Part shown: one piece after another, positions 1 through 64,000 of the stretch
Layout of the letters: each line of letters begins with the position of its first letter
Position numbering within the stretch: the first letter of the stretch is position 1
Origin: Escherichia coli
Lineage (GTDB): Bacteria; Pseudomonadota; Gammaproteobacteria; Enterobacterales; Enterobacteriaceae
Strand: one strand, 5' to 3'
Assembly (NCBI RefSeq): GCF_050320075.1
Contig: NZ_CP190018.1
Length of the DNA: 64,000 nt
Position numbers and translations under genes: made by a program
The notes under the pieces: model-generated
Seen by the model: the letters and a program-made list of their open reading frames with translations, nothing else
The model's database searches: none
What the model was told of the DNA's origin: nothing

Positions 1-68
1 GGTGTTCCTGGATACCCATTAAGAACATATTTTTTCGAATAGTTAATTTATTTTCTCAGGAAGAGATT

Positions 69-638
69 TTATTTTTCTTCACTACGAAGCAGTTCATGCT
101 GTACTTTTGTTAAACATTCGTAAGACTCATCTTTGTTCGGGAGATGTGCTGTCATTCGAGCATAAGTTGGCTTCTCATCTTTAAAATATTTAACCATGAT
201 TGAATTATCAAGGACTGCCAACAACTGAGCTGGATCACTGCTCTTTTTTTGATAGATACCCGCTCTTATATAACTTCTAAACCGATCGCCGAGAAACGCC
301 GTTTTTTCTGCTGTATTTAGCAACTCCTGCAACGTTCCTTTGGTTGCATGATTTTCATTAAGGCGTAGTGATCCGACGCGAATTAAGAGTCTCGCCCCGC
401 TTGGTGTGAATTTGTTATTTTTACATATACCAAGTTCTGTTTGCCAATAATACTCACCTATGTCCTCATTCTGATACCATCTCCACATGGTTTTATTATT
501 TAAGACAGGAAACGCGGAAAAAATAGTACCCTTAGTGAAAATGGTAAAGCAATCTTGATCTTTAGCTTGTGTTTCGCAATTAGCTATAACACCAAAACTA
601 ACGAATATCATCAGCAAAAAGAACAAAGCTCTTTTCAT
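69..638 (-). CDS. Putative Rhs immunity protein: small secreted protein immediately downstream of the Rhs C-terminal tip, 4-bp overlap with rhs stop
   Basis: ORF track 189 aa; N-terminal hydrophobic signal-like segment [21 protein letters not shown]; AT-rich like the Rhs tip; position typical of RhsI genes. No homolog recognised. Confidence 0.5.
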
Positions 639-3600
639 TTTCTTATTCCTCTCGATGTTCTCTGTTTCATTTTAGCTAAAATTTCACCCAAATCATCTAT
701 CCCTGCTGTTGCTGGCCCATCGGGTTTATTAATGTCTGGGAATAAATAGGGTTCTGCACAAGTATATCCTGGTGGTAATTGAGTTGTTGGCCAAGTTGTC
801 TGTGGCAGGTAATCACTTGCTGTCTTTGTCTCCATCCCTGGATACTGGGGATCATCCTGCGGCGTACAAGTCAGATTGGGTTTTACCCACTTCCTGCAAT
901 ACAGTGTGTAATCGTAAGGACTTAATGCTCTGAAGAATGTTTTGAAAACATTAGGCGCACTACTGGCCTGGTCAATAGGATATGGCAGTCTTAATTGTTT
1001 CGCTATGTCTGGCAACTTACTTGGATCGGGCGTAGGCGGTTTGTTGGGTCTCGCTCCATATCCGCCATTATTTAAGTGTCCATATTTAGATGCCAGTCCC
1101 ATTGAATCTATATACTGAACCGGATTTAACGGATACTGATAAAAATTCCATCCCCCCTTCAGTCCAATCGGATCCTGAGTGATATACCGCCCCTGCAGCG
1201 GGTCATAATAGCGGTGGCGGTTGTAATACAGGCCGGACTCCTCATCATACTGCTGACCCGGCAGGCGGATGAGCTGCTGCAGCTGGTGCGGGTTCTCTTC
1301 ATTCAGCAGGTTGCCCCATTCATCGTATTCTGCGCACCATTCTGTTGCCCCTTCCGTGCTGACAAGCGCCAGCGGCAGGCCGCGATGGTCGCAGTGGTAC
1401 AGGTGGATTTTTCGCGCCGGCGTGTACACCGGGTCCATCTGGTTTTGTATCTGCTCCACCGTCAGGCCGCACGATGCCAGCCAGCGGCGGCTTTCCTCAC
1501 TCACCCGGTCAGCCAGGATTTCACTTTCCAGCCGGTCGAGCATCTGCACCAGCACCGGCGGGAACACCACACTGCCACCGTCTTCGCCGCCGGACTGCTG
1601 AAGGGCATCCGCCAGGCTGCGGCGCTGCGTTTTCGCCAGCTCACCGGTGGCGGTTTCAACTCTGATGAGTGGCGTGAAGCTCCCCGGCTGATAAACCGTC
1701 TGGATGCGGGTTCTGTCGTTCTGTATCGTGGTCAGCCGGTCGCCGTCCCAGCCGTACCAGGTCACTTCCGGTTTCCGTGACAGCGACATCCAGCCCGTCA
1801 GGTCCCGTTCACGCCGCCATACCCGTTTTGCCACCCTGCGGCCCAGCGGGTCGTAAAGATAGCGACTTTCGACCAGCGGCTCTGCATATTGTGTCCGCGT
1901 GTAGTGCACCAGCCGGTGCCGGCTGTCGTAATGATACCGGTGAGTCCGCTCATCATCCGTGCGGATAACCCCTTCCGGGATGAGGTCGGTTTTCTCTGTC
2001 AGCCTGCCGTGACGGTCATACCGGTAAAGATAGTGCGCGTCACGGGCGATACGGTTATCCGGCCACATGCTGAGGGTGCTGTCCGGGTGCAGCTCCGGGT
2101 CGGGCAGGCGGTTGCCTGCCGGGTCCGTGGCATACGGGATGCGGATATCCAGGTTCGCTGCCGTGGTGTGGACGCCGGTCAGCCTGCCGGTGTCGCTGTA
2201 GCTGTAACTCCGGGTCTGGCGCGGGCTGCTGATGCGGATGAGTTCGCCGTTGTCGTTCCAGGTGTAATCGCGGTCATACTGCAGGCTGTTCAGGTGCTGG
2301 CTCTGTAACTGCCCGGCAGAGGTGTAAGCGGTGGTGAGTTCATAACGGCCGAAGCTGCGCAGCGTTTCCCGGTGCAGGCGGTCGCGGGTGTACTCCACCA
2401 GCGGTGTGTCGCCGAGTTTCATGCCTGACAGCCAGCCGCTGCCGTAGGTCAGCCATTCCACGGCGGGCAGGCTGTCCGGTATACAGCGGTTCGCCAGTCC
2501 CTGCGCGTTGTAAGCGTGTCTGGTTTCATGCTGCCAGAGCAGTGCTTCCGTCTGCGGGTGATGCACCGTCTGGCGCTCACCGGTCAGGCGGCCTTTCTCA
2601 TCATACCCGTAATGCACCGTCACCCGGTGGCCTTCGCTGAGATGGCTGATGCCTGTCAGCCAGCCGCGTTCGTCATACTGCCACTGCTCTGCCGGTTCAC
2701 CATTCACCGTTCGCTGTGTGATGCGGTCTGCTTCGTCATAGTGCCAGTGGGTGACCAGCCCCTCATCCTCGCTGCGGATAAGTTTGCCGGTCAGGTCGTG
2801 GTGATAACGCTGTGTGCGGCCGTCAAAGCCGGTTTCCTGTATCAGCCGGTCAAGTACATCGTAACGGAAGGTGGTGTGGCTGCCGTTTTCACTGGTCAGG
2901 CGGATGACCCGCCCGGCAGCATCGTATTCCATACTGCGCGTCAGACCGCCCTGCGTGGTACGAACGGGCTTTCCCCACGCATCGTACTGTGTCCCGTTTC
3001 TGCTGCCGTCCGGGGCAATGACGGCGGTCAGGTCACCGGCGGCGTTGTATTCATACCGCGTTTCATGGCCCTGCGTGTCTTTCACCGCAATTAACTGTCC
3101 ACGGCTGTCGTATGCGCGGTACTGACTCAGCCCTTCCTCGCGGTGCACCGCCGTCATCTGACCAAAACGGTCATGGTCATAACGGGTTACATAACCGGAA
3201 CAGTCAGTGACGGTCAGCAACTGACCGTAACGGCTCCATGTCATGGTTTTCCGGCTGCCGGTGGCATCCTCCGTTGCGCAGGGTAAGTCACTGTGTGGAT
3301 TATCATAACGGTAGCGGGTGATATCGCCGTTGTGTGCGGTTTCCTGAATCAGACGGCCGGATTCATCATATTCCCGGCGCAATTCCAGCCCGTCAGGCCC
3401 GGTGGCTGACGTTAACTGGCTGTGGTGGTTATAGTAAAATGCCGATGCCCTGCCATCCGGTGTGGTGATGCGCGTGATGAGTCCCGTCACCACATCCGGG
3501 CTGTACTCAGTCGTCCGGCCTGCGGCATCCGTCTGTGCCTTAAGCCTGCCCACCGCGTCAAACTGACTCTGCGTGACGCTGCCGTCCGCGTGTTCCTTTT

Positions 3601-4834
3601 TCACCACCCGCTTCAGCCCGCCTTCGCCCTGCGTGTGCAGCACTTCACGGCGGTCCAGACTGTCGGTGATGGTGATGCGGTCTTTCTCATACTGATACGT
3701 GTAGCTTAAGCCTGCCGGGTTTAGCTGCTCTGTCACCCGCCCGTCGCTGTCGTAACGGTAACGGATTTCTGGCCGGCCCGCGCGGTGGTGCGCCACCATC
3801 CGGCCCCGGTATTTATCATCGTAAGTAAAGCTGCGCACCTGTTTGCCACTGCGGTCATACACCGCCGCCAGTTCGCCGCGTGGCGTCCAGCCATAGCGCA
3901 CCAGCGGCGCGGCAGGTAAATTCTCCGGGTATTCCGGGTCGTGTGTCAGCCACACGGCAGACAGACGGATACCGTTGTCCCGGCCATATTCCGTGTAGTC
4001 CGGCAGGGTATCAGGAAAAGCGGACGGTTCCGTCCCGCCGGAAGAGGCCTGCTGCCGGGCCTCTTCTGCCCGCTGCGCCTGCGTGGTCAGTACCAGCCGG
4101 AAGTGACGCCCGGCACCATCCGTCACGCCGGTGATTTCGCCGCTGAATTCACCGCCAGCCTCACGGTGAAACGTCTGTGTGCGCCCGAAGCGGTCCACCA
4201 GCCCGGTCAGTACCCGGTACGGCGGCAGCGGCGCGGGCAGCACCTCATCCGCTTCCGGCACCCGCTCACACCAGCCGAGCAGCCACCACGGCCCCTGCGG
4301 ACTGTTTGTCGCCAGATAACGATGCGGACTTAAGCGGAGTTCTTCCGGCAGCGCCTGCCAGAGTGCGGTCAGCCGGTGACCTTCATCCAGTTTCAGGACA
4401 CCGCCACGCACCAGCCAGAGTGACTCGCTGCGGCTGTAACCGTCCTCACCGGGAAACAGGTGCTCAAAATACAGGCTCCTGCCGCCGTTATCACTGAGTA
4501 TCAGTGTGTTATCGCGCAGCTGTAGGCGGATATCCGCAGGCATTTTCCAGCCGGGGCCGAGGCTCCCCACCGGCGCGGGCGTTTTTGTCCGGTAACTGCT
4601 GTAGGTGCGGGAGAGGATGAACGGCAGCGGGCCGGGCAGGGCAAGGTCGGTTTCGCCGGGAAGGACCTTCGCGCCGAGCAGCGGATTGACCGGATGGCCG
4701 GACGTCACCCCGCCGGGGCACACCGAACAGGCCACGCCGGTGGGGGCACCAATACGTACCCCGGCAGAACCCTGAACAATGCTACCGCCATACTGCGTCA
4801 TGTCGCCCTGACGCGCCGCCGGTTTTCCGCTCAT
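635..4834 (-). CDS. rhsB: Rhs-family polymorphic toxin (PAAR-like N-terminus, YD-repeat core, variable C-terminal tip)
   Basis: 1399-aa ORF; N-terminal [26 protein letters not shown]-like motif; long GC-rich YD-repeat core; DPIGL core-end motif about 179 aa from C-terminus followed by AT-rich tip; locus next to nikR as for rhsB in K-12. Confidence 0.9.
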
Positions 4835-5036
4835 CGTAAAATCCTTTTCTATTATTTTAATGACAGTATCTTCATACGAAAAAGCGAAGAAAAACTTGTG
4901 GTCACAATGAATTGAAGGTTTTTAGGAATATATTTAGAACGTTACAAAAGAGAAGGTTCGGATAGGGTATTTAGAGAGGAATCAGGTGTGCTAGTGGCCC
5001 TTTGTTGATCGTTCACCAAAGGACCCAATAATAGGC

Positions 5037-7839
<2,803 letters not shown>

Positions 7840-7843
<4 letters not shown>

Positions 7844-8784
7844 GCGTGGGCTCCTTCATGACGACGAATGCGCGGATCCAGCGCGGCGTTGAGCAAATCA
7901 ACAATCAAATTACAGACCACAAAAACCACCACCATCATCAGCGTAAAGCACTGGATCACCGGATAGTCACGGTTAAAAATCGCCGACACCGCATAGCGCC
8001 CGACGCCTGGCCAGGCAAAGATGTTTTCGATAATCATCGTCCCGCCAATCAGTTCGCCAATGTGCATCCCCACGGCGGTGATCATCGGCAGCGAGGCATT
8101 GCGCAGAATATGGCGGCGTTCGGTCTGTTTGTCGTTCAGGCCGCGTAGCCGCGCCCAGGTGACGTGACGCTGACCGGCGACGTCCAGCATACTGGCGCGC
8201 AGTAGCCGTGCATTAATCGCCAGCGACATAAAGGCAATGGAAACCGCAGGCAAAATGATGTGCTGCCAGCCGCCGTAGCCCATCGCGGGTAGCCATTGCA
8301 GATATACCGAAAACGCCATCACCAGCAAAAACGCCAGCCAGAAGTTGGGCATCGACACGCCGAGAAACGCGATGAAACGTACGGCGAAATCCGGCAGACG
8401 ATCGCGATGGCGCGCCGCCCAGATACCGAGCGGCACGGAAGTGAGCAGAATTAATACCAGCGCGGCACCTGCAAGTTCCAGCGTGGCGGGCAGGAAGTTC
8501 AGCATATCGTCCAGCACCGGGCGTTGGCTGGCGAATGAGATACCAAAGTCAAGATGCAGCGCCTTCCACAACCAGGTGCCGTACTGGACATACAGCGGCT
8601 GATCCAGCCCCAGCATGGTGCGTGTAGAGGCCAGCATCTCCGGCGTCGGCGGCAGGTTAGACAGACGCAGATAATCGAGCGCCGGGTCGCCGGTGCCGAG
8701 GCGCAGCATCAGAAAAATGATCACCGAGGCGGCGAGCACCATCGGGATCAGCAGCAGAAAGCGGCGTAATACGTAACGCAACAT
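7840..8784 (-). CDS. nikB: Nickel ABC transporter permease NikB
   Basis: 314 aa polytopic membrane protein, operon position. Confidence 0.9.
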
Positions 8785-10358
8785 TAAGGTTTCACCGGTT
8801 TAATCTGTTCGAACGGAATTTCGGTGGCGATCGGCGCGTAGGGGATGTTACCCAGCTCCGGTTTTGATACCACCATCATTGAGATGTAACTGATAGGCAG
8901 ATAAACAGCCTCGTCATGCAGACGGGTCAGAATGTCGCGATACAGCGCCTGACGTTGCGTTTCGTCATGGGTTGCCAGCACTTCGCCGATCTCTTTATCA
9001 ATCAGCGGCTTGTCGGCTAATCCTTGCTGTGCCTGGAAATCAGCGTGCGACGGTACGCGCATTGAACTCAGGAAGGCGTGTGGATCGTATGGCGCGCCCC
9101 AGGTGCGATGGAAAATCATGCCAAAACGACCGTCGCGCTGACGAGCATAGATACTGCTCTCTTCTTCGCCAATCAGTGAGACATCTGCGCCAATCTGGCG
9201 CATATCAGCCTGAATGATTTCCGCCATCGATTTGCTTAACGCATCGGTGCCGATGAACGACAGTTCAATGCGCAGCGGCTGACCATTTTTCTCGCGGATG
9301 TCTTTGCCCGCAGGCAACGTCCAACCGGCTTTTTCCAGCAACGCTTTCGCTTTCTGCGGATCGTACTGGCGCGGTTTCAGGCCGAGGTTGGCATAGGGCA
9401 CAGAAGGAGCAAACAGGGTGTCGGCGACCTGCTGGGTGCCATACAACGCGTTATCAATCAGCGATTTTTTGTTTACCGCGTAATTAAGAGCTTCACGTAC
9501 TGCCAGCTCGTTGGTGGGGGCTTTGGCGGTATTGAGCGCCAGCATCACGGTTTCGATCGGCTGTGACAGTTGGGTGTGGTAAGCCGGGTTCTGGCTAAAG
9601 CGGGCGAAGGTATCGAGCGGTAATAACCCTTCGTTTCCGTACAGCAGGTCAATATCGCCAGTTTCAAACGCCACCGCGCGGGTAGTCGGGTCCGGGATCA
9701 CGTTAAAAGTGATCTTCTTAATCGCCGGCTTTTCGCCCCAGTAGTTTTCGTTACGGACGAAGACATCGTACTGATTCAGTTTCGATTCCTGCAAAACCCA
9801 CGGCCCGGTGCCAATCGGCGCTTTAATTCCGTTCATGGTTTCATGGTTTTTAAACTGCGAGGGGGCGATAAAACGGAAAGGGCGTGGCAGGGCCAGTTCT
9901 TGCAGGAAAGGATAGTAGGCGCTTTTCAGGGTGATTTGCAGCTCTGTTTTACTGAGTGCTTTGACATCAACAATCTGGTTTGCCAGCTCCAGCCAGGCGT
10001 GACGTTGACGGTTATCGAGCACTGCGCGGAAGTTTTCTGCCGCCGCCTCTGCATCAAACGGTTCGCCGTTGGAGAATTTCACGTCATCACGCAGGGTGAA
10101 GGTCCAGGTTTTACCATCTTCAGAATGAGTCCAGCTTTTTGCCAGCCACGGGATCACCGAACCGTCTGCCTGATATTTCACCAATGGTTCATAAACCATG
10201 CTCTGGGCGAACATCTGGTTAGGCGTGTAAAGGTGCGGGTTTAGTGGCCCGACATTCACCGGCCAGGCGGTGGTGATTTCATCTGGTGCAGCGGCATGGA
10301 CGATAAAAGACGCACAAGCCAGCAGCGCAAATAGAGTGCGGCGGAGTGTGGAGAGCAT
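8784..10358 (-). CDS. nikA: Periplasmic nickel-binding protein NikA
   Basis: 524 aa with signal peptide [22 protein letters not shown]; oligopeptide-binding-protein fold family. Confidence 0.9.
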
Positions 10359-10395
10359 GGTAACCCCAATGGATTAAAATAGATGGCGGAAATAA

Positions 10396-10423
10396 GTATG
10401 ACGATTTTAAGTATTCGTCATAC
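10396..10423. promoter_or_regulatory. NikR operator upstream of nikA (GTATGA-N16-TCATAC)
   Basis: Sequence shows gtatga cgattttaagtattcg tcatac, the established NikR dyad, 38 bp upstream of the nikA start. Confidence 0.8.
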
Positions 10424-10468
10424 TGATAACCTGTTCTGGATCAAAAGATGGACAGTCGGGTGGGCGGA

Positions 10469-11056
10469 TCAGTTAACTGAATCGATCCATTGCACACTGT
10501 CGGCGGAGAGCGTAAAGGGGGTAGGGGTGCAGATCGCCAGGCTTAAATTATCAAGCTGGCAATGGCTGACCGACAGTGATGAGTGATAGGTGCTGTCTAC
10601 GCTGACGATTTGCCAGGCGCTGCCGCCACGTTGTTTAACGATGGCTTCTTTGCGCGTCCAGATGCGCCAGAACATTTCCAGTTGCTGATCGGGATGCACG
10701 GCGTCCATCTCAGCGTGTTCCCCGAGGCTGAACACGGCGTTCGCCAGCCAGCGCCAGTTGGCGCGCGGGCGAATTACTTCGATATCGCAGCCGACTTCGC
10801 CTTCATCGCTCAACAGCAGGGCGATATCGTCACCGCTATGGCTTAAGTTGAACCATAGCGGCGTTTCCGGCGCGAATGCAGGTTTGCCTTGTTCGCCATA
10901 GATGATCTCCGGTAGCGGGGAAAGCGTGTGCGAAAGCAATGCACGCCCCGCCAGCCAGCGTTCACGTCGTGGACCTTGCGGTGCTTGCTCGCGTAAACCC
11001 GGTGGCAGAGGAGCTGCGCTTAAGGTCGAAACTTTCCCCAGAACTATCCGATACAT
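10469..11056 (-). CDS. acpT: Holo-ACP synthase (4'-phosphopantetheinyl transferase) AcpT
   Basis: 195 aa; K-12 gene order nikA-acpT-yhhT. Confidence 0.8.
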   Translation of the reverse strand: MYRIVLGKVSTLSAAPLPPGLREQAPQGPRRERWLAGRALLSHTLSPLPEIIYGEQGKPAFAPETPLWFNLSHSGDDIALLLSDEGEVGCDIEVIRPRANWRWLANAVFSLGEHAEMDAVHPDQQLEMFWRIWTRKEAIVKQRGGSAWQIVSVDSTYHSSLSVSHCQLDNLSLAICTPTPFTLSADSVQWIDSVN

Positions 11057-11110
11057 ATCAGGGCCAACGTTTAATGGAAAATGAAAGTGCGTATCGTAAC
11101 ACTTGTCGCC

Positions 11111-12160
11111 TCATCCCGGTAACCGACTTTTCGGTCTGCCTGGTCCCAGTAAAATCGCCAGTTTGCTACCGCCTTTGGTGGTTTCCATCCAGATTTTACA
11201 CACGCTGGTTAATGGCACCGAAAGTAGCATCCCTACCGGGCCGAGCAGCCATCCCCAAATTAACAATGAAAGAAATACCACCATGGTGGACATCCCCAGG
11301 CGATGGCCCATCATCCGTGGCTCTAAAATATTGCCGATGACCATATGGACAACTAAAAACAATGCGCCGACCAGAATACATTCGTAAATACCATTAAACA
11401 GCAGCACCTGAATCATTGGCGGTACGGCGGAAATTACCGCGCCGATATTGGGCACGTAGTTGAGCAAAAACGCCAGTACTGCCCACATCAGCGCAAACTG
11501 TACGCCCATTAGCGCCAGCCCCAGCCAGACGATGACACCTGTCCATAAACTGAGTAACGTCTTTAACGCCAGATAATGCGAAACGCCTTTAAGTGCGCGG
11601 TGTAATCCCGCGATGTGAATCTGTGGGTTATTTAGCGCAAAACGCATTTTGTAAGGGACGTGGCGCACTTCAAACAGCATGAAAACTACGGTCATCACCA
11701 GCAAAAGCACGCTCGCCATTGCCCCGGAAAGCCCGGTCATTAGCGCCGTGGTGAAGGTAACCACTTTTTCCGAGTCCATCCGCTGCAGTATTCGCTCCGG
11801 CGATATATGCAAATTAAGAAAAGGCAACATCTCCTGCAATTTAAAAAGTTTGCGCGTCAGCTCCTTATTAAACTTCGGCAGCATAGATATAAATTCGTTA
11901 AACGATGCCGCCAGTACGCCGACCAGCGCGGTTAGTGCGATCAGCATCACCACCACCACAATCGTAATGGCAACGGGGCGTTGTACCCCCCGACGAATAA
12001 ACCAGGTGACGAGCGGGTTGAGAACGATGGCAAAAAACAGCGCCAGTAATAGCTGCACAATGATATCTGCCGCTGCGTGAATGCCCGCGAGGATCACTAC
12101 CAGCGAGGCCAGCTTGAGCAGAATGTGCATGCCCGTTTTATCGGGTTGAGGGGTTTCCAT
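11111..12160 (-). CDS. yhhT: AI-2E/PerM-family membrane transporter YhhT
   Basis: Polytopic membrane protein; start set at METPQPDKTGMHIL (349 aa) rather than the 376-aa ORF. Confidence 0.8.
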   Translation of the reverse strand: METPQPDKTGMHILLKLASLVVILAGIHAAADIIVQLLLALFFAIVLNPLVTWFIRRGVQRPVAITIVVVVMLIALTALVGVLAASFNEFISMLPKFNKELTRKLFKLQEMLPFLNLHISPERILQRMDSEKVVTFTTALMTGLSGAMASVLLLVMTVVFMLFEVRHVPYKMRFALNNPQIHIAGLHRALKGVSHYLALKTLLSLWTGVIVWLGLALMGVQFALMWAVLAFLLNYVPNIGAVISAVPPMIQVLLFNGIYECILVGALFLVVHMVIGNILEPRMMGHRLGMSTMVVFLSLLIWGWLLGPVGMLLSVPLTSVCKIWMETTKGGSKLAILLGPGRPKSRLPG

Positions 12161-12291
12161 TGGGGCTTCCTTGTGACTTTTTGTATTAAGTGTAGCGGGA
12201 GTCACGCCAGCAATATTCTGATTCTTACTGCTGATTTTCACGTCAGCACGTGGTAAAAATGAAACACTGTTGTAAAAATGTGGTGATCCTC

Positions 12292-13509
12292 ATGCCCGAA
12301 CCCGTAGCCGAACCCGCGCTAAACGGATTGCGCCTGAATTTGCGCATTGTCTCCATTGTCATGTTTAACTTCGCCAGCTACCTCACCATCGGGTTGCCGC
12401 TCGCTGTATTACCGGGCTATGTCCATGATGTGATGGGCTTTAGCGCTTTCTGGGCAGGATTGGTTATCAGCCTGCAATATTTCGCCACCTTGCTGAGCCG
12501 CCCTCATGCCGGACGTTATGCCGATTTGCTGGGACCCAAAAAGATTGTCGTCTTCGGTTTATGCGGCTGCTTTTTGAGCGGTCTGGGATATCTGACGGCA
12601 GGATTAACCGCCAGTCTGCCCGTCATCAGCCTGTTATTACTTTGCCTGGGGCGCGTGATCCTTGGGATTGGGCAAAGTTTTGCCGGAACGGGATCGACCC
12701 TATGGGGCGTTGGCGTGGTTGGTTCGCTGCATATCGGGCGGGTGATTTCGTGGAACGGCATTGTCACTTATGGGGCGATGGCGATGGGTGCGCCGTTAGG
12801 TGTCGTGTTTTATCACTGGGGCGGCTTGCAGGCGTTAGCGTTAATCATTATGGGCGTGGCGCTGGTGGCCATTTTGTTGGCGATCCCGCGTCCGACGGTA
12901 AAAGCCAGTAAAGGCAAACCGCTGCCGTTTCGCGCGGTGCTTGGGCGCGTCTGGCTGTACGGCATGGCGCTGGCGTTGGCTTCCGCCGGATTTGGCGTCA
13001 TCGCCACCTTTATCACGCTGTTTTATGACGCTAAAGGTTGGGACGGTGCGGCTTTCGCGCTGACGCTGTTTAGCTGTGCGTTTGTCGGTACGCGTTTGTT
13101 ATTCCCTAACGGCATTAACCGTATCGGCGGCTTAAACGTAGCGATGATTTGCTTTAGCGTTGAGATAATCGGCCTGCTACTGGTTGGCGTGGCGACTATG
13201 CCGTGGATGGCGAAAATCGGCGTCTTACTCGCGGGGGCAGGGTTTTCGCTGGTGTTCCCGGCATTGGGCGTAGTGGCGGTAAAAGCGGTTCCGCAGCAAA
13301 ATCAGGGGGCGGCGCTGGCAACTTACACCGTATTTATGGATTTATCGCTTGGCGTGACCGGACCACTGGCTGGGCTGGTGATGAGTTGGGCGGGCGTCCC
13401 GGTGATTTATCTGGCGGCGGCGGGACTGGTCGCAATCGCGTTATTACTGACGTGGCGATTAAAAAAACGGCCTCCGGAACACGTCCCTGAGGCCGCCTCA
13501 TCATCTTAA
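12292..13509 (+). CDS. yhhS: MFS transporter YhhS
   Basis: 12-TM MFS protein; start set at MPEPVAEPALNG (405 aa). Confidence 0.8.
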   Translation: MPEPVAEPALNGLRLNLRIVSIVMFNFASYLTIGLPLAVLPGYVHDVMGFSAFWAGLVISLQYFATLLSRPHAGRYADLLGPKKIVVFGLCGCFLSGLGYLTAGLTASLPVISLLLLCLGRVILGIGQSFAGTGSTLWGVGVVGSLHIGRVISWNGIVTYGAMAMGAPLGVVFYHWGGLQALALIIMGVALVAILLAIPRPTVKASKGKPLPFRAVLGRVWLYGMALALASAGFGVIATFITLFYDAKGWDGAAFALTLFSCAFVGTRLLFPNGINRIGGLNVAMICFSVEIIGLLLVGVATMPWMAKIGVLLAGAGFSLVFPALGVVAVKAVPQQNQGAALATYTVFMDLSLGVTGPLAGLVMSWAGVPVIYLAAAGLVAIALLLTWRLKKRPPEHVPEAASSS

Positions 13510-13512
13510 AAC

Positions 13513-14070
13513 TTACTGAATAACCAGCGTATTAATGATGTTTTCTGCGGTGGTCTGCGCTTTTTGCTGATCGTCAGCTGGCAGAGTAATTTGCATGGTC
13601 AGCAGTTGATTACCCACGTTACCCAGAATAACGGAAGAGTACGCCGTCTGGCCTTTCGCGGAGATAATGCTGTCTAACTGCTGCATTTTGTGACCTTTCA
13701 GCTCAATGGCTTTATTGGTTACCACTTGCAGCTGCGGATCGCGGCTACGTTGCTGATCTTCCAGACGCTTCGCCAGCACCGCCAGATCTTCTTTCGGATC
13801 ATCGCCCATGATGACGATGACTGCTTTCTGCCCGGTGGCGTCGGACCAGACATGCATGTTATTGGCCTGCGTTCCCAGCTTACCGCTCTGGTCGGTCATA
13901 TCCGCTGGCAGCGAGAAACTTAACTTGCCATCAAGCAGGTTGACGGGATTCCCGGTAGCGTTACTTTCCGCGACCGAACCCTGCGCCGTAGCGTTAGTGT
14001 CTTTATCATCACAGGCCGCAAGCCCCATAACCAGCAGGCCAATTCCGACATATTTAACCAGATTGCGCAT
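13513..14070 (-). CDS. dcrB: Periplasmic lipoprotein DcrB
   Basis: Start at [20 protein letters not shown] (lipobox LAAC); 185 aa. Confidence 0.8.
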
Positions 14071-14142
14071 TGACTTCTTCCTTTCGATAAACGGCCATAA
14101 CGGCTCATTCATCCATCTTATCACAACTCTGATAACGAACCT

Positions 14143-14808
14143 TTAACTCGCCTGCAAAGCGTTGATTTCGGATTTATCTGCCAGTCTTTTCAACAGCATA
14201 TTGAGTAATACGCCATACATTGGCAGGAAGAAAACGATACTGATTAACACTTTGAAACAGTAATCGACCAGTGCGATTTCCATCCAGTGTTCAGCCATAA
14301 AGGCATCCGGGCTACGCCAGAAGGCAATGAAGAAGAAGGCCAGCGTGTCGCTGACGTTACCGAACAGTGTGGACGCTGTCGGTGCCAGCCACCAGCGGCG
14401 ACTCTGACGCAGGCGGTTAAAAACGTGCACGTCGAGGATCTGTCCCAGCGCGTAGGCCATGAAACTGGCGGTGGCGATACGGGCGACAAACAGGTTGAAG
14501 TGGGCGAGCGCGCCGAATCCTTGCCATGACCCCATATAAAACAGCGATGAGATGACGTAGGAGATCAGCAACGCCGGGATCATCACCGCAAAGATGATAC
14601 GACGGGCCAGCGGTGCGCCAAAAATACGCACAGTCAGGTCGGTAGCAAGGAAAATAAACGGAAAGCTAAATGCGCCCCAGGTGGTATGGAAACCAAAAAT
14701 GGAGACGGGAAGCTGAACCAGATAGTTACTGGAGGTGATCACCAGCAGATGAAATAACGATAACCAGAACAACGCCTTATAGCGTTGAGTTTGCGAGAAA
14801 ACGTTCAT
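14143..14808 (-). CDS. yhhQ: Queuosine-precursor transporter YhhQ
   Basis: 221-aa membrane protein; conserved position. Confidence 0.8.
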   Translation of the reverse strand: MNVFSQTQRYKALFWLSLFHLLVITSSNYLVQLPVSIFGFHTTWGAFSFPFIFLATDLTVRIFGAPLARRIIFAVMIPALLISYVISSLFYMGSWQGFGALAHFNLFVARIATASFMAYALGQILDVHVFNRLRQSRRWWLAPTASTLFGNVSDTLAFFFIAFWRSPDAFMAEHWMEIALVDYCFKVLISIVFFLPMYGVLLNMLLKRLADKSEINALQAS

Positions 14809-15029
14809 ATTGTACCTTTTTGATTAACCATTGGGGTGAGGGAACCCAATACGTACGACACGCTATTTTACCTTGATTAAATAACGTTCTTACCCTTTTT
14901 TCGAGCCGCCGCATGATACTGCTTTACGTTGACAATGCAATGGTTAATTTTCACGCAATCGTTAACCTGGTTTGCTTACGGACTCACAGGGCGTAAACTA
15001 GCGCCGTTTTTTTATGTGATGAGAAGAAA

Positions 15030-15275
15030 ATGACCGATCTCTTTTCCTGCCCTGACCACACACTCGACGCACTTGGCCTGCGCTGCCCGGAACCAGTCAT
15101 GATGGTGCGCAAAACCGTGCGCAATATGCAGCCAGGTGAAACGTTGCTGATTATTGCTGACGATCCGGCGACGACCCGCGATATTCCTGGGTTTTGTACC
15201 TTTATGGAACACGAACTGGTTGCGAAAGAGACGGATGGACTGCCTTATCGTTATTTGATTCGCAAAGGCGGTTGA
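15030..15275 (+). CDS. tusA: Sulfur carrier protein TusA
   Basis: 81 aa with the CPxP active-site motif ([12 protein letters not shown]). Confidence 0.9.
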
Positions 15276-15299
15276 TGGGGAAAGATTGGCTTCGATGCC

Positions 15300-15355
15300 G
15301 CCTTTTCCCCTCACCCTAACCCTCTCCCCAGAGGAGCGAGGGGACCGATCGCGCT
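15300..15355. repeat. GC-rich imperfect palindromic intergenic repeat (cctcaccctaaccctctcccc...gaggggaccgatcg family)
   Basis: Same motif recurs at 33861-34015; family name not certain (boxC-like). Confidence 0.5.
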
Positions 15356-15376
15356 CAATGTTGCGATCGGTTTGCC

Positions 15377-17575
15377 TTATCTCCTGCGCAACAATCTTAA
15401 CGCATTCGCTGTCACCAGCACCGTCGCACCCGTATCTGCCAGCACCGCCAGCCACAGGCCGGTCATCCCTAACAGTGTGGTGACGAGGAAGATCCCTTTC
15501 AGCCCCAGCGCAATAGTGATGTTCTGGCGGATATTGGCGTGAGTGGCGCGTGCCAGTTCAATCATTTGCACCAGGCCGCGCAGGTGGTTATGGGTTAATG
15601 CTGCATCGGCGGTTTCCAGCGCCACGTCTGTGCCACTGCCCATTGCAATCCCGATGGCGGCAGCTTTCATCGCTGGCGCGTCGTTAATACCATCACCGAC
15701 CATCGCCAGCGGCGCATGTTGATTCAGCTCGGTCACCGCTTTGACTTTATCTTCCGGCAACAGGCCCGCTTTAAATTCCAGCCCCAGTTCCCCGGCAATT
15801 GCCGCCGCTGCGCGTGGATTATCGCCGGTGAGGATCACCCCTTTGACGCCCAGCGCGTTCAGTTCACTGATGGCAGTTGCAGCATCGGCGCGCAGAGTAT
15901 CCTGCAATGCAATGATACCCAGCACGTCATTGTTACGTACTACCAGCACTACCGTTTGCCCGGCGCTTTCCAGTTCGTTAATTAAACCAGCAAATGCAAC
16001 AGCCGGATGTTTTCCGGCAGCGCATATCAACACGCGCTCACCGTTAACCTGCGCTTCAATGCCAGACCCAACCAGCGCCCGCTGTGATTCGGCGGCGGGA
16101 ATGGCGAGTTCAGCAACCTGTGCTTCGCGTACGATGGCTTGCGCCAGTGGATGCGTCGCGCCTTGCTCGACCGCCGCTGCCAGTGTCAGCAGTTCAGATT
16201 CACTAATACCCGTTGCCGGATGAATCGCGGTAACGCGCGGTTTACCGACGGTCAGCGTACCGGTTTTATCAAACGCCACCTGGGTAACACGACCTAGTTG
16301 TTCCAGCGCCGCACCGCCTTTAATCAACGCCCCACGACGCGCTGCTGCTGCCAGCCCGGAGGTTATCGCCGCAGGCGTTGAGATAACTAACGCACACGGG
16401 CAACCAATCAGCAGCAGCGTCAGCCCTTTATAAATCCACTCTTGCCAGCTGGCGGCAAACAGCAGCGGCGGCACCAGCGTTACCAGCAGGGCGATGGCCA
16501 TAATCGCTGGCGTGTAAATACGGCTGAAACGGTCGATAAACCTCTCAATGGGGGCGCGACGCTCTTCGGCTTCTTCGATCAGTTTCAGAATCCGGTCAAT
16601 GGCGCTGGCACCCGGTTCTGACAGCACTTCCAGCGTTACCAGACGGTCTACGCTGGTGGCTCCTGCAGGAACTTTATCGCCCGTCGCGCGCTCCACCGGA
16701 ATGGATTCTCCGGTCAGGGCGCTTTCATCAAAACTGGCAAACGGTGAGAGCAGTTTACCGTCGGCAGGCAAACGCCCGCCCGCCGCAACTTCAATCACAT
16801 CGCCAGGGCGCAGGCTGTTAATCGCCACCTCTTCCCGCTCACCGTTACGCAGGCGCGTGGCGGTTTCTGGTTTCAGCGCCATCAACGCGCTAACGCCCTG
16901 ACGCGCGCGGCTGGCGGCCCAGCCTTCCAGTCGTTCACCAATCAAAAACAGCAGCAACACCATCGCAGCTTCAGCCGTTGCGCCAATAAACAGCGCACCA
17001 ATAGCAGCTACGCTCATTAACGTTTCAATGGCGAAGTAACTGCCGGATTTGATCAGCCGTAATGCCTGACGAGCAATCGGGTACAGCCCAACCAGCGTGG
17101 TCGCGATAAACGCCAGTTGCCCGAACGGATGATTAAACTGCTCCAGACCCCAGCTGATTGCCATCATCACGATTAGCGTAATCAGCGGCAAATTCTCTTT
17201 CAGGCGTGATGTTTGCGGTTCGTCGGCGGCCTGTTCATCGCGCAGGGAATAGCCCGCTTTTTGCACCGCAGATTCAACCTGGGCACGGATGTCATTGTCG
17301 GCATCGACCACCAGTTTTTCGGTGGCGAACAACACCTGCACCTGATTCACGCCTGCAAGCTGGCGCACGGCATTTTCTACCTTGCGCGCACAGGCGGCGC
17401 AGTCCATGCCGCTGACTTTCCAGCTATAGCGGGTGCCGGAGACGTTTTCAGAGAGCGTTGGCGTGCTGGAACATGCGCCGTCGCAGCAACAGTTGTTGGC
17501 GTTCTGTGCCGTGGTTAGCGGTTTGAACGCAGCAAAGTGAGGGGCTTTCTTGCCGTGATTGTCAGGAGTCGACAT
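15377..17575 (-). CDS. zntA: Zn/Cd/Pb-exporting P1B-type ATPase ZntA
   Basis: 732 aa; N-terminal GMDCAAC metal-binding motif, CPC transmembrane motif, DKTGTLT phosphorylation motif. Confidence 0.95.
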   Translation of the reverse strand: MSTPDNHGKKAPHFAAFKPLTTAQNANNCCCDGACSSTPTLSENVSGTRYSWKVSGMDCAACARKVENAVRQLAGVNQVQVLFATEKLVVDADNDIRAQVESAVQKAGYSLRDEQAADEPQTSRLKENLPLITLIVMMAISWGLEQFNHPFGQLAFIATTLVGLYPIARQALRLIKSGSYFAIETLMSVAAIGALFIGATAEAAMVLLLFLIGERLEGWAASRARQGVSALMALKPETATRLRNGEREEVAINSLRPGDVIEVAAGGRLPADGKLLSPFASFDESALTGESIPVERATGDKVPAGATSVDRLVTLEVLSEPGASAIDRILKLIEEAEERRAPIERFIDRFSRIYTPAIMAIALLVTLVPPLLFAASWQEWIYKGLTLLLIGCPCALVISTPAAITSGLAAAARRGALIKGGAALEQLGRVTQVAFDKTGTLTVGKPRVTAIHPATGISESELLTLAAAVEQGATHPLAQAIVREAQVAELAIPAAESQRALVGSGIEAQVNGERVLICAAGKHPAVAFAGLINELESAGQTVVLVVRNNDVLGIIALQDTLRADAATAISELNALGVKGVILTGDNPRAAAAIAGELGLEFKAGLLPEDKVKAVTELNQHAPLAMVGDGINDAPAMKAAAIGIAMGSGTDVALETADAALTHNHLRGLVQMIELARATHANIRQNITIALGLKGIFLVTTLLGMTGLWLAVLADTGATVLVTANALRLLRRR

Positions 17576-17610
17576 GGCATCCTCCGGTTAAGTTTTTTCT
17601 CATTAACCGA

Positions 17611-17642
17611 AGGATACACTCTGGAGTCGACTCCAGAGTCAA
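17611..17642 (-). promoter_or_regulatory. PzntA promoter with ZntR (MerR-family) operator
   Basis: Perfect 22-bp palindrome actctggagtcgactccagagt (17618-17639) lying in a 20-bp spacer between -35 TTGACT and -10 TATCCT on the minus strand. Confidence 0.8.
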
Positions 17643-17648
17643 GTTTTA

Positions 17649-18275
17649 TCAGAGATACAGCGAGCGGACGATCAGGAAGTGACCGGCAAAGTAGCAGGCC
17701 GCAGCAATCGCGTTATCCGCACGGAAGCGTCGGCGATAGTGGCTCCCCAGCCAGACAAAGTTACTGATAAATAGCAACGAAGCGCCAACAAACGCAGAGA
17801 GCGCCGGAGCGGTCGGACGGAAGAACCACAGTTCACCTGCCAGCCACACCATCACCAGCGTCATGCCGATAAACGTGCAGATAGGCCAACGGTACTCTTC
17901 CAGCCGCGTCCAGATAATCGCCAGTAACAGCGCCCCCAGAACCAGCAACACCAGTGGCAGAGGCCAGAAGAAAGAGAGCGTCATCTGACTGGCGAAATAG
18001 ATGGTGTACAGCAGGTGCGAGAGGAAAAACGCGCCGATGGCGTACATCAGACGTTGACGTGGCAACAGGGTTAGCGCATCGCCCAGCAGTGAGGCGCACA
18101 GCCCCGCCAGCACCAGATAGCTAATGGCGTCGAACATCGGCGCTTGCCAGGCCAGTAACAGCAGGAGAAGAAGGGTTAACGGTTTAAACACCCAGCGTTG
18201 CCAGGTTGGCCCACGATACGATGCATCCACAGATAGCCATGCGGAAAGACAGACAGCGATAAACGACCAAAGCAT
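17649..18275 (-). CDS. yhhN: YhhN-family membrane protein
   Basis: 208-aa polytopic membrane protein; conserved position. Confidence 0.8.
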
Positions 18276-18415
18276 CTTAGTTCCTTGAATTCGTTATTTT
18301 TTCGTAAGCGGAATGCCTACGGTCTTGCTTCCAGTTTAGTGGCGAGGGTGGACGGATGACAACACCATAACTGGCAGGGTATGCTTAATTCCGCATTTTC
18401 CGATGAGGGATAAAG

Positions 18416-18775
18416 ATGAGCAAACCACCTCTTTTCTTTATTGTTATCATTGGCTTAATCATCGTCGCCGCATCGTTTCGTTTTATGCAACAACGACGGG
18501 AAAAAGCTGATAATGATATGGCACCGCTCCAGCAAAAGTTGGTGGTGGTGAGCAACAAGCGGGAAAAACCGATTAACGATCGCCGTTCGCGCCAGCAGGA
18601 AGTGACTCCGGCAGGCACCAGTATGCGCTATGAGGCAAGCTTCAAACCGCAAAGCGGAGGAATGGAGCAGACGTTTCGCCTCGACGCCCAGCAGTACCAC
18701 GCCCTGACAGTGGGCGATAAAGGTACGCTGAGCTATAAAGGAACGCGCTTTGTCAGCTTTGTTGGCGAACAATAA
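18416..18775 (+). CDS. yhhM: DUF2500 membrane-anchored protein YhhM
   Basis: 119 aa, N-terminal TM segment; conserved position. Confidence 0.75.
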   Translation: MSKPPLFFIVIIGLIIVAASFRFMQQRREKADNDMAPLQQKLVVVSNKREKPINDRRSRQQEVTPAGTSMRYEASFKPQSGGMEQTFRLDAQQYHALTVGDKGTLSYKGTRFVSFVGEQ

Positions 18776-18777
18776 GG

Positions 18778-19047
18778 TTATTTTTTAACTTTAAATTTCT
18801 TCTGCCAGACCAGCAGTTCAAACACGCCGAAAAGGAAAATCCGTACCTTTTCGGCGGTGGTCATCTGCGGGCCATCTTTCGGCAAGGTCGATTTCAATAG
18901 CGCCAGCTGCATACCATGCATCAGCACGGTAAAAATCAGCGCCACGTTAACAAAAATATTCAGCGGGCGTGGGAAGGGATGCACCAGGTTGAGGATTAAA
19001 AATCCCCAAACGCAGAGCATTAACAAACGACCAATATTAATCAGCAT
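18778..19047 (-). CDS. yhhL: Small membrane protein YhhL
   Basis: Start set at MLINIGRLLMLCVWGF (89 aa) inside the longer ORF; overlaps rsmD end. Confidence 0.7.
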   Translation of the reverse strand: MLINIGRLLMLCVWGFLILNLVHPFPRPLNIFVNVALIFTVLMHGMQLALLKSTLPKDGPQMTTAEKVRIFLFGVFELLVWQKKFKVKK

Positions 19048-19633
19048 CACTTTCTCCTTGTGCTTCGCGTTGATACAGCCGATAAGCCACCTGACCCGCC
19101 ACTTTTTCCCGATGTAATGACCAGTTTGCCGGAACAGTGGGCAGACCGTTTTCGACTTCGCTTTCGACATAAATCAGGGCTTCGTCAGCCAGCCAGCCGT
19201 TATCTTCCAGTAAATTTATCGTCTCTTCTAACAAGCCACGGCGGAACGGCGGATCGACAAACACGATATTATGCGGTGTGCCTTTTTGCGCCAGGAATGA
19301 CATCGCGTTGCTGTTCACCACGCGTGCATTGCCTGCTTTTAGTGTCGCCAGATTCTTAATTAACTGCTGAGAAACCGCGCGATCCATCTCAATCAACGTG
19401 GCCCCCGCAGCGTAGCGCGATAACGCTTCCAGCCCCAGCGCGCCGCTCCCGGCGAAGCAATCCAGACATTGGGCGTCAACAATGACCGGAGCCAGCCAGT
19501 TAAACAACGTTTCGCGTACGCGGTCGGTGGTGGGGCGCAGACCTGGGCTATCAGGAACCGGGAGTTTACGGCCTCGCCACTGCCCGCCAATAATGCGGAT
19601 TTGGCCGCTGCCGGAATGATTCGGTTTTTTCAT
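19037..19633 (-). CDS. rsmD: 16S rRNA m2G966 methyltransferase RsmD
   Basis: 198 aa; methyltransferase motifs (LDCFAGSGALGLEALSR, VFVDPPF). Confidence 0.9.
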   Translation of the reverse strand: MKKPNHSGSGQIRIIGGQWRGRKLPVPDSPGLRPTTDRVRETLFNWLAPVIVDAQCLDCFAGSGALGLEALSRYAAGATLIEMDRAVSQQLIKNLATLKAGNARVVNSNAMSFLAQKGTPHNIVFVDPPFRRGLLEETINLLEDNGWLADEALIYVESEVENGLPTVPANWSLHREKVAGQVAYRLYQREAQGESDAD

Positions 19634-19782
19634 GATAAATTGCTCAATCCGCCAGATAACACATACTTGCAGGCGGTGATGTGAATTAAGTTAAGTGATA
19701 GACTATTTCATCATTTTTTTAGCTGCTATGTACATAGCGTTAACGCTGTGCCATGAAGCAACAGCGAGGAGTGTAGTCGCAA

Positions 19783-21279
19783 ATGGCGAAAGAAAAAAAA
19801 CGTGGCTTTTTTTCCTGGCTGGGCTTTGGTCAAAAAGAGCAGACCCCGGAAAAAGAGACAGAAGTTCAGAATGAACAACCGGTTGTAGAAGAAATCGTTC
19901 AGGCGCAAGAGCCTGCGAAGGCTTCGGAACAAGCCGTTGAAGAGCAGCCGCAGGCGCATACTGAGGCCGAAGCGGAAACTTTTGCTGCCGAAGTTGTGGA
20001 AGTCACTGAACAGGTTGCTGAAAGTGAAAAAGCGCAGCCTGAAGCGGAAGTCGTTGCACAGCCGGAACTGGTCGCAGAAGAAACGCCGGAGCCAGTGGCT
20101 ATCGAACGTGAAGAGCTGCCGTTGCCGGAAGACGTCAACGCCGAAGAGGTTTCGCCAGAAGAGTGGCGGGCTGAAGCGGAAACCGTAGAGATTGTCGAAG
20201 CGGCGGAAGAAGAAGCGGCTAAAGAAGAAATCACCGACGAAGAGCTGGAAGCACAGGCGCTGGCTGCCGAAGCGGCAGAAGAGGCAGTGATGGTGGTTCC
20301 TCCGGCAGAAGAAGAGCAGCCGGTAGAAGAAATCGCTCAGGAGCAGGAAAAACCGACCAAAGAAGGTTTCTTCGCGCGCCTGAAACGCAGCCTGTTAAAA
20401 ACTAAAGAAAATCTCGGTTCCGGATTTATCAGCCTGTTCCGCGGTAAAAAAATCGACGATGATCTGTTTGAAGAGCTGGAAGAACAGCTGTTGATCGCCG
20501 ATGTGGGCGTGGAAACCACACGTAAAATAATCACCAATCTGACGGAAGGCGCATCCCGCAAGCAGCTTCGTGATGCCGAGGCGCTCTATGGCCTGCTGAA
20601 AGAAGAGATGGGCGAGATTCTGGCGAAAGTCGATGAGCCGCTGAATGTTGAAGGTAAAACGCCGTTCGTGATCCTGATGGTAGGCGTCAACGGTGTGGGT
20701 AAAACCACGACGATTGGTAAGCTGGCGCGTCAGTTTGAGCAGCAGGGTAAATCGGTGATGCTGGCGGCGGGCGATACTTTCCGTGCGGCAGCGGTTGAAC
20801 AGCTTCAGGTCTGGGGTCAGCGCAACAATATTCCGGTGATTGCCCAGCATACCGGTGCGGATTCCGCCTCTGTTATCTTCGACGCCATTCAGGCCGCTAA
20901 AGCGCGTAATATCGACGTCCTGATTGCCGATACCGCCGGACGCCTGCAGAACAAATCGCACCTGATGGAAGAGTTGAAGAAAATCGTCCGCGTGATGAAG
21001 AAACTCGACGTTGAAGCGCCGCATGAAGTTATGCTGACTATCGATGCCAGCACCGGGCAGAACGCGGTAAGCCAGGCCAAACTGTTCCATGAAGCCGTTG
21101 GCTTAACCGGCATCACGCTAACGAAACTGGACGGCACGGCGAAAGGCGGGGTAATTTTCTCGGTGGCTGACCAGTTTGGTATTCCTATCCGCTACATTGG
21201 TGTCGGCGAACGTATTGAGGATTTGCGTCCGTTTAAGGCGGACGACTTTATAGAGGCACTTTTTGCCCGAGAGGATTAA
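19783..21279 (+). CDS. ftsY: Signal recognition particle receptor FtsY
   Basis: 498 aa; acidic E/A-rich N-terminal domain, NG domain with GVNGVGKTTT, DTAGR motifs. Confidence 0.95.
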   Translation: MAKEKKRGFFSWLGFGQKEQTPEKETEVQNEQPVVEEIVQAQEPAKASEQAVEEQPQAHTEAEAETFAAEVVEVTEQVAESEKAQPEAEVVAQPELVAEETPEPVAIEREELPLPEDVNAEEVSPEEWRAEAETVEIVEAAEEEAAKEEITDEELEAQALAAEAAEEAVMVVPPAEEEQPVEEIAQEQEKPTKEGFFARLKRSLLKTKENLGSGFISLFRGKKIDDDLFEELEEQLLIADVGVETTRKIITNLTEGASRKQLRDAEALYGLLKEEMGEILAKVDEPLNVEGKTPFVILMVGVNGVGKTTTIGKLARQFEQQGKSVMLAAGDTFRAAAVEQLQVWGQRNNIPVIAQHTGADSASVIFDAIQAAKARNIDVLIADTAGRLQNKSHLMEELKKIVRVMKKLDVEAPHEVMLTIDASTGQNAVSQAKLFHEAVGLTGITLTKLDGTAKGGVIFSVADQFGIPIRYIGVGERIEDLRPFKADDFIEALFARED

Positions 21280-21281
21280 CA

Positions 21282-21950
21282 ATGATTCGCTTTGAACATG
21301 TCAGCAAGGCTTATCTCGGTGGGAGACAGGCGCTGCAGGGCGTTACGTTCCATATGCAGCCGGGTGAGATGGCGTTTCTGACCGGTCATTCCGGCGCAGG
21401 GAAAAGTACCCTCCTGAAGCTGATCTGTGGGATTGAGCGGCCCAGCGCCGGGAAAATCTGGTTTAGCGGCCATGACATCACGCGTCTGAAAAACCGTGAA
21501 GTTCCGTTTCTGCGCCGCCAGATTGGCATGATTTTCCAGGATCACCATCTACTGATGGACCGTACTGTCTACGATAACGTGGCGATCCCGCTGATTATCG
21601 CTGGTGCCAGCGGTGACGATATTCGTCGCCGGGTGTCGGCGGCACTGGATAAAGTCGGGCTACTGGACAAAGCGAAGAACTTCCCTATTCAGCTTTCGGG
21701 CGGTGAACAACAGCGTGTTGGCATTGCCCGCGCGGTGGTGAATAAGCCCGCGGTACTGCTGGCGGACGAACCGACTGGTAACCTGGACGACGCGTTGTCG
21801 GAAGGCATTTTACGTCTGTTTGAAGAGTTTAACCGCGTTGGGGTAACCGTATTGATGGCAACGCACGACATCAACCTGATTTCGCGGCGTTCCTATCGCA
21901 TGCTCACCCTGAGCGATGGTCACTTGCATGGAGGCGTGGGCCATGAATAA
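21282..21950 (+). CDS. ftsE: Cell-division ABC ATPase FtsE
   Basis: 222 aa; Walker [10 protein letters not shown], signature LSGGEQQR. Confidence 0.95.
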
Positions 21951-23001
21951 GCGCGATGCAATCAATCATATTCGGCAGTTTGGCGGGCGTCTGGATCGCT
22001 TCCGTAAATCGGTCGGCGGCTCAGGCGACGGCGGTCGTAACGCGCCAAAACGCGCGAAATCCTCGCCAAAACCGGTAAATCGCAAAACCAACGTTTTCAA
22101 CGAACAGGTGCGCTATGCCTTCCACGGCGCATTGCAGGATCTGAAAAGCAAACCGTTCGCCACGTTTTTAACGGTGATGGTTATCGCCATCTCCCTGACG
22201 CTGCCCAGCGTCTGTTATATGGTGTACAAAAACGTTAACCAGGCGGCGACGCAATATTATCCGTCACCGCAAATCACTGTTTATCTGCAAAAAACGCTGG
22301 ACGATGACGCCGCTGCGGGTGTGGTGGCACAGTTGCAGGCCGAGCAAGGCGTGGAGAAAGTGAACTATCTTTCTCGTGAAGACGCGCTGGGCGAGTTCCG
22401 TAACTGGTCTGGTTTTGGTGGTGCGCTGGATATGCTGGAAGAAAACCCGCTTCCGGCAGTGGCGGTGGTGATCCCGAAACTCGATTTTCAGGGGACAGAA
22501 TCACTGAATACGCTGCGTGATCGTATCACCCAGATCAACGGCATTGACGAAGTGCGGATGGATGACAGCTGGTTTGCCCGTCTGGCGGCGTTAACCGGGC
22601 TGGTCGGGCGCGTTTCCGCGATGATCGGCGTGTTGATGGTGGCAGCAGTGTTTCTCGTCATCGGCAACAGTGTGCGTCTGAGCATCTTTGCTCGCCGTGA
22701 CTCCATTAACGTGCAGAAACTGATTGGTGCGACGGATGGTTTCATCCTGCGCCCGTTCCTGTACGGTGGCGCACTGCTGGGATTTTCTGGCGCATTGCTG
22801 TCATTAATTTTGTCAGAAATTCTGGTACTGCGTTTGTCATCGGCGGTTGCGGAAGTGGCACAGGTTTTCGGAACAAAGTTTGATATCAATGGCTTATCGT
22901 TCGATGAATGCCTGCTGTTGCTGCTGGTATGCTCGATGATTGGCTGGGTGGCAGCGTGGCTTGCCACGGTACAACATTTACGCCACTTTACGCCTGAATA
23001 A
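21943..23001 (+). CDS. ftsX: Cell-division ABC permease-like protein FtsX
   Basis: Start set at [12 protein letters not shown] (352 aa); 8-nt overlap with ftsE. Confidence 0.9.
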
Positions 23002-23124
23002 TAAAAGCGTGTTATACTCTTTCCCTGCAATGGGTTCCGTAGCAGGGAAAGAGACCCCGTTGTCTCTTCCCGGTATTTCATCTCTATGTCACATTTTGTG
23101 CGTAATTTATTCACAGCGTTGCAT

Positions 23125-23153
23125 TGAACTTGTGGATAAAATCACTGTCTGAT
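23125..23153 (+). promoter_or_regulatory. rpoH P3, sigma-E-dependent promoter
   Basis: GAACTT -N16- TCTGA in tgaacttgtggataaaatcactgtctgataaaacag, matching the established sigma-E promoter of rpoH. Confidence 0.75.
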
Positions 23154-23245
23154 AAAACAGTGAATGATAACCTCGTTGCTCTTAAGCTCTGGCACAGTTG
23201 TTGCTACCACTGAAGCGCCAGAAGATATCGATTGAGAGGATTTGA

Positions 23246-24100
23246 ATGACTGACAAAATGCAAAGTTTAGCTTTAGCCCCAGTTGGCAACCTGGATTCCT
23301 ACATCCGGGCAGCTAACGCGTGGCCGATGTTGTCGGCTGACGAGGAGCGGGCGCTGGCTGAAAAGCTGCATTACCATGGCGATCTGGAAGCAGCTAAAAC
23401 GCTGATCCTGTCTCACCTGCGGTTTGTTGTTCATATTGCTCGTAATTATGCGGGCTATGGCCTGCCACAGGCGGATTTGATTCAGGAAGGTAACATCGGC
23501 CTGATGAAAGCAGTGCGCCGTTTTAACCCGGAAGTGGGTGTGCGCCTGGTCTCCTTCGCCGTCCACTGGATCAAAGCAGAGATCCACGAATACGTTCTGC
23601 GTAACTGGCGTATCGTCAAAGTTGCGACCACCAAAGCGCAGCGCAAACTGTTCTTCAACCTGCGTAAAACCAAGCAGCGTCTGGGCTGGTTTAACCAGGA
23701 TGAAGTTGAAATGGTGGCCCGTGAACTGGGCGTAACCAGCAAAGACGTACGTGAGATGGAGTCGCGTATGGCGGCACAGGACATGACCTTTGACCTGTCT
23801 TCCGACGACGATTCGGATAGCCAGCCGATGGCTCCGGTGCTCTATCTGCAGGATAAATCATCTAACTTTGCTGACGGCATCGAAGATGATAACTGGGAAG
23901 AGCAGGCGGCAAACCGTCTGACCGACGCGATGCAAGGTCTGGACGAGCGTAGCCAGGATATCATCCGCGCGCGCTGGCTGGACGAAGACAACAAGTCCAC
24001 GTTGCAGGAGCTGGCTGACCGTTACGGTGTTTCCGCTGAGCGTGTGCGCCAGCTGGAAAAGAACGCGATGAAAAAACTTCGCGCTGCCATTGAAGCGTAA
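23246..24100 (+). CDS. rpoH: Heat-shock sigma factor RpoH (sigma-32)
   Basis: 284 aa; sigma-70 family regions 2 and 4. Confidence 0.95.
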
Positions 24101-24121
24101 TTTCCGCTACTAAGCAGAGAA

Positions 24122-24154
24122 CCCTGGATGAGAATCCGGGGTTTTTGTTTTTTG
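24122..24154 (+). terminator. rpoH rho-independent terminator
   Basis: Hairpin ccctgga/tccgggg followed by tttttgttttttgg. Confidence 0.7.
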
Positions 24155-24370
24155 GGCCTCTGCAATAATCAGTTTCCCCTCCGGCAAAACGCCAATCCCC
24201 ACGCAGATTGTTAATAAACTGTCAAAATAGCTATTCCAATATCATAAAAATGGGGTATGTTTTAGCAGAGTATGCTGCTAAAGCACGGGTAGTCATGCAT
24301 AAAACGAAATAAAGTGCTGAATCACAACACCACAACACACGTAATAACCAGAAGAATGGGGAACCTCAGG

Positions 24371-25474
24371 ATGAACATGAAGGGTAAAGCGTTACTGGCA
24401 GGATGTATCGCGCTGGCATTCAGCAATATGGCTCTGGCAGAAGATATTAAAGTCGCGGTCGTGGGCGCAATGTCCGGTCCGGTGGCCCAGTACGGTGACC
24501 AGGAGTTTACTGGTGCTGAGCAGGCGGTTGCGGATATCAATGCTAAAGGTGGTATCAAAGGCAACAAACTGCAAATCGTGAAATATGACGATGCCTGTGA
24601 CCCGAAACAGGCGGTTGCGGTGGCGAACAAAGTCGTTAACGACGGCATTAAATATGTGATTGGTCACCTCTGTTCTTCATCAACGCAGCCAGCGTCAGAC
24701 ATCTATGAAGATGAAGGCATTTTAATGATCACCCCAGCGGCAACCGCGCCAGAGCTGACCGCTCGTGGCTATCAGCTGATCCTGCGCACTACCGGCCTGG
24801 ACTCCGACCAGGGGCCGACGGCGGCGAAATATATTCTTGAGAAAGTGAAACCGCAGCGTATTGCTATCGTCCACGACAAACAGCAGTACGGTGAAGGTCT
24901 GGCGCGTGCGGTGCAGGACGGCCTGAAGAAAGGCAATGCTAACGTGGTGTTCTTTGATGGTATCACCGCCGGGGAAAAAGATTTCTCTACGCTGGTGGCG
25001 CGTCTGAAAAAAGAGAATATCGACTTCGTTTACTACGGCGGTTATCACCCGGAAATGGGGCAAATCCTGCGTCAGGCACGCGCGGCGGGGCTGAAAACTC
25101 AGTTTATGGGGCCGGAAGGCGTGGCTAACGTCTCGCTGTCTAACATTGCGGGCGAATCAGCGGAAGGGCTGCTGGTGACCAAGCCGAAGAACTACGATCA
25201 GGTTCCGGCGAACAAACCCATTGTTGACGCGATCAAAGCGAAGAAACAGGACCCAAGCGGCGCGTTCGTCTGGACCACCTACGCCGCGCTGCAATCTTTG
25301 CAGGCGGGTCTGAATCAGTCTGACGATCCGGCTGAAATCGCCAAATACCTGAAAGCGAACTCCGTGGATACGGTGATGGGGCCGCTGACCTGGGATGAGA
25401 AAGGCGATCTGAAAGGCTTTGAGTTCGGCGTATTTGACTGGCACGCCAACGGCACGGCGACCGATGCGAAGTAA
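24371..25474 (+). CDS. livJ: Leu/Ile/Val periplasmic binding protein LivJ
   Basis: Start at [23 protein letters not shown] signal peptide; about 78% identical to the downstream LivK paralog. Confidence 0.9.
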
Positions 25475-25530
25475 TCATTAATCGGCAACTTTGGGTTGCC
25501 GCCAAATTGCTAATATCGAGTACGTTGCTT

Positions 25531-25635
<105 letters not shown>

Positions 25636-25673
25636 TTCTCGTTGGTCATCACTTTTGAAATCAAACTTTACGA

Positions 25674-26057
25674 TTAACGCTTCTCCCAGCCGCCCTGTTG
25701 TGCCGTAAATCCCAGTGCCTGCATAAACGCTGTCATCACGCCGCGATCTTCCACGCCTGCATCCGCCATCCACCAGCATGAAACGCCAGGATTGTTACGC
25801 AAAACCTCTTCCAGCAGATATTGCCCCACACCGCGACGGCGGGTGACTTCCCTAACACGCAGGGAATCCAGTGCCCCCTCGGTGCCGCTTAAGGTTACCC
25901 GCACGGCCGCGAGAAGGCGCTCGTTAAAACGCGCGGCGTAGATACGGTGGTTATCGTCAACCTGTAAAGAGGAAGGGGAATACTCCGGCCAGATCTTTTG
26001 CAGGTCAATCCGGTCCTGGTCGCTAAAGTTTTCTAATCGAATGATGGTCAGCTTCAT
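25674..26057 (-). CDS. panM: PanD maturation factor PanM (GNAT fold)
   Basis: 127 aa; between livJ and livK as in K-12. Confidence 0.8.
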   Translation of the reverse strand: MKLTIIRLENFSDQDRIDLQKIWPEYSPSSLQVDDNHRIYAARFNERLLAAVRVTLSGTEGALDSLRVREVTRRRGVGQYLLEEVLRNNPGVSCWWMADAGVEDRGVMTAFMQALGFTAQQGGWEKR

Positions 26058-26480
26058 GGGGAACCCGTGTAAATCACAAAAGTGGAACCAGTGTAGCGAA
26101 ATAATTTAATCGGAGGCTTTCTCTTTTTTATTTCTTTTGGCAGGTGATTAATTTTTTAACAGCAATAATTACAAAGTTAAAACATTATAGAATGAAAAAT
26201 ACCCAGCATAATCCCCTGAATGATAGTGAATTATTCCGCCCTTTGTGCCGTTATTTTATGCTGACAACGGCACTTTTTTCTGTTTATCTATCATTAAATT
26301 CAGAATATTATCTGTTCTTAATCGACTGAAAAATAGGGATTTTAATCGCTATTATCACAAAATACTGCGCTAAATCCTTAATCAGACAGGCAAAAACAGT
26401 GCAGTATAAAAAAAGAACAGTCTGATTTGTTAACACATAAAAACAAAGCAACACAACATCACGAATGGGGATTTTTGACT

Positions 26481-27590
26481 ATGAAACGGAATGCGAAAAC
26501 TATCATCGCAGGGATGATTGCACTGGCAATTTCACACACCGCTATGGCTGACGATATTAAAGTCGCCGTTGTCGGCGCGATGTCTGGCCCGATTGCCCAG
26601 TGGGGCGATATGGAATTTAACGGCGCGCGTCAGGCGATTAAAGACATTAATGCCAAAGGGGGAATTAAAGGCGATAAGCTGGTTGGCGTGGAATATGACG
26701 ACGCCTGCGACCCGAAACAAGCCGTTGCGGTCGCCAACAAAATCGTTAACGACGGCATTAAATACGTTATTGGTCATCTGTGTTCTTCCTCTACCCAGCC
26801 AGCGTCGGATATCTACGAAGACGAAGGTATTCTGATGATCTCACCGGGAGCGACCAACCCGGAACTGACCCAACGCGGTTATCAACACATCATGCGTACT
26901 GCCGGGCTGGACTCTTCCCAGGGGCCAACGGCGGCAAAATACATTCTTGAGACGGTGAAGCCCCAGCGCATCGCCATCATTCACGACAAACAACAGTATG
27001 GCGAAGGGCTGGCACGTTCGGTGCAGGACGGGCTGAAAGCGGCTAACGCCAACGTTGTCTTCTTCGACGGTATTACCGCGGGTGAGAAAGATTTCTCCGC
27101 GCTGATCGCCCGCCTGAAAAAAGAAAATATCGACTTCGTTTACTACGGCGGTTACTACCCGGAAATGGGGCAGATGCTGCGCCAGGCCCGTTCCGTTGGC
27201 CTGAAAACTCAGTTTATGGGGCCGGAAGGTGTGGGTAATGCGTCGTTGTCGAATATTGCTGGCGATGCTGCCGAAGGCATGTTGGTCACCATGCCAAAAC
27301 GCTATGACCAGGACCCGGCAAACAAAGGCATCGTTGATGCGCTGAAAGCAGACAAGAAAGATCCATCCGGGCCATATGTCTGGATCACCTACGCGGCGGT
27401 GCAATCTCTGGCAACTGCCCTTGAGCGTACCGGCAGCGATGAGCCGCTGGCGCTGGTGAAAGATTTAAAAGCTAACGGTGCAAATACCGTGATTGGGCCG
27501 CTGAACTGGGATGAAAAAGGCGATCTTAAGGGATTTGATTTTGGTGTCTTCCAGTGGCACGCCGACGGTTCATCCACGGCAGCCAAGTGA
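26481..27590 (+). CDS. livK: Leucine-specific periplasmic binding protein LivK
   Basis: Start at [23 protein letters not shown] signal peptide; 369 aa. Confidence 0.9.
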
Positions 27591-27637
27591 TCATCCCACC
27601 GCCCGTAAAATGCGGGCGGGTTTAGAAAGGTTACCTT

Positions 27638-28564
27638 ATGTCTGAGCAGTTTTTGTATTTCTTGCAGCAGATGTTTAACGGCGTCACGCTGGGCAGTACC
27701 TACGCGCTGATAGCCATCGGCTACACCATGGTTTATGGCATTATCGGCATGATCAACTTCGCCCACGGCGAGGTTTATATGATTGGCAGCTACGTCTCAT
27801 TTATGATCATCGCCGCACTGATGATGATGGGCATTGATACCGGCTGGCTGCTGGTGGCGGCGGGATTCGTCGGCGCAATCGTCATTGCCAGCGCCTACGG
27901 CTGGAGTATTGAACGGGTAGCCTATCGCCCGGTGCGTAACTCTAAGCGCCTGATTGCGCTCATCTCGGCAATCGGTATGTCCATCTTCCTGCAAAACTAC
28001 GTCAGCCTGACCGAAGGTTCGCGCGACGTGGCGCTGCCCAGCCTGTTTAACGGTCAGTGGGTGGTGGGCCATAGCGAAAACTTCTCTGCCTCTATTACCA
28101 CCATGCAGGCGGTGATCTGGATTGTTACTTTCCTCGCCATGCTGGCGCTGACGATTTTCATTCGCTATTCCCGCATGGGGCGCGCCTGTCGTGCCTGCGC
28201 GGAAGATCTGAAAATGGCGAGTCTGCTTGGCATTAACACCGACCGGGTGATTGCGCTGACCTTTGTGATTGGCGCGGCAATGGCGGCGGTGGCGGGTGTG
28301 TTGCTCGGCCAGTTCTACGGCGTCATTAACCCCTATATCGGCTTTATGGCCGGGATGAAAGCCTTTACCGCTGCGGTGCTCGGTGGGATTGGCAGCATTC
28401 CGGGAGCGATGATTGGCGGGCTGATCCTGGGGATTGCGGAGGCGCTCTCTTCTGCCTATCTGAGTACGGAATATAAAGATGTGGTCTCATTCGCCCTACT
28501 GATTCTGGTGTTGCTGGTGATGCCGACCGGTATTCTGGGTCGCCCGGAGGTAGAGAAAGTATGA
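27638..28564 (+). CDS. livH: Branched-chain amino acid ABC permease LivH
   Basis: 308-aa membrane protein, operon position. Confidence 0.9.
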
Positions 28565-29838
28565 AACCGATGCATATTGCAATGGCGCTGCTTTCTGCCG
28601 CGATGTTCTTTGTCCTCGCTGGCGTCTTTATGGGCGTGCAACTGGAGCTGGATGGCACCAAACTGGTGGTCGACACGGCTTCAGACATCCGTTGGCAGTG
28701 GGTGTTTATCGGCACGGCGGTGGTCTTTTTCTTCCAGCTTTTGCGACCGGCTTTCCAGAAAGGGTTGAAAAGCATTTCCGGACCGAAGTTTATTCTGCCC
28801 GCCATTGATGGCTCCACGGTGAAGCAAAAGCTGTTTCTCGTGGCGCTGCTGGTGCTTGCGGTGGCGTGGCCGTTTATGGTTTCACGTGGGACGGTGGATA
28901 TCGCCACCCTGACCATGATCTACATTATTCTCGGTCTCGGGCTGAACGTGGTGGTAGGTCTTTCTGGTCTGCTGGTGCTGGGATACGGCGGCTTTTACGC
29001 CATCGGCGCTTACACTTTTGCGCTGCTCAATCACTATTACGGTTTGGGCTTCTGGACCTGTCTGCCGATTGCCGGGTTAATGGCAGCGGCGGCGGGCTTC
29101 CTGCTCGGCTTCCCGGTGTTGCGTTTACGTGGCGACTATCTGGCGATCGTTACCCTCGGTTTCGGCGAAATTGTGCGCATATTGCTGCTCAATAACACCG
29201 AAATTACCGGCGGACCGAACGGTATCAGTCAGATCCCGAAACCGACGCTCTTCGGACTCGAGTTCAGCCGTACCGCCCGTGAAGGCGGCTGGGACACGTT
29301 CAGTAATTTCTTTGGCCTGAAATACGATCCCTCCGATCGCGTTATCTTCCTGTACCTGGTGGCGTTGCTGCTAGTGGTGTTAAGCCTGTTTGTCATTAAC
29401 CGCCTGCTGCGGATGCCGCTGGGGCGTGCGTGGGAAGCGTTGCGTGAAGATGAAATCGCTTGTCGTTCGCTGGGCTTAAGCCCGCGTCGTATCAAGCTGA
29501 CTGCCTTTACCATCAGCGCTGCGTTTGCCGGTTTTGCCGGAACGCTGTTTGCTGCGCGCCAGGGCTTTGTCAGCCCTGAATCCTTCACTTTTGCCGAATC
29601 GGCGTTTGTGCTGGCGATAGTGGTGCTCGGCGGTATGGGCTCGCAATTTGCGGTAATTCTGGCGGCAATTTTGCTGGTGGTGTCGCGCGAATTGATGCGT
29701 GATTTCAACGAATACAGCATGTTAATGCTCGGTGGTTTGATGGTGCTGATGATGATCTGGCGTCCGCAGGGCTTGCTGCCCATGACGCGCCCGCAACTCA
29801 AGCTGAAAAACGGCGCAGCAAAAGGAGAGCAGGCATGA
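28561..29838 (+). CDS. livM: Branched-chain amino acid ABC permease LivM
   Basis: 425-aa membrane protein; 4-bp overlap with livH. Confidence 0.9.
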
Positions 29839-30602
29839 GTCAGCCATTATTATCTGTTAACGGCCTGATGATGCGCTTCGGCGGCCTGCTGGCGGTGAAC
29901 AACGTCAATCTTGAACTGTACCCGCAGGAGATCGTCTCGTTAATCGGCCCTAACGGTGCCGGAAAAACCACGGTCTTCAACTGCCTGACCGGATTCTACA
30001 AACCTACCGGCGGCACCATTTTACTGCGCGATCAGCATCTGGAAGGTTTACCGGGGCAGCAAATCGCCCGCATGGGCGTGGTGCGCACCTTCCAGCATGT
30101 GCGTCTGTTCCGTGAAATGACGGTGATTGAAAACCTGCTGGTGGCACAGCATCAGCAACTGAAAACCGGGCTGTTCTCCGGCCTGTTGAAAACACCCTCT
30201 TTCCGTCGCGCCCAGAGTGAAGCACTCGACCGCGCCGCCACCTGGCTTGAGCGTATTGGTTTGCTGGAACACGCCAACCGCCAGGCGAGCAACCTGGCCT
30301 ATGGCGACCAGCGTCGTCTGGAGATCGCCCGCTGCATGGTGACGCAGCCGGAGATTTTAATGCTCGACGAACCGGCAGCAGGTCTTAACCCAAAAGAGAC
30401 GAAAGAGCTGGATGAGCTGATTGCCGAACTGCGTAACCATCACAACACCACTATCTTGTTGATTGAACACGATATGAAGCTGGTGATGGGGATTTCAGAC
30501 AGAATTTACGTGGTCAACCAGGGGACGCCGCTGGCAAACGGTACGCCGGAGCAGATCCGTAATAACCCGGACGTGATCCGTGCCTATTTAGGTGAGGCAT
30601 AA
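29835..30602 (+). CDS. livG: Branched-chain amino acid ABC ATPase LivG
   Basis: 255 aa; Walker [10 protein letters not shown]. Confidence 0.9.
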
Positions 30603-30603
30603 G

Positions 30604-31317
30604 ATGGAAAAAGTCATGTTGTCCTTTGACAAAGTCAGCGCCCACTACGGCAAAATCCAGGCGCTGCATGAGGTGAGCCTGCATATCAATCAGGGCGAGA
30701 TTGTCACCCTCATTGGCGCGAACGGCGCGGGGAAAACCACCTTGCTCGGCACGTTATGCGGCGACCCACGCGCCACCAGCGGGCGAATTGTGTTTGATGA
30801 TAAAGACATTACCGACTGGCAGACGGCGAAAATCATGCGCGAAGCGGTGGCGATTGTCCCGGAAGGGCGTCGCGTTTTCTCGCGGATGACGGTGGAAGAG
30901 AACCTGGCGATGGGCGGCTTTTTTGCCGAACGCGACCAGTTCCAGGAGCGCATAAAGTGGGTGTATGAACTGTTTCCACGTCTGCATGAGCGCCGTGTTC
31001 AGCGGGCAGGCACCATGTCCGGCGGTGAGCAGCAGATGCTGGCGATTGGTCGCGCGCTGATGAGCAACCCGCGTTTGTTGTTACTTGATGAGCCATCGCT
31101 CGGTCTTGCGCCGATTATCATCCAGCAAATTTTCGACACCATCGAACAACTGCGCGAGCAGGGGATGACTATCTTCCTCGTCGAGCAGAACGCCAACCAG
31201 GCGCTGAAGCTCGCTGATCGCGGCTACGTGCTGGAAAACGGCCATGTTGTGCTCTCCGATACTGGTAATGCGCTGCTGGCGAACGAAGCAGTGAGAAGTG
31301 CGTATTTAGGCGGGTAA
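30604..31317 (+). CDS. livF: Branched-chain amino acid ABC ATPase LivF
   Basis: Start at MEKVMLSFDKV (237 aa); Walker A GANGAGKTT. Confidence 0.9.
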   Translation: MEKVMLSFDKVSAHYGKIQALHEVSLHINQGEIVTLIGANGAGKTTLLGTLCGDPRATSGRIVFDDKDITDWQTAKIMREAVAIVPEGRRVFSRMTVEENLAMGGFFAERDQFQERIKWVYELFPRLHERRVQRAGTMSGGEQQMLAIGRALMSNPRLLLLDEPSLGLAPIIIQQIFDTIEQLREQGMTIFLVEQNANQALKLADRGYVLENGHVVLSDTGNALLANEAVRSAYLGG

Positions 31318-31435
31318 ATTATCGATAACCCGGCAGCTAAGTTCTGCCGGGTTATTCGTCCGTATACAGACTTGTTTCAACTGACCAGGAGGATTAAAAC
31401 CAGACCACTTATTTGCCACGGAAAGGTTCCCTCCC

Positions 31436-32182
31436 ATGCATTATGCCGTTGTTGTCATGCTTGAACTGCTTTGCTGTATTCACGCTTACCGTACCGGACA
31501 AGAGCGGTACTGGATTTTTATCATTTTCTGTTTTCCGGTGATTGGCTGCGTGGCGTATTTCGTCATAGTGATGCTGCCTGAAACGGGCGCTGACCGTCAC
31601 GGGCATACTTTGCTGATGCGCCTGCAGGACAAACTCAACCCTGAGCGCCACCTGCGCAAATTAACCGAAGAACTGGCGATTGCCGAGACCAATCAAAACC
31701 ATTATGCGTTGGCTAATGAACTGGCGCGTCTGGGGCGTTATCACGAAGCTGTTCCCCATTATCAGCAGGCGTTAAGCGGGATATTCGCCCATGAAGCGGC
31801 AATGATGCTAAGCCTGGCGCAGGCACAGTTTGCTATTCAGGAGTTCGCCGCCTGTCAGCAGACGCTGGAAGATGTGATGCGTTATAACCCTGATTTTCAG
31901 TCGGCAGACGGGCATTTGTTATTTGCCAGAACGTTAGCCGCACAAGAAAAATACGCTGATGCGGAAAGCGAGTTTGAAGTATTGATTTCTTATTACCCCG
32001 GCCCGCAGGCGCGTATTTACTATGCGGAAATGTTGGCGAAAATGAGTCGGTTACGTGAAGCCAACGAGCAGTATGTTGCCGTGGTTGATACGGCTAAACG
32101 CTCAAGACCTCATTATAGAAAACACCACCGGGAATGGATTAAGACCGCCAATGAGCGGCTGAAGCAGAGTGTGGTGCAATGA
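31436..32182 (+). CDS. Hypothetical membrane-anchored protein: N-terminal two-TM hairpin (PLDc_N-like FPVIGCVAYF motif) plus helical TPR-like repeat domain
   Basis: 248-aa ORF with coherent protein-like composition between livF and ugpB; not in the K-12 gene order as I recall it. Start codon uncertain (weak RBS). Confidence 0.5.
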   Translation: MHYAVVVMLELLCCIHAYRTGQERYWIFIIFCFPVIGCVAYFVIVMLPETGADRHGHTLLMRLQDKLNPERHLRKLTEELAIAETNQNHYALANELARLGRYHEAVPHYQQALSGIFAHEAAMMLSLAQAQFAIQEFAACQQTLEDVMRYNPDFQSADGHLLFARTLAAQEKYADAESEFEVLISYYPGPQARIYYAEMLAKMSRLREANEQYVAVVDTAKRSRPHYRKHHREWIKTANERLKQSVVQ

Positions 32183-32403
32183 AAATCTTCTTTGCCGTTA
32201 GACCAGTGTCGCGGCAATCTTTTGTTAAAATTGAAAAATGTAGCTCTCATCGGGCAGCAAAACTGGACGCAGAATTTGCTGCCATTTTTGCTCTTCATGG
32301 TAAGGAGTTCTGGCGATTAGCTGGCCGTTAATCGCCTCTTTTCAGTGCATTCTCGGGATATCCGTGCCCCATCTCCCATTTTCCCTCACCCGTACCGTCA
32401 CCG

Positions 32404-32425
32404 CCTTGTCATCTTTCTGACACCT
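32404..32425 (+). promoter_or_regulatory. Pho box (PhoB binding site) in ugpB promoter
   Basis: cttgtcatctttctgacacc resembles the CTGTCAT-N4-CTGTCAC pho box; a further pho-box-like repeat near 32461-32483; ugp is a known Pho regulon operon. Confidence 0.6.
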
Positions 32426-32541
32426 TACTATCTTACAAATGTAACAAAAAAGTTATTTTTCTGTAATTCGAGCATGTCATGTTACCCCGCGAGCATAAAA
32501 CGCGTGAATTCGCGCATTCGGTACAACAAGAGAGATAAACG

Positions 32542-33858
32542 ATGAAACCGTTACATTATACAGCTTCAGCACTGGCGCTCGGACTGGCGTTAATGGGGAA
32601 TGCACAGGCAGTGACGACCATTCCGTTCTGGCATTCTATGGAAGGGGAACTGGGTAAAGAGGTGGATTCTCTGGCCCAACGTTTTAACGCCGAAAACCCG
32701 GATTACAAAATTGTACCGACCTATAAAGGCAACTACGAACAGAATTTAAGCGCGGGGATTGCCGCATTTCGTACCGGCAACGCGCCTGCTATTTTGCAGG
32801 TTTATGAAGTTGGCACCGCCACCATGATGGCGTCGAAAGCCATTAAACCGGTATATGACGTGTTTAAAGAGGCGGGGATTCAGTTCGATGAGTCGCAGTT
32901 TGTGCCGACGGTTTCAGGCTACTACTCCGACAGCAAAACCGGCCACTTACTCTCCCAGCCGTTCAACAGCTCGACTCCCGTTCTCTATTACAACAAAGAC
33001 GCCTTCAAGAAAGCCGGTTTAGACCCGGAACAGCCGCCGAAAACCTGGCAGGATCTGGCGGACTATGCCGCAAAACTGAAAGCCTCCGGTATGAAGTGCG
33101 GCTACGCCAGCGGCTGGCAGGGCTGGATCCAACTGGAAAACTTTAGCGCCTGGAACGGTCTGCCGTTTGCCAGCAAAAACAACGGCTTTGACGGCACAGA
33201 CGCGGTGCTGGAGTTCAACAAGCCGGAGCAGGTGAAACACATCGCTATGCTCGAAGAGATGAACAAGAAGGGCGATTTCAGCTACGTCGGGCGTAAGGAT
33301 GAATCCACTGAGAAGTTCTATAACGGTGATTGCGCGATGACCACCGCCTCTTCCGGTTCTCTCGCCAACATTCGCGAGTACGCCAAATTTAACTACGGCG
33401 TAGGCATGATGCCTTACGACGCCGATGCGAAAGATGCGCCACAAAACGCCATTATCGGCGGAGCCAGCTTGTGGGTAATGCAGGGTAAAGATAAAGAAAC
33501 TTATACGGGTGTGGCGAAGTTCCTCGACTTCCTCGCGAAGCCAGAAAACGCTGCCGAGTGGCATCAGAAAACTGGTTATCTGCCAATCACCAAAGCGGCG
33601 TATGACCTGACCCGTGAGCAGGGTTTTTATGAGAAAAACCCAGGGGCGGATACCGCGACGCGTCAGATGCTGAATAAGCCGCCGTTACCGTTCACCAAAG
33701 GGCTGCGTCTGGGCAACATGCCGCAGATCCGCGTGATTGTGGATGAAGAGCTGGAGAGCGTGTGGACCGGTAAGAAGACACCACAGCAGGCGCTGGATAC
33801 CGCCGTTGAGCGTGGGAACCAGTTACTGCGCCGCTTTGAGCAGTCTACGAAGTCTTAA
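32542..33858 (+). CDS. ugpB: sn-Glycerol-3-phosphate periplasmic binding protein UgpB
   Basis: 438 aa with signal peptide [23 protein letters not shown]. Confidence 0.95.
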
Positions 33859-33860
33859 TT

Positions 33861-34015
33861 CTCTTACCCTCACCCTAACCCTCTCCCAAAGGGAGAGGGG
33901 ACCGATCGGCGTGGTATCCAGGTGCCGTGTCGGTTTGCAACTTCGCTCGGTGGGAAAGTATGCACCGCCTTTCTCCCTCGCCCCTTTGGGGAGAGGGCCG
34001 GGGTGAGGGGAACAC
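33861..34015. repeat. GC-rich palindromic intergenic repeat pair (ccctcaccctaaccctctccc ... gggagagggccggggtgagggg)
   Basis: Inverted copies flanking about 90 bp between ugpB and ugpA; same family as 15300-15355. Confidence 0.6.
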
Positions 34016-34033
34016 AACACGAAGAGTTTAACT

Positions 34034-34921
34034 ATGTCATCATCCCGTCCGGTGTTCCGCTCGCGCTGGCTGCCCTATTTGCTGGTCGCGCCGCAGCTCA
34101 TTATCACCGTTATCTTTTTTATCTGGCCTGCGGGCGAAGCGTTGTGGTACTCGCTGCAAAGCGTCGATCCGTTTGGTTTCTCCAGCCAGTTTGTCGGCCT
34201 GGATAACTTCGTCGCGCTGTTTCATGACAGCTACTATCTCGACTCCTTCTGGACGACGATAAAATTCAGCACCTTTGTCACCGTCAGCGGTTTGCTGGTG
34301 TCGCTGTTCTTTGCGGCGCTGGTGGAGTACATCGTGCGCGGCAGCCGTTTCTATCAAACCTTAATGCTGCTGCCTTACGCCGTGGCACCCGCCGTTGCCG
34401 CCGTATTGTGGATCTTCCTGTTTAACCCTGGTCGCGGGCTGATCACCCATTTTCTCGCTGAGTTCGGCTACGACTGGAACCACGCGCAAAACAGCGGTCA
34501 GGCGATGTTTCTGGTGGTGTTTGCCTCGGTGTGGAAGCAAATTAGCTACAACTTTCTGTTCTTCTATGCCGCGCTGCAATCCATTCCCCGTTCGTTTATC
34601 GAAGCCGCAGCCATCGACGGTGCAGGCCCGATTCGCCGCTTCTTTAAGATTGCGCTGCCGCTTATCGCTCCGGTGAGTTTCTTCCTGCTGGTGGTGAACC
34701 TGGTGTACGCCTTCTTCGACACCTTCCCGGTGATCGACGCCGCCACGTCCGGCGGGCCGGTTCAGGCCACCACGACGCTGATTTATAAGATTTACCGCGA
34801 AGGCTTTACCGGACTGGATCTGGCTTCGTCTGCCGCGCAGTCGGTGGTGTTGATGTTCCTCGTCATCGTGCTGACGGTGGTGCAGTTCCGCTATGTTGAA
34901 AGCAAGGTGCGTTACCAATGA
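34034..34921 (+). CDS. ugpA: G3P ABC permease UgpA
   Basis: 295-aa membrane protein. Confidence 0.9.
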
Positions 34922-35763
34922 TTGAGAACCGTCCGTGGCTGACAATATTCAGCCATACCATGCTGATCCTCGGGATCGCGGTGATCCTCTTCCCGCTGTA
35001 CGTGGCGTTTGTCGCGGCGACGCTGGATAAACAGGCCGTCTACGCCGCGCCGATGACGCTAATCCCCGGCACACATCTGCTGGAAAACATCCACAACATC
35101 TGGGTGAACGGGGTAGGCACGAATAGTGCGCCTTTCTGGCGGATGTTGCTTAACAGCTTTGTGATGGCGTTCAGCATTACGCTCGGCAAAATTACCGTCT
35201 CGATGCTTTCGGCATTTGCCATTGTCTGGTTTCGTTTTCCGCTACGTAACCTCTTCTTCTGGATGATTTTTATCACTCTGATGTTGCCGGTTGAAGTGCG
35301 TATTTTCCCGACGGTGGAAGTGATCGCCAATCTGAAAATGCTCGACAGCTACGCCGGTTTAACGCTGCCGCTGATGGCCTCGGCGACCGCCACGTTTCTT
35401 TTCCGCCAGTTCTTTATGACGCTGCCGGATGAGCTGGTGGAAGCGGCGCGGATCGACGGTGCGTCACCAATGCGCTTCTTTTGCGACATCGTTTTTCCGC
35501 TCTCCAAAACTAATCTGGCGGCGCTGTTTGTGATCACCTTTATCTACGGCTGGAACCAGTATTTGTGGCCGTTGTTGATTATTACCGATGTGGATCTCGG
35601 CACCACCGTGGCAGGGATTAAAGGGATGATCGCCACTGGCGAAGGCACCACGGAATGGAACTCGGTGATGGCGGCGATGTTGTTAACGCTGATCCCTCCG
35701 GTGGTGATTGTTTTAGTGATGCAGCGTGCCTTTGTGCGCGGCCTGGTCGATAGTGAGAAATAA
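34918..35763 (+). CDS. ugpE: G3P ABC permease UgpE
   Basis: 281-aa membrane protein, 4-bp overlap. Confidence 0.9.
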
Positions 35764-35764
35764 G

Positions 35765-36835
35765 ATGGCAGGACTGAAATTACAGGCAGTAACCAAAAGC
35801 TGGGATGGCAAAACCCAGGTCATTAAACCGCTGACCCTTGATGTGGCGGATGGCGAATTTATCGTGATGGTCGGGCCGTCTGGCTGCGGGAAATCGACGT
35901 TATTGCGAATGGTGGCCGGACTGGAGCGGGTAACGACGGGCGATATCTGGATCGACCGCAAGCGTGTCACCGAAATGGAGCCGAAAGATCGCGGGATTGC
36001 GATGGTGTTCCAGAACTACGCGCTCTATCCGCATATGAGCGTAGAGGAGAATATGGCGTGGGGGCTGAAAATTCGCGGCATGGGCAAGCAACAAATTGCC
36101 GAACGTGTTAAAGAAGCGGCGCGCATTCTGGAGCTGGACGGCCTGCTTAAGCGCCGCCCGCGTGAGTTATCTGGCGGTCAGCGTCAGCGTGTGGCGATGG
36201 GGCGTGCGATTGTGCGTGAGCCGGCAGTGTTCCTGTTTGATGAGCCGCTCTCTAACCTCGATGCCAAGTTGCGTGTGCAGATGCGTCTTGAACTGCAACA
36301 GCTGCACCGTCGCCTGAAAACGACTTCACTCTACGTTACCCACGATCAGGTTGAGGCGATGACGCTCGCCCAGCGAGTAATGGTGATGAACGGCGGCGTT
36401 GCCGAACAGATTGGCACGCCAGTTGAAGTGTACGAAAAGCCCGCCAGCCTGTTTGTGGCGAGTTTTATCGGCAGTCCGGCGATGAATCTGCTGGCAGGGC
36501 GTGTGAATAACGAAGGTACGCATTTCGAACTGGACGGCGGTATCGCGCTGCCGCTAAACGGTGGCTACCGTCAGTATGCTGGACGTAAAATGACTCTCGG
36601 CATTCGCCCGGAACATATTACGCTACGTTCGCAGGCTGAAGGTGGCGTGCCGCTGGTGATGGACACGCTGGAGATCCTCGGCGCAGATAACCTGGCGCAC
36701 GGACGCTGGGGCGAACAGAAGCTGGTGGTGCGACTGGCGCATCAGGAGCGCCCGACGGCAGGCAGCACGCTGTGGCTGCATCTGCCGGAAAATCAGCTGC
36801 ATCTTTTTGATGGTGAAACAGGACAACGAGTATGA
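35765..36835 (+). CDS. ugpC: G3P ABC ATPase UgpC
   Basis: Start at [13 protein letters not shown] (356 aa); Walker [10 protein letters not shown]. Confidence 0.9.
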
Positions 36836-37575
36836 GTAACTGGCCTTATCCCCGCATCGTCGCCCATCGTGGCGGCGGTAAACTGGCCCCGGAGAACACC
36901 CTGGCAGCAATCGACGTCGGGGCAAAATACGGTCATAAGATGATCGAATTTGACGCGAAGTTATCGAAAGATGGCGAGATCTTCCTGCTCCATGACGACA
37001 ATCTTGAACGCACCAGCAACGGCTGGGGCGTCGCGGGCGATCTGAACTGGCAGGATTTACTGCGCGTGGATGCAGGCAGTTGGTACAGCAAAGCGTTTAA
37101 AGGTGAGCCGCTACCGTTGCTTTCGCAGGTGGCGGAACGCTGTCGCGAACACGGGATGATGGCGAATATCGAAATCAAACCCACCACTGGCACCGGGCCA
37201 TTAACGGGCAAAATGGTGGCGCTGGCGGCACGCGAACTGTGGGCCGATATGACGCCGCCGCTGCTGTCATCGTTTGAGATTGATGCTTTAGAAGCTGCAC
37301 AACAGGCTGCACCGGAACTGCCGCGCGGTTTGTTGTTGGATGAGTGGCGCGACGACTGGCGAGAACTGACCGCGCGACTGGGCTGCGTCTCTATTCATCT
37401 CAATCATAAGTTGCTTGATAAAGCGCGAGTGATGCAGTTGAAAGACGCCGGATTACGGATTCTGGTTTATACCGTCAATAAACCCCAGCGCGCGGCAGAG
37501 TTGCTGCGCTGGGGCGTGGATTGCATCTGCACCGATGCGATTGACGTGATTGGTCCGAACTTTACGGCCCAATAG
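36832..37575 (+). CDS. ugpQ: Glycerophosphodiester phosphodiesterase UgpQ
   Basis: 247 aa; GDPD motifs ([16 protein letters not shown]). Confidence 0.9.
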
Positions 37576-38002
37576 TTTTCAACGGAATATCAGGCTGCGG
37601 CGTGCTGGGCTGATTCAGCATGTCGCCGTTTCTCCTCTCCGGCAACATATGCTGCTGATTCAACGGACTATCCGGATTACGGTTGCTGTTTAACATCCCG
37701 CCGTTGGTGTTGGGCAGCATTTGCTGCCGGGCGGGATTTCGCTCCCCCGGCTGTGACTGCAACACCCGCTGAGAATTATTGTTGATCTGGTTTTCTAAAT
37801 GCTGCTGTTGCAACTGCGTTTGCGTTTTCAGTTGCTGATTCAGCATCCCTTTTTGCTGGATTTGCTGCGTTTGCATTTGAGTCTGCATCCGCTGCTGGCT
37901 GGGGATCTGATATCCCGGCTGGTTGGGGTTGTTCAGAGTATTAATGGGCTGTGCAAAGCCGACAAACGGCAGGAGTGCCGTCAAAAGCAGAAGTCGTTTC
38001 AT
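37562..38002 (-). CDS. yhhA: Secreted Q/N-rich protein YhhA
   Basis: 146 aa, signal peptide, glutamine-rich low-complexity. Confidence 0.75.
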
Positions 38003-38121
38003 CGCGTATCCTCCTCTGAAGATATTCTTTAAGTTTACTCGCTTCCCGGCAAAACGATGATTAATTCAGAGTTATATACCAGGCTTAGCTGGGGTTGCCC
38101 CTTAATCTCTGGAGAATAACG

Positions 38122-39864
38122 ATGATAAAACCGACGTTTTTACGCCGGGTAGCCATTGCTGCTCTGCTCTCAGGAAGTTGTTTTAGCGCCGCCGCCGCGC
38201 CTCCTCCGCCACCTGTTTCTTATGGCGTGGAGGAAGATGTCTTCCATCCGGTACGCGCGAAACAGGGGATGGTGGCGTCTGTAGATGCTACTGCCACTCA
38301 GGTGGGCGTGGATATCCTCAAGGAGGGCGGGAATGCCGTTGATGCTGCCGTGGCGGTGGGCTACGCGCTGGCGGTAACGCATCCGCAGGCGGGGAATCTG
38401 GGCGGCGGTGGTTTTATGCTGATCCGCTCGAAAAATGGCAATACCACCGCTATCGATTTCCGCGAAATGGCACCCGCCAAAGCGACCCGCGATATGTTCC
38501 TTGATGATCAGGGTAACCCGGACAGCAAAAAATCACTCACTTCGCATCTGGCCTCCGGTACGCCCGGTACGGTAGCAGGTTTCTCGCTGGCGTTGGATAA
38601 ATACGGCACCATGCCGTTGAACAAAGTGGTGCAACCGGCGTTTAAACTGGCACGCGATGGTTTTATCGTTAACGACGCGTTGGCTGACGATCTCAAAACC
38701 TACGGTAGCGAAGTGTTGCCGAATCACGAAAACAGCAAGGCTATCTTCTGGAAAGAGGGCGCGCCGCTGAAAAAGGGCGACAAGCTGGTGCAGGCGAACC
38801 TGGCAAAGAGCCTGGAGATGATTGCCGAAAACGGCCCGGACGAATTCTACAAAGGCACGATAGCGGAACAGATTGCCCAGGAGATGCAGAAAAACGGTGG
38901 CTTGATCACTAAAGAAGATTTAGCGGCGTATAAAGCGGTCGAACGTACACCGATTAGCGGCGATTATCGCGGGTATCAGGTTTACTCCATGCCACCGCCA
39001 TCTTCCGGCGGGATCCATATCGTACAAATCCTCAATATTCTGGAAAACTTCGATATGAAGAAATACGGCTTTGGCAGCGCCGACGCGATGCAAATCATGG
39101 CAGAAGCTGAGAAATATGCCTACGCCGACCGCTCGGAATATCTTGGCGACCCGGATTTTGTCAAAGTTCCGTGGCAGGCGCTGACCAATAAAGCCTATGC
39201 CAAATCTATTGCCGATCAAATCGATATCAATAAAGCGAAGCCATCCAGCGAAATTCGCCCCGGCAAGCTTGCGCCTTATGAGAGTAATCAAACTACCCAT
39301 TACTCAGTGGTGGATAAAGACGGCAACGCGGTAGCGGTGACCTATACGCTGAACACCACCTTCGGGACGGGCATTGTCGCGGGCGAGAGCGGTATTCTGC
39401 TTAATAACCAGATGGATGATTTCTCCGCCAAACCTGGCGTACCGAACGTTTACGGGCTGGTGGGTGGTGACGCCAACGCGGTCGGGCCGAATAAACGCCC
39501 GCTGTCGTCGATGTCCCCAACCATTGTGGTGAAAGACGGTAAAACCTGGTTAGTGACTGGTAGCCCAGGCGGTAGCCGGATCATCACTACCGTGCTGCAA
39601 ATGGTGGTGAACAGCATCGATTATGGTATGAATGTCGCCGAAGCGACCAATGCACCGCGTTTCCACCATCAGTGGTTGCCGGACGAGCTGCGTGTCGAAA
39701 AAGGGTTTAGCCCGGATACGCTCAAGCTGCTGGAAGCAAAAGGTCAGAAAGTGGCGCTGAAAGAGGCGATGGGTAGTACACAAAGCATTATGGTTGGGCC
39801 GGACGGCGAGTTGTACGGCGCATCCGATCCGCGCTCGGTGGATGATTTAACGGCGGGTTATTAA
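38122..39864 (+). CDS. ggt: Gamma-glutamyltranspeptidase
   Basis: Start at MIKPTFLRRVAIAALLSGSC (580 aa); autoprocessing-site context TTHYSVVD. Confidence 0.95.
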   Translation: MIKPTFLRRVAIAALLSGSCFSAAAAPPPPPVSYGVEEDVFHPVRAKQGMVASVDATATQVGVDILKEGGNAVDAAVAVGYALAVTHPQAGNLGGGGFMLIRSKNGNTTAIDFREMAPAKATRDMFLDDQGNPDSKKSLTSHLASGTPGTVAGFSLALDKYGTMPLNKVVQPAFKLARDGFIVNDALADDLKTYGSEVLPNHENSKAIFWKEGAPLKKGDKLVQANLAKSLEMIAENGPDEFYKGTIAEQIAQEMQKNGGLITKEDLAAYKAVERTPISGDYRGYQVYSMPPPSSGGIHIVQILNILENFDMKKYGFGSADAMQIMAEAEKYAYADRSEYLGDPDFVKVPWQALTNKAYAKSIADQIDINKAKPSSEIRPGKLAPYESNQTTHYSVVDKDGNAVAVTYTLNTTFGTGIVAGESGILLNNQMDDFSAKPGVPNVYGLVGGDANAVGPNKRPLSSMSPTIVVKDGKTWLVTGSPGGSRIITTVLQMVVNSIDYGMNVAEATNAPRFHHQWLPDELRVEKGFSPDTLKLLEAKGQKVALKEAMGSTQSIMVGPDGELYGASDPRSVDDLTAGY

Positions 39865-39867
39865 GGT

Positions 39868-39900
39868 TAGCGGCCCTCTTCGTGGGAAGAGGGCCGTATT
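39868..39900 (+). terminator. ggt terminator hairpin
   Basis: ggccctcttc gtgg gaagagggcc stem-loop after the ggt stop. Confidence 0.6.
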
Positions 39901-39929
39901 GTCAGGGCAAGCCGGGTAATGACTCCAAC

Positions 39930-40433
39930 TTACTGATAGTGTTTTATGTTCAGATAATGCCCGATGACTTTGTCATGCAGCTCCACCGATTTTGAGAACG
40001 ACAGTGACTTCCGTCCCAGCCTTGCCAGATGTTGTCTCAGATTCAGGTTATGTCGCTCAATGCGCTGAGTGTAACGCTTGCTGATTACGTGCAGCTTTCC
40101 CTTCAGGCGGGATTCATACAGCGGCCAGCCATCCGTCATCCATACCACGACCTCAAAGGCCGACAGCAGGCTCAGAAGACGCTCCAGTGTGGCCAGAGTG
40201 CGTTCACCGAAGACGTGCGCCACAACCGTCCTCCGTATCCTGTCATACGCGTAAAACAGCCAGCGCTGACGTGATTTAGCACCGACGTAGCCCCACTGTT
40301 CGTCCATTTCAGCGCAGACAATCACATCACTGCCCGGCTGTATGCGCGAGGTTACCGACTGCGGCCTGAGTTTTTTAAGTGACGTAAAATCGTGTTGAGG
40401 CCAACGCCCATAATGCGGGCGGTTGCCCGGCAT
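39930..40433 (-). CDS. insB: IS1 transposase InsB (expressed as InsAB' by -1 frameshift)
   Basis: 167-aa ORF, recognised as the IS1 InsB frame from its sequence and position within the element. Confidence 0.9.
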
Positions 40434-40627
40434 CCAACACCATTCATGGCCATATCAATGATTTTCTGGTGTGTACCGGGTTGAGAAGCGGTGTAAGTGA
40501 ACTGCAGTTGCCATGTTTTACGGCAGTGAGAGCAGAGATAGCGCTGATGTCCGGCAGTACTTTTACCGTTACGCACCACGCCTTCAGTAGCTGAGCAGGA
40601 GGGACAACTGATGGAGATGGAAGCCAC
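40352..40627 (-). CDS. insA: IS1 protein InsA
   Basis: 91 aa, Cys-rich zinc-finger N-terminus ([14 protein letters not shown]...CSHCRKTW). Confidence 0.9.
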
Positions 40628-40655
40628 GGGAGCACCTCAAAAACACCATCATACA

Positions 40656-41114
40656 CTAAATCAGTAAGTTGGCACCATTACCGGTATTTGCGATAAGATG
40701 TTGACAGAGGATAAATTCATAACTAACAGTTAATGTTTCTGTATCCAGTTGATTTTCAATGATCTGATGATGAATAGCCGATAAAAAAGCGCCTCTTAGT
40801 TGTATATAATAATACTTTCCCCATCTACCAAATCTATTTATTCGATAGAAGTCAAATTCCATAAATAATTGTTCATTATTGTTAATGGAATTAATAAATA
40901 ATGGAGTGCTTTTATCAATTAATTTACAAAATGTTATACCATGAAACTGTGAACCAAGCCCCGTATTAGTAATACTATTTAAGAATGAGAATGTAAATAT
41001 TTCATCCTCATGCCCGCTCTGCCAGCGATTACCTGTAGACTCAGAAGTCCCACAACCTGCGGAGATGCTTCCTTGTTGTTCTCCCGTTACTGTCAGGTAA
41101 ACAATATTACTCAT
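40656..41114 (-). pseudogene. Hcp-domain gene fragment (yhhZ-like Hcp-effector N-terminus) truncated by IS1; last ~9 codons and the stop lie in the IS1 end
   Basis: 152-aa ORF with Hcp hallmark KLIDKSTPLF; ORF runs into the IS1 terminal repeat (40656-40682). Confidence 0.7.
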
Positions 41115-41349
41115 CCATGAAAAGTCCTTTTATGGCATGCTATTTTATCAATGGCACTATTATGCTTGTTAATTGTTATTTATTTACTCCAGGAAATTGT
41201 AGGCGTATATATTAAAAAATAAAATATTACACTTTAGGACGTAATTATGAGGTAAATCTTATATATTTATTGGGAAAATAAATACATTAAAAGAAGGTAT
41301 GCCGATTTTGAATGACACCCTTTTTCCATCTCAGAAAAAGGGCACTATC

Positions 41350-41838
41350 TTACTTCACCCGCGCCATATAATACGCATCGACATATTCACCATTACGTAA
41401 TGCGTACTTCTTGCCAGTCCCTTCAATCTCAAATCCAAATTTTTTATAGACTTTAATTGCTGGCGCGTTATCGATGAACACCGTTAGCTCAATACGATCT
41501 ACCCGCAACCAGTTGTCGCACATTTCAATCATCTCTCGCATCAGGGCGCTGGCGACGCCGCGATTCTTCCAACGGGAGTCGACACAAATACCAAAATCTG
41601 CAACATGACTGCGGCGTGGGCGCTGTTGCACGTCAATGGTGAGATGGCCCACGACGTCTCCATCAATACAGGCGACGAGTTGCTTGATGCCGGGACGATC
41701 GGCGAGTCGCTCCTGCCACATATGATCGGAAGGATGAGGCACCTGTAGCGTGTTGCAATACACCTCCGGCTGGGCGTGAATCTGCCTGATGGCCTCGTAA
41801 TCGCGCGTTTCAGCATGGCGTATCACTATCTCACTCAT
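41350..41838 (-). CDS. yhhY: GNAT-family N-acetyltransferase YhhY
   Basis: Start at MSEIVIRHAETRDYEAIRQIH (162 aa); acetyl-CoA motif RWKNRGVASALM. Confidence 0.85.
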   Translation of the reverse strand: MSEIVIRHAETRDYEAIRQIHAQPEVYCNTLQVPHPSDHMWQERLADRPGIKQLVACIDGDVVGHLTIDVQQRPRRSHVADFGICVDSRWKNRGVASALMREMIEMCDNWLRVDRIELTVFIDNAPAIKVYKKFGFEIEGTGKKYALRNGEYVDAYYMARVK

Positions 41839-41926
41839 TCCTTTGTCCTCTTTGGGGTAAATGTCCCTTTCAACATCATTGACTTTCAAATGCGAGTCAA
41901 ATGCATTTTTTTTGCAAAAAGTGTTG

Positions 41927-41957
41927 GACAAGTGCGAATGAGAATGATTATTATTGT
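41927..41957 (+). promoter_or_regulatory. Fur box / promoter of ryhB
   Basis: aatgagaatgattattattgtc resembles the Fur consensus gataatgataatcattatc, immediately upstream of RyhB. Confidence 0.6.
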
Positions 41958-41960
41958 CTT

Positions 41961-42050
41961 GCGATCAGGAAGACCCTCGCGGAGAACCTGAAAGCACGAC
42001 ATTGCTCACATTGCTTCCAGTATTACTTAGCCAGCCGGGTGCTGGCTTTT
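41961..42050 (+). ncRNA. ryhB: RyhB small RNA (Fur-repressed iron-sparing sRNA)
   Basis: gcgatcaggaagaccctcgcggagaacctgaaagcacgacattgctcacattgcttccagtattacttagccagccgggtgctggcttttttttt matches RyhB as I recall it, including terminator hairpin and T-run; between yhhY and yhhX as in K-12. Confidence 0.9.
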
Positions 42051-42172
42051 TTTTTGATCTTTCGTTTTCAATTTATCCACGGGAAGTGCTTGTGTTCGTT
42101 ATGCGCACTCCAGTAGGAACCACGTCCGCTTTGCGCTAAGGTGTAAATAATCACCTTAAAAAGGACGAAATC

Positions 42173-43210
42173 ATGGTCATCAACTGCGCCTTTATTGGCT
42201 TCGGCAAAAGCACCACCCGTTACCATCTGCCGTATGTACTTAACCGCAAGGATAGCTGGCATGTCGCGCATATTTTTCGCCGCCATGCGAAGCCGGAAGA
42301 ACAGGCCCCCATTTACTCTCATATCCATTTCACCAGCGATCTCGACGAAGTACTAAACGATCCCGATGTTAAGCTGGTTGTGGTCTGCACCCATGCAGAC
42401 AGCCACTTCGAGTACGCGAAGCGCGCGCTGGAAGCCGGGAAAAATGTGCTGGTCGAAAAACCGTTCACCCCGACGCTTGCCCAGGCGAAGGAGCTGTTTG
42501 CGCTGGCGAAAAGCAAAGGACTGACCGTCACGCCGTATCAGAATCGTCGTTTTGATTCCTGCTTCCTGACAGCGAAAAAAGCGATTGAAAGTGGCAAGTT
42601 GGGAGAGATTGTCGAAGTGGAAAGCCATTTTGACTATTACCGCCCGGTGGCAGAAACCAAACCTGGGCTGCCGCAGGATGGCGCGTTCTATGGTCTTGGT
42701 GTGCATACGATGGACCAGATTATTTCTCTGTTCGGTCGCCCGGATCACGTCGCTTATGACATCCGCAGCCTGCGTAATAAAGCCAATCCTGACGACACCT
42801 TTGAAGCGCAGCTGTTTTATGGCGACCTGAAAGCCATCGTCAAAACCAGCCATCTGGTGAAAATCGATTATCCGAAATTTATCGTTCACGGTAAGAAAGG
42901 TTCGTTTATTAAATACGGTATCGACCAGCAGGAAACCAGCCTCAAGGCTAATATTATGCCGGGCGAACCGGGATTCGCAGCGGATGATTCGGTCGGTGTG
43001 CTGGAGTATGTCAATGACGAGGGTGTGACGGTCAGAGAAGAGATGAAGCCGGAGATGGGCGATTACGGGCGCGTTTATGATGCGTTGTATCAAACCATCA
43101 CCAACGGTGCGCCAAATTACGTCAAGGAATCTGAAGTTCTTACCAATCTGGAAATCCTTGAACGAGGATTTGAGCAAGCCTCTCCCTCCACAGTGACTCT
43201 CGCGAAGTAA
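42173..43210 (+). CDS. yhhX: Gfo/Idh/MocA-family oxidoreductase YhhX
   Basis: 345 aa, N-terminal Rossmann fold. Confidence 0.85.
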   Translation: MVINCAFIGFGKSTTRYHLPYVLNRKDSWHVAHIFRRHAKPEEQAPIYSHIHFTSDLDEVLNDPDVKLVVVCTHADSHFEYAKRALEAGKNVLVEKPFTPTLAQAKELFALAKSKGLTVTPYQNRRFDSCFLTAKKAIESGKLGEIVEVESHFDYYRPVAETKPGLPQDGAFYGLGVHTMDQIISLFGRPDHVAYDIRSLRNKANPDDTFEAQLFYGDLKAIVKTSHLVKIDYPKFIVHGKKGSFIKYGIDQQETSLKANIMPGEPGFAADDSVGVLEYVNDEGVTVREEMKPEMGDYGRVYDALYQTITNGAPNYVKESEVLTNLEILERGFEQASPSTVTLAK

Positions 43211-43332
43211 GTTTGATGGCCCCTCGAATAGTTCAATTTTTTTGAACAGAGGGGTCAATTTTCACCCTCTATCATCCCAGGCGGATCGGGTCCACACTAA
43301 GCCCATCGAAATCATTCAGGGGGCGAATAAAA

Positions 43333-44028
43333 ATGATCTACTTACGCAAAGCAAATGAACGTGGTCATGCAAATCATGGCTGGCTGGACTCCTGGCATAC
43401 TTTCTCTTTTGCCAACTATTACGATCCGAACTTTATGGGCTTCTCCGCGCTGCGCGTGATTAACGACGACGTGATTGAAGCAGGGCAGGGCTTCGGCACT
43501 CACCCGCATAAAGATATGGAAATTTTGACCTACGTGCTGGAAGGTACTGTTGAGCATCAGGACAGCATGGGCAATAAAGAGCAGGTTCCGGCGGGTGAGT
43601 TCCAGATTATGAGTGCGGGTACGGGTATTCGTCACTCAGAGTACAACCCAAGCAGCACCGAGCGTCTGCATCTGTATCAAATCTGGATCATGCCTGAAGA
43701 AAACGGTATTACGCCGCGTTATGAACAGCGTCGCTTCGATGCCGTACAGGGCAAACAGCTGGTGCTCTCGCCGGATGCGCGTGATGGTTCGCTGAAAGTG
43801 TATCAGGATATGGAACTGTACCGCTGGGCGCTGGTAAAAGATGAGCAGTCGGTGCATCAGATTGCCGCTGAACGCCGCGTCTGGATTCAGGTGGTGAAAG
43901 GCAATGTCACCATTAACGGCGTGAAAGCCTCGACCAGCGATGGTCTGGCAATCTGGGATGAGCAGGCAATCTCCATTCATGCGGATAGCGACAGCGAAGT
44001 GTTACTGTTCGATCTGCCGCCGGTTTAA
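43333..44028 (+). CDS. yhhW: Pirin-like cupin (quercetin 2,3-dioxygenase) YhhW
   Basis: 231 aa; cupin His motif GFGTHPHKDMEI. Confidence 0.85.
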   Translation: MIYLRKANERGHANHGWLDSWHTFSFANYYDPNFMGFSALRVINDDVIEAGQGFGTHPHKDMEILTYVLEGTVEHQDSMGNKEQVPAGEFQIMSAGTGIRHSEYNPSSTERLHLYQIWIMPEENGITPRYEQRRFDAVQGKQLVLSPDARDGSLKVYQDMELYRWALVKDEQSVHQIAAERRVWIQVVKGNVTINGVKASTSDGLAIWDEQAISIHADSDSEVLLFDLPPV

Positions 44029-44251
44029 AACTCAACGGCATCTTTGAAGCCTGCCTTTTTGCAGGCTTCCTCACTCGCTCCGGTCGCGTGCTGATGTACG
44101 CTTCCGGGGTTTTGCCGCGTCGTTAGCACAATGCGATGCAATTGATTTAGTGTATATCTAATAATTGTAAACAAGCACTGTTTTCCCCGGGAAGGTTCTG
44201 ATGCGTCCGTGTTAAACTAAGAGAATCTATCTCTTTTGTACCTTCAGGACG

Positions 44252-45247
44252 ATGAAAAAGAAAAGACCCGTACTTCAGGATGTGGCTGACCGTGTAGGCG
44301 TGACCAAAATGACGGTCAGCCGTTTTTTACGCAACCCGGAGCAGGTTTCCGTCGCTCTACGCGGCAAGATTGCCGCCGCTCTTGATGAACTGGGTTATAT
44401 TCCCAATCGCGCGCCCGATATCCTCTCTAATGCCACCAGCCGGGCGATTGGCGTCCTGTTACCTTCTCTCACCAACCAGGTTTTCGCGGAAGTATTACGC
44501 GGAATCGAAAGCGTCACCGACGCGCACGGTTATCAAACTATGCTGGCGCACTACGGTTATAAACCGGAAATGGAGCAAGAACGCCTCGAATCAATGCTCT
44601 CATGGAATATCGATGGACTGATCCTCACCGAACGTACCCACACGCCACGCACCTTAAAGATGATTGAAGTGGCGGGGATTCCGGTGGTGGAGTTGATGGA
44701 CAGCAAGTCGCCGTGCCTCGATATTGCCGTCGGTTTTGATAACTTTGAAGCGGCACGCCAGATGACCACCGCCATTATTGCTCGCGGGCATCGCCACATT
44801 GCCTATCTCGGCGCACGTCTCGACGAACGTACTATCATCAAACAGAAGGGATACGAACAGGCGATGCTGGATGCAGGCCTGGTGCCGTATAGCGTGATGG
44901 TTGAGCAATCTTCTTCTTACTCTTCCGGTATTGAACTGATTCGCCAGGCGAGGCGGGAATATCCGCAGCTGGATGGCGTGTTCTGTACTAATGATGACCT
45001 GGCGGTCGGCGCGGCGTTTGAATGCCAGCGTCTGGGGTTGAAAGTTCCTGACGATATGGCGATTGCCGGTTTCCATGGTCATGACATTGGTCAGGTGATG
45101 GAACCACGGTTGGCGAGCGTACTGACGCCGCGTGAGCGGATGGGCAGTATTGGCGCTGAACGCCTGCTGGCGCGTATTCGTGGCGAATCTGTGACACCGA
45201 AAATGTTAGATTTAGGTTTCACCTTGTCACCGGGCGGATCTATTTAA
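44252..45247 (+). CDS. gntR: Gluconate repressor GntR (LacI family)
   Basis: 331 aa; N-terminal HTH LQDVADRVGVTKMTVSRFL. Confidence 0.9.
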   Translation: MKKKRPVLQDVADRVGVTKMTVSRFLRNPEQVSVALRGKIAAALDELGYIPNRAPDILSNATSRAIGVLLPSLTNQVFAEVLRGIESVTDAHGYQTMLAHYGYKPEMEQERLESMLSWNIDGLILTERTHTPRTLKMIEVAGIPVVELMDSKSPCLDIAVGFDNFEAARQMTTAIIARGHRHIAYLGARLDERTIIKQKGYEQAMLDAGLVPYSVMVEQSSSYSSGIELIRQARREYPQLDGVFCTNDDLAVGAAFECQRLGLKVPDDMAIAGFHGHDIGQVMEPRLASVLTPRERMGSIGAERLLARIRGESVTPKMLDLGFTLSPGGSI

Positions 45248-45326
45248 GCCCACAAATTTGAAGTAGCTCACACTTATACACTTAAGGCACGGATGGATAT
45301 TGCTTCTGATATTGTCCGGCCGGACA

Positions 45327-45355
45327 ATGTTACCGATAACAGTTACCCGTAACAT
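45327..45355 (+). promoter_or_regulatory. GntR operator(s) in gntK promoter
   Basis: atgttaccgataacagttacccgtaacat contains ATGTTACC...GTAACAT half-sites typical of GntR operators; preceded by perfect palindrome attgtccggccggacaat (45311-45328). Confidence 0.6.
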
Positions 45356-45385
45356 TTTTATTTCTTGTATTGTGGGGGCACCACT

Positions 45386-45913
45386 TTGAGCACGACTAAC
45401 CATGATCACCACATTTACGTCTTGATGGGCGTATCGGGCAGCGGCAAATCTGCGGTCGCCAGTGAAGTGGCGCATCAACTTCATGCCGCGTTTCTTGATG
45501 GCGATTTCCTCCATCCAAGGCGCAATATCGAAAAAATGGCGTCTGGTGAACCGCTGAATGACGACGATCGCAAACCGTGGTTGCAGGCGCTGAACGACGC
45601 CGCGTTTGCTATGCAGCGCACCAATAAAGTGTCGCTGATCGTCTGTTCTGCACTGAAAAAACACTATCGCGACTTGCTGCGTGAAGGTAATCCGAATCTC
45701 TCGTTCATCTACCTGAAAGGCGATTTTGATGTGATTGAAAGCCGCCTGAAAGCGCGCAAAGGCCATTTCTTTAAAACCCAAATGTTGGTGACGCAGTTTG
45801 AAACGCTGCAGGAGCCGGGTGCGGACGAAACCGATGTACTGGTGGTGGATATCGATCAACCGCTGGAAGGTGTTGTGGCAAGCACCATTGAGGTTATTAA
45901 AAAAGGCAAATAA
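45386..45913 (+). CDS. gntK: Gluconokinase GntK (TTG start)
   Basis: Begins (L/M)STTNHDHHIYVLMGVSGSGKS (175 aa); P-loop. Confidence 0.85.
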   Translation: MSTTNHDHHIYVLMGVSGSGKSAVASEVAHQLHAAFLDGDFLHPRRNIEKMASGEPLNDDDRKPWLQALNDAAFAMQRTNKVSLIVCSALKKHYRDLLREGNPNLSFIYLKGDFDVIESRLKARKGHFFKTQMLVTQFETLQEPGADETDVLVVDIDQPLEGVVASTIEVIKKGK

Positions 45914-45916
45914 GTA

Positions 45917-47257
45917 GTGACTACATTAACGCTTGTTTTAACAGCAGTAGGGTCTGTTTTACTGCTGCTGTTTTTAGTCATGAAGGCGCGTATGCACGCT
46001 TTCCTGGCTTTGATGGTGGTGTCCATGGGGGCTGGCCTTTTTTCCGGTATGCCGCTCGATAAAATCGCAGCGACGATGGAAAAAGGGATGGGAGGCACCC
46101 TCGGCTTCCTGGCGGTGGTTGTCGCCCTGGGAGCTATGTTTGGCAAGATCTTACATGAAACCGGCGCAGTCGATCAGATTGCCGTCAAAATGCTCAAATC
46201 CTTCGGTCACAGCCGCGCGCATTATGCCATCGGCCTTGCGGGGCTGGTCTGTGCGCTACCGCTGTTCTTTGAAGTGGCGATTGTTCTGCTGATTAGCGTT
46301 GCTTTCTCAATGGCGCGCCACACCGGTACGAACCTGGTGAAGCTGGTAATCCCATTATTCGCAGGCGTGGCGGCCGCGGCTGCGTTCCTGGTGCCTGGAC
46401 CAGCGCCAATGCTGCTGGCATCGCAGATGAATGCCGACTTTGGCTGGATGATCCTGATTGGCCTGTGTGCGGCAATTCCGGGAATGATTATTGCCGGGCC
46501 GCTGTGGGGTAATTTCATCAGCCGCTACGTGGAGCTGCATATTCCTGACGACATCAGCGAACCACATCTCGGCGAAGGCAAAATGCCATCTTTCGGATTC
46601 AGCCTGTCGCTGATCCTGTTGCCGCTGGTGCTGGTAGGGCTGAAAACCATTGCCGCGCGTTTTGTGCCAGAAGGCTCTACCGCTTACGAATGGTTCGAGT
46701 TTATTGGTCATCCGTTTACCGCGATTCTGGTTGCTTGTCTGGTGGCGATTTATGGCCTGGCAATGCGTCAGGGCATGCCAAAAGACAAAGTGATGGAGAT
46801 TTGCGGTCACGCGCTGCAACCGGCGGGGATCATTCTGCTGGTGATTGGTGCAGGCGGCGTGTTCAAACAGGTGCTGGTTGACTCTGGCGTAGGTCCGGCA
46901 CTGGGCGAAGCGTTAACCGGCATGGGCCTGCCGATTGCCATCACCTGCTTCGTGCTGGCAGCTGCAGTGCGCATCATTCAGGGTTCTGCCACCGTTGCCT
47001 GTTTAACGGCGGTGGGACTGGTGATGCCGGTTATTGAACAACTGAACTACTCCGGTGCGCAAATGGCGGCGCTGTCGATTTGTATCGCCGGTGGTTCGAT
47101 TGTTGTCAGCCACGTTAACGACGCCGGTTTCTGGTTGTTCGGTAAATTTACCGGCGCGACCGAAGCCGAAACGCTGAAAACCTGGACCATGATGGAAACC
47201 ATACTCGGCACTGTTGGTGCCATCGTTGGGATGATTGCGTTCCAGCTGTTGAGTTAA
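45917..47257 (+). CDS. gntU: Low-affinity gluconate transporter GntU (GntP family)
   Basis: 446-aa polytopic membrane protein. Confidence 0.9.
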   Translation: MTTLTLVLTAVGSVLLLLFLVMKARMHAFLALMVVSMGAGLFSGMPLDKIAATMEKGMGGTLGFLAVVVALGAMFGKILHETGAVDQIAVKMLKSFGHSRAHYAIGLAGLVCALPLFFEVAIVLLISVAFSMARHTGTNLVKLVIPLFAGVAAAAAFLVPGPAPMLLASQMNADFGWMILIGLCAAIPGMIIAGPLWGNFISRYVELHIPDDISEPHLGEGKMPSFGFSLSLILLPLVLVGLKTIAARFVPEGSTAYEWFEFIGHPFTAILVACLVAIYGLAMRQGMPKDKVMEICGHALQPAGIILLVIGAGGVFKQVLVDSGVGPALGEALTGMGLPIAITCFVLAAAVRIIQGSATVACLTAVGLVMPVIEQLNYSGAQMAALSICIAGGSIVVSHVNDAGFWLFGKFTGATEAETLKTWTMMETILGTVGAIVGMIAFQLLS

Positions 47258-47271
47258 TTACTGCGACAAAT

Positions 47272-47299
47272 TACTGCGAGCTTGCTCGCAGTAATTCAT
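47272..47299 (+). terminator. Palindromic hairpin downstream of gntU (probable terminator)
   Basis: Perfect inverted repeat aattactgcgagc tt gctcgcagtaatt; no strong T-run. Confidence 0.45.
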
Positions 47300-47396
47300 T
47301 TCTCTTATCTCCTCTCTTCATCTTTTTGATCTCTCTCGCAAATTTACCTGCTAATAATCCGTTCTAATCACTGCCTAAAGATCGCAGGAGATAAAG

Positions 47397-49493
47397 ATGG
47401 AAAAGCACGGAGCTGAATTGCTTTTACAGCGGATGTTAGGAAATACCACCGCTACTTTCAGGGAAGGGCAATGGGAAGCCATAGATGCAGTGGTTAATCA
47501 GCGGCGAAAACTGCTGGTTGTACAGCGCACCGGCTGGGGGAAAAGTGCCGTGTACTTCATCGCCAGTAAAATCTTCCGCGATCGCGGCGCTGGCCCGACA
47601 ATTATCATCTCTCCTTTGCTTGCCCTGATGCGTAACCAGGTTGCCGCCGCTGAACGGTTAGGTATTACGGCTGAAACGTTGAATTCTACAAACAGGGAAG
47701 AATGGCAGCGCATTAGCGATAAGTTGCTGCAAGGTGAGGTCGATTGCTTGCTGGTTTCCCCGGAACGTTTGGCAAACCAGGACTTTATCGAAACGGTTTT
47801 ATATCCTATAGCCGATCGTATTGGCTTGCTTGTGGTCGACGAGGCGCACTGCATCTCTGATTGGGGCCACGATTTTCGCCCGGATTACCGACGTATATTA
47901 GATATTTTGCGCCAACTGCCTGCGAATACCCCTGTTCTGGGTACAACCGCGACAGCGAATAACCGTGTTGTTGAGGATATCCGTCAGCAATTGGGTGACA
48001 TTGTGATTCAGCGTGGAACGCTGGCTCGCGAAAGTTTGGCGCTTGATGCCTTAGTCTTAGGAGAACAGTCATCCCGTCTGGCATGGTTAGCAACGGTTAT
48101 CCCTCAGTTTTCCAAATCGGGAATTGTTTATACCCTGACGACTCGCGATGCTGAACTTGTCGCCGAGTGGTTAAGGAAAAATGGTATCAGTGCATTTGCT
48201 TACTACAGCGGCGTGACTTGTGAAGGCGCGGAAGATTCTAATACTGCCAGGGAATATCTGGAGCAGGCACTGCTGGCAAATAAAATCAAAGTGCTGGTCG
48301 CGACGACGGCATTAGGTATGGGGTTTGATAAACCTGATTTAGGTTTCGTCATTCATTATCAGATGCCGGGGTCTATTGTCGGTTACTACCAACAGGTGGG
48401 GCGTGCCGGGCGTGCTATAGATTCCGCAGTTGGCATATTGCTTTGTGGTGGTGAAGACCGCGCTATTCATCAATTCTTCCGTGAAAGCGCCTTTCCTGCG
48501 GAGGCGCAAATTCATGAAATACTCAACGTACTTAGCGAGAATGACGGTCTTACCCTACGAGGCATTGAACAACGGACGAATCTTCGTTATGGGCAAATAG
48601 AAAAAGCACTGAAATTATTGGTAGCGGAAAATCCATCGCCTGTGGTGTATACCGAGAAATTATGGCGCAGAACTATCGTCAGTTTTTCTCCTGATCATGA
48701 ACGAATTAACCATTTGATGAATCAGAGAAAAAGTGAACTGGCAGACGTTGAAAGCTATATCACGACCAAGGAGTGCAAAATGCAATTTCTGCGCCGTGCA
48801 CTCGATGAGCCAAGTGCCGAACGTTGTGGTAAATGTAGCAGTTGTCTTCAGCATCCGTTATTGTCGCCCGACATTGATAGCGGCTTACTCCATGCGGCAA
48901 ATTTATTTATTAAACACGCTGACCTGCCGTTAAATCTCAATAAACAGGTGGCAGCTGGGGCTTTTACGCAATACGGATTTAAAGGGAACTTGCCTGCGGG
49001 TTTACAAGGATCTACGGGGCGAATCCTTTCTCGTTGGGGAGATTCCGGGTGGGGAAAGCAGGTAGCACAGGAGAAAAAAACGGGGCGCTTAAGTGATGAG
49101 CTGGTAGAAGCATGTGCGGAAATGGTTCGCCAACGCTGGAATCCGCATCCTGAACCAACCTGGGTATGCTGCGTTCCTTCATTAAGGCACCTCGACCTGG
49201 TTCCTGATTTTGCCCGGCGACTGGCGGCGAAACTTGGCTTACCTTTTATTGATGCCATTGAAAAAGTCGTGGACAATCCACCGCAGAAAATGCAGCAAAA
49301 CCGTTTTCACCAGTGTCAAAATCTCGACGGGGCGTTTGTGATTACCCCTCCTTTGATGCCAGGTCCGGCGTTGCTGGTTGACGATATCGTGGATTCTGCA
49401 TGGACGCTGACAGTTCTGACAGCACTGTTACGCCAGGCAGGTTGCCCGACGGTTTATCCTCTTGCCCTTGCTTCTACCTCGGTAAAAAATTGA
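47397..49493 (+). CDS. RecQ-family superfamily-2 helicase fused to a C-terminal ComF-type phosphoribosyltransferase-like domain (PsyrT/RqlH-like candidate toxin)
   Basis: 698 aa. RecQ motifs: FREGQWEAIDAV, Walker A TGWGKS, DEAH box VVDEAHCISDWGHDFRPDY, YYQQVGRAGR, Zn-binding CKMQFLRR...CGKCSSC. C-terminus: QNRFHQCQNLDGAF...ALLVDDIVDSAWTLT matching ComF/PRTase PRPP-loop pattern. Good RBS aggag 8 bp upstream. Confidence 0.8.
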   Translation: MEKHGAELLLQRMLGNTTATFREGQWEAIDAVVNQRRKLLVVQRTGWGKSAVYFIASKIFRDRGAGPTIIISPLLALMRNQVAAAERLGITAETLNSTNREEWQRISDKLLQGEVDCLLVSPERLANQDFIETVLYPIADRIGLLVVDEAHCISDWGHDFRPDYRRILDILRQLPANTPVLGTTATANNRVVEDIRQQLGDIVIQRGTLARESLALDALVLGEQSSRLAWLATVIPQFSKSGIVYTLTTRDAELVAEWLRKNGISAFAYYSGVTCEGAEDSNTAREYLEQALLANKIKVLVATTALGMGFDKPDLGFVIHYQMPGSIVGYYQQVGRAGRAIDSAVGILLCGGEDRAIHQFFRESAFPAEAQIHEILNVLSENDGLTLRGIEQRTNLRYGQIEKALKLLVAENPSPVVYTEKLWRRTIVSFSPDHERINHLMNQRKSELADVESYITTKECKMQFLRRALDEPSAERCGKCSSCLQHPLLSPDIDSGLLHAANLFIKHADLPLNLNKQVAAGAFTQYGFKGNLPAGLQGSTGRILSRWGDSGWGKQVAQEKKTGRLSDELVEACAEMVRQRWNPHPEPTWVCCVPSLRHLDLVPDFARRLAAKLGLPFIDAIEKVVDNPPQKMQQNRFHQCQNLDGAFVITPPLMPGPALLVDDIVDSAWTLTVLTALLRQAGCPTVYPLALASTSVKN

Positions 49494-50695
49494 TGAATCT
49501 TTCAGCCAATGCACAAGCGACTCTCCTGCTAACCAGCGATTTTTCTCGCGCGGCGGCGAGTGAGTATAAACCTCTTAGTAATAGTGAATGGGGGAAGTTT
49601 GCATTATGGCTGAAGCACCAACGTATCAGTCCCGCCGATCTTCTGGTGCCGCAACCGCAAGAGAAACTTACAGGCTGGAGCGATCCGCGTATTTCTCAGG
49701 AGCGTATTCTTGGCTTGCTGGCGCGTGGTCATAGTCTGGCGTTGGCGGTAGATAAGTGGCAACGCGCCGGTTTATGGATCTTAACCCGCGGAGATGCCGA
49801 TTATCCCGTTCGCTTGAAAAACCGATTGCGAACGGATGCACCTCCCGTTTTATTTGGCTGCGGGAATAAAGCATTACTGCAAGCGGAAGGTATGGCGATT
49901 GTTGGCTCGCGAGATGCTCCGACTGCCGATTTGCGCTATACCCAACAACTGGCAGCGAAACTGGCCCAACAGGGGATTTGCGTTATCTCTGGTGGTGCGC
50001 GAGGTATTGATGAATGTGCAATAGCGTCGGCGCTGGAGGCCGGAGGAACTGCCGTTGGCGTATTAGCTGATAGCTTGTTAAAAACGAGCACGTTAGTGAA
50101 ATGGCGTGAAGGGCTTATAGCAGGCAACCTGGTGTTGATTTCACCGTTTTACCCAGAGGTACGTTTCACCGTCGGCAATGCGATGGCGCGGAATAAATAT
50201 ATTTATTGCCTTGCTGAAAGCGCAATGGTTGTACGTGCGGGAATGACCGGTGGAACGATAACCGGAGCGATGGAGGCGTTAAAACATCAGTGGCTGCCTG
50301 TTCTGGTTAAACCAAATCAGGATGTGCAATCAGCCAATTCACGATTAGTAGAAAATGGGGCGTCATGGAGTGCTGAACAGGCTGAGAATGTGACGATCAG
50401 ACTGCCAGACGTTCCTGGGCTGATGTATGACAGAGCACTCCGTAACGCTCAACCAGAATTGTTTTCGCTGCACGAAGATGACGCAAATTACGCAGTGATG
50501 CCCTCGCATACCCCTGTCGATTTTTATCAACTTTTTGTGGCGGAACTGGCGATCCTTGCAAAGGAATCGATAAGTATTGAAAGGCTGGCGTCTTGTACTG
50601 GTTTAACCATCGAACAAATTAGTATGTGGCTGAACCGCGCAGAAGAAGAGGGAAGGGTTATCCGATTGGGCGAAGGTCATTATCAGTTCAGGTAA
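49493..50695 (+). CDS. DprA (Smf)-like Rossmann-fold protein with C-terminal winged-helix (PsyrA/RqlI-like candidate antitoxin)
   Basis: 400 aa from the ATG overlapping the upstream stop (TGATG). DprA motifs: IVGSRDAP...ICVISGGARGIDECAIASALEAGGTAVGVLADSL...NAMARNKYIY...VVRAGMTGGT. Confidence 0.75.
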   Translation: MNLSANAQATLLLTSDFSRAAASEYKPLSNSEWGKFALWLKHQRISPADLLVPQPQEKLTGWSDPRISQERILGLLARGHSLALAVDKWQRAGLWILTRGDADYPVRLKNRLRTDAPPVLFGCGNKALLQAEGMAIVGSRDAPTADLRYTQQLAAKLAQQGICVISGGARGIDECAIASALEAGGTAVGVLADSLLKTSTLVKWREGLIAGNLVLISPFYPEVRFTVGNAMARNKYIYCLAESAMVVRAGMTGGTITGAMEALKHQWLPVLVKPNQDVQSANSRLVENGASWSAEQAENVTIRLPDVPGLMYDRALRNAQPELFSLHEDDANYAVMPSHTPVDFYQLFVAELAILAKESISIERLASCTGLTIEQISMWLNRAEEEGRVIRLGEGHYQFR

Positions 50696-50699
50696 TAAA

Positions 50700-50733
50700 A
50701 CAGGTGCCGCCTCTGGTTGTGTGCAGCACCTGT
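50700..50733. terminator. Hairpin between the DprA-like gene and yhgN (convergent), probable yhgN terminator
   Basis: acaggtgccgc...gcagcacctgt stem-loop; on the minus strand followed by a T/A-rich run. Confidence 0.5.
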
Positions 50734-50740
50734 TTGAACC

Positions 50741-51334
50741 TTACCCCTTCATCCACATTCGAATGCCGTCGAGGAACATCTGGGTTGCCATCATCACCAG
50801 AATCAATCCCATCAGGCGTTCAAGTGCGTTCACCCCTTTCTCGCCCAGCAGACGTAAAAATAGCGAAGACTGTAGCAGGATGACAAAGGTGCCACCCCAG
50901 GCCAGCAGCAGAGCAATTACCAAATGTCCCATCTGATTCGGGTACTGATGAGACAACAACATCAGCGTGGCGAGAATAGTCGGCCCGGCGACTAACGGAA
51001 TTGCCAACGGCACGATAAACGGCTCTTCACCTGCCGGAAGCCCGCTGCTATTTCCTGAAGCACTGGGGAAAATCATCTTAATGGCGATCAGAAACAGAAT
51101 GATGCCGCCAGAAATGGAGACGGTTTCTGCCCGCAGGCTAAGAAATGCCAGAATTTTCTCACCCGCAAACAGGAACACCAGCATCACCAGGAGAGCAATA
51201 AGCAACTCTCGCACCATGATTGCCCGCCGTCTTTTCGGTTCAGTATGTTTCAGTACGGACATGAAAATAGGTAGGTTTCCGAGCGGATCCATAATCAGGA
51301 TCAATAAAACTGCTGCAGAAATGATTTCATTCAT
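50741..51334 (-). CDS. yhgN: MarC-family membrane protein YhgN
   Basis: 197-aa membrane protein; divergent from asd as in K-12. Confidence 0.85.
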   Translation of the reverse strand: MNEIISAAVLLILIMDPLGNLPIFMSVLKHTEPKRRRAIMVRELLIALLVMLVFLFAGEKILAFLSLRAETVSISGGIILFLIAIKMIFPSASGNSSGLPAGEEPFIVPLAIPLVAGPTILATLMLLSHQYPNQMGHLVIALLLAWGGTFVILLQSSLFLRLLGEKGVNALERLMGLILVMMATQMFLDGIRMWMKG

Positions 51335-51525
51335 AACTCAAATTCCCTGATAATTGCCGCGGACTTTCTGCGTGCTAACAAAGCAGGATAAGTCGCATTA
51401 CTGATGGCTTCGCTATCATTGATTAATTTCACTTGCGACTTTGGCTGCTTTTTGTATGGTGAAAGATGTGCCAAGAGGAGACCGGCACATTTATACAGCA
51501 CACATCTTTGCAGGAAAAAACGCTT

Positions 51526-52629
51526 ATGAAAAATGTTGGTTTTATCGGCTGGCGCGGTATGGTCGGCTCCGTTCTCATGCAACGCATGGTTGAAGAGCGC
51601 GACTTCGACGCCATTCGCCCTGTCTTCTTTTCTACTTCTCAGCTTGGTCAGGCTGCGCCGTCTTTTGGCGGAACCACTGGCACACTTCAGGATGCCTTTG
51701 ATCTGGAGGCGCTAAAGGCCCTCGATATCATTGTGACCTGTCAGGGCGGCGATTATACCAACGAAATCTATCCAAAGCTTCGTGAAAGCGGATGGCAAGG
51801 TTACTGGATTGACGCAGCATCGTCTCTGCGCATGAAAGATGACGCCATCATCATTCTTGACCCCGTCAATCAGGACGTCATTACCGACGGATTAAATAAT
51901 GGCATCAGGACTTTTGTTGGCGGTAACTGTACCGTAAGCCTGATGTTGATGTCGTTGGGTGGTTTATTCGCCAATGATCTTGTTGATTGGGTGTCCGTTG
52001 CAACCTACCAGGCCGCTTCCGGCGGTGGTGCGCGACATATGCGTGAGTTATTAACCCAGATGGGCCATCTGTATAGCCATGTGGCAGATGAACTCGCGAC
52101 CCCGTCCTCTGCTATTCTCGATATCGAACGCAAAGTCACAACCTTAACCCGTAGCGGTGAGCTGCCGGTGGATAACTTTGGCGTGCCGCTGGCGGGTAGC
52201 CTGATTCCGTGGATCGACAAACAGCTTGATAACGGTCAGAGCCGCGAAGAGTGGAAAGGGCAGGCGGAAACCAACAAGATCCTCAACACATCTTCCGTAA
52301 TTCCGGTAGATGGTTTATGTGTGCGTGTCGGGGCATTGCGCTGCCACAGCCAGGCATTCACTATTAAATTGAAAAAAGATGTGTCTATTCCGACCGTGGA
52401 AGAACTGCTGGCTGCGCACAATCCGTGGGCGAAAGTCGTTCCGAACGATCGGGAAATCACTATGCGTGAGCTAACCCCAGCTGCCGTTACCGGCACGCTG
52501 ACCACGCCGGTAGGCCGCCTGCGTAAGCTGAATATGGGACCAGAGTTCCTGTCAGCCTTTACCGTGGGCGACCAGCTGCTGTGGGGGGCCGCGGAGCCGC
52601 TGCGTCGGATGCTTCGTCAACTGGCGTAA
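51526..52629 (+). CDS. asd: Aspartate-semialdehyde dehydrogenase
   Basis: Start at [17 protein letters not shown] (367 aa); active-site region GGNCTVS. Confidence 0.95.
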
Positions 52630-52901
52630 TCTTTATTCATTAAATCTGGGGCGCGATGCCGCCCCTGCTAGTGCGTAATACAGGAGTAAGCGCAGATGTT
52701 TCATGATTTACCGGGAGTTAAATAGAGCATTGGCTATTCTTTAAGGGTGGCTGAATACATGAGTATTCACAGCCTTACCTGAAGTGAGGACGACGCAGAG
52801 AGGATGCACAGAGTGCTGCGCCGTTCAGGTCAAAAAAATGTCACAACCAGAAGTCAAAAATCCAGTTGGATGGGGTGACACAATAAAACAGGAAGACAAG
52901 C

Positions 52902-55088
52902 ATGTCCGATCGTATCGATAGAGACGTGATTAACGCGCTAATTGCAGGCCATTTTGCGGATCCTTTTTCCGTACTGGGGATGCATAAAACCACCGCGGGA
53001 CTGGAAGTCCGTGCCCTTTTACCCGACGCTACCGATGTGTGGGTGATTGAACCGAAAACCGGGCGCAAACTCGCAAAACTGGAGTGTCTCGACTCCCGTG
53101 GATTCTTTAGCGGTGTCATTCCGCGACGTAAGAATTTTTTCCGCTATCAGTTGGCTGTTGTCTGGCATGGTCAGCAAAACCTGATAGATGATCCTTACCG
53201 TTTTGGTCCGCTAATCCAGGAAATGGATGCCTGGCTATTATCTGAAGGTACTCACCTGCGCCCGTATGAAACCTTAGGCGCGCATGCAGATACTATGGAT
53301 GGCGTCACAGGTACGCGTTTTTCTGTCTGGGCTCCAAACGCCCGTCGGGTCTCGGTGGTTGGGCAATTCAACTACTGGGACGGTCGCCGTCATCCGATGC
53401 GCCTGCGTAAAGAGAGCGGCATCTGGGAACTGTTTATCCCTGGGGCGCATAACGGTCAGCTCTATAAATATGAGATGATTGATGCCAATGGCAACTTGCG
53501 TCTGAAGTCCGACCCTTATGCCTTCGAAGCGCAAATGCGCCCGGAAACCGCGTCTCTTATTTGCGGTCTGCCGGAAAAGGTTGTGCAGACTGAAGAGCGC
53601 AAAAAAGCGAATCAGTTTGATGCGCCAATCTCTATTTATGAAGTTCACCTGGGCTCCTGGCGTCGCCACACCGACAACAATTTCTGGTTGAGCTACCGCG
53701 AGCTGGCCGATCAACTGGTGCCTTATGCTAAATGGATGGGCTTTACCCACCTCGAACTGCTGCCCATTAACGAGCATCCCTTCGATGGCAGTTGGGGTTA
53801 TCAGCCAACCGGCCTGTATGCACCGACCCGCCGTTTTGGTACTCGCGACGACTTCCGTTATTTCATTGATGCCGCACACGCAGCTGGTCTGAACGTGATT
53901 CTCGACTGGGTGCCAGGCCACTTCCCGACCGATGACTTTGCGCTTGCCGAATTTGATGGCACGAACTTGTATGAACACAGCGATCCGCGCGAAGGCTATC
54001 ATCAGGACTGGAATACGCTGATCTACAACTATGGTCGCCGTGAAGTCAGTAACTTCCTTGTCGGTAACGCGCTTTACTGGATTGAACGTTTTGGTATTGA
54101 TGCGCTGCGCGTCGATGCGGTGGCGTCAATGATTTATCGCGACTACAGCCGTAAAGAGGGGGAGTGGATCCCGAACGAATTTGGCGGGCGCGAGAATCTT
54201 GAAGCGATTGAATTCTTGCGTAATACCAACCGTATTCTTGGTGAGCAGGTTTCCGGTGCGGTGACAATGGCGGAGGAGTCTACCGATTTCCCTGGCGTTT
54301 CTCGTCCGCAGGACATGGGCGGTCTGGGCTTCTGGTACAAGTGGAACCTGGGATGGATGCATGACACCCTGGACTACATGAAGCTCGACCCGGTTTATCG
54401 TCAGTATCATCACGATAAACTGACCTTCGGGATGCTCTACAACTACACTGAAAACTTCGTCCTGCCGTTGTCGCATGATGAAGTGGTCCACGGTAAAAAA
54501 TCGATTCTCGACCGGATGCCGGGCGACGCATGGCAGAAATTCGCTAACCTGCGCGCCTACTACGGCTGGATGTGGGCATTCCCGGGCAAGAAACTGCTGT
54601 TCATGGGGAACGAATTTGCCCAGGGCCGCGAGTGGAACCATGACGCCAGCCTCGACTGGCATCTGTTGGAAGGCGGCGATAACTGGCACCACGGTGTCCA
54701 GCGTCTGGTGCGCGATCTGAACCTCACCTACCGCCACCATAAAGCAATGCATGAACTGGATTTTGACCCGTACGGCTTTGAATGGCTGGTGGTGGATGAC
54801 AAAGAACGCTCGGTGCTGATCTTTGTGCGTCGCGATAAAGAGGGTAACGAAATCATCGTTGCCAGTAACTTTACTCCGGTGCCGCGTCATGATTATCGCT
54901 TCGGCATTAACCAGCCGGGCAAATGGCGTGAAATCCTTAATACCGATTCCATGCACTATCACGGCAGTAATGTCGGCAATGGCGGCACGGTACACAGCGA
55001 TGAGATTGCCAGCCACGGTCGTCAGCATTCATTAAGCCTGACACTACCACCGCTGGCCACTATTTGGCTGGTTCGGGAGGCAGAATGA
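52902..55088 (+). CDS. glgB: 1,4-alpha-glucan branching enzyme GlgB
   Basis: 728 aa; GH13 motifs. Confidence 0.95.
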
Positions 55089-57058
55089 CACAACTCGCCA
55101 TTGGCAAACCCGCACCCCTCGGCGCGCATTACGACGGTCAGGGCGTCAACTTCACACTTTTCTCCGCTCATGCCGAGCGGGTAGAACTGTGTATCTTTGA
55201 CGCCAATGGCCAGGAACATCGCTATGACTTGCCAGGGCACAGTGGCGACATTTGGCACGGTTATCTGCCGGATGCGCGTCCGGGTTTGCGTTATGGTTAT
55301 CGCGTTCATGGCCCCTGGCAACCCGCCGAGGGGCATCGCTTTAACCCGGCGAAGTTGTTGATTGATCCTTGCGCGCGGCAAATTGACGGGGAATTTAAAG
55401 ATAACCCGCTGCTGCACGCCGGTCATAATGAACCTGACTATCGCGACAACGCCGCCATTGCGCCGAAATGCGTAGTGGTGGTTGATCACTATGACTGGGA
55501 AGATGATGCCCCGCCGCGCACGCCGTGGGGCAGCACCATCATTTATGAAGCCCATGTCAAAGGATTAACGTACCTGCATCCGGAGATCCCGGTCGAGATC
55601 CGTGGCACTTATAAAGCCCTGGGGCATCCGGTGATGATCAACTATTTGAAACAGTTGGGCATTACCGCGCTGGAACTGCTGCCGGTGGCGCAGTTTGCCA
55701 GCGAACCACGCCTGCAACGTATGGGTCTAAGTAACTACTGGGGTTATAACCCGGTGGCGATGTTTGCGCTGCATCCGGCGTATGCCTGCTCCCCAGAAAC
55801 GGCGCTGGATGAGTTTCGCGATGCAATCAAAGCACTGCATAAAGCGGGTATCGAAGTCATTCTTGATATCGTGCTCAACCATAGTGCGGAACTGGACCTC
55901 GACGGTCCGTTATTCTCTCTGCGTGGGATCGACAACCGTAGCTATTATTGGATAAGAGAAGACGGCGATTATCACAACTGGACCGGTTGTGGCAACACGC
56001 TCAATTTGAGTCATCCGGCGGTAGTGGATTATGCCAGCGCTTGCCTGCGTTATTGGGTAGAAACCTGCCACGTCGATGGTTTCCGCTTTGATCTGGCGGC
56101 AGTCATGGGCCGTACGCCAGAGTTCCGTCAGGATGCGCCGTTGTTTACCGCTATCCAGAACTGCCCGGTGCTCTCGCAGGTGAAGTTAATTGCTGAACCG
56201 TGGGATATTGCTCCTGGTGGTTATCAGGTGGGAAATTTCCCGCCGCTGTTTGCCGAGTGGAACGATCATTTCCGCGATGCTGCCCGTCGTTTCTGGCTTC
56301 ATTATGATTTGCCTCTGGGGGCGTTTGCCGGGCGTTTTGCTGCCTCCAGCGATGTTTTTAAACGTAATGGTCGTCTGCCGAGTGCCGCGATTAATCTCGT
56401 CACCGCGCATGACGGTTTTACGCTTCGCGACTGCGTTTGCTTCAACCATAAACATAATGAAGCAAACGGAGAAGAAAATCGCGACGGGACCAACAACAAT
56501 TATAGTAACAATCATGGTAAAGAAGGGTTAGGCGGTACTCTTGACCTGGTTGAACGGCGTCGCGACAGCATTCACGCCCTGTTAACAACGTTGTTGCTCT
56601 CCCAGGGTACGCCGATGTTACTGGCCGGTGACGAACATGGTCACAGCCAGCATGGCAATAACAATGCCTACTGTCAGGATAACCAATTAACCTGGTTGGA
56701 CTGGTCGCAGGCAAGCAGTGGTTTAACCGCATTTACCGCCGCGTTAATCCATCTGCGCAAGCGCATTCCCGCTTTGGTGGAGAATCGCTGGTGGGAAGAA
56801 GGCGACGGCAATGTCCGTTGGCTAAATCGATATGCTCAACCTTTAAGCACGGATGAGTGGCAAAACGGGCCGAAACAGCTGCAAATTCTGCTCTCGGATC
56901 GCTTTTTGATCGCAATTAACGCCACGCTTGAGGTAACAGAGATTGTTTTACCTGCTGGGGAGTGGCACGCCATTCCCCCATTCGCTGGAGAGGATAACCC
57001 AGTGATTACGGCTGTCTGGCAGGGACCTGCACACGGATTGTGTGTGTTCCAGAGATGA
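55085..57058 (+). CDS. glgX: Glycogen debranching enzyme GlgX
   Basis: Start at [20 protein letters not shown] (657 aa); overlaps glgB stop. Confidence 0.95.
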
Positions 57059-57075
57059 TAAAAAAGGAGTTAGTC

Positions 57076-58371
57076 ATGGTTAGTTTAGAGAAGAACGATC
57101 ACTTAATGTTGGCGCGCCAGCTGCCATTGAAATCTGTTGCCCTGATACTGGCGGGAGGACGTGGTACCCGCCTGAAGGATTTAACCAATAAGCGAGCAAA
57201 ACCGGCCGTACACTTCGGCGGTAAGTTCCGCATTATCGACTTTGCGCTGTCTAACTGCATCAACTCCGGGATCCGTCGTATGGGCGTGATCACCCAGTAC
57301 CAGTCCCACACTCTGGTGCAGCACATTCAGCGCGGCTGGTCATTCTTCAATGAAGAAATGAACGAGTTTGTCGATCTGCTGCCAGCACAGCAGAGAATGA
57401 AAGGGGAAAACTGGTATCGCGGCACCGCAGATGCAGTTACCCAAAACCTCGACATTATCCGCCGTTATAAAGCGGAATACGTGGTGATCCTGGCGGGCGA
57501 CCATATCTACAAGCAAGACTACTCGCGTATGCTTATCGACCACGTCGAAAAAGGCGCACGTTGCACCGTTGCTTGTATGCCAGTACCGATTGAAGAAGCC
57601 TCCGCATTTGGCGTTATGGCGGTTGATGAGAACGATAAAATTATCGAATTCGTTGAAAAACCAGCTAACCCGCCGTCAATGCCGAACGATCCGAGCAAAT
57701 CTCTGGCGAGTATGGGTATCTACGTCTTTGACGCCGACTATCTGTATGAACTGCTGGAAGAAGACGATCGCGATGAGAACTCCAGCCACGACTTTGGCAA
57801 AGATTTGATTCCCAAGATCACCGAAGCCGGTCTGGCCTATGCACACCCATTCCCGCTCTCTTGCGTACAATCCGACCCGGATGCCGAGCCGTACTGGCGC
57901 GATGTGGGTACGCTGGAAGCTTACTGGAAAGCGAACCTCGATCTGGCCTCTGTGGTGCCGGAACTGGATATGTACGATCGCAATTGGCCAATTCGCACCT
58001 ACAATGAATCATTACCGCCAGCGAAATTCGTGCAGGATCGCTCCGGTAGCCACGGGATGACCCTTAACTCACTGGTATCCGGCGGTTGTGTGATCTCCGG
58101 TTCGGTGGTGGTGCAGTCCGTTCTGTTCTCGCGCGTTCGCGTGAATTCATTCTGCAACATTGATTCCGCCGTATTGTTACCGGAAGTATGGGTAGGTCGC
58201 TCGTGCCGTCTGCGCCGCTGCGTCATCGATCGTGCTTGTGTTATTCCGGAAGGCATGGTGATTGGTGAAAACGCAGAGGAAGATGCACGTCGTTTCTATC
58301 GTTCAGAAGAAGGCATCGTGCTGGTAACGCGCGAAATGCTACGGAAGTTAGGGCATAAACAGGAGCGATAA
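57076..58371 (+). CDS. glgC: Glucose-1-phosphate adenylyltransferase GlgC
   Basis: Start at [17 protein letters not shown] (431 aa); GGRGTRL motif. Confidence 0.95.
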
Positions 58372-59804
58372 TGCAGGTTTTACATGTATGTTCAGAGATG
58401 TTCCCGCTGCTTAAAACCGGCGGTCTGGCTGATGTTATTGGGGCATTACCCGCAGCACAAATCGCAGACGGCGTTGACGCTCGCGTACTGTTGCCTGCAT
58501 TTCCCGATATTCGCCGTGGCGTGACCGATGCGCAGGTAGTATCCCGTCGTGATACCTTCGCCGGACATATCACGCTGTTGTTCGGTCATTACAACGGGGT
58601 TGGCATTTACCTGATTGACGCGCCGCATCTCTATGATCGTCCGGGAAGCCCGTATCACGATACCAACTTATTTGCCTATACCGACAACGTGTTGCGTTTT
58701 GCGCTGCTGGGGTGGGTTGGGGCAGAAATGGCCAGCGGGCTTGACCCATTCTGGCGTCCTGATGTGGTGCATGCGCACGACTGGCATGCAGGCCTTGCGC
58801 CTGCGTATCTGGCGGCGCGCGGGCGTCCGGCGAAGTCGGTGTTTACTGTGCACAACCTGGCCTATCAAGGCATGTTTTATGCACATCACATGAATGACAT
58901 CCAATTGCCATGGTCGTTCTTTAATATTCATGGGCTGGAATTCAACGGACAAATCTCTTTCCTGAAGGCCGGTCTGTACTATGCCGATCACATTACGGCA
59001 GTCAGCCCAACCTACGCTCGCGAGATCACCGAACCGCAGTTTGCCTACGGTATGGAAGGTCTGTTGCAACAGCGTCACCGTGAAGGGCGTCTTTCCGGCG
59101 TACTGAACGGCGTGGACGAGAAAATCTGGAGTCCAGAGACGGACTTACTGTTGGCCTCGCGTTACACCCGCGATACGTTGGAAGATAAAGCGGAAAATAA
59201 GCGCCAGTTACAAATCGCAATGGGGCTTAAGGTTGACGATAAAGTGCCGCTTTTTGCAGTGGTGAGCCGTCTGACCAGCCAGAAAGGTCTCGACCTGGTG
59301 CTGGAGGCCTTACCGGGTCTTCTGGAGCAGGGCGGGCAACTGGCGCTACTCGGCGCGGGCGATCCGGTGCTGCAGGAAGGTTTCCTTGCGGCGGCAGCGG
59401 AATACCCCGGCCAGGTGGGCGTTCAGATTGGCTATCACGAAGCATTTTCGCATCGCATTATGGGCGGCGCGGACGTCATTCTGGTGCCCAGTCGTTTTGA
59501 ACCGTGCGGCTTAACGCAACTTTATGGATTGAAGTACGGTACGCTGCCGTTAGTGCGGCGCACCGGTGGGCTTGCTGATACGGTTTCTGATTGTTCTCTT
59601 GAGAACCTTGCAGATGGCGTCGCCAGTGGGTTTGTCTTTGAAGATAGTAATGCCTGGTCGCTGTTACGGGCTATTCGACGTGCTTTTGTACTGTGGTCTC
59701 GTCCTTCACTGTGGCGGTTTGTGCAACGTCAGGCTATGGCAATGGATTTTAGCTGGCAGGTCGCGGCGAAGTCGTACCGTGAGCTTTACTATCGCTTGAA
59801 ATAG
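58371..59804 (+). CDS. glgA: Glycogen synthase GlgA
   Basis: 477 aa; N-terminal KTGGLADV motif. Confidence 0.95.
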
Positions 59805-62270
<2,466 letters not shown>

Positions 62271-62285
62271 GTTCGCTAAAAAACA

Positions 62286-62313
62286 GAACGGGGCCAAAAG
62301 GTCCCGTTTTTTT
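62286..62313 (+). terminator. glgP rho-independent terminator
   Basis: aacggggcc aaaa ggtcccgtt hairpin followed by tttttttt. Confidence 0.75.
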
Positions 62314-62386
62314 TCGCCTTTATTTAGGAAAAGTGTCCAGAGGGGGCGAGGGTTATCGGGGAGTATAATTTCGCCATTCAGCAAGA

Positions 62387-63904
62387 ATGGAAAGAATAAT
62401 GCAAAACGGAAAATGGATTTTGACCTCGCTGGTAATGACTTTTTTTGGCATCCCCATACTGGCGCAATTTTTGGCAGCGGTTGTTGCCATGCTGGGGGCC
62501 GGGCTTGCCGCTATTCTTGAGTTTTGCAATTTACTCTTTACACCAACAATTTATCTTCTACTCAACGTCTTTATGCTGACGCTGGGCGCATTACTGCTAT
62601 TTTTCTCTGGGCGAGTGTGGGCGGGCGATAGCGCACCAGAAAACAGAGAAATAGCCGCCTGGCGACAATGTCTTTTTTTAGTTCCCGCTTTATTAACCCT
62701 GGTTGGCTGGATAATCACGCTACATCTGGCAGATTATCAATTTCGCCAGATGGGAGCCGGTTGGTTGGCAAACCTTATGCTTCCCTGGTTGGGCGTTTTT
62801 ACAGTCTCATTCGTCGGTGGTGAGTACTGGTGGATAGTCATTATTCCCGTTGGCGCGCATATCAGTTTTTCACTGGGATACGGCTGGCCGACCAGACACC
62901 CTTTAACCGGCACCTCCGGTCTACGTTGCCGTAATTTACTTCTGTTCATTCTTCTCTTACTGGGTATTGTCGCTGGTTATCAGGCTTATTTATATAAACA
63001 GCTTAATCCCGGCGTCGGTGTGCGTGAAAATATTGATACCTGGGCCTGGCGACCCGATAAACTTAATAATCAACTGACGCCACTGCGTGGTAAACCACAA
63101 ATTCAATTTACGCAAAACTGGCCGCGACTCGATGGCGCTACGGCGGCGTACCCCATTTATGCCTCTGCATTTTATGCATTAAGTGTAATACCAGAGGATT
63201 TTCACGTTTGGGATTATCTGGATAACTCTCGTACGCAAGAAGCATATAACAAAATCGTTAACGGTGATGCCGATATTATTTTCGTGGCGCAACCTTCCGA
63301 TGGGCAAAAAAAACGCGCTGAGAAATCGGGCGTCACTTTGCTGTACACGCCATTTGCCCGTGAAGCGTTTGTTTTCATCGTCAATGCGGATAATCCGGTT
63401 AATTCCCTGACTGAACAACAAGTGCGTGACATTTTTAGTGGCGCAATTACCAACTGGCGCACGGTTGGCGGTAACGATCAGGAGATCCAGACCTGGCAAC
63501 GCCCGGAAGACTCTGGCAGCCAGACAGTGATGCAATCGCAGGTCATGAAAAATGTCCGCATGATCTCGCCGCAGGAAACCGAAGTGGCAAGCATGATGGA
63601 GGGAATGATTAAAGTCGTTGCCGAATACCGTAATACAAACAACGCAATAGGCTACACCTTCCGCTATTACGCAACACAAATGAATGCCGATAAAAATATA
63701 AAACTGCTAGCGATTAACGGTATTGCACCGACTGCAGAAAATATTCGCAATGGCAAATATCCCTATGTCGTCGATGCATTTATGGTAACGCGGGACAATA
63801 TGACGTCAGAAACACAAAAACTGGTTGAATGGTTTTTAACGCCGCAGGGGCAGAGTCTGGTGGAAGATGTGGGCTATGTGCCGCTGTATCCAACAATGAA
63901 ATAA
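62387..63904 (+). CDS. Membrane protein with N-terminal multi-TM domain and C-terminal PstS-like periplasmic binding (PBP-like) domain; intact yzgL-like gene
   Basis: 505-aa ORF; hydrophobic N-terminal ~200 aa then soluble domain; occupies the position of the short yzgL pseudogene downstream of glgP in K-12 (my recollection). Confidence 0.6.
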   Translation: MERIMQNGKWILTSLVMTFFGIPILAQFLAAVVAMLGAGLAAILEFCNLLFTPTIYLLLNVFMLTLGALLLFFSGRVWAGDSAPENREIAAWRQCLFLVPALLTLVGWIITLHLADYQFRQMGAGWLANLMLPWLGVFTVSFVGGEYWWIVIIPVGAHISFSLGYGWPTRHPLTGTSGLRCRNLLLFILLLLGIVAGYQAYLYKQLNPGVGVRENIDTWAWRPDKLNNQLTPLRGKPQIQFTQNWPRLDGATAAYPIYASAFYALSVIPEDFHVWDYLDNSRTQEAYNKIVNGDADIIFVAQPSDGQKKRAEKSGVTLLYTPFAREAFVFIVNADNPVNSLTEQQVRDIFSGAITNWRTVGGNDQEIQTWQRPEDSGSQTVMQSQVMKNVRMISPQETEVASMMEGMIKVVAEYRNTNNAIGYTFRYYATQMNADKNIKLLAINGIAPTAENIRNGKYPYVVDAFMVTRDNMTSETQKLVEWFLTPQGQSLVEDVGYVPLYPTMK

Positions 63905-63929
63905 CGCTCGAGAGAAAGGAATCAGCGCA

Positions 63930-64000
63930 ATGAATAAATTCACCTGTGTTTTACTATTAGGTACGGCGCTACTGGCGGGATGTGTCGACCGGGAAGGGTA
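63930..64000 (+). CDS. 5' end of a lipoprotein gene (partial, runs off the window)
   Basis: atgaataaattcacctgtgttttactattaggtacggcgctactggcgggatgtgtc encodes MNKFTCVLLLGTALLAGCV with lipobox LLAGC; only 23 codons visible. Confidence 0.3.
   Translation, partial: MNKFTCVLLLGTALLAGCVDREG

Follow-up and report, generated by a model that had tools for sequence, protein, structure and literature searches.

How is transcription of the gluconate transporter gene gntU ended and that of the toxin-antitoxin operon behind it started within the 139 nt that separate them, and what part is played by the pyrimidine-rich tract in this spacer? The downstream operon is the known RqlHI/PsyrTA pair, described in extraintestinal pathogenic Escherichia coli by Russell & Mulvey (2015, PMC4670107), who found rqlH and rqlI to be co-transcribed and did not map the promoter. 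In their strain F11 the rqlHI mRNA was equal in aerobic and microaerobic growth; they also report expression of the operon without gluconate induction. According to a 2025 preprint, which names neither the conditions nor the regulator, PsyrTA expression is condition-dependent and correlates between E. coli strains. When expressed in K-12, the PsyrTA of E. coli strain NILS69 led to a growth defect, and protection was not detectable against the phages tested there (bioRxiv 10.1101/2024.12.20.629700), so that a defence role of PsyrTA in E. coli is not established. The system contributes to the fitness of extraintestinal pathogenic E. coli in the gut and the urinary tract and is classed among the anti-phage systems. 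To our knowledge the promoter and the regulation of rqlHI/PsyrTA have never been mapped. The analysis of the spacer, based on comparison of sequences, indicates that it probably ends gntU transcription and starts the toxin-antitoxin/phage-defence operon from an activator-type promoter.

The rqlHI operon and its neighbours

The spacer was analysed within a 64-kb stretch of E. coli DNA (the window), in which the gene order is gntR, gntK, gntU, the 139-nt spacer, rqlH, rqlI, the convergent yhgN, asd and glgBXC. The genes and the element that frame the operon are the following.

45917..47257, + strand: gntU, gluconate transporter gene, the upstream neighbour (stop codon 47255-47257)
47397..49493, + strand: rqlH (psyrT), RecQ-like helicase toxin of 698 aa (PADLOC, Pfam)
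49493..50695, + strand: rqlI (psyrA), DprA-like antitoxin, starting at M32 of a 431-aa frame annotated from 49400
50698..50735, no strand assigned: inverted repeat AACAGGTGC...GCACCTGTT in the interval between rqlI and the convergent yhgN, read from the sequence

The operon has the same gene order, domains and sizes as the RqlHI/PsyrTA system. PADLOC gave 1064 bits for PsyrT and 663 bits for PsyrA, the latter match covering residues 32-431, and the Pfam domains DEAD, Helicase_C and DNA_processg_A were detected in the pair. The RefSeq start of rqlI at 49400 gives a protein of 431 aa and a 94-nt overlap with rqlH, while the ATG at 49493 overlaps the rqlH stop codon as TGATG. Since all orthologues and the PADLOC profile begin at M32, the annotated start is probably 31 codons too early. 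The inverted repeat behind rqlI is likely to be a two-way terminator.

Conservation of the locus in enterobacteria

The preliminary description of this region had spoken of an inserted operon, which is misleading, as the pair is syntenic at the same site, behind a spacer of the same length, in at least five genera. It lies in the interval between gntU and yhgN (or the replacement of the latter) in Escherichia, Citrobacter, the Klebsiella oxytoca group, Silvania and Superficieibacter. Outside E. coli the order gntR-gntK-gntU-rqlH-rqlI-(yhgN) was found in Citrobacter freundii, C. cronae/werkmanii, Silvania hatchlandensis, the K. oxytoca group, Superficieibacter and an unidentified bacterial endosymbiont (as named in NCBI), and the gntU-rqlH spacer measures 139-144 nt in every one of these lineages. 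The pair is followed by yhgN and asd in Citrobacter and Silvania, by a yhgN-type (MarC-family) gene and asd in the endosymbiont-like contig L097, and by asd and glgB with no called yhgN-type gene in the K. oxytoca group; Superficieibacter has other downstream genes. The fragment L098 ends just past rqlI. The closest RqlH relatives outside Escherichia/Shigella are 68-74 % identical, and all those looked up directly follow gntR-gntK-gntU. Identity between the genera amounts to 94-97 % for GntU and YhgN, 68-74 % for RqlH and 57-63 % for RqlI.

In E. coli the spacer is present, single-copy and chromosomal, in 1650 of 5426 complete genomes. In strains that do not carry the pair, for example a B-strain derivative, gntU and yhgN are separated by another spacer, which has 56 bp and a hairpin of its own (L001:2659-2714). 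The last position of homology to these strains is the end of the gntU stop codon, beyond which they match again only from about 50738-50740, the joints being devoid of repeats. The 3483-bp segment 47258-50740 and the 56-bp spacer thus represent a clean swap, with no flanking repeats and no recognisable remnant. The synteny in at least five genera together with the common spacer length argues that K-12-like strains most likely lost the pair, and that the locus is most likely an old resident with fast-evolving genes.

Four distant psyrT loci, from a gammaproteobacterial MAG, Psychrobacter, Shewanella and Photorhabdus (L004-L007), are similar over ~80 nt upstream. An upstream frame terminates a few bases short of the helicase in three of them, with ...LLPKLMSGEL as its last residues, and in Photorhabdus these read ...KLMNGEL. 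The ...LLPKLMSGEL end is similar to the C-terminus of a type I restriction specificity subunit; the helicase would then be part of another defence operon.

Judged from an alignment of ten spacer sequences (A3), whose lineages share ancestry and so are not independent samples, the layout of the spacer is conserved across five enterobacterial genera. The only conserved columns are those of a hairpin core, the TGAT...TC of a dyad, an AAT block, the GG of the ribosome-binding site and the ATG.

Composition and extent of the pyrimidine-rich tract

The tract begins directly behind the hairpin and runs into the dyad.

47297..47339, + strand: pyrimidine-rich tract, made up of the T-rich tail of the hairpin, a G-free spacer and most of the dyad (86 % C+T)

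Its sequence, tctcttatctcctctcttcatctttttgatctctctcgc, is located at 47301-47339. The CT-rich stretch noted earlier upstream of the operon was confirmed as the most skewed in the 64 kb, although it proved much shorter than the ~100 bp assigned to it: the 43 nt of 47297-47339, 86 % pyrimidine, contain only 4 A and 2 G, whereas 47340-47396 is only 47 % pyrimidine. The best windows of 30, 40 and 42 nt within the tract contain 90, 87.5 and 88 % pyrimidine, respectively. In coordinate-free sliding windows over the 64 kb the tract ranks at the top for purine/pyrimidine skew on both strands at lengths of 30-42 nt, its skew, far stronger than chance would produce, being equalled by 0.003-0.009 % of windows. 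In the 78 nt of 47297-47374 there are 24 C and 5 G, the top value of the window for the excess of C over G (0.024 % reach it).

The same bias was found in the other lineages. The 33 nt between hairpin and dyad contain 67-85 % pyrimidine and 0-3 G in every lineage, which places them in the top 0.05-4 % of windows of their own locus, and C exceeds G in the 78 nt after the hairpin in all lineages. The sequence of these 33 nt is not kept and could not be aligned in detail. Retention of composition but not of sequence points to a strand-specific role tied to ending gntU transcription.

Several other origins of the bias were considered. H-DNA, which calls for an uninterrupted homopyrimidine mirror repeat of ~15 bp or more, is unlikely because the longest uninterrupted pyrimidine run has 12 nt (47308-47319); in the alignment this run was not kept in other lineages. 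A tandem-repeat search found none in the spacer, a scan of 47000-47700 against Rfam 15 at a permissive threshold returned chance matches only (E >= 0.6, far under the gathering scores), and the spacer had no match in plasmid or phage collections. No such tract was seen upstream of 80 distant psyrT loci. The pyrimidine richness might also have no function at all and represent a terminator tail extended by drift or mutational bias in a non-coding spacer with few real signals, as the turnover of the 33-nt sequence and the lack of tandem repeats, Rfam families and mobile-element matches would allow. This is unlikely, as the bias recurs in every lineage despite that turnover, is the most extreme in the 64 kb and sits in a hairpin-to-dyad spacer whose length is fixed to within 2 nt.

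The hairpin and the predicted end of gntU transcription

Two elements lie between the gntU stop codon and the tract.

47256..47266, + strand: direct repeat AATTACTGCGA, copy 1, which overlaps the stop codon of gntU and was observed in E. coli only
47269..47296, + strand: terminator-like hairpin with a stem of 12-13 bp, about -16.6 kcal/mol (consensus scan, covariation)

The hairpin at 47269-47296 is a G+C-rich stem-loop of the kind found in intrinsic terminators. Hardly any change is seen in its core GCTGCGAG/CTCGCAGC from lineage to lineage, and its 5 outer pairs covary (16 double-change cells; the observed score was reached in 0 of 500 shuffles), the predicted stability ranging from -11 to -23 kcal/mol across the lineages. 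The tail that follows the stem in E. coli, CATTTCTCTT, has 6 T in 10 nt with a longest T run of 3; in the other lineages 2-6 T were counted in the 10 nt after the stem, and the T tail is poor in most.

Rho-dependent 3' ends have been described as a stable stem that lacks a proper run of U and is succeeded by untranslated sequence with much C and little G; Dar and Sorek (2018) reportedly found that trimming shortens such ends as far as a hairpin. A rut site is expected to comprise ~70-80 nt of untranslated, C-rich and G-poor sequence, and 47297-47374 is a stretch of this kind, the most extreme one in the 64 kb. The spacer thus resembles Rho-dependent terminators with a protective stem-loop in its stable hairpin, its poor U tract and its ~78 nt with a large excess of C over G (24:5), as well as in the retention of this composition across genera. 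It differs from them in that the genes are only 139 nt apart, so termination would fall at or inside the next promoter and gene.

The first ~10 nt of the tract would accordingly serve as the T-rich tail of the conserved hairpin at which gntU transcripts are predicted to end. The next ~25 nt, G-free and composed of C and T only, would form with the rest of the 78 nt a rut-like Rho loading region. Such a region may catch the polymerases that pass the imperfect hairpin, and in this way gluconate-induced gntU transcription would be kept from the toxin operon. Since a promoter needs no pyrimidine bias, the ground for the Rho-loading part is composition.

The sequence AATTACTGCGA occurs in 47256-47296 as two direct copies and one inverted copy, the duplication being specific to E. 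coli, so two mutually exclusive hairpins are possible: in place of the main hairpin, 47256-47266 could pair with 47286-47296. A ribosome that has reached the stop codon of gntU would mask the first copy. Across the five genera the innermost 7-8 bp of the hairpin (47274-47291) do not vary, as also read in loci L087, L089, L092, L095 and L099, which exceeds what a terminator stem needs, and sequence-specific recognition of this core by a protein is conceivable. The 120 metagenome matches listed for the hairpin palindrome were unrelated and at chance level, none of them lying beside gntU or rqlH.

A CRP/FNR-type dyad at a fixed position

The 3' end of the tract overlaps a dyad.

47325..47340, no strand assigned: CRP/FNR-type dyad TTTGA-TCTCTC-TCGCA, centre at 47332.5 (alignment, consensus match)

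The E. coli dyad matches the CRP consensus TGTGA-N6-TCACA at 8 of 10 positions and the FNR consensus (TTGAT-N4-ATCAA) at 7 of 10, the latter a degree of match that is common by chance at the base rate of the 64 kb. Matches to CRP of at least 8/10 occur in the window at 0.31 per kb, i.e. 0.043 would be expected in 139 nt. The only 9/10 CRP match in the window, at 45257, lies in the gntR-gntK spacer, where the literature leads one to expect a CRP site, and it served as the positive control. The position of the dyad is kept in all lineages. In six of them it reaches 9/10 to one or the other consensus (TTTGATTTCTATCACA, TCTGATTCCTGTCACA, TTGATTGCAATCAT and similar), to CRP in four and to FNR in three, C. 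cronae/werkmanii belonging to both groups; the C. freundii dyad is 8/10 to CRP. The E. coli version is mixed, with an FNR-like left half and a CRP-like right half, and is the most degenerate of the set. Its TCGCA half-site is that of the gal CRP site.

Upstream of 80 distant psyrT homologues the dyad and the hairpin palindrome were either missing or without enrichment, which makes them elements of this chromosomal locus and not of the toxin-antitoxin module. Elements bound to the locus in this manner are consistent with a host regulator. An autoregulatory operator would be expected to accompany the genes wherever they occur, as at typical type II toxin-antitoxin loci, but neither palindrome does so at the distant psyrT homologues.

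Geometry of the predicted rqlHI promoter

Between the dyad and rqlH three further elements were recognised.

47357..47374, + strand: ATCCGTTCTAATCACTGC, an 18-nt identity island with the -10-like TCTAAT (47363-47368) and a G at -14 (alignment)
47373..47377, + strand: predicted transcription start zone, 7 nt past the conserved T, deduced from the sequence
47386..47390, + strand: Shine-Dalgarno AGGAG of rqlH, 6 nt before the ATG at 47397 (sequence, alignment)

No canonical sigma-70 promoter, with -35 and -10 hexamers 16-18 nt apart, was found on the + strand of the spacer by the consensus scan, in agreement with what had been noted before, and the minus strand of the spacer gave no promoter match either. 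By weight matrix the best -35/-10 pair in the spacer scored 3.6, whereas the best pair in ordinary 160-nt segments of the window reaches a median of 4.7.

The dyad is followed at a nearly constant distance by the AAT block, read as TCTAAT, CTAAAT or CTTAAT across lineages, and a G that hardly varies stands four bases before the hexamer; the -10-like hexamers comprise TCTAAT, CTAAAT, CTTAAT, ATAAAT and TTTAAT. The T of AAT lies 34.5 nt from the dyad centre in six lineages; in E. coli and Superficieibacter the distance is 35.5 nt. The hairpin end precedes the dyad centre by 40-42 nt, and the T of AAT precedes the ATG by 28-32 nt. If this T is placed at -7, the dyad is centred at -41.5/-42.5 from the predicted start. 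An activator site centred at -41.5 that replaces the -35 hexamer defines a class II CRP/FNR-dependent promoter, galP1 being an example. An A preceded by a pyrimidine is a typical start, and in the six other lineages a pyrimidine-A step falls exactly at the predicted start position.

The last 15 nt of the tract would thus constitute most of the dyad 47325-47340, standing in for the -35 hexamer at a class II activator-dependent promoter. With the activator site at -41.5/-42.5 transcription would start near 47375 and produce a leader of ~22 nt with a strong ribosome-binding site. The likeness to class II CRP/FNR promoters comprises the dyad 34.5-35.5 bp from the last base of the -10-like hexamer, the lack of a -35 hexamer, the G at -14 and the pyrimidine-purine step at the predicted start. 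The differences are the mixed half-sites and the -10-like hexamer, which has the T at -7 and in every lineage is missing the A at -11, a base near-universal in -10 hexamers; a shift of the register by one regains the A and loses the T. The operon also differs from class II FNR promoters in having no oxygen response in E. coli F11 (Russell & Mulvey 2015, PMC4670107), and the constancy of rqlHI mRNA between aerobic and microaerobic growth in that strain argues against FNR control in E. coli.

The preliminary description had offered TTGATC and TAATAA as a possible promoter pair with a spacing of about 20 bp. The two hexamers are indeed present at 47326-47331 and 47352-47357, 20 nt apart, and TTGAT is kept across five genera; TAATAA is not kept, and 20-21 nt is too far for a -35/-10 pair. 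A weak sigma-70 promoter specific to E. coli, with TTGATC as the -35 and TAATAA/AATAAT (47352-47358) as the -10, could draw on the match of AATAAT to TATAAT in 5 of 6 positions, on the conserved TTGAT and on the second allele class of E. coli, which has CATTAT at the same place with A at position 2 and T at position 6. It is very unlikely all the same, as its spacing exceeds the workable 16-18 nt (rarely 19), its weight-matrix score is under the background median and its -10 candidate is missing in Citrobacter, the K. oxytoca group, Silvania and Superficieibacter, i.e. in most other lineages, though the remaining architecture is kept there. From the comparison of lineages TTGAT is better read as the left half of the CRP/FNR-type dyad than as a -35. 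The wider suggestion that this spacer holds the control region of the operon and an unusual or regulated promoter is a fair one, because the spacer resembles a control region and has no canonical sigma-70 promoter; the promoter itself stands as a prediction.

Judged by eye on the alignment, sites for sigma-54 (GG-N10-GC), sigma-28, sigma-E, LexA, Fur, IHF and NarL and the GntR operator fit at most some lineages, E. coli being without the key bases. Two minus-strand frames of 13 and 16 codons behind purine-rich sequences resembling ribosome-binding sites have no counterpart in the other lineages aligned. A literature search for a dRNA-seq paper on CFT073 did not find one.

Allele classes of the spacer and possible transcription by read-through

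The E. coli carriers fall into two allele classes, one of 910 genomes at >=95 % identity and one (class B) of 740 genomes at ~87 %. In the sampled carrier rows only match lengths of 183 and 181 query nt occurred, one per class, which argues for no length variation within a class among these rows. The hairpin and the tract are nearly identical between the classes, and class B, which includes ST131, carries a recombinant patch that starts at 47343, immediately past the dyad. Of the 54 positions that separate the dyad from the ATG, 18 differ between the classes (33 %); none of these differences falls in 47357-47374 (permutation P about 0.006). This alternation of a kept activator site, a free spacer, a kept -10 and start, a free leader and a kept ribosome-binding site suggests a promoter, which predicts such a pattern. 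The TAATAA/AATAAT of the preliminary description belongs to the free spacer.

The differences of class B are concentrated in two short dense patches, 47343-47513 and 47737-47840, the first of which covers the leader and the first ~40 codons of rqlH. Both are presumably recombination tracts from a diverged donor.

The operon could also do without a promoter in the spacer and be transcribed by read-through from gntU, with the hairpin as a partial terminator or an RNA-stabilising stem and with the conserved blocks and the tract working in the transcript, be it as sites of processing, as a leader free of structure or as a place where Rho loads. The co-orientation and constant adjacency of all the genes across a rigid spacer of 139-144 nt, the lack of a canonical promoter and the poor T tail of the hairpin in most lineages would fit such transcription, a conserved strand-specific composition suits a role at the RNA level, and some distant psyrT homologues begin a few bases past the stop of the upstream frame, with no room for a promoter. 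Taken as a whole this joint reading is distinctly unlikely. It assigns no obvious RNA-level meaning to a dyad at class II spacing from a -10-like block with a pyrimidine-A step behind it, and the allele-class pattern in E. coli, with the dyad and the 18-mer kept and the spacer and leader free, is the one predicted by a promoter. In addition, rqlHI expression has been reported without gluconate induction (PMC4670107).

Possible pairing of the tract with the ribosome-binding site

Within the tract TTATCTCCT (47305-47313) is a perfect 9-nt complement of AGGAGATAA (47386-47394), so that in long read-through RNAs the tract could act as an anti-Shine-Dalgarno sequence and block rqlH translation, only promoter-proximal transcripts being translated. 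The predicted accessibility of the ribosome-binding site is indeed 0.71 in the short RNA and only 0.19 in the long one, and position 47307 with its partner forms A:U in the window and U:A in class B, but U:U in the O157 type. Shuffled tracts occluded the site nearly equally (0.28 +/- 0.07), so the occlusion comes from composition; moreover, the other genera showed no consistent occlusion and the folding z-score without the hairpin was only -0.7. With composition explaining the effect and no conservation of the pairing, this arrangement was rejected as a candidate and is highly improbable.

Proposed organisation of the spacer

The explanation that best accommodates the data is a composite one, in which the tract joins the tail of the gntU terminator, an insulating stretch resembling a Rho loading site and the binding site for the activator of rqlHI, whose promoter would be of a non-canonical class II type and start near 47375. 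We advance it tentatively, with a chance close to even. The tract is a new example of ordinary kinds of element within a known system. The analysis provides coordinates that can be tested, namely the dyad 47325-47340, the -10-like block 47363-47368 and the start near 47375, and it suggests two roles, the control of rqlHI by a global regulator and its insulation from gluconate-induced gntU transcription. Should neither hold, the tract would be an unusually skewed spacer in an otherwise ordinary intergenic region.

A more far-reaching version, in which the toxin-antitoxin/defence operon has long been wired to cAMP-CRP or FNR across at least five genera through a non-canonical class II promoter and insulated by hairpin and pyrimidines, is rather doubtful. 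If such wiring exists, defence and toxin dosage would follow the carbon or oxygen status of the cell, and decay of the site in E. coli would explain the oxygen-dependent phenotype of the rqlI mutant without oxygen-dependent transcription.

Toxin decay at toxin-antitoxin loci

In the O157:H7 strain WS4202 rqlH is annotated as a pseudogene with a frameshift and an internal stop (L084:4298-6422, corresponding to window 47397-49493), with no damage to the spacer in front of it or to the antitoxin gene rqlI. Strain FDAARGOS_497 offers another example of toxin decay beside an intact antitoxin: a HicAB pair adjoins nikR, and its toxin gene hicA is annotated as a pseudogene with an internal stop (L101:21995-22626); the window is not collinear with that strain there.

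Follow-up and report, generated by a model that had tools for sequence, protein, structure and literature searches.

The DNA analysed is a window of 64,000 nucleotides of Escherichia coli (contig NZ_CP190018.1). Between gntU and yhgN it contains a strain-variable segment, which extends from the gntU stop codon to the yhgN stop codon (47258..50740) and comprises 3483 bp, compared to 56 bp in K-12 MG1655. Homology to K-12 ends at these two stop codons, and the gene pair rqlHI stands in place of the 56 bp. The first gene, rqlH (psyrT; 47397..49493, + strand), is an uninterrupted open reading frame with an ATG start and a TGA stop; it codes for a protein of 698 residues, which unites a RecQ-like helicase and a ComF-like phosphoribosyltransferase (PRTase) domain and corresponds to the toxin. 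The second gene, rqlI (psyrA; 49493..50695, + strand), codes for a DprA-like antitoxin of 400 residues. The rqlI start (ATG) and the stop codon of rqlH overlap in the sequence ATGA. Directly 3' of gntU, a terminator scan and RNA folding revealed a terminator-like hairpin (47269..47296, + strand) with a 12-bp stem, a 4-nt loop and a T-rich tail (-16.6 kcal/mol, z = -5.4). RNA folding indicated another hairpin between the convergent genes rqlI and yhgN (50698..50735), with -18.7 kcal/mol (z = -3.2) for the + strand and -20.9 kcal/mol (z = -3.6) for the - strand. It is a probable bidirectional terminator of rqlI and yhgN. A sigma-70 scan from the gntU terminator to rqlH yielded no convincing promoter. 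Around 47258-50740, integrase or transposase genes were absent, and the search for flanking direct or inverted repeats gave short matches only.

The locus is very probably the chromosomal rqlH-rqlI operon of E. coli, that is, the two-gene toxin-antitoxin system and candidate anti-phage module PsyrTA; the equivalence of PsyrTA and RqlHI is documented (Millman et al. 2022, bioRxiv 10.1101/2022.05.11.491447). PsyrT is a standard PADLOC model. It matches residues 3-697 of RqlH with positions 5-687 of 689 (E=0, 1064 bits), and the PsyrA model matches the downstream product with 3.3e-200, positions 1-397 of 398 being aligned from the ATG at 49493. Membership in this family had been offered as a hypothesis by a sequence-only reading of the DNA, and these two whole-length matches support it. 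Compared to the ST131 (B2-lineage) ExPEC allele, 688 of the 698 residues of RqlH (99%) and 391 of the 400 residues of RqlI (98%) are identical; apart from a few conservative substitutions, there is no substantial difference. Genes, gene order and overlap are like those of RqlH-RqlI from the ExPEC strain F11 (PMC4670107; PsyrTA in Sberro 2013 and Millman 2022). Furthermore, the residues mutated in F11, namely K49, D148 and D663, are numbered identically here. Together with the ST131 allele, this numbering leads us to infer identity to the F11 proteins. The pair is already known; its architecture, its toxicity and its analogy to ComFA/ComFC/DprA have been published (2012, 2013, 2015, 2017, 2022). 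The helicase-PRTase fusion goes back to 2012, its toxicity and antitoxin followed in 2013 and 2015, and a connection with phage defence was made in 2022.

Several PADLOC models of DpdF, the helicase of the Dpd 7-deazaguanine DNA-modification/restriction cluster, also match RqlH, the best one with 1.2e-92; two short ones cover exclusively the C-terminal part (residues 625-698 with 7.8e-54 and 462-694 with 2.6e-18). The PsyrT score is far above these and covers the full length. Moreover, the NCBIfam DpdF model NF041063 gave 149 bits, compared to a cut-off of 550, and no other dpd gene lies nearby, the adjoining genes being gntU and yhgN. Because the NCBIfam cut-off was failed and a dpd cluster is absent, the assignment to DpdF was rejected and has a negligible probability.

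Residues 1-484 of RqlH are a RecQ catalytic core, and the RecQ-type motor is complete. Its SF2 helicase core (47397..48446, + strand) was delineated by means of Pfam, TIGR00614, a PDB sequence search and Foldseek. RecA-like lobe 1 (aa 1-207) contains Q25, K49 within GWGKS (residues 46-50), DEAH148-151 and TAT184-186, and lobe 2 (aa 214-350) contains QQVGRAGR332-339. K49 is invariant in 27/27 homologues. The Pfam matches are DEAD (4.9e-25) and Helicase_C (4.2e-13), and the score for NCBIfam recQ_fam TIGR00614 (252.8 bits) exceeds the cut-off of 219.8. In the PDB, the N-terminal part found RecQ-family cores only, with E. coli RecQ (1oyw_A) matching the core at 2.1e-53; no PsyrT/RqlH structure is deposited. 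The best Foldseek matches were RecQ catalytic cores as well (3.7e-30 to 6.8e-29). The predicted full-length model of RqlH has a pLDDT of 91.2 and a pTM of 0.88.

The helicase lobes are followed by an RqlH-specific linker (aa 354-425; 48456..48671, + strand), whose secondary structure in the full-length model comprises helices at 369-380, 387-393 and 398-410 and strands at 416-419 and 422-425. This predicted succession of helices and a beta-hairpin resembles a winged helix; Pfam MarR_2 matches residues 373-410 weakly (E=0.19). A linker of ~90 aa that has no counterpart in RecQ was described by Shuman's group (PMC3378886). The adjoining RecQ-type zinc module (aa 434-484; 48696..48848, + strand) was deduced from its cysteines, from Pfam RecQ_Zn_bind (E=0.0014) and from the alignment with RecQ. 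Cys460/477/480/483 are kept in 24/27 homologues; in the alignment with E. coli RecQ, they fall on CGNCDIC, the C-terminal portion of its Zn-binding segment. The full RecQ motif set with DEAH and zinc cysteines, as initially claimed, is thus found in K49, DEAH148, the four cysteines and the Pfam helicase domains.

Is RqlH then a second copy of the housekeeping RecQ? Its best match in sequence and fold is the RecQ catalytic core, and E. coli RecQ (PDB 1OYW) shares the lobes, the zinc module and the motif set, with ~30% identity over ~488 aligned positions. However, a Pfam search detected no HRDC domain in RqlH, whose PRTase domain takes the place of HRDC and whose ~90-aa linker is inserted ahead of the zinc module. 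In addition, both RecQ equivalogs were failed (TIGR01389: 296.3 bits, cut-off 640.2; NF008279: 225.5 bits, cut-off 1015). Owing to these scores and the different domain content, this interpretation was rejected as well, and its probability is close to zero. RqlH from M. smegmatis (Ordonez, Unciuleac & Shuman 2012, PMC3378886) shows the same arrangement: the RecQ-like ATPase is followed by a linker of ~90 aa, a tetracysteine zinc module and a ComF-like PRTase, and HRDC is absent. It is a distant orthologue of similar length (691 aa, compared to 698 aa here), which was studied as a stand-alone helicase.

The C-terminal part of RqlH (aa 495-698; 48879..49490, + strand) is a ComF-like type I PRTase domain, to which the genotoxicity of the protein has been attributed. 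Within LLVDDIVDSAWTLT, QNRFHQ begins at residue 634 and DIVD at residue 663. Based on the single sequence, the PRTase signal is weak: Pfam Pribosyltran gave E=0.0084, and a PDB sequence search with this domain alone found nothing significant (best match E=0.22). At the level of family and fold, the assignment is solid. Pribosyltran is matched at E<=1e-3 by 27/45 family members, the family profile retrieved exclusively PRPP synthetases and PRTases from the PDB down to 1e-6, and AlphaFold2 modelled residues 495-698 with a pLDDT of 96.2 and a pTM of 0.92. The sequence-only reading had proposed a ComF/PRTase C-terminus of ~150 aa and had named beforehand this fold as the point on which it could be refuted. 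The fold was detected by both the family profile and the structure model; the domain is larger than proposed (~200 aa).

The PRPP-binding loop ALLVDDIVDSAWTLT (aa 658-672; 49368..49412, + strand) was located by means of family alignments and an alignment with PRPP synthetase. D662-D663 form its acidic pair and S667-T670 its 5'-phosphate loop. In sets of 45 and 27 homologues, D662, D663 and S667 never vary, and W669 and T670 hardly do; position 668 is occupied by G, R or A, and the family loop is therefore D-S-[G/R/A]-W-T. In B. subtilis PRPP synthetase, a bona fide enzyme, DDIIDTAGT aligns at the position of this loop. Outside the loop, Q630, N635, N642 and P594-S595 are invariant or nearly so. 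The RqlH family thus keeps its PRPP pocket unchanged, and DSAWT, judged by these alignments, represents the PRPP loop with conservative changes and is not degenerate. The initial view that the canonical loop is "replaced" by DSAWT has to be corrected in this sense. Likewise, the hint at a non-catalytic PRTase finds no support in the sequence, because D662, D663 and S667 are invariant, DSAWT is a family-wide feature, and the loop can be aligned with that of PRPP synthetase.

In structure, the C-terminal domain has its nearest neighbour in ComFC, ahead of ShosT and the metabolic PRTases. It resembles the fold of ComFC (H. pylori ComF, PDB 7P0H) at a sequence identity of ~12%. For the ComF protein YhgH/GntX of E. 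coli, hhalign gave a probability of 94.8%, with 22% identity over the hhalign match and 25% over a BLASTP match of 76 residues. Since the similarity to YhgH begins only at about residue 540, a counterpart of the N-terminal region of ComF was not identified. The domain resembles ComFC and is not a ComFC orthologue. ComFC is a stand-alone protein of ~200-250 aa, whereas the domain studied here is part of a 698-aa helicase, which is of the RecQ and not of the ComFA type. The ComF machinery acts in DNA uptake; for RqlH, no role in transformation is known. The parallel between a set of helicase, ComF-like PRTase and a protein like DprA on the one hand and ComFA/ComFC/DprA on the other, which the first inspection of the sequence had pointed out, does exist and had been drawn in the literature (PMC4670107, PMC5512222).

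For the partner RqlI, RefSeq lists a longer protein of 431 aa, with a start equivalent to 49400. The length of 400 aa given in PMC4670107 agrees with the start at 49493. RqlI contains a DprA-type Rossmann (SLOG) domain with SGGARGID (aa 89-292; 49757..50368, + strand), which was assigned by Pfam (DNA_processg_A 1.5e-49, LDcluster4 (SLOG) 4e-11). The scores are below the DprA equivalog cut-offs (TIGR00732: 101.8 bits, cut-off 191.15; NF008007: 79.9 bits, cut-off 495). RqlI thus has the DprA fold, and the RefSeq label "DNA-processing protein DprA" overstates the match. The PADLOC model of ShosA matched with 6.7e-27, compared to 3.3e-200 for PsyrA, and no ShosT model was among the best 25 of the 39 PADLOC matches to RqlH.

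ShosTA is nevertheless similar in several respects. Its toxin relies on a PRPP-binding PRTase domain, and the exchange D331A/D332A removes ShosT toxicity; its antitoxin is DprA-like; and the phenotype comprises DNA damage and filamentation. According to the papers on ShosTA, ShosT must bind PRPP in order to be toxic, and ShosA binds ssDNA and RecA; structures are available for ShosT (PDB 8ZVB/8ZVC) and ShosA (8ZVA). The two systems differ in that ShosT joins the PRTase to a pyrophosphatase domain and RqlH joins it to a RecQ core, and in that ShosTA was characterized as a type IV toxin-antitoxin system, whereas RqlI binds RqlH. The earlier distinction between a helicase toxin in PsyrTA and a PRTase toxin with a DprA-like antitoxin in ShosTA drew the division too sharply: PsyrT itself bears a PRTase domain, and PsyrA itself is DprA-like.

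The function of the pair has been studied with the F11 proteins (PMC4670107). RqlH alone induces the SOS response and filamentation and raises the mutation rate. Its toxicity requires the PRTase domain and the PRPP-loop aspartate D663, and each of the replacements D663A and DIVD663EVME removes it. The PRTase domain by itself is harmless, and the ATPase-dead variants K49A and D148A are still harmful. RqlI binds and neutralizes RqlH; an rqlI mutant is less fit in animal infection models, and deletion of rqlH rescues it. Given the 99% and 98% likeness to the ST131 alleles and the F11 data, toxicity and neutralization can be expected for the present allele. M. smegmatis RqlH was characterized as a 3'-to-5' ssDNA translocase and helicase (PMC3378886). 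Millman et al. 2022 (10.1101/2022.05.11.491447) count PsyrTA among the systems with a role in phage resistance and report that the transformation of a psyrA deletion mutant failed. For PsyrTA of E. coli NILS69, phage protection was detected neither in the native host nor in K-12; a growth defect was the only effect. A literature search from 2022 onwards found no paper on the mechanism of PsyrTA, only ShosTA studies and surveys.

A mechanism can be proposed in which the helicase body would position the active site of the PRTase at ssDNA. Using PRPP, the domain might there modify a base or nucleotide that belongs to the DNA or is close to it, or it might perturb the nucleotide supply locally, and lesions would result. 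RqlI would block this damage by direct binding and may, via its DprA-type ssDNA-binding fold, also assist repair, as ShosA does via RecA. During phage infection, the balance would shift to RqlH, which would then damage replicating DNA. In a more specific version, which we regard as rather unlikely, the tethered PRTase transfers the phosphoribose of PRPP onto a base of the ssDNA exposed by the motor. The product would be a new type of lesion, whose formation the partner with the DprA/SLOG fold would block or whose reversal it would support. A DNA-phosphoribosylation model was outlined by Russell & Mulvey 2015 (PMC4670107), and the logic of such a pair of writer and restrainer acting on DNA would be comparable to that of DarT-DarG.

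Alternatively, in the sense of the non-catalytic PRTase hinted at by the sequence-only reading, the domain would transfer nothing and would serve as a sensor or clamp for PRPP, a nucleotide or ssDNA, toxicity arising from a ligand-bound helicase that stalls or misbehaves on DNA. The literature reports no transferase product or acceptor for RqlH/PsyrT or ShosT, nor for retron effectors of the PRTase class, and no catalytic product is known for ComFC. ShosT binds PRPP, yet none of the purines tested, and a role as PRPP sensor has been proposed for it. The harmlessness of the isolated PRTase domain and the remaining toxicity of ATPase-dead RqlH also fit a sensor or clamp. The effect of D663A does not discriminate between the two possibilities, because ligand binding would be lost along with catalysis. 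On the other hand, the DD, the S and, nearly so, the T of the PRPP loop are invariant among homologues that are only ~40-50% identical, and DSAWT is not a degenerate loop. Together with the (near-)invariance of Q630, N635, N642 and P594-S595, this demonstrates a strong constraint on a complete active-site-like pocket. In sum, we consider a non-transferase domain possible, albeit not the probable solution.

With respect to distribution, rqlHI occupies the gntU/yhgN site in 1641/5426 complete E. coli genomes (~30%), including ST131; in the remaining genomes, as sampled, K-12 among them, the two flanking genes alone are present at this site. The distribution of the RqlHI family is already in print. 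Among E. coli defence systems, a chromosome-fixed locus without mobile-element features is unusual (PMC10121019). In three of three distant relatives, whose rqlH homologues are 34-53% identical to RqlH, a DprA-like gene lies directly 3' of the homologue, and one of these pairs adjoins AbiEii. Among strains with at least one of the two genes, 55% possess RqlH and lack RqlI (Russell & Mulvey 2015, PMC4670107), and the helicase is therefore neither always toxic nor always paired.

The single chromosomal site without mobility genes and the frequency of unpaired RqlH would also agree with a system whose main task is genome maintenance or DNA processing and not phage defence or addiction. RqlH would then be a helicase of repair and recombination, the ComFC-like domain would handle ssDNA, RqlI would load RecA like DprA, and toxicity would be the by-product of an imbalance. 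In line with this, M. smegmatis lacks RecQ and its RqlH behaves as an ordinary 3'-to-5' helicase; ComFC, the closest structural neighbour, is part of the DNA-uptake machinery; mutation of rqlI lowers fitness in animal infection models; and for E. coli PsyrTA, protection from phages was detected neither in the native host nor in K-12. However, RqlH alone is genotoxic and is relieved by direct binding of RqlI, and for the loss of rqlH in E. coli no repair phenotype has been reported; the deletion simply rescues the rqlI mutant (PMC4670107). The reported role of PsyrTA in phage resistance, the failure to transform the psyrA deletion mutant and the relative adjoining AbiEii likewise argue against a maintenance function, which we judge to be improbable.

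As a discovery, the rqlHI locus adds nothing beyond the published record. About 30% of the complete genomes carry the E. coli allele of what we take to be a toxin-antitoxin module, yet the sole test in a native host that is found in the literature showed no protection against phages. Two results are useful, if modestly so: the structural closeness of the C-terminal domain to ComFC and the invariance of the PRPP pocket. With ComFC as the nearest neighbour of this domain and an invariant pocket, the work on ComFC, RqlH and ShosT should therefore be read jointly.

The gene rqlH (47397..49493, plus strand) is an uninterrupted reading frame with an ATG start and a TGA stop, and codes for 698 residues. 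All RecQ motifs quoted in the sequence-only reading were located in it, namely GWGKS (residues 46-50), DEAH (at 148) and the zinc cysteines (460, 477, 480 and 483), as were the C-terminal strings QNRFHQ (at 634) and DIVD (at 663, within LLVDDIVDSAWTLT). The cysteine stretch aligns with the CGNCDIC part of the zinc-binding segment of E. coli RecQ. In Pfam searches, the matches to DEAD (4.9e-25) and Helicase_C (4.2e-13) were strong, and those to RecQ_Zn_bind (0.0014) and Pribosyltran (0.0084) were weaker. NCBIfam TIGR00614 places RqlH in the RecQ family (252.8 bits, cut-off 219.8). An identity as canonical RecQ was rejected, as RqlH scores far under the curated equivalog cut-offs.

The full-length model of RqlH is confident (pLDDT 91.2, pTM 0.88), and in Foldseek it is closest to the catalytic cores of RecQ (4tmu, 1oyw; 3.7e-30 to 6.8e-29, approximately 485-488 aligned columns). 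It comprises RecA-like lobes 1 (residues 1-207) and 2 (residues 214-350), a linker (residues 354-425; 48456-48671), a long helix with the zinc module (residues 434-484), and a ComF-like PRTase domain (residues 495-698). This domain plan is that of M. smegmatis RqlH as described by Shuman's group in 2012 (PMC3378886). Between the ATPase core and the zinc module, the linker particular to RqlH is confidently predicted to be helix-rich and to end in a beta-hairpin; it appears winged-helix-like and has a weak MarR_2 match. No description of its fold was found in the publications consulted.

The PADLOC PsyrT model matches RqlH end to end (E=0, 1064 bits; residues 3-697 versus model positions 5-687 of 689), and the downstream frame is an end-to-end match of PsyrA (3.3e-200). 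The membership in the PsyrT/RqlH family, which had been proposed as a hypothesis, is thereby supported. According to Millman et al. (bioRxiv 10.1101/2022.05.11.491447), PsyrTA and RqlHI are one system. RqlI (49493..50695, plus strand; 400 residues) starts at an ATG overlapping the rqlH stop codon (ATGA) and possesses a DprA-type Rossmann domain (Pfam DNA_processg_A, 1.5e-49; SLOG LDcluster4, 4e-11), scoring under the DprA equivalog cut-offs. RqlH and RqlI are identical to the ST131 alleles in 688 of 698 and 391 of 400 residues, respectively. The locus is the RqlHI/PsyrTA system already in print, and its allele shares 99% identity with that of ST131 ExPEC.

In RefSeq, the DprA-like gene codes for 431 residues, with a start equivalent to 49400 and a 94-nt overlap with rqlH (49400-49493). 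The alignment to the PsyrA profile begins with the ATG at 49493, giving the 400-residue RqlI of the 2015 paper with its ATGA stop/start overlap; the start in RefSeq probably lies too far upstream, and the product name "DprA" overstates a sub-threshold match. DpdF was likewise considered for RqlH and rejected, since the curated cut-off failed and the gene context is against it. Two PADLOC models labelled DpdF, PDLC02869 and PDLC02866, match RqlH only in the ComF-like PRTase region (residues 625-698, 7.8e-54, and 462-694, 2.6e-18). Some of the models named "DpdF" may thus contain pieces of RqlH-like proteins, and annotation with them could give such genes the wrong name.

Taken from the RqlH sequence alone, the PRTase call is weak (the Pribosyltran value; best PDB sequence match E=0.22), and it was therefore tested at the level of family and fold. 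At E<=1e-3, residues 495-698 have 1639 relatives in a set of 1.84 billion cluster representatives, and 27 of the 45 aligned members of the domain family match Pribosyltran at the same threshold. When the family profile was compared with the PDB, every match down to E=0.03 was a PRPP synthetase or a PRTase (best 1e-6), aligned on the PRPP loop. The confident AlphaFold2 model of the domain (pLDDT 96.2, pTM 0.92) retrieved PRTase-fold proteins only in Foldseek, H. pylori ComF giving the widest coverage of the model. The family profile also matches the E. coli ComF homologue YhgH/GntX (hhalign 94.8%, 5e-8; BLASTP 8e-5). On this evidence the ComF/PRTase fold postulated for the C-terminus holds, and the refuting outcome named in the sequence-only reading, absence of such a fold, was not observed.

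The conservation of the PRPP loop was assessed in 27 full-length homologues and 45 C-terminal domains. No substitution occurs at D662, D663 or S667, and hardly any at W669 or T670; G, R or A occupies position 668. Q630 and N642 likewise never vary, and P594, S595 and N635 vary little or not at all. The aligned position in B. subtilis PRPP synthetase reads DDIIDTAGT. Due to this family-wide conservation and the synthetase motif, DSAWT, previously taken as a replacement of the canonical loop, is on sequence grounds a conservative form of it and does not amount to its loss. Residue numbering is the same as in the characterized RqlH of E. coli F11, whose toxicity requires the PRTase domain and D663 and is abolished by D663A and by DIVD663EVME (PMC4670107). 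Conservation and the F11 mutants show that the PRPP-loop pocket of the putative transferase domain is constrained and functional. That the domain is a non-catalytic sensor is a real possibility, though less likely than not; this would bear on the chemical step only and is compatible with the identity as RqlHI.

The pair is flanked by gntR-gntK-gntU on the left and by yhgN (minus strand), asd and glgB on the right. The stop codons of gntU and yhgN are separated by 3483 bp in the window versus 56 bp in K-12 MG1655, and homology to K-12 breaks at both stop codons. Hairpins lie directly 3' of gntU (47269-47296) and between rqlI and yhgN (50698-50735). A search around the segment for mobility genes and meaningful flanking repeats found none. 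A 16-nt stretch in gntU, GTTCAAACAGGTGCTG (46861-46876), has an exact reverse complement at 50724-50739, which makes up the right arm of the rqlHI-terminal hairpin; 100 shuffles gave 0 such matches. An exact second copy is absent from the ST131 allele. The repeat may be a vestige of the segment's origin.

Of 5426 complete E. coli genomes, 1641 carry the pair together with both flanks, in every case on the chromosome; those sampled from the remainder, K-12 included, contain the two flanking genes only. A DprA-like gene directly follows the RqlH homologue in all three distant homologues (34-53% identity). In one of these, a metagenomic relative (locus L007, 1189-3040), the RqlH-like/DprA-like pair adjoins an AbiEii-family gene and an unannotated gene for a 323-residue partner, so that outside E. 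coli the family has a context resembling a defence island.

Elsewhere in the window, the RyhB small RNA (41990-42054, plus strand; Rfam RF00057, 83.1 bits, full length) lies at its expected place beside yhhX and yhhY. The RHS region (69-4834, minus strand), at an AT-rich end of the window (GC 0.39), contains a frame of 1399 residues for an RHS core protein (635-4834). Neither its last approximately 150 residues, beyond the RHS core motif, matched an NCBIfam family, nor did the overlapping 189-residue frame that follows (69-638, minus strand) match a family. Rhs toxin tips and their immunity genes are typically arranged in this way, and this region may encode such a pair. At 39930-41114 (minus strand), an IS1-family transposase frame (39930-40433) adjoins a 152-residue Hcp1/TssD-family frame (40656-41114). 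The latter gene appears to be truncated by IS1, because its tssD/yhhZ counterpart in another strain has 1179 bp.

RqlH is carried by non-K-12 E. coli strains, and the C-terminal domain of the M. smegmatis enzyme is dispensable for its 3'-to-5' ssDNA translocase and helicase activities (PMC3378886). In F11, RqlH without RqlI leads to SOS induction, filamentation and mutagenesis; the PRTase domain by itself is harmless, the K49A and D148A mutants are still harmful, and RqlI co-precipitates with RqlH (PMC4670107). PsyrTA is listed among phage-resistance systems by Millman et al., who also found that a psyrA deletion mutant is not transformable (bioRxiv 10.1101/2022.05.11.491447). PsyrTA of E. coli NILS69 protected neither its native host nor K-12 against the phages tested, a growth defect being its only effect. 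This negative native-host test, the fixed, non-mobile locus and the many RqlH-only genomes speak for a role of rqlHI in genome maintenance, which we nevertheless consider improbable. In the related ShosTA system, the toxicity of ShosT requires PRPP binding, ShosA binds ssDNA and RecA, and an acceptor for ShosT was not found in published work.

It has been shown that RqlH combines a RecQ-type motor with PRTase-dependent toxicity that damages DNA, and that the DprA-like partner binds and neutralizes it. The motor would deliver the PRTase pocket to ssDNA, where a PRPP-dependent reaction or PRPP-dependent binding might create lesions. RqlI would mask the toxin and may aid repair of the damage, and infection might tip the balance towards RqlH. 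The observation of the sequence-only reading is confirmed and its interpretation supported, and the finding is already known.

Follow-up and report, generated by a model that had tools for sequence, protein, structure and literature searches.

A DprA-like gene coupled to a RecQ-phosphoribosyltransferase gene in Escherichia coli is very probably rqlI (psyrA) of the RqlHI/PsyrTA module

A gene for a DprA-like protein that begins on the stop codon of a helicase gene raises the question of whether it encodes the housekeeping recombination mediator or a dedicated partner of the helicase. This arrangement is found on the plus strand of the 64,000-nucleotide stretch of Escherichia coli contig NZ_CP190018.1 analyzed here (the window), in which the ORF at 47397-49493 translates to 698 aa plus a stop codon and the ORF at 49493-50695 to 400 aa plus a stop codon. 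A previous sequence-only reading regarded the second product as an antitoxin or sensor of the helicase-phosphoribosyltransferase (PRTase) protein encoded by the first. In agreement with this interpretation, the ORF at 49493-50695 is very probably rqlI (psyrA), which supplies the antitoxin or regulator in the two-gene RqlHI/PsyrTA module, and the ORF at 47397-49493 corresponds to the toxin gene of that module, rqlH (psyrT). The module is already known, its operon having been characterized in 2015 and being present in the PADLOC defense-system catalogue; the earlier interpretation is thus supported, yet the published name and characterization of the system went unrecognized in it.

Identity and reported activities of the pair

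The PADLOC PsyrA model PDLC03927 matches RqlI at E=3.5e-200 (663 bits), with residues 1-400 aligning to 1-397 of 398, and the PsyrT model matches RqlH at E=0 (residues 3-697 to 5-687 of 689). The lengths of the two window ORFs, 698 and 400 aa, are exactly those published for RqlH and RqlI (PMC4670107), and PsyrTA and RqlHI have been stated to be one system (Millman et al., bioRxiv 10.1101/2022.05.11.491447). The assignment of rqlI also draws on Pfam, on an AlphaFold2 model searched with Foldseek and on a conserved N-terminus, and that of rqlH on NCBIfam, Pfam and a PDB match (see below). The window copy is intact in sequence and matches non-ExPEC isolates at 100% (e.g., from raw-milk cheese, canine and cow sources).

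In E. coli F11, rqlH and rqlI were shown by RT-PCR to be cotranscribed (PMC4670107). RqlH on its own is genotoxic through its C-terminal PRTase domain, eliciting SOS, filamentation, mutagenesis and an arrest of growth (PMC4670107). RqlI neutralizes RqlH both in F11 and in MG1655, an activity that needs its N-terminal region (84 residues) and its DprA core, the C-terminal HTH being dispensable (PMC4670107). [quoted passage not shown] RqlI additionally co-immunoprecipitates with RqlH (PMC4670107). Binding and neutralization within the same E. coli operon bear out the antitoxin or sensor role proposed from the sequence. Likewise, of the Pseudomonas syringae orthologs, PsyrT was assigned the toxin role and PsyrA that of the antitoxin (Sberro 2013, cited by PMC4670107), and heterologously expressed PsyrTA was reported to be phage-defensive (Millman et al., bioRxiv 10.1101/2022.05.11.491447). 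Transformation with the psyrA deletion was not possible.

Junction, start codon and chromosomal site

At the coupling junction TGATGA (49491-49496, plus strand), the last base of the rqlH stop codon TGA (49491-49493) is also the first base of the rqlI ATG (49493-49495). The junction reads AAT TGA TGA AT, with the one-base TGATG overlap at 49491-49495, just as the sequence-only reading had described, and a second in-frame TGA at 49494-49496 sits where most other genera have an ATGA overlap (8 genera compared). No canonical Shine-Dalgarno sequence precedes the rqlI ATG, and that of rqlH is AGGAG at 47386-47390. A scan of the 139 bp upstream of rqlH found no match to the sigma-70 consensus on the plus strand, a result that is uninformative as to the presence of a promoter.

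The arrangement is shared by all eight loci sampled from other genera, in which a helicase-PRTase gene lies directly upstream with a start/stop overlap of 4 nt (ATGA) or 1 nt (TAATG/TGATG), and it is kept across Gammaproteobacteria and one Alcaligenaceae genome. This conserved overlap implies that a ribosome reaching the end of rqlH can start again on rqlI, which would ensure antitoxin synthesis whenever the toxin is made and could fix the stoichiometry of the two proteins. Three of the eight loci separate hsdS from hsdR in type I restriction-modification (R-M) operons, beside integrases, and one adjoins a gene for a NACHT protein; the Citrobacter pair holds a stable chromosomal position between core genes. 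The conserved ATGA overlap and, in marine Gammaproteobacteria, the insertion into type I R-M operons provide useful context for the study of PsyrTA.

The longest rqlI ORF opens at 49400; this 431-aa form, which would overlap rqlH by 94 nt, is the one annotated in RefSeq, under the name 'DNA-processing protein DprA'. However, a Met-Asn equivalent to that at 49493 forms the N-terminus of 29 of 30 homologs, the PsyrA model fits residues 1-400, and the RqlI used in experiments has 400 aa (PMC4670107). The 49400 start was therefore dropped, and the ATG at 49493 is probably the better start, judging from these comparisons. If so, many RefSeq E. coli records place the start 93 nt too far upstream, obscuring both the identity of the gene and its translational coupling.

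In E. coli, rqlHI forms a single chromosomal locus whose copies are all at least 95% identical, and it occupies the gap between the housekeeping genes gntU and yhgN in 1641 of 5426 complete genomes, rather than a defense island. Relative to E. coli LY180, in which the site is empty, the segment at 47258-50740 (3483 bp) stands in place of the whole 56-bp gntU-yhgN spacer. Its left edge, just past the gntU stop codon, carries a hairpin followed by a T-rich tract (47269-47296, plus strand) that was detected by a terminator scan and is likely the gntU terminator. At the right edge, between the rqlI stop codon and the convergent yhgN stop codon (50741), lies the inverted repeat ACAGGTGC...GCACCTGT (50700-50736, plus strand), which gave no call in a simple terminator scan and, as read from its letters, is probably a bidirectional terminator. 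Neither direct repeats nor an integrase or IS accompany the boundaries defined against LY180, the G+C content of the segment (about 0.45-0.53) is close to that of its flanks, and the E. coli copy carries no scars of a mobile element. Elsewhere in the window, collinearity with NZ_CP042899.1 is lost upstream through an IS1-associated change near 40 kb that is unrelated to rqlHI.

Domain architecture of RqlI and RqlH

RqlI is covered by Pfam DNA_processg_A (PF02481) over residues 89-292 (E=1.5e-49) and by the Pfam SLOG cluster4 family at 4e-11, and it carries the motifs GSR (138-140) and GGARGID (167-173). Its AlphaFold2 model (mean pLDDT 82.8) has four parts: the helical, SAM-like N-terminal domain spans residues 1 to about 91 and the Rossmann core residues 95-290, after which a disordered linker (305-341) leads to a C-terminal winged helix of three helices and two strands (344-399). 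The DprA-type core, the helical N-terminus and the winged-helix-like C-terminus anticipated from the sequence are therefore all recovered by profile search and structure prediction. The top Foldseek matches in the PDB are DprA 3maj (1.8e-17), ShosA 8zva (3.3e-15) and DprA 3uqz; the PDB copy searched held DprA, ShosA, RecQ and their relatives but no PsyrA or PsyrT structure.

Comparison of the ssDNA-contacting arginines of Helicobacter pylori DprA (R52, R143 and R170) with 31 members of the PsyrA family indicates that two are kept, R140 in 30 of 31 and R233 in all 31. The third position, to which RqlI M260 aligns in an alignment that is possibly off by one, is E in 17 members, L in 6, Q in 4, M in 2, and K and R in 1 each, and it is directly followed by E261, which is invariant in the family. 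Because this third arginine appears to be replaced, by Met in RqlI and most often by Glu in the family, ssDNA binding by RqlI itself stays putative, as does nucleotide binding.

RqlH joins an SF2 helicase of the RecQ family to a ComF-like PRTase domain at its C-terminus. It exceeds the NCBIfam recQ_fam cut-off (252.8 versus 219.8 bits), matches RecQ 1oyw in the PDB at 2e-53, and contains the Walker A motif TGWGKS (45-50) and DEAH (148-151), the match to the RecQ Zn-binding domain being weak. Pfam finds DEAD, Helicase_C and a weak Pribosyltran match at 605-683, within which a PRPP-loop-like VDDIVDS is located at 661-667.

Alternative roles and comparison with known systems

Taken as an abortive-infection module, RqlHI could be activated upon phage infection if the DprA-like module of RqlI were titrated by phage ssDNA or replication intermediates. 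Alternatively, in line with a proposal made for its relative ShosA, RqlI might be depleted once the shutdown of host expression sets in. In either case, the freed helicase-tethered PRTase would damage DNA or nucleotide metabolism, leading to the abortion of the infection. ShosA serves here as an analogy (PMC11961720, PMC12961424) that may not transfer to RqlI, since RqlI binds RqlH directly and ShosA does not bind ShosT. RqlHI is still a reasonable experimental target as regards the biochemistry of the helicase-linked PRTase and its release.

Other accounts of the pair differ widely in plausibility. There is practically no chance that RqlI is the housekeeping DprA/Smf, loading RecA on incoming ssDNA with a helicase neighbor by chance. 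The Pfam match, the RefSeq name and a three-domain layout shared with long DprAs such as 3maj all fit that identity, but RqlI falls far under the cut-offs of the NCBIfam equivalogs (79.9 versus 495 for NF008007; 101.8 versus 191.15 for TIGR00732), is only about 20-26% identical to solved DprAs and is missing from about 70% of E. coli genomes. Moreover, the helicase-PRTase gene is always paired and overlapping in the loci sampled, and ExPEC carry a separate canonical DprA (PMC4670107). The equivalog cut-offs and the presence/absence pattern in E. coli rule this identity out, as the sequence-only reading, which had set it beforehand as its own refuting test, had maintained. An unlikely but weightier proposal is that RqlHI acts primarily as a cooperative DNA-processing or modification machine, toxicity without RqlI being a by-product. 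In this model of Russell and Mulvey, the helicase-tethered PRTase would alter a base in DNA, and RqlI would help to resolve the intermediate. The F11 authors, who noted non-canonical TA features, favored such a role, and it fits the DNA-damage phenotypes and a parallel that they drew to competence, where ComFA is a helicase, ComFC a PRTase and DprA a third protein (PMC4670107). The stable site between core genes in E. coli and Citrobacter is consistent with it, as is the observation that neither native PsyrTA in E. coli NILS69 nor PsyrTA overexpressed in MG1655 detectably protected its host from the tested phages (bioRxiv 10.1101/2024.12.20.629700). By contrast, deleting both rqlH and rqlI affected fitness in none of the assays (PMC4670107), no modified base is known, and both the phage defense seen in heterologous tests (bioRxiv 10.1101/2022.05.11.491447) and the R-M operon and integrase-flanked island settings in other genera argue against it.

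It is also rather improbable that RqlI neutralizes RqlH indirectly in the manner of the type IV antitoxin ShosA, i.e., by binding ssDNA and recruiting RecA to repair the damage caused by the toxin. ShosA must bind ssDNA and interact with RecA in order to act as an antitoxin (PMC11961720, PMC12961424), the PADLOC ShosA models match RqlI at 6.6e-27, ShosA 8zva is its second-best structural match, and R140 and R233 are invariant or nearly so. However, RqlI and RqlH co-immunoprecipitate (PMC4670107), whereas ShosA and ShosT do not bind each other; the third ssDNA arginine appears to be replaced in RqlI, and the required N-terminal 84 residues lie outside the DNA-binding core. Finally, RqlI could be a SLOG/LOG-type enzyme that reverses a phosphoribosyl adduct made by the RqlH PRTase on DNA or a nucleobase, which we consider very unlikely. 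LOG-family proteins are phosphoribohydrolases, and the base-ribose-5-phosphate bond they break is the one formed by a PRTase. This chemistry, the SLOG cluster4 match and an invariant GGT..GA.E (G253-E261) in the PsyrA family, located where DprA has an ssDNA-contacting arginine, hint faintly at such an activity; an alignment of RqlI to the LOG motif PGGxGTxxE was not obtained, and LOG and Moco-carrier matches reach only residues about 134-192. If RqlI were such an eraser, RqlHI would be a write-and-erase pair like DarT/DarG, as hinted by the F11 authors' model.

With RqlI preferred as the antitoxin or regulator of RqlH, its relation to the known systems becomes clear. Canonical DprA/Smf (PF02481; TIGR00732; 3maj, 3uqz, 4ljk) has its fold in common with RqlI, along with GSR and GGARGID, and the Rhodopseudomonas palustris DprA also shares its three-domain architecture. 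Nevertheless, canonical DprA is found in the context of topA/def-fmt or competence genes, whereas RqlI is the partner of a toxin and an accessory gene product in E. coli. ShosTA (8zva, 9vzo) likewise combines a DprA-like antitoxin bearing a SAM-like domain and a Rossmann core with a PRTase-domain toxin that leads to DNA damage and filamentation, following an abortive-infection logic. In contrast to RqlH with its RecQ helicase, ShosT has an N-terminal pyrophosphatase-like domain and no helicase, and ShosA acts via RecA and ssDNA, whereas RqlI binds its toxin. RqlI further differs from ShosA by its extra C-terminal winged helix and the apparent loss of the third ssDNA arginine, their similarity being confined to the core at about 20% identity. 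Membership in ShosTA was rejected, as the ShosA model fits only the RqlI core (85-272), far below PsyrA, and the toxin has a helicase.

The closest relatives are thus PsyrTA and RqlHI themselves. Both proteins match the PsyrTA models full length (Sberro 2013; Millman 2022; PADLOC models), although the homologs tested as defensive came from other organisms, and defense by the E. coli chromosomal copy itself is putative. RqlHI of ExPEC strains F11, CFT073 and 536 is likewise an E. coli pair of 400 and 698 aa with rqlH upstream and overlapping (PMC4670107). As in the window, F11-type RqlH joins RecQ to a PRTase, and F11-type RqlI combines a C-terminal HTH with a DprA region to which SLOG and Moco-carrier-like folds match as well. 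In size, gene order and domain content, nothing substantive separates the window pair from F11-type RqlHI.

Identity and setting of the RqlHI pair

The gene at 49493-50695 (+), translated without interruption into 400 residues and a stop, encodes RqlI, which matches the PADLOC model of PsyrA (E=3.5e-200), and the product of the upstream rqlH gene (47397-49493, +; 698 residues and a stop) matches PsyrT end to end (E=0, 1064 bits). RqlH is a RecQ-family helicase (NCBIfam recQ_fam, 252.8 against a cut-off of 219.8) with Pfam matches to DEAD and Helicase_C, as well as weak matches to the RecQ Zn-binding domain and, at residues 605-683, to Pribosyltran; in the PDB it comes closest to RecQ of E. coli (1oyw, 2e-53). 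PsyrTA and RqlHI are equated in the literature (bioRxiv 10.1101/2022.05.11.491447), and the operon, encoding proteins of 698 and 400 aa, was described in E. coli F11, CFT073 and 536 (Russell and Mulvey, PLoS Pathog 2015; PMC4670107). The system is already named, experimentally characterized and present in defense-system databases; what is added here is a probable RefSeq start error, an ATGA overlap that is conserved and, in E. coli, accompanied by tandem stops, contexts embedded in restriction-modification (R-M) operons and an altered third ssDNA-binding position.

RqlI carries the motifs GSR (residues 138-140) and GGARGID (167-173), and matches Pfam DNA_processg_A (PF02481; residues 89-292, E=1.5e-49) and SLOG cluster4 (PF18306; 4e-11). 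An AlphaFold2 model (input alignment of 31 sequences; mean pLDDT 82.8, pTM 0.70) predicts an N-terminal helical domain, a Rossmann core, a disordered linker (305-341) and a C-terminal winged helix (344-399; helix-helix-helix-strand-strand). Its best Foldseek match in the PDB is 3maj, the three-domain DprA of Rhodopseudomonas palustris (1.8e-17), further top matches being the antitoxin ShosA (8zva, 3.3e-15) and pneumococcal DprA (3uqz); LOG and Moco-carrier folds rank far lower. These results confirm every descriptive element of the sequence-only reading, which had named both motifs and the two terminal domains and had proposed the PF02481 search. Its claim that the gene is no canonical dprA/smf is likewise borne out: a housekeeping identity was rejected because the scores on both NCBIfam DprA equivalog models fall far below their cut-offs (101.8 against 191.15, and 79.9 against 495) and because the gene is present in some E. 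coli genomes and absent from others.

Of 5426 complete E. coli genomes, 1641 carry the pair, always on the chromosome, in one copy and between gntU and yhgN; in the others this site is no more than a spacer of 56 bp that includes a terminator hairpin. The occupied site holds 3483 bp (47258-50740) in place of this spacer; no repeats, integrase or IS were found at its edges, and its composition is close to that of the flanks. Citrobacter werkmanii shares this location. The Providencia pair comes after a gene for a large NACHT protein, whereas housekeeping genes surround the pair in Brenneria, Rheinheimera and an Alcaligenaceae genome. Together with the R-M operons described next, these mixed contexts fit a mobile defense module now fixed in some chromosomes.

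In V. cholerae, Marinobacter sp. and Shewanella (sampled loci L004, 1-9587; L005, 1-9514; L008, 474-10605), the pair sits within a tightly spaced type I R-M operon that reads hsdM-hsdS-psyrT-psyrA-hsdR, and a tyrosine integrase is adjacent or downstream in two of the three. This arrangement suggests cotransfer of the two defenses and, possibly, their coexpression.

Start codon of rqlI and its overlap with rqlH

A mechanical ORF list opens the rqlI frame at 49400 (431 aa). RefSeq/PGAP records of E. coli also begin the gene at this ATG (431 aa), with a 94-nt overlap with rqlH and the name 'DNA-processing protein DprA'; the representative of this RefSeq cluster (P0001) stands for 3041 member sequences. 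Among 30 homologues (from Citrobacter, Klebsiella, Providencia, Serratia, Brenneria, Xenorhabdus, Vibrio, Shewanella, Marinobacter, Rheinheimera, Alcaligenaceae and metagenomes), the Met-Asn equivalent to 49493 is the N-terminus in 29, M1 and N2 are invariant, and the 31-residue N-terminal extension is confined to the E. coli RefSeq cluster. Additionally, positions 1-397 of the 398 in the PADLOC PsyrA model align to RqlI residues 1-400, and the RqlI studied experimentally has 400 aa (PMC4670107). This evidence favors 49493, and the 49400 start was set aside, so the start and the name in E. coli records are probably a systematic error.

The junction reads AAT-TGA-TGA-AT; the rqlH stop (49491-49493) and the rqlI ATG (49493-49495) share the A at 49493, the TGATG overlap already noticed from the sequence. 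In all eight loci sampled (Vibrio cholerae, Marinobacter, Citrobacter, Alcaligenaceae, Shewanella, Brenneria, Providencia and Rheinheimera), a DEAD/Helicase_C(+Pribosyltran) gene of 698-714 aa lies directly upstream of the DprA-like gene and overlaps it. Six have a 4-nt ATGA overlap; Providencia and Rheinheimera have TAATGA, i.e., a 1-nt overlap followed by an in-frame TGA. At the E. coli junction, TGATGA, the GGA of Citrobacter (AAT GGA TGA) is replaced by TGA, so that RqlH is one codon shorter, and the second of these tandem stops is the TGA used by most other genera. The second codon of the DprA-like gene, AAY (Asn2), is invariant and preserves the ATGA. No good Shine-Dalgarno sequence was found before the rqlI ATG: around -13 there is just GGTAA in E. 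coli, and GGTGA in several other genera, so termination-reinitiation would be the most plausible way in which RqlI is made. In F11, RT-PCR showed cotranscription of the two genes (PMC4670107).

Other features of the window

On the minus strand (39930-41114), an IS1 element (InsB-like ORF 39930-40433, InsA-like ORF 40352-40627) lies directly beside a tssD/Hcp-effector ORF truncated to 152 aa (40656-41114). Since the corresponding site of strain CFSAN061763 holds a full 1179-bp tssD with yrhA, yrhD and yrhB, the Hcp C-terminal extension and neighboring genes have been lost here in association with IS1. At 69-4834, an RHS element core gene (635-4834, -; 1399 aa) overlaps at its end by 4 nt an ORF of 189 aa (69-638, -), the usual arrangement for an Rhs toxin tip and its putative immunity gene. 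An annotated tetratricopeptide-repeat protein gene (31436-32182, +; 248 aa) lies between livF and ugpB, where K-12 is not known to have a gene.

Proposed mechanism and comparison with ShosTA

Without RqlI, RqlH causes SOS induction, filamentation, mutagenesis and growth arrest, a toxicity located in the PRTase domain; the two proteins coimmunoprecipitate, and RqlI requires its N-terminal part and DprA region, its C-terminal HTH being dispensable (PMC4670107). In P. syringae, the orthologues PsyrT and PsyrA are reported to be toxin and antitoxin (Sberro et al. 2013, cited in PMC4670107). Millman et al. placed PsyrTA among phage-defending systems, and their psyrA deletion could not be transformed (bioRxiv 10.1101/2022.05.11.491447). 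The proposal of a DprA-like antitoxin or sensor for the helicase-PRTase protein was essentially correct, given that published RqlI binds and restrains RqlH (PMC4670107). In the best-supported account, which is the published one, RqlI binds RqlH and holds back its PRTase-dependent genotoxicity, and the pair acts as a large noncanonical toxin-antitoxin and abortive-infection system. Neither the native system of E. coli NILS69 nor overexpression in MG1655, where it slowed growth, protected against the phages tried (bioRxiv 10.1101/2024.12.20.629700). The F11 authors favored a cooperative role in DNA processing, RqlI resolving a lesion made by the PRTase, which is a less likely alternative; their rqlHI double mutant had no phenotype (PMC4670107).

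For the restraint of RqlH by RqlI, the related ShosTA system offers two candidate routes of toxin release: the antitoxin may be lost as phage shuts off host expression, or phage ssDNA may compete for the DprA-like protein (PMC11961720, PMC12961424). The analogy is imperfect in two respects. ShosA does not bind ShosT, whereas RqlI binds RqlH, and ShosA retains all three of the arginines through which H. pylori DprA contacts ssDNA, whereas the PsyrA family retains two (R140 in 30/31 aligned sequences, R233 in 31/31). The third, H. pylori R170, aligns to RqlI M260 (Glu in 17/31, otherwise residues including Leu, Gln and Met), although the alignment there could be off by one; the adjacent E261 is invariant, inside an invariant GGT..GA.E segment (codons 260-261 lie at 50270-50275). 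These substitutions hint that the PsyrA groove may bind something other than ssDNA, or ssDNA differently.

What the first reader, a model, noticed from the sequence alone, without database searches (positions are those of the whole stretch)
62387..63904. Intact 505-aa yzgL-like gene where K-12 has only a pseudogene remnant
Downstream of the glgP terminator lies a long intact ORF combining a multi-TM N-terminal domain with a PstS-like periplasmic binding domain, an unusual fusion. My recollection is that K-12 carries only a short yzgL pseudogene here. An intact version suggests an ancestral membrane sensor or binding protein of unknown ligand.
Basis: partly seen in the sequence, partly recalled or inferred. 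Interest (0 to 1): 0.35.

Follow-up and report, generated by a model that had tools for sequence, protein, structure and literature searches.

The report
Membrane-tethered PstS-like binding protein gene
The window carries an intact accessory E. coli gene for a phosphate-binding-type domain fused to an uncharacterised membrane domain. K-12 keeps only a deletion scar of it (yzgL); the gene is real, conserved and already annotated, but its ligand and role are unknown.

Summary
**Observation confirmed.** Window 62387-63904 (+) is an uninterrupted 505-codon ORF (RefSeq start 62396, 502 aa, WP_122989436.1), just after the glgP terminator.

- **Architecture.** A ~200-aa six-helix membrane domain is followed by a PstS-type (PF12849) binding domain.
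- **K-12 remnant.** K-12 has only yzgL, the product of a ~2.85-kb deletion between a 10-nt microhomology in this gene and in the last gene of the island.
- **Frequency.** 3346 of 5426 complete E. coli genomes hold the full-length region. 1261 hold the K-12 junction.
- **The island.** It is O-island 133 of O157:H7. Homologues sit next to glpD in Salmonella, Klebsiella, Phytobacter and other genera.
- **Selection.** All island genes are under purifying selection.
- **Binding site.** Seven of the eight PstS phosphate contacts are kept; Asp56 is Ala.
- **Membrane domain.** It has no Pfam family and no relative among solved structures. It recurs as a separate gene at the end of the island.
- **Context.** No ABC permease or ATPase accompanies the gene in any of the contexts examined.

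**Best reading.** It is an orphan, membrane-tethered oxyanion (phosphate or phosphoester) receptor that acts through its own membrane domain. The function is inferred, not shown.

**Verdict.** Modest interest: a known, annotated gene of unknown function.

The parts
62287..62314 (+). glgP intrinsic terminator: 9-bp stem (one G-T pair), AAAA loop, T-run
   Evidence: Read directly from the sequence. glgP stops at 62270. The same hairpin is kept in K-12 (alignment A1).
62364..62369 (+). TATAAT hexamer, a possible -10 element for the gene; there is no good -35 upstream
   Evidence: Sequence. This is a consensus match only. The tool's promoter scan proposed a weaker site at 62371-62400 (L001 6101-6130). 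No Pho box was found in the window. Function not shown.
62387..63904 (+). Maximal ORF of 505 codons plus stop. The start conserved among alleles, and annotated by RefSeq, is the ATG at 62396 (502 aa).
62396..63004 (+). N-terminal membrane domain, residues 1-203 (502-aa numbering): six long helices; conserved motifs GxPxLA, GxxWA, LLxPALLxL, PW, IPVGxQxxFxLGY, AxxQA
   Evidence: Hydropathy. AlphaFold2 pLDDT 88-91, pTM 0.88 for the domain alone. Alignments A3 and A4. No Pfam or NCBIfam family. No solved relative.
62608..62617 (+). Site of the K-12 deletion. GGGCGAGTG (62609-62617; GGGGCGAGTG in other alleles) recurs in the last island gene. K-12 yzgL joins the two copies.
   Evidence: Alignment A1; junction analysis
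63005..63127 (+). Linker and N-terminal extension of the binding domain (residues 204-244). It includes the motif LTPLRGxPxxxF, shared with the lipoprotein paralogue.
63128..63901 (+). PstS-type periplasmic binding domain (residues 245-502)
   Evidence: PF12849 E = 6e-32. TIGR02136 scores 125 bits, below its cut-off of 206.6. Foldseek top hits are PstS structures 9l8j, 4gd5 and 1twy, TM-score 0.64-0.79 on the target.
63140..63145 (+). Codons for Thr249-Ala250, equivalent to PstS Thr10-Phe11 (anion contacts)
   Evidence: GAT(A/F)xxPxYA motif match read from the sequences. Thr249 is nearly invariant and Ala250 invariant in A3. This N-terminal motif lies outside the hhalign range and was mapped by eye.
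63233..63235 (+). Codon for Thr280, equivalent to PstS Ser38
   Evidence: hhalign family profile against E. coli PstS; nearly invariant
63287..63289 (+). Codon for Ala298, which occupies the position of PstS Asp56
   Evidence: hhalign; nearly invariant Ala
63500..63520 (+). Codons for Arg369-Pro-Glu-Asp-Ser373-Gly374-Ser375, equivalent to PstS Arg135...Ser139-Gly140-Thr141
   Evidence: hhalign. Arg369, Ser373 and Ser375 are invariant and Gly374 nearly invariant among 63 homologues.
63931..64000 (+). First 70 nt of the next island gene, a 330-aa lipoprotein paralogue of the binding domain (58% identical, lipobox LLAGC). It runs off the end of the window.

Best explanation
**What it is.** The gene is a functional accessory gene. 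It encodes an inner-membrane protein whose C-terminal PstS-type domain faces the periplasm and binds a tetrahedral oxyanion. The most likely ligand is phosphate or a phosphoryl group on a small molecule or on an envelope component. The domain is held at the membrane surface by a lineage-specific six-helix domain.

**How it most likely works.** It is not the binding protein of a dedicated ABC importer. It works as a stand-alone tethered receptor. Ligand-induced closure of the binding domain is read out through its own membrane domain. That domain has no cytoplasmic output module, so it must act through contacts with other membrane proteins or by itself.

**The K-12 state.** yzgL is a derived scar. 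A ~2.85-kb deletion between 10-nt repeats removed most of this gene, the middle of the island, and most of the last gene.

**Shown:** intactness, architecture, selection, conservation of the binding site, absence of transporter partners, the deletion mechanism, and homology of the last island gene to the membrane domain.

**Inferred:** periplasmic location of the binding domain, ligand class, and the receptor role.
For: **A real, selected gene**
- The ORF is intact and identical to an annotated RefSeq protein.
- dN/dS is 0.04-0.29 in the binding domain and 0.14-0.34 in the membrane domain.
- 746 homologues score E <= 1e-20, many of them 480-517 aa and full length, down to 34% identity.

**PstS fold and anion site**
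- PF12849 E = 6e-32. The structural neighbours are all phosphate-binding proteins.
- Profile alignment to E. coli PstS maps Ser38, Arg135, Ser139, Gly140 and Thr141 onto invariant or nearly invariant Thr280, Arg369, Ser373, Gly374 and Ser375. The GAT motif matches Thr10/Phe11.

**Periplasmic side**
- The paralogue next door has a lipoprotein signal.
- The loop before the last helix carries 4.5 Lys+Arg on average.

**No transporter partner**
- No permease or ATPase gene is adjacent in E. coli, other Enterobacteriaceae, Salmonella, Rahnella, Limnobaculum, or the Burkholderiaceae and Lentisphaeria MAGs examined.

**The membrane domain is more than a passive anchor**
- It is conserved with its own motifs.
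- It recurs as a separate 200-aa gene: hhalign probability 99.1%, E = 7e-19, dN/dS 0.21-0.34.
- That separate gene starts 3 nt after the stop of the lipoprotein paralogue in the window strain, and overlaps that stop in L003.

**Deletion origin of yzgL:**

Against: - No ligand has been measured.
- The position of PstS Asp56, which selects protonated phosphate over sulfate (established knowledge of PstS), is Ala here. The ligand may therefore not be orthophosphate.
- The TIGR02136 score is below the curated cut-off.
- The membrane domain has no conserved charged or catalytic residue and no cytoplasmic domain. How a signal would pass is unexplained.
- Topology is unresolved. A plain six-span reading puts two Lys/Arg-rich segments outside. 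The charge bias fits five spans plus one re-entrant or interfacial helix.
- In Lentisphaeria, Opitutales and Clostridia the same binding subfamily has other N-terminal anchors of 1 to about 4 helices. This is compatible with the membrane part being only an anchor.
- The lipoprotein paralogue has Val at +2, so by the Lol sorting rule it would go to the outer membrane. That weakens the idea that it docks on the separate inner-membrane paralogue.
- No Pho box was found.
- The OI-133 phenotype comes from a screen of whole-island deletions and has not been assigned to this gene.
Confidence: 0.45

Rival explanations
1. It is an ordinary, redundant PstS: a substrate-binding protein that delivers phosphate to the core PstCAB transporter, merely anchored to the membrane.
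For: RefSeq names it 'PstS family phosphate ABC transporter substrate-binding protein'. It has the PstS fold and most of the phosphate contacts.
Against: - It is only ~20% identical to the solved PstS proteins.
- It scores below the TIGR02136 cut-off.
- Asp56 is replaced by Ala.
- It is never next to pstCAB.
- No Pho box.
- It has a conserved multi-helix domain instead of a signal peptide.
Confidence: 0.12
2. The membrane domain is itself a small translocator. The fusion would then be a self-contained, binding-protein-dependent secondary transporter for a phosphorylated compound, with the lipoprotein plus separate membrane protein as its split version.
For: - The fused and the split arrangement occur in the same island.
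- The membrane domain has conserved motifs and purifying selection.
- A possible broken or re-entrant helix lies at residues 120-140.
Against: - No conserved charged or polar residues lie in the helices apart from one Gln near the end of helix 6.
- The domain is only ~200 aa.
- It shows no similarity to any transporter fold.
- In many strains the separate membrane gene follows cytoplasmic-looking proteins instead of the lipoprotein.
Confidence: 0.13
3. The island is an interbacterial-conflict or defence cassette array. The membrane-tethered binding proteins, the membrane-only protein and the small cytoplasmic proteins would be orphan immunity-type genes.
For: - The site is a cassette hotspot with presence/absence polymorphism and swapped middles.
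- Synonymous divergence within E. coli is 0.3-0.8 in most pairs, against 0.05-0.11 in glgP. There is also cross-clade sharing of alleles.
- In Intestinirhabdus two tandem copies follow a type VI secretion cluster with VasX_N, PAAR and TssM.
- One companion shares its N-terminus with the PRK09781 family. The member of that family at the same site in Salmonella carries the Pfam YbbD_head domain.
Against: - The anion-binding residues are strictly conserved, with dN/dS mostly near 0.1. That points to a fixed biochemical ligand rather than an arms race.
- No PADLOC match passes a meaningful threshold.
- The gene stands alone in unrelated contexts in Rahnella and Limnobaculum.
- No effector gene is adjacent in E. 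coli.
Confidence: 0.12
4. It is a decaying relic with no present function, on its way to the state seen in K-12.
For: - The island is lost or truncated in roughly 38% of complete E. coli genomes.
- The last island gene is frameshifted in the window strain itself.
Against: - Purifying selection acts on all island genes.
- The gene is full length in 62% of E. coli genomes and is conserved across genera.
Confidence: 0.1

Closest known systems
E. coli K-12 yzgL (b3427) pseudogene
   Same: Same locus between glgP and glpD, with the same terminator and upstream region. The first ~75 codons are homologous (87% nucleotide identity over 351 nt).
   Different: K-12 lacks ~2.85 kb. Its 93-codon ORF ends in an out-of-frame tail taken from the last island gene. 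The window gene is complete.
[not shown]
   Different: The window allele is ~91% identical at the DNA level. Its third gene is frameshifted.
PstS phosphate-binding proteins (PF12849 / TIGR02136; e.g. PDB 4gd5, 1twy, 9l8j; E. coli PstS)
   Same: Type II binding-protein fold. Seven of the eight phosphate-contact positions of E. coli PstS are kept or conservatively replaced.
   Different: About 20% identity to solved PstS proteins. Below the TIGR02136 cut-off. Ala at the Asp56 position. No signal peptide but a six-helix membrane domain. No pstCAB neighbours and no Pho box.
Binding proteins that signal to membrane receptors (e.g. P. aeruginosa PstS with chemoreceptor CtpL, listed in the review PMC8050422)
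   Same: A PBP_like_2 protein used for something other than feeding an ABC importer.
   Different: There the binding protein is soluble, and the receptor has a cytoplasmic signalling domain. Here the binding domain is fused to a membrane domain with no output module.
ABC importers with the binding domain fused to the permease (GlnPQ / OpuA type; from general knowledge)
   Same: A binding domain covalently joined to a membrane domain.
   Different: The membrane domain here matches no ABC permease family or fold, and no ATPase gene is nearby.

Membership tests
PstS family substrate-binding protein of the phosphate ABC transporter | Type II periplasmic binding-protein fold with a PF12849 match | tested here: met
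   PF12849 E = 6e-32, 112 bits against a cut-off of 27. The Foldseek top 30 are all phosphate-binding proteins.
PstS family substrate-binding protein of the phosphate ABC transporter | Score above the curated family cut-off (TIGR02136 or TIGR00975) | tested here: not met
   TIGR02136 scores 125.2 bits against a cut-off of 206.6. TIGR00975 gives no hit.
PstS family substrate-binding protein of the phosphate ABC transporter | The eight phosphate-contact residues of E. coli PstS (Thr10, Phe11, Ser38, Asp56, Arg135, Ser139, Gly140, Thr141) | tested here: inconclusive
   Seven are kept or conservatively replaced and are invariant or nearly invariant in the family. Asp56 is Ala298. Thr10/Phe11 were mapped by motif, outside the hhalign range.
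PstS family substrate-binding protein of the phosphate ABC transporter | Encoded with, or functionally tied to, pstC, pstA and pstB | tested here: not met
   No permease or ATPase gene is adjacent in any of the >25 genomic contexts examined. Functional coupling to the distant pst operon is not testable here.
PstS family substrate-binding protein of the phosphate ABC transporter | Secreted soluble protein or lipoprotein | tested here: not met
   A ~200-aa multi-helix domain replaces the signal peptide.
PstS family substrate-binding protein of the phosphate ABC transporter | Pho regulon control (Pho box) | tested here: not met
   No match to the Pho box consensus with up to 3 mismatches anywhere in the window. 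Induction by phosphate starvation was not tested.
Binding-domain-fused ABC importer permease | Membrane domain of the ABC permease fold, with a cognate ATPase | tested here: not met
   [not shown]
Transmembrane sensor with a binding-protein-type sensor domain (kinase, chemoreceptor, cyclase) | Cytoplasmic output domain | tested here: not met
   The protein ends with the binding domain. The cytoplasmic loops are at most ~16 residues.
yzgL locus / O-island 133 | Position between glgP and glpD, and homology to the yzgL 5' part | tested here: met
Type VI secretion immunity or orphan-immunity gene | Adjacent cognate effector, or a demonstrated protective role | tested here: inconclusive
   No effector gene is adjacent in E. 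coli. Homologues lie after tssM of a T6SS cluster in Intestinirhabdus. Protection is not testable here.

The most novel reading that the evidence does not exclude
The six-helix domain and the PstS-like domain together form a previously undescribed, self-contained membrane module, either a binding-protein-gated transporter or a sensor for a phosphorylated envelope or host-derived ligand. It exists in fused and split forms. In EHEC it would feed into control of type III secretion, which would explain the OI-133 deletion phenotype.
Probability: 0.15. Interest if true: 0.6.

Novelty: new variant of a known kind. Interest (0 to 1): 0.3.

Why it matters
- **Gaps in the reference strain.** Many E. 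coli 'pseudogenes' of K-12 are scars of accessory genes that are intact in most of the species. This one is intact in about 62% of complete genomes, and in pathogens such as O157:H7, yet it has never been studied because the laboratory strain lacks it.
- **If it binds phosphate or a phosphoester.** It would be a new way of coupling a PstS-type domain to the membrane. It would also be a candidate link between phosphate sensing and virulence regulation.
- **If not.** It remains a well-documented example of a cassette hotspot with deep allelic lineages.
- **Practical note.** yzgL is used as a neutral insertion site in K-12 (PMC8321526, PMC6010332). The analysis here supports that use, since yzgL is a deletion chimera.

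Tried and rejected
- **Pho box.** No match in the window.
- **Rfam on the leader and the gene.** One sub-threshold 'ylbH leader' hit (22.9 bits against a cut-off of 50) overlaps the glgP terminator. I treat it as chance.
- **PADLOC defence models.** Nothing meaningful.
- **Pfam and NCBIfam on the membrane domain, the 200-aa membrane protein and the 236-aa and 255-aa companions.** No family. The exception is a short N-terminal similarity of the 236-aa protein to PRK09781.
- **Solved-structure searches, by sequence and by fold, for the membrane domain.** Only generic helix bundles. The companions gave nothing by sequence.
- **AlphaFold-database fold search.** The library was not available.
- **Single-sequence exhaustive search with the membrane domain.** Only 48 representatives were found, which first suggested an Escherichia-only domain. 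The profile search with full-length proteins corrected this: the family is spread over Enterobacterales and beyond.
- **The 207-aa membrane-only protein (P0066).** I first read it as evidence for an independent membrane protein. It is more likely a truncated remnant, because a related genome (L024) has the full fusion in front of the same two downstream genes.
- **A link to the neighbouring glycerol-3-phosphate genes.** I considered it, but homologues elsewhere are not next to glp genes.

Full report
**1. The observation**

The ORF list shows one uninterrupted frame at 62387..63904 (+), 505 codons. It starts 117 nt after the glgP stop at 62270. Between the two lies a 9-bp hairpin with a T-run (62287-62314) and a TATAAT hexamer (62364-62369).

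The 1730 nt from the glgP stop to the window end are 100% identical to E. coli CFSAN061763. RefSeq annotates that protein from the second ATG (window 62396) as a 502-aa 'PstS family phosphate ABC transporter substrate-binding protein', WP_122989436.1. Residue numbers below use this 502-aa numbering.

In K-12 MG1655 the same interval holds only a 222-nt partial CDS, yzgL.

**2. What K-12 has**

I aligned K-12 with the window strain. K-12 follows the gene up to GGGGCGAGTG (window 62608-62617). It then continues with the 3' end of the last island gene, where the same 10-mer occurs. In a genome organised like the window strain, 2853 bp lie between the two copies.

The K-12 ORF is therefore a chimera: about 75 codons of this gene plus a tail read out of frame from another gene. 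The junction, as a 131-nt probe, is found at 80% coverage or more in 1261 of 5426 complete E. coli genomes. The full-length gene region is found in 3346, and 790 genomes show no match to the query at all.

**3. The island**

In the window strain the gene is followed by two more genes:
- A 330-aa lipoprotein whose binding domain is 58% identical to that of the first gene. Only its first 70 nt lie in the window.
- A 200-aa membrane protein, frameshifted in this strain.

Other E. coli strains keep the first and last genes but replace the lipoprotein. The replacement is a 255-aa protein, or a 236-aa plus a 255-aa protein, with no signal peptide and no family assignment. The lipoprotein version is present in 884 genomes. 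In strain HH45, remnants of fimbrial genes replace the first gene.

**4. Is it a working gene?**

- Between E. coli alleles, dN/dS is 0.04-0.29 in the binding domain (0.05-0.13 in most pairs) and 0.14-0.34 in the membrane domain.
- The other island genes give 0.11-0.34.
- Synonymous divergence within E. coli is 0.3-0.8 for most pairs of island alleles, against 0.05-0.11 for the adjacent glgP.
- The O157-type allele is 97% identical to that of a cryptic-clade Escherichia whose glgP differs by 9%.

The locus thus carries old allelic lineages that move between clades. G+C is 43-50% against 50-57% in the flanks.

**5. Distribution**

A single-sequence search with the membrane domain found only 48 representatives among 1.84 billion. 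A profile of full-length proteins found 746 proteins at E <= 1e-20. Many are 480-517 aa, from Salmonella enterica, Klebsiella, Phytobacter, Intestinirhabdus, Limnobaculum, Rahnella and others.

In the species-representative genome set, the fusion lies directly between glgP and glpD in Escherichia spp., Pseudocitrobacter, Superficieibacter and Phytobacter. In Klebsiella spallanzanii a sugar-acid operon is inserted after glgP. The Intestinirhabdus contig shows the two fusion genes next to glpD.
- Salmonella has it next to glpD, after an inserted sugar-acid operon.
- In Intestinirhabdus two tandem copies follow a type VI secretion cluster.
- In Rahnella it stands alone between purB and phoPQ.
- In Limnobaculum and a Burkholderiaceae MAG it sits in unrelated contexts.
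- The same binding subfamily occurs in Lentisphaeria and Opitutales MAGs with shorter multi-helix N-termini (about three or four hydrophobic segments), and in two Clostridia MAGs with one or two hydrophobic segments.

No ABC permease or ATPase gene was adjacent in any context examined.

**6. The binding domain**

- Pfam PBP_like_2 matches at E = 6e-32.
- TIGR02136 scores 125 bits, below its 206.6 cut-off.
- The AlphaFold2 model (63-sequence alignment, pLDDT 88, pTM 0.74) is closest to PstS-type proteins with about 20% identity. Examples are 9l8j, 4gd5 with bound phosphate, and 1twy.

A profile alignment to E. coli PstS, with conservation, maps the contact residues as follows:

| E. coli PstS | This protein |
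|---|---|
| Ser38 | Thr280 |
| Asp56 | Ala298 |
| Arg135 | Arg369 |
| Asp137 | Glu371 |
| Ser139 | Ser373 |
| Gly140 | Gly374 |
| Thr141 | Ser375 |
| Thr10-Phe11 | Thr249-Ala250 (mapped by the GAT(A/F)xxPxYA motif) |

All of these except Glu371 are invariant or nearly invariant in the family.

From established work on PstS, Asp56 accepts a hydrogen bond from protonated phosphate and excludes sulfate. Its replacement by Ala leaves an all-donor pocket. The ligand class is therefore a tetrahedral oxyanion, possibly a phosphoester or another anion rather than orthophosphate.

**7. The membrane domain**

AlphaFold2 on the domain alone (40 sequences) gives pLDDT 90.8 and pTM 0.88, with helices at 2-42, 49-77, 83-110, 120-140 (broken at 127), 145-165 and 173-202.
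- Foldseek gives nothing below E = 1.
- A profile search of PDB sequences gives nothing.
- There is no Pfam or NCBIfam family.

The conserved positions are prolines, glycines, aromatics and two loop arginines. The only conserved polar residue inside the helices is a Gln near the end of helix 6.

Lys+Arg counts per loop are 2.0 (N-tail), 0.45, 2.95, 0.72, 0.10 and 4.53. The last loop is clearly cytoplasmic, which puts the binding domain outside. A plain six-span model would place the N-tail and loop 2-3 outside. The charge pattern fits five spans plus one re-entrant or interfacial helix. This remains open.

The 200-aa last gene of the island is a homologue of this domain: hhalign probability 99.1%, E = 7e-19 over 171 columns. 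The island therefore contains the module twice, once fused and once as lipoprotein plus membrane protein.

**8. Interpretation**

The evidence supports a functional, membrane-tethered, PstS-like anion receptor without a dedicated transporter. I rate this reading at 0.45. The rivals and my confidence in each:
- Redundant PstS for PstCAB: 0.12.
- Self-contained binding-protein-dependent transporter: 0.13.
- Conflict or immunity cassette: 0.12.
- Relic without function: 0.10.

Hints on regulation and phenotype come only from the literature:
- yzgL, which keeps the same upstream region, is listed at -2.0 in a CpxR regulon table (PMC2731931).
- Deletion of OI-133 lowered type III secretion in a screen (PMC3378721; repeated in the review PMC10877973).

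None of these is assigned to this gene.

**9. Novelty and score**

The gene, its annotation, the K-12 pseudogene and the O-island are already on record.

New here:
- the microhomology origin of yzgL;
- the recognition that the N-terminal domain is a conserved family without known relatives, with a separate paralogue in the island;
- the absence of transporter partners across taxa;
- the Asp56-to-Ala change;
- the deep allelic structure of the hotspot.

It is a new variant of a known kind. Interest is modest (0.3).

Noticed in passing
L001 7660-9255 (continuation of the window strain beyond window 64000); L003, L004, L005: The island has a swappable middle. A lipoprotein paralogue, a 255-aa protein, or a 236-aa plus 255-aa pair lies between the fused gene and a 200-aa membrane protein. 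The last ~10 codons before the membrane gene (YDASSESSG) are shared by the lipoprotein and the 255-aa protein.
   Followed up: partly
L001 8655-9255: In the window strain the 200-aa membrane gene at the end of the island is frameshifted (RefSeq pseudogene), while the first two genes are intact.
   Followed up: partly
L001, L003, L004, L005, L015, L017, L018, L026 (island genes against glgP): Synonymous divergence between E. coli island alleles is 0.3-0.8 in most pairs, against 0.05-0.11 in the adjacent glgP. The O157-type allele is 97% identical to that of Escherichia sp. E1V33, although their glgP genes differ by 9%. This indicates old alleles exchanged between clades.
   Followed up: partly
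L009, L010, L011 (Intestinirhabdus-like contigs), L025: At the same glpD-adjacent site, two tandem membrane-fused binding proteins (504 and 536 aa) directly follow a type VI secretion cluster (VasX_N effector, DUF6708, PAAR, TssM).
   Followed up: no
L006 (E. coli HH45) 860-5080: Another variant of the locus. About 5 kb containing fragments of fimbrial subunit and chaperone genes replaces the fused gene, of which only ~60 nt of the 3' end remain. The 236-aa, 255-aa and membrane genes are intact.
   Followed up: no
L043 9564-10109 (Salmonella enterica); L005 4647-5357: Salmonella has a 181-aa PRK09781 / YbbD_head protein right after its 517-aa homologue. The first ~45 residues of the E. coli 236-aa companion match the same model (E = 1e-5). 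This suggests a shared N-terminal module with variable C-termini.
   Followed up: no
H4, E. coli O55:H7 DEC5B: An IS2 element interrupts the region in this strain. The match is split in two pieces, with an IS3-like IS2 transposase annotated under it.
   Followed up: no
L012-L014 8001-8624: In one Enterobacteriaceae lineage only the membrane domain (207 aa) is left after glgP. The same two small secreted-looking genes (166 and 140 aa) that follow the full fusion in a related genome (L024) come next. This is probably an independent truncation.
   Followed up: partly
window 62277-62381 (+): Sub-threshold Rfam hit to the Bacillus 'ylbH leader' (22.9 bits, cut-off 50). It overlaps the glgP terminator hairpin and I judge it to be chance.
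   Followed up: yes
window 41990-42054 (+): RyhB small RNA gene (Rfam RF00057, 83 bits). It is ordinary and expected in E. coli.
   Followed up: no
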